Shown here piece by piece: positions 1-64,000 of a stretch of DNA of 64,000 nucleotides. Source of the stretch: Octopus sinensis. Taxonomy: Eukaryota. Each line of letters starts with the position of its first letter. Position 1 is the first letter of the stretch. Made by a program: the position numbers and the translations under genes. Below the pieces are notes generated by a model. The model was not told the DNA's origin, did not search any database, and worked only from the letters and a program-made list of their open reading frames with translations. The DNA is taken from NCBI RefSeq assembly GCF_006345805.1, contig NC_043014.1, positions 37,076,001 to 37,140,000 on the forward strand. Direction: 5' to 3'.

Positions 1-18
1 GTAGTAGTTAGTAAGTAA

Positions 19-117
<99 letters not shown>

Positions 118-145
118 CAGCAGTAGTAGTAGCAGCAGCAGCAGT

Positions 146-200
<55 letters not shown>

Positions 201-220
201 AGTAGTAGTAGTAGTAGTAG
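1..220. repeat. (GTA)n/(GCA)n trinucleotide microsatellite
   Basis: Direct reading; it explains the poly-V/A/T ORFs at 8..329. Confidence 0.97.
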
Positions 221-422
221 TTTCATTACTTTTTTTCTAGCTGTATTCTTCCTCTACAACTTTTGTTTATCATTTTTGAAACTTAAACAAATTCTACCTC
301 TTTCCAGGTGCATGATGACAGAGTACTAACATCATACTAAACTCAGCACTGCAAGCAAAAATGACAACAAAAAATCATACCCAAGTTGGACTTAATACAA
401 ATAAAAGACCACACCACAGTAC

Positions 423-41050
<40,628 letters not shown>

Positions 41051-42915
41051 GCTTTCGAACAGCAACAAAAACACGCCGCAGTCAGCAGTGAATGCTACCT
41101 GCATCTTCAATTGGCAGAAAATTCGTCTGGAAGCAGCCGCTGCATTACAAATTAAAGGTGCTTTCAACATTAGGTTATTTTCTTCTCGGTAACTGTAATA
41201 ATTATTATAGTATAGTTGTCCTTTCAAAAAATATTTGGATCTTTTCGGTTTGAACGGCAGTTTTTTTAAAATAATTTCCACGTAACTAAACCCGGCAAAA
41301 CAATTAGAAGCATTGGAAAAAAAAAAGCAAAACAACCTTAAGGACAGTCAAACATTTTTTTTTTTTTTCCAAAGTAGACCATTACCGGCGATAATTCACT
41401 TGTGTTTACTTTGAATAACTACGGCAAACTTCGTTAACCATTCAGCTATGCTCGTTCTCTTTCACCTGGAATTTAACCCCTGACCAACCCTAAATTATTA
41501 GACATTTTGGTCGTGGCCATCCCGCTTTGTTGTAAATCCAATACTGCATTGTTCAGTTTGACTTTAAAAAAAAATTCGGCTGCTATTTCTAACAGCTCGG
41601 TGGAAGATATCTCTTGACCGAAGTTGTACAAGGTCTGTATTTGCGCATTGTTTTCAGTTTCTCCAAAGAGCCAACTGAACTCTCGTCTTTAACTTCAGCT
41701 GAACAGTTCCCAGTCCCAAGACTGCCCTGGTCGTGCAGACCCGATCAAAGGAGTTTATTTTTAACCAGACGTAAAGTAACCCTTTACTTCATAGAAATGC
41801 TGTATTTCTACGTGGGGGAAATTTGGTTACTATAAGTTTACATTGAAGAGACTTGGTCGTTGACAGGAGCCTCATAAGTTAACACAGTGAACCATTTCAT
41901 ACGAGGCAATTAGTGTTATCTTCGTCTGTGATCTGTCACTGTACTACCCTTCCTCTATCTGCCTGGCAACTAAATTCTGACCCCACGTTGTTGGCTTGTC
42001 ACCAGTAACCGATTTTCCTGTTGAAGCCTACAGTAAAATTACCTTGTTGGGGAGGGGTTAAGCCAATTTTTTAAAACTTTTTTTTGAATTTTCATGCTGC
42101 AGTTTGCCGTAGCTATTCAAAGTAAACACAAGTGAATTGTCGCCTGTAGTGGTCTACTTTGAAAAAAAAATGTTTGACTGGTTGTTTTGCTTTTTTTTCA
42201 ATGCTTCTAATTGTTTTGTAACGGAAAAAAAAAAAACGCAATTGTCTTTAAAATAATATACACCGTATATCGTTGAAAAATATTTCCTAAGCTTCAGTAG
42301 GGGCTCGCTATTAACTTAGTTTTTGCAGTGTTGTGCCAATCAGCTCATTTGCATACGCAAGTCGCTGTAGGATCAACTACCTACGACTGGCTAGCGCGGA
42401 TGCGCGCACCGGGTCCAGTCTACGCGACTAGTACCAAACAATAATATGCCTAAATCGGTCTAGAGTGGGATATGAGGGTACGTGTGGAGTGTGGGTCGTA
42501 TTGTAAAAATTTGCGAAATATTTTTTCATAAAAGGATGCCCCAGCTAGTCGGAGGCTGTGATATAAATTGGGGAAAAAATCCTCGACACCAGTGCGTAAT
42601 TGGTAATTAATTTATCGACCACGAAACGATGAAACATTGATCCCCCAGACAAAAGTATTAAGTCGATTCTATCGACACTAGTGCGAACTCACGAACGTGT
42701 ATATATGCTTGTGTGTAATAAACTAGGTCGTTAAGAAAATCTCTGTTGGAGACGGCAGTTATATTTATACTGAGAGGTAATGTTTATCGCCATTTAAATG
42801 TGAGTGCCCTTCGAACAGACGATACTGCGCTTTGCACTCTATATTGCAAACAGAGATCGAACTATCTACTACTCTGGCTCGGAGATTCCTACACCGGTGA
42901 CATAACAACAAAATT
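41051..42915. promoter_or_regulatory. Divergent (head-to-head) promoter and 5' UTR interval
   Basis: Lies between the GPATCH1 ATG (minus) and the ankyrin-gene ATG (plus); CpG-richer than the introns. TSS positions not determined. Confidence 0.55.
41237..42218. mobile_element. Decayed fold-back element related to the GGATCTTTT family, in the divergent promoter
   Basis: Terminus GGATCTTTTCGGTTTGAACGGCAG at 41237; inverted arms 41296-41430 and 42101-42218. Confidence 0.65.
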
Positions 42916-45886
42916 ATGGGTGACGTTATTGGTAAGGTGTTAATTTTCTTAATTTAAACTTAATTTAAACTTTTTATGTAGCAATGGAATTATATGGTTA
43001 GTGTTTTTGGGTGGGCTCTTCTGCTAGTATATGTAATACTGGTTTTATATATGTACGAGGGGCGTTCAATAAGTAATGCCCCTGAGCCACTTCCCATAGC
43101 AGTAGAGCAACGAAACTTGGCACAGTTATTAGTCTTTTTCTACATAGGAACCACCCAGAGTTACGCATTTCTCCCATTGTTTGATGCAGCTCTGGAGACC
43201 GTTTTTGTAGAAGACCCCAGCTTGGTCCTCCAACCTGAACGTGACTTCAGAAATCAAGGCTGCATCATCTCGGAAACGCTTTCCTTTCAAAAACAACTTC
43301 ATGACTGGGAAGAGGCGAAAATCAGAGGGTGCAAGGTCAAGAAAGTAGGGGAATGGGGGAGGAGTTCATAGCCATACGCCTGTGCTTCTGATCTGGCGAC
43401 AAGCGAGTTGTGGACCGGAGCGTTGTCTTGCAGGAGGAGGATGCCTTTGCTGATCTTGCCCCGCCTCTTGATTTTGATAACTTCTCTTAATTTCCTCAAA
43501 AGTGAAGCATGATAGGCTCCTGCAATTGTGGTACCCTTTGCCAAGAAATCTGTCATCACTACTCCGTCCTGGTCCCAGAAGACTGTGAGCATGACCTTGC
43601 CAGCGGAGGGCTGCACCCTTGCCTTCTTTGGAGGAGGGGAGTCACGGTGCTTCCACTGCATTGACTGGGCTTTGGTCTCTGGATCATCGTGATGGACCCA
43701 GGTTTCATCCTGTGTAATCAGTCTTTTGAAAAATTTTGACTCATCTTCTTGGCACATCTCCAAATTCACCCTCGAGCACTCGACGCGTTCTTGCTTCTGG
43801 AAAGGCGTGAGCAACCTGGGAATCCATCTGGCAGACACCTTTTGCATATGCAAATGGTCATGAATGATAGTTTCCACAGACCCGGTACTAATCTTGACCT
43901 CATGGGCTATTGGCGAATAATTATGCGTCGATCTTCCAAAATGGCAGCCTCAACTTGACGGACAGATGCCTCATCAATGGCAGAAGGGACGACCAGATCT
44001 GGGAGCTGTTTCCACAGAGTTCCGACCATGTTTGAATTCACGATGCCAGCGTTTTACAAGGTCATATGATGGGGCATCATCACCATAAGTTACTTTCATT
44101 TCATCAAAAGTCTCCCGTGGTGTGCGTCCTTTCAAATACAAAAACCGGATCACTGCTCGACACTCAACAGGCTCCATTTCACACTTGACTCGGTTCAAAC
44201 ACCTGTAAATCAGAAACCACAATTAATTCAGAGCTGTAATTTGCCACTTACTCTATAGAGATATAAATGATTGCACATGCAAAATTTCAGCTAGATCAAA
44301 CAAACAACTGCAAGTGGGTCAGAGGCATTACTTATTAAACGTCCCTCGTATGTTGATTCGCTAGCCTCTGCACGCATTTTTTTCTCTCCTTGTTTCTTTC
44401 TGTGTTTCTTTTCTGTGTATCTTTCTGTTGAAGAGCATAGGCTCGAAACGTAAAAGACTTGTTTTATTTATATTCCTGAGCGCCATACTAATACAATTGT
44501 TTGTTTGTATTCCACCTGCCTTCGTCTTTTGTTTATTTTCATAAAGCTTCCCGTTATATATATATATATATACGCGAGAAAGAAGCAACAAGAATGGATA
44601 GGTTTTTAGTACGATCGTTTCATACAAGGACAGGTTTTATTAAAAGTTGCAAAGATTACAGCATATAAACGAGTCCCGTACTCATCAGCTAAAATACATG
44701 TAAGTTCTCTAGACATCCTAGTGTTTGAGGCTATACTCATGAAGTAATGTAGATAATTAAACAGATTTCTAAAGTTCATTAAAGTTCTTTAAAGATGATG
44801 TACAGTCTTATCACAGAATTTTAAAAAAGTTTTGATAGCATCACAGAGAAGGTGACCTAATCCATATGAATTTCCATAGATATGATGAGGGATTATATAC
44901 TCACAGAAGACAAATTTATCCATTGTTAATTACAACGAGGTGGGTCTCAATTCCTGCTTATTAGCATTACAGAGAGGGTGAATTTATCTTTGTATATATG
45001 CACAGATTCCAATGGTGTAGATGTAAATTTCCAGAGAAATGGAGATGAATTTCATATTCACAGGCGATAAATTTTACAATGGTTGAACACAATGAGGTAG
45101 GTATCAATCCTTGTTATATGATTAGGTATTTGCCACATTAATCACATTACTGCTATTCACAAGAGGCTGTAGCTACAGCCTCTTGTGAATAGCAGTAATG
45201 TGATTAATGTGGCAAATACCTAATCATATAACAAGGATTGATACCTACCTCATTGTGTTCAACCATTGTAAAATTTATCGCCTGTGAATATGAAATTCAT
45301 CTCCATTTCTCTGGAAATTTACATCTACACCATTGGAATCTGTGCATATATACAAGGATAATTCACCCTCTCTGTAATGCTAATAAGCAGGAATTGAGAC
45401 CCACCTCGTTGTAATTAACAATGGATAAATTTGTCTTCTGTGAGTATATAATCCCTCATCATATCTATGGAAATTCATATGGATTAGGTCACCTTCTCTG
45501 TGATGCTATCAAAACTTTTTTAAAATTCTGTGATAAGACTGTACATCATCTTTAAAGAACTTTAATGAACTTTAGAAATCTGTTTAATTATCTACATTAC
45601 TTCATGAGTATAGCCTCAAACACTAGGATGTCTAGAGAACTTACATGTATTTTAGCTGATGAGTACGGGACTCGTTTATATGCTGTAATCTTTGCAACTT
45701 TTAATAAAACCTGTCCTTGTATGAAACGATCGTACTAAAAACCTATCCATTCTTGTTGCTTCTTTCTCGCTTATAATCACCCCACATTACTGTATTGTTA
45801 AATCAGTATAGTTTTTTTTGGTGCATCTAAGTTAGGTACCATATTCAAGTAAATTTTTCTAAAATTAACTTGAATCTTATTGCTCT

Positions 45887-45930
<44 letters not shown>

Positions 45931-48900
45931 GTTTATATATTTGTTGTGCAAGATTTTTTATGTGAAGTCGTGTGTTGAAACAGATATTGTTATATTTCGG
46001 AATTGGTCATTTTGCCAGTTTAGCCAATAAAAACACACGCACTATATATTTGGTGTTACTTAGCTTCAGTGTTATTTACTTTTTACATTAATCTTAATCT
46101 TATTTCGGCCAGAGCTCTTTCGTCACACTCCTGTGCCCGCATCAGTGGTCCTTTGTTCTTACTAAAAATAACAAAATAAGAATAAACAAAAACAACAAAA
46201 AAAACAAATTACATGAACGTATATAAACAGAAGATACAAATATTACAGGCATCCCCCCCACACACACTAAATAAACATAGACGCACATCTCTCTATATAT
46301 AACGGCAGTTTGTCTGTGCGTGTTTCTGTGTGTCTGTTTGCTTGTACCCTCACCCTGACCACGGCTTTCAACCGATTCTGATGAAACTTGACACACACAT
46401 AGCACAATGTCATAATTCAAAACTAACGCAGAGAAAATTTTGAAAAGTTCCCCCAGTTCTGAAAAAAATCGATAAATTCGACATGGGGTCAAGAATCAGA
46501 AACACAAACCGCAAACTGTCTAGGGGACGCAACTCCACCTTTTTTTACTCTCAAAAAAAATTTACCATCATTTTTTTCCATTTTTTTGCTATTTTTTGGC
46601 TATAACTCTCTAAAAATGCTTTATAGTTATTTCCCTTACAAACTTGAGCAACGCCGGGCGATACTGCTAGTAGAGATATAAGCATGCGCAAATGAAGACA
46701 TACAATAGAAATACAAAATGGCTGACGGTTAGTAAGGAGAGACACAAACAAATAAGAAAGAAGAAAACAAAGGACCACTGATGCGGTCACAGGAGAGTGA
46801 AGAAAGAACTCTGGCCGAAATAAGATGAAGATTAATGTAAAAAATAAATGACACTGAAGCAAAGTAACACCAAATATAAATTTCCAAGCAGAAAACATAA
46901 TCGAAGTTTATGCATCGCTAGTCAATGTTTTTTTTAACTAACCACTAAAGAGGAGAAAAGGAGGGACTATACAAAGCATTTTATGAATTTCAAAAGGAGG
47001 GACCATAGATAAAATCAGTTTTTGCTCTAAAACCACCTTTAAAAAGTGCTAAAAGTATATGATCAGTCTTTTTAAGATCTTTAGAACCCCAAAACAGTGG
47101 ACATGGTGGGCCGTCACCCTGTCCTTTTTTTTTTTTTTTTTGCAGAAACCCACATCGCCGGGTCGGCGCTCCTTTAGAAACGCACCGCTCCAAGAAAATA
47201 AAATGCAATTTTAAAAAAAGCTTTTAAAATGGAAAATATGTACAAGATAAATGATGTAAGCAAAAAAATTAGAAAGATTCATCCATTTTTAAATATTTTA
47301 TACTAAAAAATAAAACAGGAATGGGAAACGGGCACTGGTGAATACAAACACGTCGGACGATACAAGGGGCGGTAATTTACTTTTACCAATCAGGTATTAT
47401 TAATGATACGAGGGAACCGACAATATCGTCTGCAAATTGTAAGAAGGCCGTTTCACAACCTGTCTCTTGAAATTCAATTTAGATTTCGACCGACGGATTT
47501 AAAAAATAATTTTTTGTAACTAAACACTTTCAAACTTCGGACACTGGTAGAATGTGTTTATAAAACATCAATTTCTCTTGGCTTTACTGAGAAAATTCTA
47601 TAGTTTGTAAGATATTTGTTGTTGTTTTTTTCTGCAATTTCAACAAATCAATGACGTCTATTGAGGTGAAAACATTCTGTGCTATATGAATATGTTCCTC
47701 GTTTAAGAAACAGATTGGGTTTATTTACATTTCTGAAGAAAAAAAAGATACCCTTCCCCCCACCCCTAAAACATTGAAATGCAATAGATCGATACTAGGG
47801 TCATAATTATGGGTGACAATTTCATATGACACCGCTAGAAAAACTGCTGTTCAAACCGAAAAGATCCACGTCTTTTTTTCTTAGCATTTTAGAGAACAAC
47901 TTATATTTACGAAGTTATTTCACGTTAAAGTTGTCCTATTTCGGCAATTTCAACCAATCAATGATGTGTATTCAGCTGAATAAAATTACTGCTGTTGATT
48001 GTCAACAACAACTATCGGCGGTGTATTTTTCTTTGTCACATTTATGACATCGTTCGTGCATTGTAGAAAGGAAAAATAGCAGGAACACGAATCTCCGAAC
48101 AAATAATAATAATAATTTATTTTCGCCGAAATAAGCATTTCATCTCTGGATATCGGTAGCCTAGGCGCCTGGGGTGGAAACAGCAGAGTCGGTTTAAATC
48201 ACAATTGTTGAAAGCATTCTTCACAGCTCACCAAGTCTATTTGCCTTCACAAAGAGCTTGTCTGGTCACGTCTGTTTCTCTCGACAGCAGGAAGCAAAAA
48301 TAAAGAATAGTGGTAAAAGCTAGCTACTGCTGATTACTGCGCATGTGCATAAGGGACTTCCGGCTGGCCTTCCGGAAGACACTAATCCTTTCACATGCAC
48401 TGATGAACATCCCAAAATGGCGCCTGAAACCTGGCGTCACTACAAGGCTCCCCATTGAGTGTGGAGCACGAGAATATAAAGATTGTAGTGGCACCAGAAA
48501 CAAGATGGCTACTGATCACCCACAAGATGTGTGTACTACTTAAGAAGAGTGGTCCCGGTGTGTGCACTTGTGTACTCGCCATCCGCGCTAACTAGTCGTG
48601 ACTAGTCGATCCCTACAACGACTATGTAGCAAAGTAAATAAAACACAAAATAAATAATTTTTTTACACAAAGTAAATAAAACACAAAGGATCTTTTCCTT
48701 TCGAACGGCAGTTTGTAACATAATTTCTAGGTAACTAAAAAGTTTTAAACTTCGTATACTGGTAGAATGTGTTTATAAAACAACATTTTCTCTTGGTTTT
48801 ATTGAGAAAATTCTATTGTTTGTAAGATATTTCATCTGAAAATCCGAGCATTTCAGCAATTTTAACCAATCGATTACCTCCATTGAACTAAAATCATTTG

Positions 48901-51900
48901 CTGCGTCTAAAACTGAGACAACATCCTGTCACTAACCCTAACTTTTTGTTTCTTAATTGTTAAATCAATTTAATTGTTACACGTGTAAAAAAAACCGAAA
49001 GCAGTGGAAAATAATTAAAACAATTAACAAACAAAATAATTCTATAATTTTATACACGCGCTTTCTGTATGTATACGGAAAGCGTGTGTATAAAATTATA
49101 GAATTATTTTGTTTGTTAATTGTTTAAATTATTTTCCATTGCTTTTGTTTTTTTTTACACGTGTAACAATTAAATTGATTTAACAATTAAGAAAAAAAAA
49201 CATTTAGGGTTAGGTTGAGGGTTAGTGACAGGATGTTGTCTCAGTTTTAGACGCAGCAAATGATTTTAGCTCAAAAGAGAGCATAGGATTGGTTAAAATT
49301 TGAAAAATTAAACTATGTTAAACAAACAAATTACAATTTTCTCAAGAAAGCCAAGAGAAAAAAAATGTTTTATTTTGACTCATTCTACCAGTATACGAAG
49401 TTTTAAAGTGTTTAGTTAACTAGAAATTGTCTGCCGTTCAAAAGGAAAAGATCCAACACAAAAACACAAAGTAAATAATTTTTTTAAACAAAATAAATAA
49501 AACACAAAGTAAGGATCGACTAGTCACGACTAGCTAGCGCAGATGTGTGAGTATGAGAGTGCACACACCGAGACCACTCTTCTTAAGTAGTACCCAAGAT
49601 GTGGCACAAAATATGATAACTCAAAAAGAAATGTAATTACAATATAAATGAGCATGCACAAAAAAAATTTTTTTGTTCCAAAATGTTCAATAACAAAATA
49701 TTGATTTGTCCAGTACACATGAGAACGGTATCGAAATTGATCAAGAATGTAGTTGTTTATTACTATTTCCATCACCTTTGAGAAACTGGAATTAGTTATA
49801 GTTGTTGATAAAGTTGTTGTCGTTATGTATCCATAGGTAGGTCCTCTTCAAACAGATCTACAGCATGAAGGCAGTCAGTTGATTGAATAACTTATGCTCT
49901 TTAGATCCATAGCTCAAAATTTACTATGTCCAAACCTAGCTGATTTATAATTCACAGATCCACAGCTCAAGACATACAATGTCTCCATTGCTCTGATCAG
50001 CAATACTGAGTATTCCACCATGCAAGAGTTAATTGTAACCAGGCCGACTGTAGAAAGCAGAGTAACTCACCTAACTTACAGGCAAAATACTTTGGTTAAT
50101 TGTTTTTTTAGTATTAAGAAGAATATCCAACTACAAATAAGAGCTGCTTTAGAAAGTCTGAAGTTTTCAATGTTTATGTAGTTTCATGTTAGGACAATGT
50201 AAAAACTATTACAGTTTTTACATATTGTTGTTGAGCTCATTTTATCAGTTTCTTTCAACTCTTTATTTTTGTTTCTTTCTCTTACCAGGTCGGGATATTG
50301 AAGGTAATACTTATACTCAGTATGATATTTTATATGAGCTTATTCAGGGTGATAGTAGATGGATTAAACAATGTTTTACACAAAATCCACGTTTGGTAAG
50401 CTGCTCCTTTATTGTTTTCCCCTAATGCATCTATTTATTATTTTATTTTTATGATCAGGTTCACTTCCACCACATGGAACATTGGGCAATTGTCTTTTTG
50501 CTATAGCCCTAGAGCAATCAAATCCTTGTGAGTGGATTTAGTAGACAGAAACTGAAAGACACCCATCCCAATATGTATGTGTGTTTGTGGTTTGTATGCA
50601 TATATGTGTGCATGTTTGTATCTGGACAACAGTTGTAAACAAATAGTTGTTAGTGAATCTTACCATATTTGAAGCAGTGTCCTTCATTCCCTATCTTTCA
50701 TCTTTTGACATCTATTGTCCATGCTGACATGGGTTCTTCTTTATAGACCTATACAGCTATCAGGAAACTTGCCACCAAACATGGGCATTTTGAACACAGA
50801 GTGGTGCTTTCTGTCTAGTGGACTTACAAAGGGATAATTCCCTACGAGTTCCAGATGGCCAAACCATTGTTACTAACCTATACTCCAAACAGCTGGAGCA
50901 GATGTATGCCATTGTATGATAGAAATACCTAGCATTGGTTAAACGACAGTGAGCTTTCCTGCAACAAGACAATGCAGGACCTCACACCACTTGAACAAGC
51001 TAGAATAAATTCTAGGAATTAGAGGGAATTGAACTGATTCCACATCCAGCTTACAGTTTGGACCCAGCTCCCTCAGATTTATTACATTTTTTGCTATCCT
51101 GAAAGTGCATTCTGCCATCCTAAATATCTCCTTAGGCAAAGCTATGCTGGACAAATGAATTGTGGCTCTTGTCTATAATTTCAGCTAACAAACTAATTGC
51201 TGATACATGCTGATATCTACCAAGTGATAATAAATCACAATATGCGCAGTGAAGAACAAGAAACAGAATGATAAGACATATATTCATTCTTAATACATTC
51301 TGGCCGATTCCAGTTTCAATATAGAAATCACAGTTGTATTTCATTGTTGAAGAACTCACTGCAAATGAGTGTGTGTTCATAACAAAAAAAATTAAATTGT
51401 AACTAAATTGTCTGCTTGAATTGTACTATCCTACTTACATTGATTTTAAGAGAAGCTATGAATACTCATTAATTATCAGTTTCATAATTAAATAAATAGC
51501 TTCACTAACCTTTTTGAAAGATCAGATCATTATGAAGTTATAATTTTCACAAGTTCAGCTGCTTCATTTTCTATAAAGAAGCTTTCCCCGACTCTCTTTC
51601 TCTTTGTTGTATACCTTCCCTTTGCATCTAATTTATCTCCTACTGTTCTGATCTTTCTTTTAATATTTTTCCTCATTATCTCACACCCTCTCATATTTAG
51701 CAATTTTGACATGCTTTCACTTTAATCTCTGCAGATTCTTCGAAACAGTGTATGTGGTCTAAGTTACCTGTCTATTGCTTGTCGGCTGGGTGACATAGCT
51801 ACAGTGAAATTGCTGATAGAAAACAATGATCAATGCAATGTAAATGCATCTGATAAAAAAGGCTTTACACCGTTACATTATACTGTGCTTGGGTAAGTTT

Positions 51901-54807
51901 AGAAGTATTTAAGATCTCCAGATCTATGTTGTTTCAAAATTGGCTTGAATGAAAGAAAGATTAAATATGCAAAGATGACATAGTAGGAATATGATATGGT
52001 AATATATATTCAACAGGACACATCAATACAGGCATTCATCATCATTATCACCATTATCATTTTCCATGCTAGCACTAGTCAAATGGTTTGACAGGAACTG
52101 GCAAGCCAGAGGAGTGTGCCAAGCCCTACTGACAGCTTTGGTATGGCTTCTGCAGCTGGATGCACTTCCTAACGCCTAACCTGAAGGAGAGGGGCTCACT
52201 GAGGGGCCTGCAAAACTTGAGCTAGCATGAAAACTGAATCAAACAATACATGTAACTCTCACTAAATGTGTTGAGTGCCCTTTTCCCTCATTTGGCCACT
52301 CATATATTATGTCTCTTCTATTTTTTAATTAATATAAACCTTCCACTAGGAGGGAGCCAGTTTCTAACAAAGATACAAGGCTCCATCTCTGGGATGTAGT
52401 TAACACAGACAAATTCACATTTGGAACTTGAGAGAAGTCTTGCATATTTTTATTGTTCCACTCACAGATTGCACCTGTAATGTACGAATTAGCTGGTTGA
52501 TTTCCCTTTCTGAAAATCCCAGTTTATCTAGATTCTCCTATAAGCATTTACTAACAAAACCTAGTGCTCCAATTATTATTGGTATGAATATGAATTCATA
52601 GTCTGGATATAGAAGCTGGGGGTTTCGAAGCAGTTGTCCATAGATATCCTCTTTTTCTTTGATTTTCAAAGAGATATTTATATCTGCAGAGCAGCTGACC
52701 TCTATGATGGTATTTACCTTTACCCCTCTGTCCCAAACAACAATGTACAGCCTGTTATGTTTATATTTGACAGCTGTTTGATGGGAATATTCCACTAGTA
52801 TTCCTTGAATTGGTGTTTATGAATATACTCCATAACAGAGGGATTTTTAAAGTTTATTTCAGGACAGTCTTTTTTGTGGATGGCATAGTATATTGTTTGA
52901 GCAATAACATAGTGCCACATAGGAAGGTAGCACTGTGACGACATTTTAGGACAGCTGCTAATAACATGTGTGATGTCTTCTACAGAAACATTTACATAGC
53001 CTACACATATGGTTGCACCTTGGGATTACAAGAACGTCACTGTTTTTCTTGTTCACCAGGTACTTTGTGGCAACATACATGCATGGGTGGAAAATAAAAC
53101 ACACATTTAGATCAGTCAAATATGCTTGGGACATATCTAATCTGTAGTAAAGAATTTTCACTGCAGTTTGCAGTAGCAAAATATTTTCTGAAAATGTTAA
53201 CCAACACATACCCTTATTATAAGTACGTTGACAATAAAAAGCTCACACGCACATACTAATCAAAAGTTATGTCCCTTGTTTTGGAAACTTCATAAGCAAC
53301 ATGCCTATTTATACATTTAATTCCAAATAGATTAACACATGTCCCTTACTTGTAATGGAAGAATCACCTAAAGCTATGATGAGCTGAATGACAGCACAAA
53401 CCTGATCTCAGTCAGTTAAATGTAATTTTTCTTCTATTATAAAATAAATCTCTTATGCAAAAATTTAATCACTGAGACTTTTTTCACACAGAAAACTTGA
53501 ATTAAAATGTGATTTTTTTCCTCTCTCTCAAACCCACCACATGAATACACAAACTAATATGTTTTCAGTAAAACTATTACATGAAACATGGGCTGTGACT
53601 GCAGAAGACATATGAAAGCTTGAAAGAAATGAAGCTAATATGTTTTGCTGGATATGCAATGTCAGTAAGCACATATGACAGAGTGTAAGCATCTTGAGGG
53701 AAAAATTGGGCATAAGAGGCATCAGATGTGCAGGAGAGAAGATTGCACTGGTATGGTCATGTGATGCATATGGACGGGGATAGTCGTGTAAAGAAGTGCT
53801 GATTTCTAACTATGGAGGGATCCTGTGGAAGAGGTAGACCTAGAAAGACAGCGATGGTGTTGAGTGACTTAGAATGTCCTCAACACCACCATTCTTTCCT
53901 CTAAGTTTTTTAGTCATTGCTTGGGTGGGATGATTTCCCACTCTTACGCAGTGTTCAATTTCTTTGCCATGCTTTGAAGAAAAAGTTCAGGAAACAGTTC
54001 AAAACAACAAAAGTCCAAACAAAGTCAAAAAACACTTTGAAGGAAGACAAAAAGAGCAGAAAGACAAAGAAGAGAAAATGAAAGAAGGAAGACTGTTCAA
54101 AACATGGAAACACACAATTCCGGCCAACCGGTACTCCTGGCCAAAAGGTACTCCAAAGGTACTCCAAAAGTGAACAGGGACACAGCAGCAGGAACAGAAT
54201 TTCAAAAAAATCCACCACAAACTGGTAAAAATTCAAAAAATTCAAAACTTCACAATTTTTGGAGGCGGGATACGTCCTCAAAACAGCACTCTTCTCACAT
54301 CTAAGTGAGACACTTAGCGCAACTATAGGCAGACAAATGCCTTGGAATCCAGTGGGGATTTCTTGTTAAAGAAAAATGAACAAACCTCTACTGAATCCCA
54401 AAAAACAAATGTCTTACCTTATAGTCACGCCTTCTCAGTTCTTCAGTGCAAGACTGCGGCAAAGCAACGTCTTAACAACACCAGTGCAAAAGTAGAACTA
54501 ACTAACTATATAGTTTTATTCTTTTACTTGTCTCAGTCATTTGGCTCTGGTCATGCTGGAGCTCTACTTTGAAGGGTTTTAGTTGAACAAATGGTAATGG
54601 GGGAAAAAACACAGACACACACACACACACTCTTCTTTCCGTTTCTGTCTACCAAATCCACTCACAAGGCTTCGGTCAGCTTGAGACTATAGTAGAAGAC
54701 ACTTGCCCAAAGTGTTACATAGTGAAACTAAACCCAGAACCGTGTAGTTGGTCAGCAAGCTTCTTACCACATAGCCACACCTGCACCTATATATATATAT
54801 GTGTATA

Positions 54808-54839
<32 letters not shown>

Positions 54840-55081
54840 CACTCACACACACTATAGAATCCTGTAAATCTATATTTAATCTCATTGTCTTTGACTTATA
54901 TATTTTTACAATTTCTGTAACTTTCAGCAACCATCTTGAGGTGATGAGCTTAATGCTGAACTATGGGGCTAATGTCAATATACAAAATGATGAAGGTCAT
55001 AGTCCACTATGTCTGGCCATTATTATGAACTATATAAATCTGGTTAAGCCGTTACTTGAAGCTGCAAGAGACAGTGTTAAG
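42916..55081 (+). CDS. Ankyrin-repeat protein, first 4 exons (42916-42931, 50289-50395, 51735-51892, 54928-55081); 145 codons, 3' part not in window
   Basis: GT-AG exons with phases 1, 0, 2, 0. Product contains LSIACRLGDIATVKLLIE, VNASDKKGFTPLHYTVLGNHLEVMSLMLNYGANVNIQNDEGHSPLCLAIIMNYINLVKPLL (three ankyrin-type repeats). Exon 1 (ATG GGT GAC GTT ATT G|gtaagg) is the least certain. Ortholog not recognised. Confidence 0.8.
43056..44348 (-). mobile_element. Full-length mariner element (1293 bp)
   Basis: TA TSD on both sides; TIRs CGAGGG(G/A)CGTT(C/T)AATAAGTAATGCC. Confidence 0.95.
43129..44177 (-). pseudogene. Frameshifted mariner transposase
   Basis: HTH region MEPVECRAVIRFL, WIPRLL, ITQDETW, LLLQDNAPVH, broken YSPDL; at least three frameshifts. 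Confidence 0.92.
44420..44457 (+). ncRNA. Minimal type I hammerhead-like motif
   Basis: UCUUU CUGUUGA A GAGC-AUAG-GCUC GAAA CG UA AAAGA; core deviates (A6U, extra A). Confidence 0.55.
44604..44694 (-). ncRNA. Mirror copy of the same hammerhead on the left arm
   Basis: Reverse complement of 45650-45740. Confidence 0.72.
45650..45740 (+). ncRNA. Type I hammerhead ribozyme candidate with extended helix II
   Basis: Helix I UUUUAG/CUAAAA; CUGAUGA (45656-62); helix II GUAC-GGGAC/GUCCU-U-GUAU; GAAA (45723-26); palindromic helix III ACGAUCGU; GUA cleavage triplet (after 45734). Confidence 0.75.
46288..46670 (+). mobile_element. Non-autonomous Helitron (383 bp)
   Basis: Inserted between A and T; 5' TCTCTCTATATATAA; 3' GCAACGCCGGGCGATACTG-CTAG; no TSD. 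Confidence 0.72.
48532..49594. mobile_element. MULE-like non-autonomous element (outer)
   Basis: 9-bp TSD CAAGATGTG (48523-48531, 49595-49603); about 85-bp TIRs (G)GTACTACTTAAGAAGAGTGGTC. Confidence 0.75.
48688..49454. mobile_element. Fold-back MITE nested in the outer MULE-like element
   Basis: 8-bp TSD AACACAAA; TIR GGATCTTTTCCTTT(C/T)GAACGGCAG; arms extend to a centre near 49071. Confidence 0.82.
50954..51095 (+). pseudogene. Old mariner transposase remnant (duplicated near 61229-61370)
   Basis: LQQDNAGPH and ELIPHPAYSLDPAPSD fragments. Confidence 0.6.
52490..53215 (-). mobile_element. Decayed RLE-type (R2/R4/NeSL-like) non-LTR retrotransposon 3' fragment; duplicated near 62765-63490
   Basis: CRLCK zinc-finger start and HNRLYIVVWD...IIEVSC(S/P)ADINI...K.K...Y...IPIIIGALG, a restriction-like endonuclease signature. 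Confidence 0.75.
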
Positions 55082-56734
55082 GTGAGTCAATATATATTAT
55101 CATCATCATCCTCATATGTCTACTTTCTCTGCTGGCATGCATTGAATGGGTTGACTGACTGGAACAGCTCTGAGAAACTCATACCTCCTAACATAAAACA
55201 CTTTAATGAGCACATTGTTTCCAGGTACCATCACTGTAAAGGTTGCTGTACCCTTGACAAGGCAAGTGAACCTGCTTAACCCTGCATTCTCACTGCTTCA
55301 TTTGACAACTATACAGAACATAGGTCTGTTAAGAACCCTTGAATTTCTAAGGTCAGATCTTAACCCAGTTTCTTTGGCATATAGGTGTCTAACATCACAA
55401 TACAGTTCATCCCTGTATGGGATGCTGGTCTGTTGCATGGTTAACTTACCAACTATAGCTGGAGCTAAGTGGTGTGGAGCAGCATGAAATGAAGTGTTTT
55501 GCTCAAGAATGCAACATATGCATGGTTTGGAAATTGAAACCACAATCTTACAATTGTGTGTGTAACACACTCACCACTTGGCCATGAACCTTCTCTGTGC
55601 AGAATGCACTCAATACTTTTGTGTAGCACTACCACAAGGGTGGTTATTTTGTAAGGGAGAGTTAAACAAAGGGAGAGTAATGACTTCATGTGGAATAGGG
55701 AGAGAAATTGAAGTATGATGTGAGGAAGAGATTTGTCGTTATGAGAAGATGGTAGCGGGTAGAGTAACAGAGGGGACGGTGCAAGTAGGTTGTATTGGAA
55801 AAAGCAGACAAAAGGGAAAGGAAAAAGAGTTTAGTCTGGCATACGTACATACTTGTGCTCACCTTAAAATATGTATGTATCTAAATTTTGTACGACTCTT
55901 ACTCTGTCTATTAGTCCCCCTTTTATTATTTTTTTTTACTTGCTCCTCCTCTTTCTCATATTTCTTGGCCCTCTCTTTCTTTAACTCCCACTATTTCCCA
56001 CTCATTTATCTCCCCTGTACCTTTCTCTTTTTTTTTCTAATTCTTCAATCCCACTGCCTTCCAGTGCAATTGTTACCAGCATTGCCTTACTGGCACCTGT
56101 GACTGGTGTTCAGCCAGCCACAATCTTTCCTTTTTGGTCTGATTGCTGACCACCAACACCCCTTATGTCCATCTCCTATGTTCCTGCCTTTAGGCTTTCA
56201 CTTCATACACGCCAGCTCATTTGGATTTGTTCTCAGTTGAAAGACACCTGTTGTTATTTTCTTGCTGTTTGTATTCGTAATTGTGTACCATGTTTTCCGT
56301 TTTTTGTCTTTTTGTGAACCATATTCTCCGTCTTTTGTTGCTGTACATGTTTGCTAGCTTTTTTACAAAGGGATCTAATGCTCTTAGTTTAGACTTTTTT
56401 GGGGGCAACCAGATCAAACCATCTCAAGTGTAACTGCCCAAAATCGTTGTGACTTCTGGTACTTGACTGAAGAAAGAAGGCCACGAATGACCCATCTTTT
56501 TTGGCCTGTCTTTCTAATTGTTGTTTCTCTCGTCTGCCTCTTTGTATCGTCTATCTGTCCGAATGTTTTATTGTCCTCTACTCATTCCTTGGCAATACCT
56601 AGCCATATATACATATATGTGTGTGTGTGTGTTATGCAAATAAGAAGATAATATTTTTTCAAATGCAGAATTGCTGTTAGAACAACAGAAATACTGTGTA
56701 AATTACCCTCACAACACAGAAAAAATTGTCAACA

Positions 56735-56806
56735 ACCAGCCATGGGACTCAAACCCACATCCCTCAAAGACTCCAGCTGATTGTTTTACCATGAAGCTAA
56801 ACTGCC
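56735..56806 (-). pseudogene. Decayed tRNA-like sequence (72 nt), probably a SINE head or tRNA pseudogene
   Basis: T-arm GTGGG-TTTGAGT-CCCAT and a partial D-arm at correct spacing; anticodon stem does not pair. Confidence 0.45.
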
Positions 56807-57654
56807 TGCTAATGAATTCACCACTGAATTTAGATGCTAAACACTTTAGCTGTATGGAACAACCATGTGCATATAAATGTAAAGAAATATTAGTTCTTTT
56901 GTTAGAAGCACCGAAAATATGTATTCTATGATACAAATAAGATATTTTTTCAAATGCAGAAATATTGGGTTAAATTACCCTTACAAGGTGTATATACATT
57001 CAGAGTTTTGGGATAAAGCTTTCAGAAATAAGCCATTAAGTCAACTATTGATTCTGTGAAATATTCACGGGACCTGCTGTTGTACTTGTCTCCTTTCATA
57101 CAAATATGTATGTATATATGCTTGTATATCTGCAGGTGTAGGTGTGTTTGACAGACAGGAGGGTGTATTTGTGTACATATCTATATACATAGCCCTATAC
57201 ATACATAACTCATAGGTATATTCAAGATTTTGTGGCGAATGTGAATGTGTTTATGGTTTATGTTTTGTGTATGTGTTTTTATTTGTATAAACGTCTATAT
57301 ATATATGCGAGGATGATTTTGACTACGCATTTATACGTATGTGTGTATATTTGTACATATGTATACATGTGTGGTTTTGTGTATCTGCATATGTATGTGC
57401 ATGTGCATATAGAGATGTGTACATGAACATAATGATGCGTGCATGGGCACATATAGGTGTGTATGTGTGTGCGTATGTGTATGTATATAGGTGTACATAT
57501 GCAGATTCAATGAACGAAGTTTTACTTTCACTATGCCTATTGGAGTAACTTCCCTTTATTCATCATTTTTTTTTTTCACATAGCGTTTTTGTCTTAATAA
57601 CTGATGATATGCCAGAGCATGCTTCAACCCCGGCATCCGAAACTCTATATATTC

Positions 57655-58055
57655 ATTTACTCATTTACTTGTTTCAGTCATTTGACTGTGGCCATGCTGG
57701 AGCACCGGCTTTATTCGAGGAAATCGACCCCAGGACTTATTCTTCGTAAGCCTAGTACTTATTCTATCGGTCTCTTTTGCCGAACCGCTAAGTTTCGGAG
57801 ACGTAAACACACCAGCATCAGTTGTCAAGCGATGTTGGGTGGGGGAACAAACACAACACACAAACATACACATATATATATATACATATATACGACGGGC
57901 TTCTTTCAGTTTCTGCCTACCAAATCCACACACAAGGCTTTGGTCGGCCCATGGCTATAGTAGAAGACATTTGCCCAAGGTGCCACGCAGTGGGACTGAA
58001 CCCAGAACCATGTGGTTGTTAAGCAAGCTACTTACCACACAGCCACTCCTACGCC
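57655..58055 (-). mobile_element. SINE family A
   Basis: Reverse-complement match. Confidence 0.85.
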
Positions 58056-58104
58056 TGGAGTATATATATATATATATGTGTGTATATCTCTAGCTATCTC
58101 TCTA

Positions 58105-58116
58105 TCACTCTCTCTC

Positions 58117-58210
<94 letters not shown>
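58105..58210. repeat. (TA)n microsatellite
   Basis: Direct reading. Confidence 0.95.
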
Positions 58211-58215
<5 letters not shown>

Positions 58216-59029
58216 TACGTTATGTTATATAATTAGGGTTCAGTAAAATAATTTACTTTACCACACACTGAACTTTTAGAAATAGCAGCCAAAAAATCTT
58301 AGCTATTTCTTCTACTATAAGAACAATCTCCCAGACAATGTATACTCAAAAATAATTCACGCAGGTATGGAGGGAAAAATAACAAAAGATCACATGTACA
58401 TTAATATTACTTAAGAACGTACGTTTCTAGATTAGTTGAATTTAAAGATCAACATTTCCTTCGTCAGCTCAAAGATTTCTTAGATTTGGATTTGAGAGCA
58501 CTAAAGTACGAATGAGGCTTTGCATTCATCCCGCTTCCACCCACGTGAGTTATAGAGTAAACAAATTCCTATAGAGAGAACTGTAGTTGAAAAACAGGGA
58601 GAGAGAATTATATTATCAATAATAAGAGTTCAGTGTGTGGTGAAGTAAATTATTTTACTGAACCCTAATTATATAACGTAATGTTTTGTGGCACTTTGGG
58701 TAGGTGTCTTCTACTATAGCCCCGAGCCAACCGAAGCTTTGTGATTGAATTCGGTAGGTGGAAGTTACTGCCGTGTGTGTATGTGTGCGTATAGCTGCTC
58801 AGTGCCTCTCCGAAAGAGAGAGAGGGAATGTTTTAAATATACCTTAAATGGTCCTCTTACATACTGAACACTACTTGGTAAAATTAATTAATAATTAATT
58901 GATTTTACCCTTTTATTATTGATAATATAATTCTCTATCCCTGTTTTTCAACTACAGTTCTCTCTGTAGGAATTTTTTTACTCTATAACTCACGTGGGTG
59001 GAAGCGGGATGAATGCAAAGCCTCATTCT

Positions 59030-60138
59030 CCAAAGGTCTTAGTCACTTGTCATTACCTCCGTGAGGCCCAACATTCGATGGTCATGCTTCACCAGCTCAT
59101 GCCATGTCTTGCTCGGTCTACATCTTCCACAGGTTAGGGTGTGACATGTCACAAAGCTATCCTCATTCATATGCAGCACATGACTATACCAGTGCAGCCA
59201 TCTCTCTTGCACACTACGTTTGATGCTTCTTAAGTCCAACCTTTCTCTCAGGGTGCTTGCACTTGGTTGTGTATGCACACTCACATTACATATCCAGTGG
59301 AGCATAGTAGCTTCATTTCTTTCAAGCCTATGCATGTCTGCAGTAGTCTCAGCTCATGTTTGACTGCTATGTAGCATGGCTGTTTGTGCACAGGCATTAT
59401 ACAATCTAAATTCCACTCTGAGGAAGAGGCCCTTTGTTACCAGCAGATGTAGGAACTCACTGAACTTTGGTCAGGCTATTCTTATTCTAGCAGCTACACT
59501 CTCAGAGTATCCATCCCTGCTTCTGACTTGGTCACCTAGGTAATGGAAGCTATCAACTACTTCTAGTTTTTCTCCTTGCATATGAAGGGAGTTTTCTGTA
59601 CTTCTTCGGTGTTTATTGCACCTGTGCATCTTCCACACACAAAAACTATCTTCCCATTTAACCTTCCTTTGATATTGCTGCAGCTTACATGTGTCCATAG
59701 CTTATACCTGATATATCTTATGGCGTTTCTACCTATACCTTTTCTACAGCAGGGCCATCTACCTGAAGGGATTTGTGATTTGTTTGCCTTCCTACTTACT
59801 AAGACATTGGTTTTTGCTAGATCCTTTTGATTCTAGACCTTGCTTCCACACTTGAAATGTCTTCTTTAGTTCTGGTAGTGACTCAGAGTTTAGAGCAAGA
59901 TAATCAGCATAGAGGCAGGGCAGCCTGTCTTGAATTCCTCTATTATTGCCTGGAGGACTATGATGAATAAGATGGGGTTTAGGACTGATCCTTGGTGAAC
60001 CCCTACTTCTACCCAGAATTCTTTCCTATACTCATTGACAACTTTCACCTTACTGACAGCATCCCTGTGCTTGAATTATACAGCTCTTACCAATCAATCG
60101 CCTATCCCTAGTTTCCGCAGTGACCACCAGATAAGAGA
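59030..60138 (-). mobile_element. Decayed RTE LINE fragment running into the gap
   Basis: LEVVDSFHYLGDQV, MLHWICNVSVH, LHWYSHVLHM; homologous to 32279-34050. Confidence 0.88.
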
Positions 60139-60238
60139 NNNNNNNNNNNNNNNNNNNNNNNNNNNNNNNNNNNNNNNNNNNNNNNNNNNNNNNNNNNNNN
60201 NNNNNNNNNNNNNNNNNNNNNNNNNNNNNNNNNNNNNN
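60139..60238. other. Assembly gap (100 N)
   Basis: Run of exactly 100 N. Confidence 0.99.
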
Positions 60239-60563
60239 AGCTCAAGACATACAATGTCTCCATTGCTCTGATCAGCAATACTGAGTATTCCACCATGCAA
60301 GAGTTAATTGTAACCAGGCCGACTGTAGAAAGCAGAGTAACTCACCTAACTTACAGGCAAAATACTTTGGTTAATTGTTTTTTTAGTATTAAGAAGAATA
60401 TCCAACTACAAATAAGAGCTGCTTTAGAAAGTCTGAAGTTTTCAATGTTTATGTAGTTTCATGTTAGGACAATGTAAAAACTATTACAGTTTTTACATAT
60501 TGTTGTTGAGCTCATTTTATCAGTTTCTTTCAACTCTTTATTTTTGTTTCTTTCTCTTACCAG

Positions 60564-60670
60564 GTCGGGATATTGAAGGTAATACTTATACTCAGTATGA
60601 TATTTTATATGAGCTTATTCAGGGTGATAGTAGATGGATTAAACAATGTTTTACACAAAATCCACGTTTG
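60564..60670 (+). CDS. Duplicate of ankyrin-gene exon 2
   Basis: Identical to 50289-50395 (offset 10275). Confidence 0.6.
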
Positions 60671-62009
60671 GTAAGCTGCTCCTTTATTGTTTTCCCCTAA
60701 TGCATCTATTTATTATTTTATTTTTATGATCAGGTTCACTTCCACCACATGGAACATTGGGCAATTGTCTTTTTGCTATAGCCCTAGAGCAATCAAATCC
60801 TTGTGAGTGGATTTAGTAGACAGAAACTGAAAGACACCCATCCCAATATGTATGTGTGTTTGTGGTTTGTATGCATATATGTGTGCATGTTTGTATCTGG
60901 ACAACAGTTGTAAACAAATAGTTGTTAGTGAATCTTACCATATTTGAAGCAGTGTCCTTCATTCCCTATCTTTCATCTTTTGACATCTATTGTCCATGCT
61001 GACATGGGTTCTTCTTTATAGACCTATACAGCTATCAGGAAACTTGCCACCAAACATGGGCATTTTGAACACAGAGTGGTGCTTTCTGTCTAGTGGACTT
61101 ACAAAGGGATAATTCCCTACGAGTTCCAGATGGCCAAACCATTGTTACTAACCTATACTCCAAACAGCTGGAGCAGATGTATGCCATTGTATGATAGAAA
61201 TACCTAGCATTGGTTAAACGACAGTGAGCTTTCCTGCAACAAGACAATGCAGGACCTCACACCACTTGAACAAGCTAGAATAAATTCTAGGAATTAGAGG
61301 GAATTGAACTGATTCCACATCCAGCTTACAGTTTGGACCCAGCTCCCTCAGATTTATTACATTTTTTGCTATCCTGAAAGTGCATTCTGCCATCCTAAAT
61401 ATCTCCTTAGGCAAAGCTATGCTGGACAAATGAATTGTGGCTCTTGTCTATAATTTCAGCTAACAAACTAATTGCTGATACATGCTGATATCTACCAAGT
61501 GATAATAAATCACAATATGCGCAGTGAAGAACAAGAAACAGAATGATAAGACATATATTCATTCTTAATACATTCTGGCCGATTCCAGTTTCAATATAGA
61601 AATCACAGTTGTATTTCATTGTTGAAGAACTCACTGCAAATGAGTGTGTGTTCATAACAAAAAAAATTAAATTGTAACTAAATTGTCTGCTTGAATTGTA
61701 CTATCCTACTTACATTGATTTTAAGAGAAGCTATGAATACTCATTAATTATCAGTTTCATAATTAAATAAATAGCTTCACTAACCTTTTTGAAAGATCAG
61801 ATCATTATGAAGTTATAATTTTCACAAGTTCAGCTGCTTCATTTTCTATAAAGAAGCTTTCCCCGACTCTCTTTCTCTTTGTTGTATACCTTCCCTTTGC
61901 ATCTAATTTATCTCCTACTGTTCTGATCTTTCTTTTAATATTTTTCCTCATTATCTCACACCCTCTCATATTTAGCAATTTTGACATGCTTTCACTTTAA
62001 TCTCTGCAG

Positions 62010-62167
62010 ATTCTTCGAAACAGTGTATGTGGTCTAAGTTACCTGTCTATTGCTTGTCGGCTGGGTGACATAGCTACAGTGAAATTGCTGATAGAAAACA
62101 ATGATCAATGCAATGTAAATGCATCTGATAAAAAAGGCTTTACACCGTTACATTATACTGTGCTTGG
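62010..62167 (+). CDS. Duplicate of ankyrin-gene exon 3
   Basis: Identical to 51735-51892 (offset 10275). Confidence 0.6.
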
Positions 62168-64000
62168 GTAAGTTTAGAAGTATTTAAGATCTCCAGATCT
62201 ATGTTGTTTCAAAATTGGCTTGAATGAAAGAAAGATTAAATATGCAAAGATGACATAGTAGGAATATGATATGGTAATATATATTCAACAGGACACATCA
62301 ATACAGGCATTCATCATCATTATCACCATTATCATTTTCCATGCTAGCACTAGTCAAATGGTTTGACAGGAACTGGCAAGCCAGAGGAGTGTGCCAAGCC
62401 CTACTGTCAGCTTTGGTATGGCTTCTGCAGCTGGATGCACTTCCTAACGCCTAACCTGAAGGAGAGGGGCTCACTGAGAGGCCTGCAAAACTTGAGCTAG
62501 CATGAAAACTGAATCAAATAATACATGTAACTCTCACTAAATGTGTTGAGTGCCCTTTTCCCTCATTTGGCCACTCATATATTGTCTCTTCTATTTTTTA
62601 ATTAATATAAACCTTCCACTAGGAGGGAGCCAGTTTCTAACAAAGATACAAGGTTCCATCTCTGGGATGTAGTTAACACAGACAAATTCACATTTGGAAC
62701 TTGAGAGAAGTCTTGCATATTTTTATTGTTCCACTCACAGATTGCACCTGTAATGTACGAATTAGCTGGTTGATTTCCCTTTCTGAAAATCCCAGTTTAT
62801 CTAGATTCTCCTATAAGCATTTACTAACAAAACCTAGTGCTCCAATTATTATTGGTATGAATATGAATTCATAGTCTGGATATAGAAGCTGGGGGTTTCG
62901 AAGCAGTTGTCCATATATATACTCTTTTTCTTTGATTTTCAAAGAGATATTTATATCTGCAGGGCAGCTGACCTCTATGATGGTACTTACCTTTACCCCT
63001 CTGTCCCAAACAACAATGTACAGCCTGTTATGTTTATATTTGACAGCTGTTTGATGGGAATATTCCACTAGTATTCCTTGAATTGGTGTTTATGAATATA
63101 CTCCATAACAGAGGGATTTTTAAAGTTTATTTCAGGACAGTCTTTTTTGTGGATGGCATAGTATATTGTTTGAGCAATAACATAGTGTCACATAGGGGGG
63201 TAGCACTGTGACAACATTTTAGGACAGCTGCTAATCACATGTGTGATGTCTTCTACAGAAACATTTACATAGCCTACACATATGGTTGCACCTTGGGATT
63301 ACAAGAACGTCACTGTTTTTCTTGTTCACCAGGTACTTTGTGGCAACATACATGCATGGGTGGAAAATAAAACACACATTTAGATCAGTCAAATATGCTT
63401 GGGACATATCTAATCTGTAGTAAAGAATTTTCACTGCAGTTTGCAGTAGCAAAATATTTTCTGAAAATGTTAACCAACACATACCCTTATTATAAGTCCG
63501 TTGACAATGAAAAGCTCACACGCACATACTAATCAAAAGTTATGTCCCTTGTTTTGGAAATGTCATAAGCAACATGCCTATTTATACATTTAATTCCAAA
63601 TAGATTAACACATGTCCCTTACTTTTAATGAAAGAATCACCTAAAGCTATGATGAGCTGAATGACAGCACAAACCTGATCTCAGTCAGTTAAATGTAATT
63701 TTTCTTCTATTATAAAATAAATCTCTTATGCAAAAATTTAATCACTGAGACTTTTTTCACACAGAAAACTTGAATTAAAATGTGATTTTTTTCCTCTCTC
63801 TCAAACCCACCACATGAATACACAAACTAATATGTTTTCAGTAAAACTATTACATGAAACATGGGCTGTGACTGCAGAAGACATATGAAAGCTTGAAAGA
63901 AATGAAGCTAATATGTTTTGCTGGATATGCAATGTCAGTAAGCACATATGACAGAGTGTAAGCATCTTGAGGGAAAAATTGGGCATAAGAGGCATCAGAT

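What the first reader, a model, noticed from the sequence alone, without database searches (positions are those of the whole stretch)
45650..45740. A hammerhead ribozyme family with a branched, extended helix II, supported by covariation at three loci
Seen: three diverged loci (45650-45740 +, 36891-36976 -, 14368-14455 +) keep CUGA-N-GA with N = U, A, G (the variable position 7) and a downstream GAAA...UA about 60 nt later. Helix I changes compensatorily: UUUUAG/CUAAAA versus AUGCAG/CUGCGU. Helix III is a palindrome that also covaries: ACGAUCGU, ACAAUUGU, AUGAUCGU. Helix II pairs as UACG/UGUA versus UACU/AGUA, and loop II holds a conserved side hairpin (GCUGUAA/UUGCAGC, AUGUAA/UUGCAU). Established: Penelope-like elements carry type I hammerheads whose short palindromic helix III lets them cleave as dimers; those are usually minimal. 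Inference: this is a cephalopod hammerhead subtype with a large branched domain II. The cleanest copy (45650) would cleave after A45734 and is sense to the ankyrin-gene intron. I cannot tell whether it is already catalogued.
Basis: partly seen in the sequence, partly recalled or inferred. Interest (0 to 1): 0.9.

Follow-up and report, generated by a model that had tools for sequence, protein, structure and literature searches.

The report
Penelope-retrotransposon hammerhead with long helix II
The three loci are real type I hammerhead ribozyme motifs, but they are the expected terminal-repeat ribozymes of a very abundant Penelope-like retrotransposon, and their large domain II is one long unbranched hairpin, not a branched domain.

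Summary
The three loci carry CUGANGA, about 60 nt, then GAAA, a palindromic helix III and UA. Genome-wide the motif occurs 11,324 times against 128 for a reversed-pattern control. Helix I (6 bp) and helix II covary strongly across about 45 sub-families (covariation 0.535 against 0.20 shuffled, 0 of 500 shuffles as high).

The motif lies in the pseudo-LTR of a 4.55-kb Penelope-like element (PLE). It sits 210 nt upstream of, and 1.45 kb downstream of, an RT plus GIY-YIG ORF. That ORF has the RWK, DKT and CxCX5C signatures published for the 'Hydra' PLE clade, and the element inserts in (TA)n. Hammerheads in PLE pseudo-LTRs, their palindromic helix III and action as dimers are already published.

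The 'branched' claim fails: 85 of 92 copies fold domain II as a single hairpin of about 20 bp, and a single-rod model is supported by covariation. The 'side hairpin' is its tip. The helix III 'covariation' can be explained by CpG decay. The same genome holds 6,169 copies with a short helix II, so the long form is one end of a range. Verdict: a real, ordinary PLE hammerhead with an unusually long helix II. Cleavage is untested. Interest is modest.

The parts
45649..45741 (+). Hammerhead copy 1, youngest sub-family. Helix I 5' strand 45650-45655; core CUGAUGA 45656-45662; domain II 45663-45722; GAAA 45723-45726; palindrome CGAUCG 45727-45732; U16.1 and A17 45733-45734; predicted cut 45734|45735; helix I 3' strand 45735-45740.
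   Evidence: model R1 78.9 bits, E 6e-16; at least 58 identical copies among the fetched loci
44603..44695 (-). Identical inverted hammerhead copy in the left arm of the palindrome.
44574..45889 (.). One PLE insertion made only of untranslated 3' sequence. An inverted 5'-truncated arm (44574-45172) is joined head-to-head to a direct arm (45173 to about 45889). The inverted arm stops at the position equivalent to 45770; the direct arm runs about 120 nt further.
   Evidence: 12 of 30 other genomic copies have the same arrangement, with variable inner breakpoints and the same outer end.
44555..44572 (.). (TA)n microsatellite flanking the insertion on the left
45890..45929 (.). (TA)n microsatellite flanking the insertion on the right
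36889..36978 (-). Hammerhead copy 2. N7 = A; U-U at 10.1/11.1; helix III CAAUUG; mismatch at 1.1/2.1.
   Evidence: R1 67.9 bits
37092..37180 (+). Mirror copy of copy 2, with GAAA shortened to GAA (core broken)
   Evidence: R1 60.1 bits
36859..37308 (.). Second PLE insertion with the same inverted-plus-direct architecture (palindrome 36854-37215, centre about 37035), flanked by (TA)n. End coordinates are approximate.
14367..14456 (+). Hammerhead copy 3. N7 = G; U-U at 10.1/11.1; helix I AUGCAG/CUGCGU; helix III UGAUCG.
   Evidence: R1 83 bits, E 6e-17
14199..14698 (+). Solitary 5'-truncated PLE fragment holding copy 3, lying between (TA)n(TG)n and (TA)n. Its ends were not checked against other copies.
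30617..30709 (-). Possible old, decayed copy with a mutated core. Weak.
   Evidence: R1 17.7 bits, E 0.11

Best explanation
These are type I hammerhead ribozyme motifs carried in the pseudo-LTR of a C-terminal-endonuclease Penelope-like retrotransposon with the signatures of the 'Hydra' clade. The element is very abundant and recently active in this genome.

Shown:
- The RNA has the canonical hammerhead core.
- Helix I is open and 6 bp long.
- Helix III is two base pairs plus a GAUC loop, and is part of the 8-nt palindrome ACGAUCGU.
- Helix II is unusually long: a single interrupted rod of about 20 bp (45-75 nt) ending in a conserved UGUAA-NNN-UUGCA hairpin.

Inferred:
- A lone copy folds poorly into the active form. 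Two copies pair through the palindrome into a double hammerhead, and each cuts after H17 (A45734|C45735 in the cleanest copy).
- This trims tandem or read-through PLE transcripts to unit length, probably slowly and perhaps with help from the element's own protein, as reported for a lizard PLE.

The window copies are 5'-truncated insertions into (TA)n. Two of them have the inverted-plus-direct arrangement typical of PLE integration.
For: Core and frequency:
- The core and spacing are exact at five places in the window.
- Genome-wide there are 11,324 hits against 128 for the control.

Helix I:
- Positions 1-6 are paired in 72-95% of 92 unique copies, and position 7 in 20%.
- There are 47 distinct strand combinations, many fully compensatory: UUUUAG/CUAAAA, AUGCAG/CUGCAU, UUUCGG/CCGAGA, ACUCUA/UAGAGU, AUUACA/UGUAAU.

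Pair counts on 76 distinct sequences:
- 82.5% of cells are paired, against 64.2% shuffled and 28-46% in slid registers.
- The covariation score is 0.535 against 0.20, with 0 of 500 shuffles as high.
- All 11 pairs of helix I and basal helix II change on both sides.

Single-rod helix II on 43 full-length copies:
- 84.8% of cells are paired, against 74.6% shuffled.
- The covariation score is 0.362 against 0.193, with 0 of 500 shuffles as high.
- 85 of 92 copies fold domain II as one hairpin, median 20 bp.

PLE context:
- Tandem copies have a hammerhead, then 210 nt, then an ORF of about 930 aa, then 1.45 kb, then the next hammerhead. The unit is 4,553 bp.
- The ORF has RWK, DKT, FDI..Y, YRDD, CxCX5C and GIY..YIG..R..H..E..N. 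These residues are invariant among homologues.
- This matches the Hydra-clade description, including (TA)n targeting and the presence of hammerheads (PMC8557442).
- PLE hammerheads with a palindromic helix III, an enlarged helix II, opposite-strand pairs 100-700 bp apart and dimer activity are published (PMC4209133; PMC6765202).

Energetics:
- The hammerhead-competent monomer is -9.8 kcal/mol, against -14.5 for the monomer minimum, which pairs core UGAU with the helix III palindrome.
- The double-hammerhead dimer is -34.4, against -29.0 for two free monomers.
Against: - No cleavage data exist for these sequences.
- No Rfam hammerhead model matches, even at E <= 10.
- The consensus G10.1-C11.1 pair is replaced by G-U (locus 1) or U-U (loci 2 and 3; 29 of 61 basal combinations).
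- There is no recognisable loop-loop tertiary contact, so intrinsic activity may be very low.
- Published PLE hammerheads cleave poorly in vitro. In one PLE, catalytic mutants still inserted normally (PMC11167929).
- Genomic copies retain sequence downstream of the cut site, so uncleaved RNA was the template for these insertions.
- The copies analysed were selected by a pattern that fixes the core and helix III. Conservation of those parts was therefore not independently tested.
- The sequences are related transposon sub-families, which inflates shuffle-based significance.
Confidence: 0.8

Rival explanations
1. The motif is of hammerhead origin but no longer works as a ribozyme in these families. 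On this reading the long helix II rod, together with the conserved downstream block CCAUUCUUGUUGCUU, is kept as a structured 3' element that the PLE reverse transcriptase recognises to start target-primed reverse transcription. The core survives by descent, or because the protein contacts it.
For: - U-U or G-U replaces G10.1-C11.1 in most families.
- Insertions carry 36-155 nt beyond the cut site, with two fixed ends. This fits the internal initiation described for a lizard PLE, where hammerhead mutants did not affect insertion (PMC11167929).
- The downstream block is conserved across diverged loci.
- Naiad PLEs thrive without hammerheads (PMC8557442).
Against: - The complete 15-nt core, a helix I of exactly 6 bp and the palindrome are kept across dozens of sub-families whose helices have turned over completely. 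That is hard to explain without selection on the hammerhead fold.
- U10.1-U11.1 is a documented tolerated variant in active natural hammerheads (PMC3088659; PMC7229834).
Confidence: 0.15
2. One reading: a distinct cephalopod hammerhead subtype whose domain II is a branched multi-helix junction with a side hairpin, supported by covariation in all three helices at three independent loci.
For: - Domain II is indeed large, and its central hairpin is conserved with one compensatory pair (column 38-53: AU 14, CG 9, UA 6).
- Rfam models miss it.
Against: - Only 7 of 92 copies give a two-hairpin minimum-energy fold, and most of those look like chance hits or decayed copies.
- The stretches flanking the 'side hairpin' pair with each other and covary (columns 20-28 with 63-72), which gives one coaxial rod.
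- The loci are copies of one transposon superfamily.
- The helix III changes fit CpG decay.
- Helix II length ranges from 16 to 75 nt within this genome.
Confidence: 0.04
3. The signal is an artefact. The motif matches arise by chance in AT-rich DNA, and the perfect palindromes are fold-back assembly errors.
For: - The arms of the 1.2-kb palindrome are about 100% identical with no spacer. Long-read chimeras can produce this.
- The window is AT-rich.
Against: - The enrichment over the reversed-pattern control is 88-fold.
- The helices covary.
- 12 of 30 independent genomic copies show the same inverted-plus-direct arrangement, with different inner breakpoints but the same outer end.
- This arrangement is described for PLEs (PMC8557442).
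Confidence: 0.01

Closest known systems
Hammerhead ribozymes of Penelope-like elements ('min-HHRs'; Cervera & de la Pena 2014, PMC4209133; Lunse, Weinberg & Breaker 2017)
   Same: - Type I topology and location in the pseudo-LTRs flanking an RT-EN ORF.
- Helix III of 1-2 bp with a palindromic loop, implying action as a dimer.
- Helix II larger than usual, and no loop-loop tertiary motif.
- Thousands of heterogeneous copies per genome that group into covarying consensus families.
- Pairs on opposite strands 100-700 bp apart.
   Different: - Helix II here is about 20 bp (45-75 nt), against the reported 6-8 bp.
- Helix I is a full 6 bp rather than 2-5 bp.
- G10.1-C11.1, reported as highly conserved there, is mostly U-U or G-U here.
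- The 'extra nucleotide between 9 and 10.1' is not clearly present.
'Hydra' clade of C-terminal-endonuclease PLEs (Craig et al. 2021, PMC8557442)
   Same: - RWK motif, and DKT in place of DKG.
- CxCX5C linker.
- GIY-YIG without CCHH, with CxxC and CxH around the conserved E and N.
- Insertion into (TA)n.
- Hammerheads present, and molluscs among the hosts.
   Different: - The unit is 4.55 kb with an ORF of about 930-950 aa, against 'generally <3 kb'. The excess is an Asn-rich low-complexity insert and a 1.45-kb 3' UTR.
- Phylogenetic placement was not computed here.
- The paper calls the clade's hammerheads 'canonical'. Whether its octopus families were included is unknown, because the supplement was not available.
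Rfam Hammerhead_1 (RF00163), classical metazoan type I hammerheads of satellite DNA and non-LTR retrozymes (newt, Schistosoma, mussel, axolotl; PMC7229834)
   Same: - Same core and the same type I topology.
- A weak palindromic helix III that favours dimers.
- A U-U mismatch at the base of helix II is also seen in axolotl HHR_Amex2.
   Different: - Those have a 4-bp helix II whose loop contacts loop 1, and they sit in 170-400-nt tandem repeats that yield circular RNAs.
- These have a long rod-like helix II and lie in a 4.55-kb autonomous element.
- RF00163 does not score them. It finds only 7 other sites over its cut-off among the 74 candidates scored in this genome.

Membership tests
Hammerhead ribozyme, type I | Conserved core C3-U4-G5-A6-N7-G8-A9, G12-A13-A14, A15.1-U16.1, and H17 at the cut site | tested here: met
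   Exact in copies 45649-45741, 44603-44695, 36889-36978 and 14367-14456. The copy at 37092-37180 lacks one A of GAAA.
Hammerhead ribozyme, type I | Three helices radiate from the core, with helix I open-ended, and are supported by compensatory changes | tested here: met
   All helix I pairs (6 of 6) and all basal helix II pairs (5 of 5) change on both sides. 82.5% of cells are paired, against 28-46% in slid registers. Helix III was fixed by the search pattern, so it is uninformative.
Hammerhead ribozyme, type I | Closing pair 10.1-11.1 of helix II. It is G-C in the consensus, so this is a typical feature and not a strict one. | tested here: inconclusive
   G-U in locus 1 and U-U in loci 2 and 3. 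Across 61 basal combinations: U-U 29, G-C 10, G-U 10. U-U is a documented tolerated natural variant (PMC3088659; PMC7229834).
Hammerhead ribozyme, type I | Match to the curated Rfam hammerhead covariance models | tested here: not met
   No hit at gathering score in the window, and none at E <= 10 around locus 1. This is expected from the 60-nt helix II and the 2-bp helix III. It is a limit of detection, not a defining property.
Hammerhead ribozyme, type I | Site-specific self-cleavage 3' of H17, giving 2',3'-cyclic phosphate and 5'-OH ends | not testable with these tools
   Energetics only. The active monomer fold is 4.7 kcal/mol above the minimum. The double-hammerhead dimer is 5.4 kcal/mol below two free monomers.
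PLE-associated hammerhead | Lies in the pseudo-LTRs on both sides of an RT + GIY-YIG ORF | tested here: met
   L031: hammerhead at 1591, ORF 1879-4672 (tblastn with P0001), next hammerhead at 6144, unit 4,553 bp. L032 is arranged the same way. L048, L050 and L051 have the hammerhead 210 nt upstream of the ATG.
PLE-associated hammerhead | Very short helix III with a palindromic sequence that allows an intermolecular helix (dimer) | tested here: met
   ACGAUCGU and ACAAUUGU are 8-nt palindromes. The dimer model is -34.4 kcal/mol. The genome-wide sample was selected for YRWTYR, so the frequency of the palindrome was not tested.
PLE-associated hammerhead | Minimal size: helix II of about 6-8 bp | tested here: not met
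   Domain II is 45-75 nt with a median of 20 bp. The same genome also has 6,169 copies with 8-38 nt. Size is descriptive and not defining.
Hydra-clade Penelope-like element | RWK motif; DKT instead of DKG; CxCX5C linker; C-terminal GIY-YIG lacking CCHH | tested here: met
   P0001 has ..RRIRWKT....PADKTGN....VCKCRIKSKC.. and VIY..YIG..R..H. These residues are invariant or nearly so in 11 homologues. The criteria come from PMC8557442.
Hydra-clade Penelope-like element | Insertion into (TA)n, with complex tandem or inverted insertions | tested here: met
   (TA)n lies on both sides of all three window insertions. 12 of 30 genomic copies have an inverted arm.
Hydra-clade Penelope-like element | RT groups with the Hydra clade in a phylogeny, and RT and GIY-YIG folds are recognisable | not tested
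   No reference PLE set was at hand. Pfam and a profile search of PDB sequences gave nothing, so the assignment rests on motifs.

The most novel reading that the evidence does not exclude
The long helix II rod may be a functional module and not neutral expansion. It might serve as the docking site for the element's RT-EN protein, making this a protein-gated hammerhead. It might also present the AAUAAA/AUUAAA in its 3' strand, coupling ribozyme cleavage with 3'-end formation. Either would define a regulated hammerhead subclass specific to these PLEs.
Probability: 0.1. Interest if true: 0.6.

Novelty: new variant of a known kind. Interest (0 to 1): 0.3.

Why it matters
The result gives about 11,000 copies, in dozens of covarying sub-families, of a PLE hammerhead whose helix II is three to five times the usual length, and which the current Rfam models miss.

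Practical uses:
- Improving hammerhead and PLE annotation in cephalopod genomes.
- A natural series of helix II lengths (16-75 nt) in one genome, which could show how helix II length affects dimer-dependent or protein-assisted cleavage.

It does not change the picture of what PLE hammerheads are.

The head-to-head insertions also place perfect inverted repeats of 0.2-0.6 kb per arm in what may be introns. If transcribed they would form long double-stranded RNA. That may matter in animals with heavy A-to-I editing, but it was not examined here.

Tried and rejected
- Rfam at gathering score and in E-value mode gave no hammerhead. The only 'significant' hits, plant MIR families at 36931-37139, are artefacts of the palindrome.
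- The first pattern used a 20-50 nt gap and found nothing, because the gap is about 60 nt.
- I first read the 4.55-kb spacing of direct copies as a segmental duplication without an ORF. tblastn later showed a decayed PLE ORF between them.
- Pfam on the ORF and on its homologues gave no RT or GIY-YIG hit. A profile search against PDB sequences also gave nothing useful.
- RNAalifold on a MAFFT alignment of 62 copies gave almost no structure (-1.0), because indels misalign the mid-helix. I used core-anchored fixed-length extracts and a hand-set structure instead.
- The branched model of domain II was rejected.
- The supplement of PMC8557442, which lists Hydra-clade hammerheads, and the Lunse et al. 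paper were not available. I therefore could not check whether these octopus families are already listed.
After that, sequences came only from the 80-character print-outs of pattern searches, joined from both strands.
- No squid or other octopus genome was reachable.
- A regex for ankyrin consensus found nothing. ORF listing plus Pfam then found one Ank exon.
Full report
**1. What is in the sequence**

Locus 1 is UUUUAG-CUGAUGA-[60 nt]-GAAA-CGAUCG-UA|CUAAAA at 45650-45740(+). Loci 2 (36891-36976, -) and 3 (14368-14455, +) have N7 = A and G.

A pattern for the motif, CTGANGA-N45-75-GAAAYRWTYRTA, finds four exact copies in the window against 0.00 expected. The fourth is at 44610-44688(-).

A covariance model built later finds a fifth copy at 37092-37180(+), in which GAAA has lost one A. 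It also gives a weak sixth candidate at 30617-30709(-).

No Rfam family reaches its gathering score in the window. No hammerhead model matches around locus 1 even at E <= 10.

**2. The loci are transposon copies**

The three loci align well beyond the ribozyme, including a conserved downstream block CCATTCTTGTTGCTT.

Locus 1 is the right arm of a near-perfect palindrome, 44569-45775, centred at 45172/45173. Locus 2 lies in a palindrome at 36854-37215.

The window is part of a 2.72-Gb assembly. There, a 201-nt stretch around locus 1 has at least 40 copies at 100% identity and 996 first-look candidates.

Copies are 5'-truncated at variable points. They end about 155 nt after the hammerhead and are followed by (TA)n. 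In 12 of 30 loci an inverted arm precedes the direct copy, and that arm always stops at the same element position, equivalent to window position 45770.

Extending upstream shows an ORF. In tandem copies the order is hammerhead, 210 nt, ORF of about 930 aa, 1.45 kb, next hammerhead. The unit is 4,553 bp.

The ORF has these motifs, which are invariant or nearly so in 11 homologues:
- RWK
- DKT
- FDI..Y
- YRDD
- a CxCX5C linker
- a C-terminal GIY..YIG..R..H..E..N

These signatures, together with (TA)n targeting, the inverted and tandem insertions and the presence of hammerheads, are what Craig et al. 2021 give for the 'Hydra' clade of Penelope-like elements. That clade includes mollusc hosts (PMC8557442). 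Pfam and a profile search of PDB sequences were silent. The clade assignment therefore rests on motifs and not on a phylogeny.

**3. Is it a hammerhead, and is it more than chance?**

Genome-wide the long-helix-II pattern occurs 5,594 + 5,730 times. The same pattern read backwards occurs 66 + 62 times.

I rebuilt 100 genomic copies with 7-nt flanks by joining the print-outs of the pattern search and its reverse complement. With the window copies this gave 92 unique sequences.

*Helix I.* It was not constrained by the search. Positions 1-6 are paired in 95, 92, 88, 82, 72 and 80% of sequences, and position 7 in 20%. There are 47 different strand combinations. A mean of 4.6 of 6 positions pair, against 3.05 ± 0.15 when partners are shuffled.

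*Basal helix II.* It was also unconstrained. Positions 10.2-10.4 are paired in 77-90% of cases, with several pair types at each position.

*Pair counts on 76 distinct core-anchored extracts.*
- 82.5% of cells are paired, against 64.2% shuffled and 28-46% in slid registers.
- The covariation score is 0.535 against 0.20, with 0 of 500 shuffles as high.
- All 11 pairs of helices I and II change on both sides.

*Caveats.*
- The core and helix III were fixed by the search pattern, so their conservation was not tested.
- The sequences are related sub-families, which inflates shuffle statistics. The slid-register control does not suffer from this.

**4. Domain II is a rod, not a branch**

RNAfold gives one interrupted hairpin for all three window loci and for 85 of 92 unique copies. 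The median is 20 bp and the median z-score is -2.05.

I tested a single-rod model on 43 alignable full-length copies. It has 13 pairs from the core outwards, a 7 x 7 internal loop, and an 8-bp apical hairpin UGUAA-NNN-UUGCA. Results:
- 84.8% of cells are paired, against 74.6% shuffled and 28-52% slid.
- The covariation score is 0.362 against 0.193, with 0 of 500 shuffles as high.

Examples of pair types in the rod:

| Columns | Pair types (counts) |
|---|---|
| 20-72 | CG 26, GC 7, GU 4 |
| 21-71 | UA 16, GC 14, AU 5 |
| 26-65 | UA 28, CG 8 |
| 38-53 | AU 14, CG 9, UA 6 |

The same genome has 6,169 copies with only 8-38 nt between the core strands, against 145 for the control. An example is CUGAAGA-UUGUC-GAUCAA-GACAA-GAAACGAUUGUA. 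Other families have perfect stems of 11-12 bp. Helix II length therefore varies across a range among PLE families in this genome.

**5. Departures from the consensus**

The 10.1-11.1 pair is G-U in locus 1 and U-U in loci 2 and 3. Across 61 basal combinations it is U-U in 29, G-C in 10 and G-U in 10. U10.1-U11.1 occurs in active natural hammerheads and in axolotl HHR_Amex2 (PMC3088659; PMC7229834). This weakens the case for activity but does not exclude it.

The helix III variants are:

| Variant | Copies |
|---|---|
| CGATCG | 42 |
| CAATTG | 16 |
| CGATTG | 16 |
| CAATCG | 9 |

Loss of both CpGs of a palindrome yields another palindrome, and both single-loss intermediates are common.

**6. 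Likely mechanism**

Published work places hammerheads in PLE pseudo-LTRs. It attributes to them a helix III too short for monomer activity, cleavage as dimers, and low activity in vitro (PMC4209133; PMC6765202). In one lizard PLE the cleavage was protein-assisted and was dispensable for insertion in vitro (PMC11167929).

For locus 1 the energies are as follows:

| Fold | Energy (kcal/mol) |
|---|---|
| Monomer minimum (core U4-N7 paired with the helix III palindrome) | -14.5 |
| Hammerhead-competent monomer | -9.8 |
| Double hammerhead (8-bp intermolecular helix III, intermolecular helices I) | -34.4 |
| Two free monomers | -29.0 |

I infer the following. Two copies, in tandem or on separate transcripts, pair through ACGAUCGU. 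Each then cuts after A17, which trims PLE transcripts to unit length.

The genomic copies keep 36-155 nt beyond the cut site. The RNAs that were reverse-transcribed were therefore uncut, as in the lizard element.

The inverted-plus-direct insertions fit the reported ability of PLE proteins to cleave and extend both target strands.

**7. Comparison and novelty**

In kind, this is the known PLE hammerhead in a known PLE clade. It differs in three ways:
- a very long rod-like helix II
- a full 6-bp helix I
- frequent loss of G10.1-C11.1

Rfam misses it. I could not check whether these octopus families are already listed in the Hydra-clade supplement or in Repbase.

I rate it a new variant of a known kind, with modest interest.

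An ankyrin-repeat exon lies on the + strand at about 54.9-55.1 kb (Pfam Ank, E = 1e-7). Intron status at 45.6 kb was not shown. Because of the palindrome, any host transcript would carry one sense and one antisense copy.

Noticed in passing
window 44569-45775 and 36854-37215: These are head-to-head palindromes with arms of about 600 nt and about 180 nt at 98-100% identity. If transcribed within a host intron they would fold into long perfect double-stranded RNA, a possible ADAR or RNAi substrate in a cephalopod. They are also the kind of structure that can upset assemblies.
   Followed up: partly
window 45704-45712 (UUUAAUAAA) and the equivalent positions in other copies: The 3' strand of helix II carries a conserved AAUAAA (families of loci 1 and 2) or AUUAAA (family of locus 3 and the GUACGAG family), about 25-30 nt upstream of the hammerhead cut site. 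It could be a polyadenylation signal, or only AT-rich shared ancestry. More distant families lack it.
   Followed up: no
window 45744-45770, 36859-36884(-), 14465-14490: The block CCATTCTTGTTGCTT(C/A)TTT just 3' of the hammerhead is conserved among diverged sub-families. The short 'tail' of inverted arms always ends right after it, at the position equivalent to 45770. It may be the internal start site for reverse transcription.
   Followed up: partly
window 36931-37139: Rfam in E-value mode reports plant microRNA families here (MIR2670, MIR8007, MIR2606, mir-559), with E as low as 1e-14 but below their gathering scores. They are false positives caused by the PLE palindrome.
   Followed up: yes
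window 43299-43949 (-): An open frame of 216 aa matches mariner-type Transposase_1 (Pfam E = 4.5e-23). It lies about 600 nt to the left of the PLE insertion.
   Followed up: partly
window 5150-6361 (-) and 32246-32725 (+): Other retroelement remains are present. One is a 403-aa frame with a CCHC zinc knuckle ([15 protein letters not shown]). The other is a 159-aa frame that looks like part of a reverse transcriptase. Neither was scanned against Pfam or compared with the PLE.
   Followed up: no
window 51132-53242 and 61407-63515, with a run of N near 60.09-60.2 kb: Three open frames recur almost identically about 10,273 nt apart, next to an assembly gap. This is either a tandem segmental duplication or a duplicated haplotype at a gap.
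   Followed up: no
window about 54923-55082 (+); protein P0023: An ankyrin-repeat exon lies on the + strand. Separately, an NCBI Octopus sinensis model named 'putative ankyrin repeat protein RBE_0319' is 68% identical to the PLE ORF over 22% of the ORF's length. That gene model has probably absorbed a PLE fragment. It also hints that the assembly is an Octopus species.
   Followed up: partly
ORF P0001 (L049:511-3300), residues about 500-800: Between the RT and the endonuclease lies a low-complexity insert of about 250 aa, very rich in asparagine. It is absent from the homologues of about 700 aa found in other data sets and explains most of the extra length of this element.
   Followed up: no
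L035 (G000:C5:69319000-69328999), first 4.2 kb in element orientation: Next to one PLE copy lies a 559-bp satellite arranged in both tandem and inverted arrays at 98-99% identity. It is unrelated to the hammerhead.
   Followed up: no
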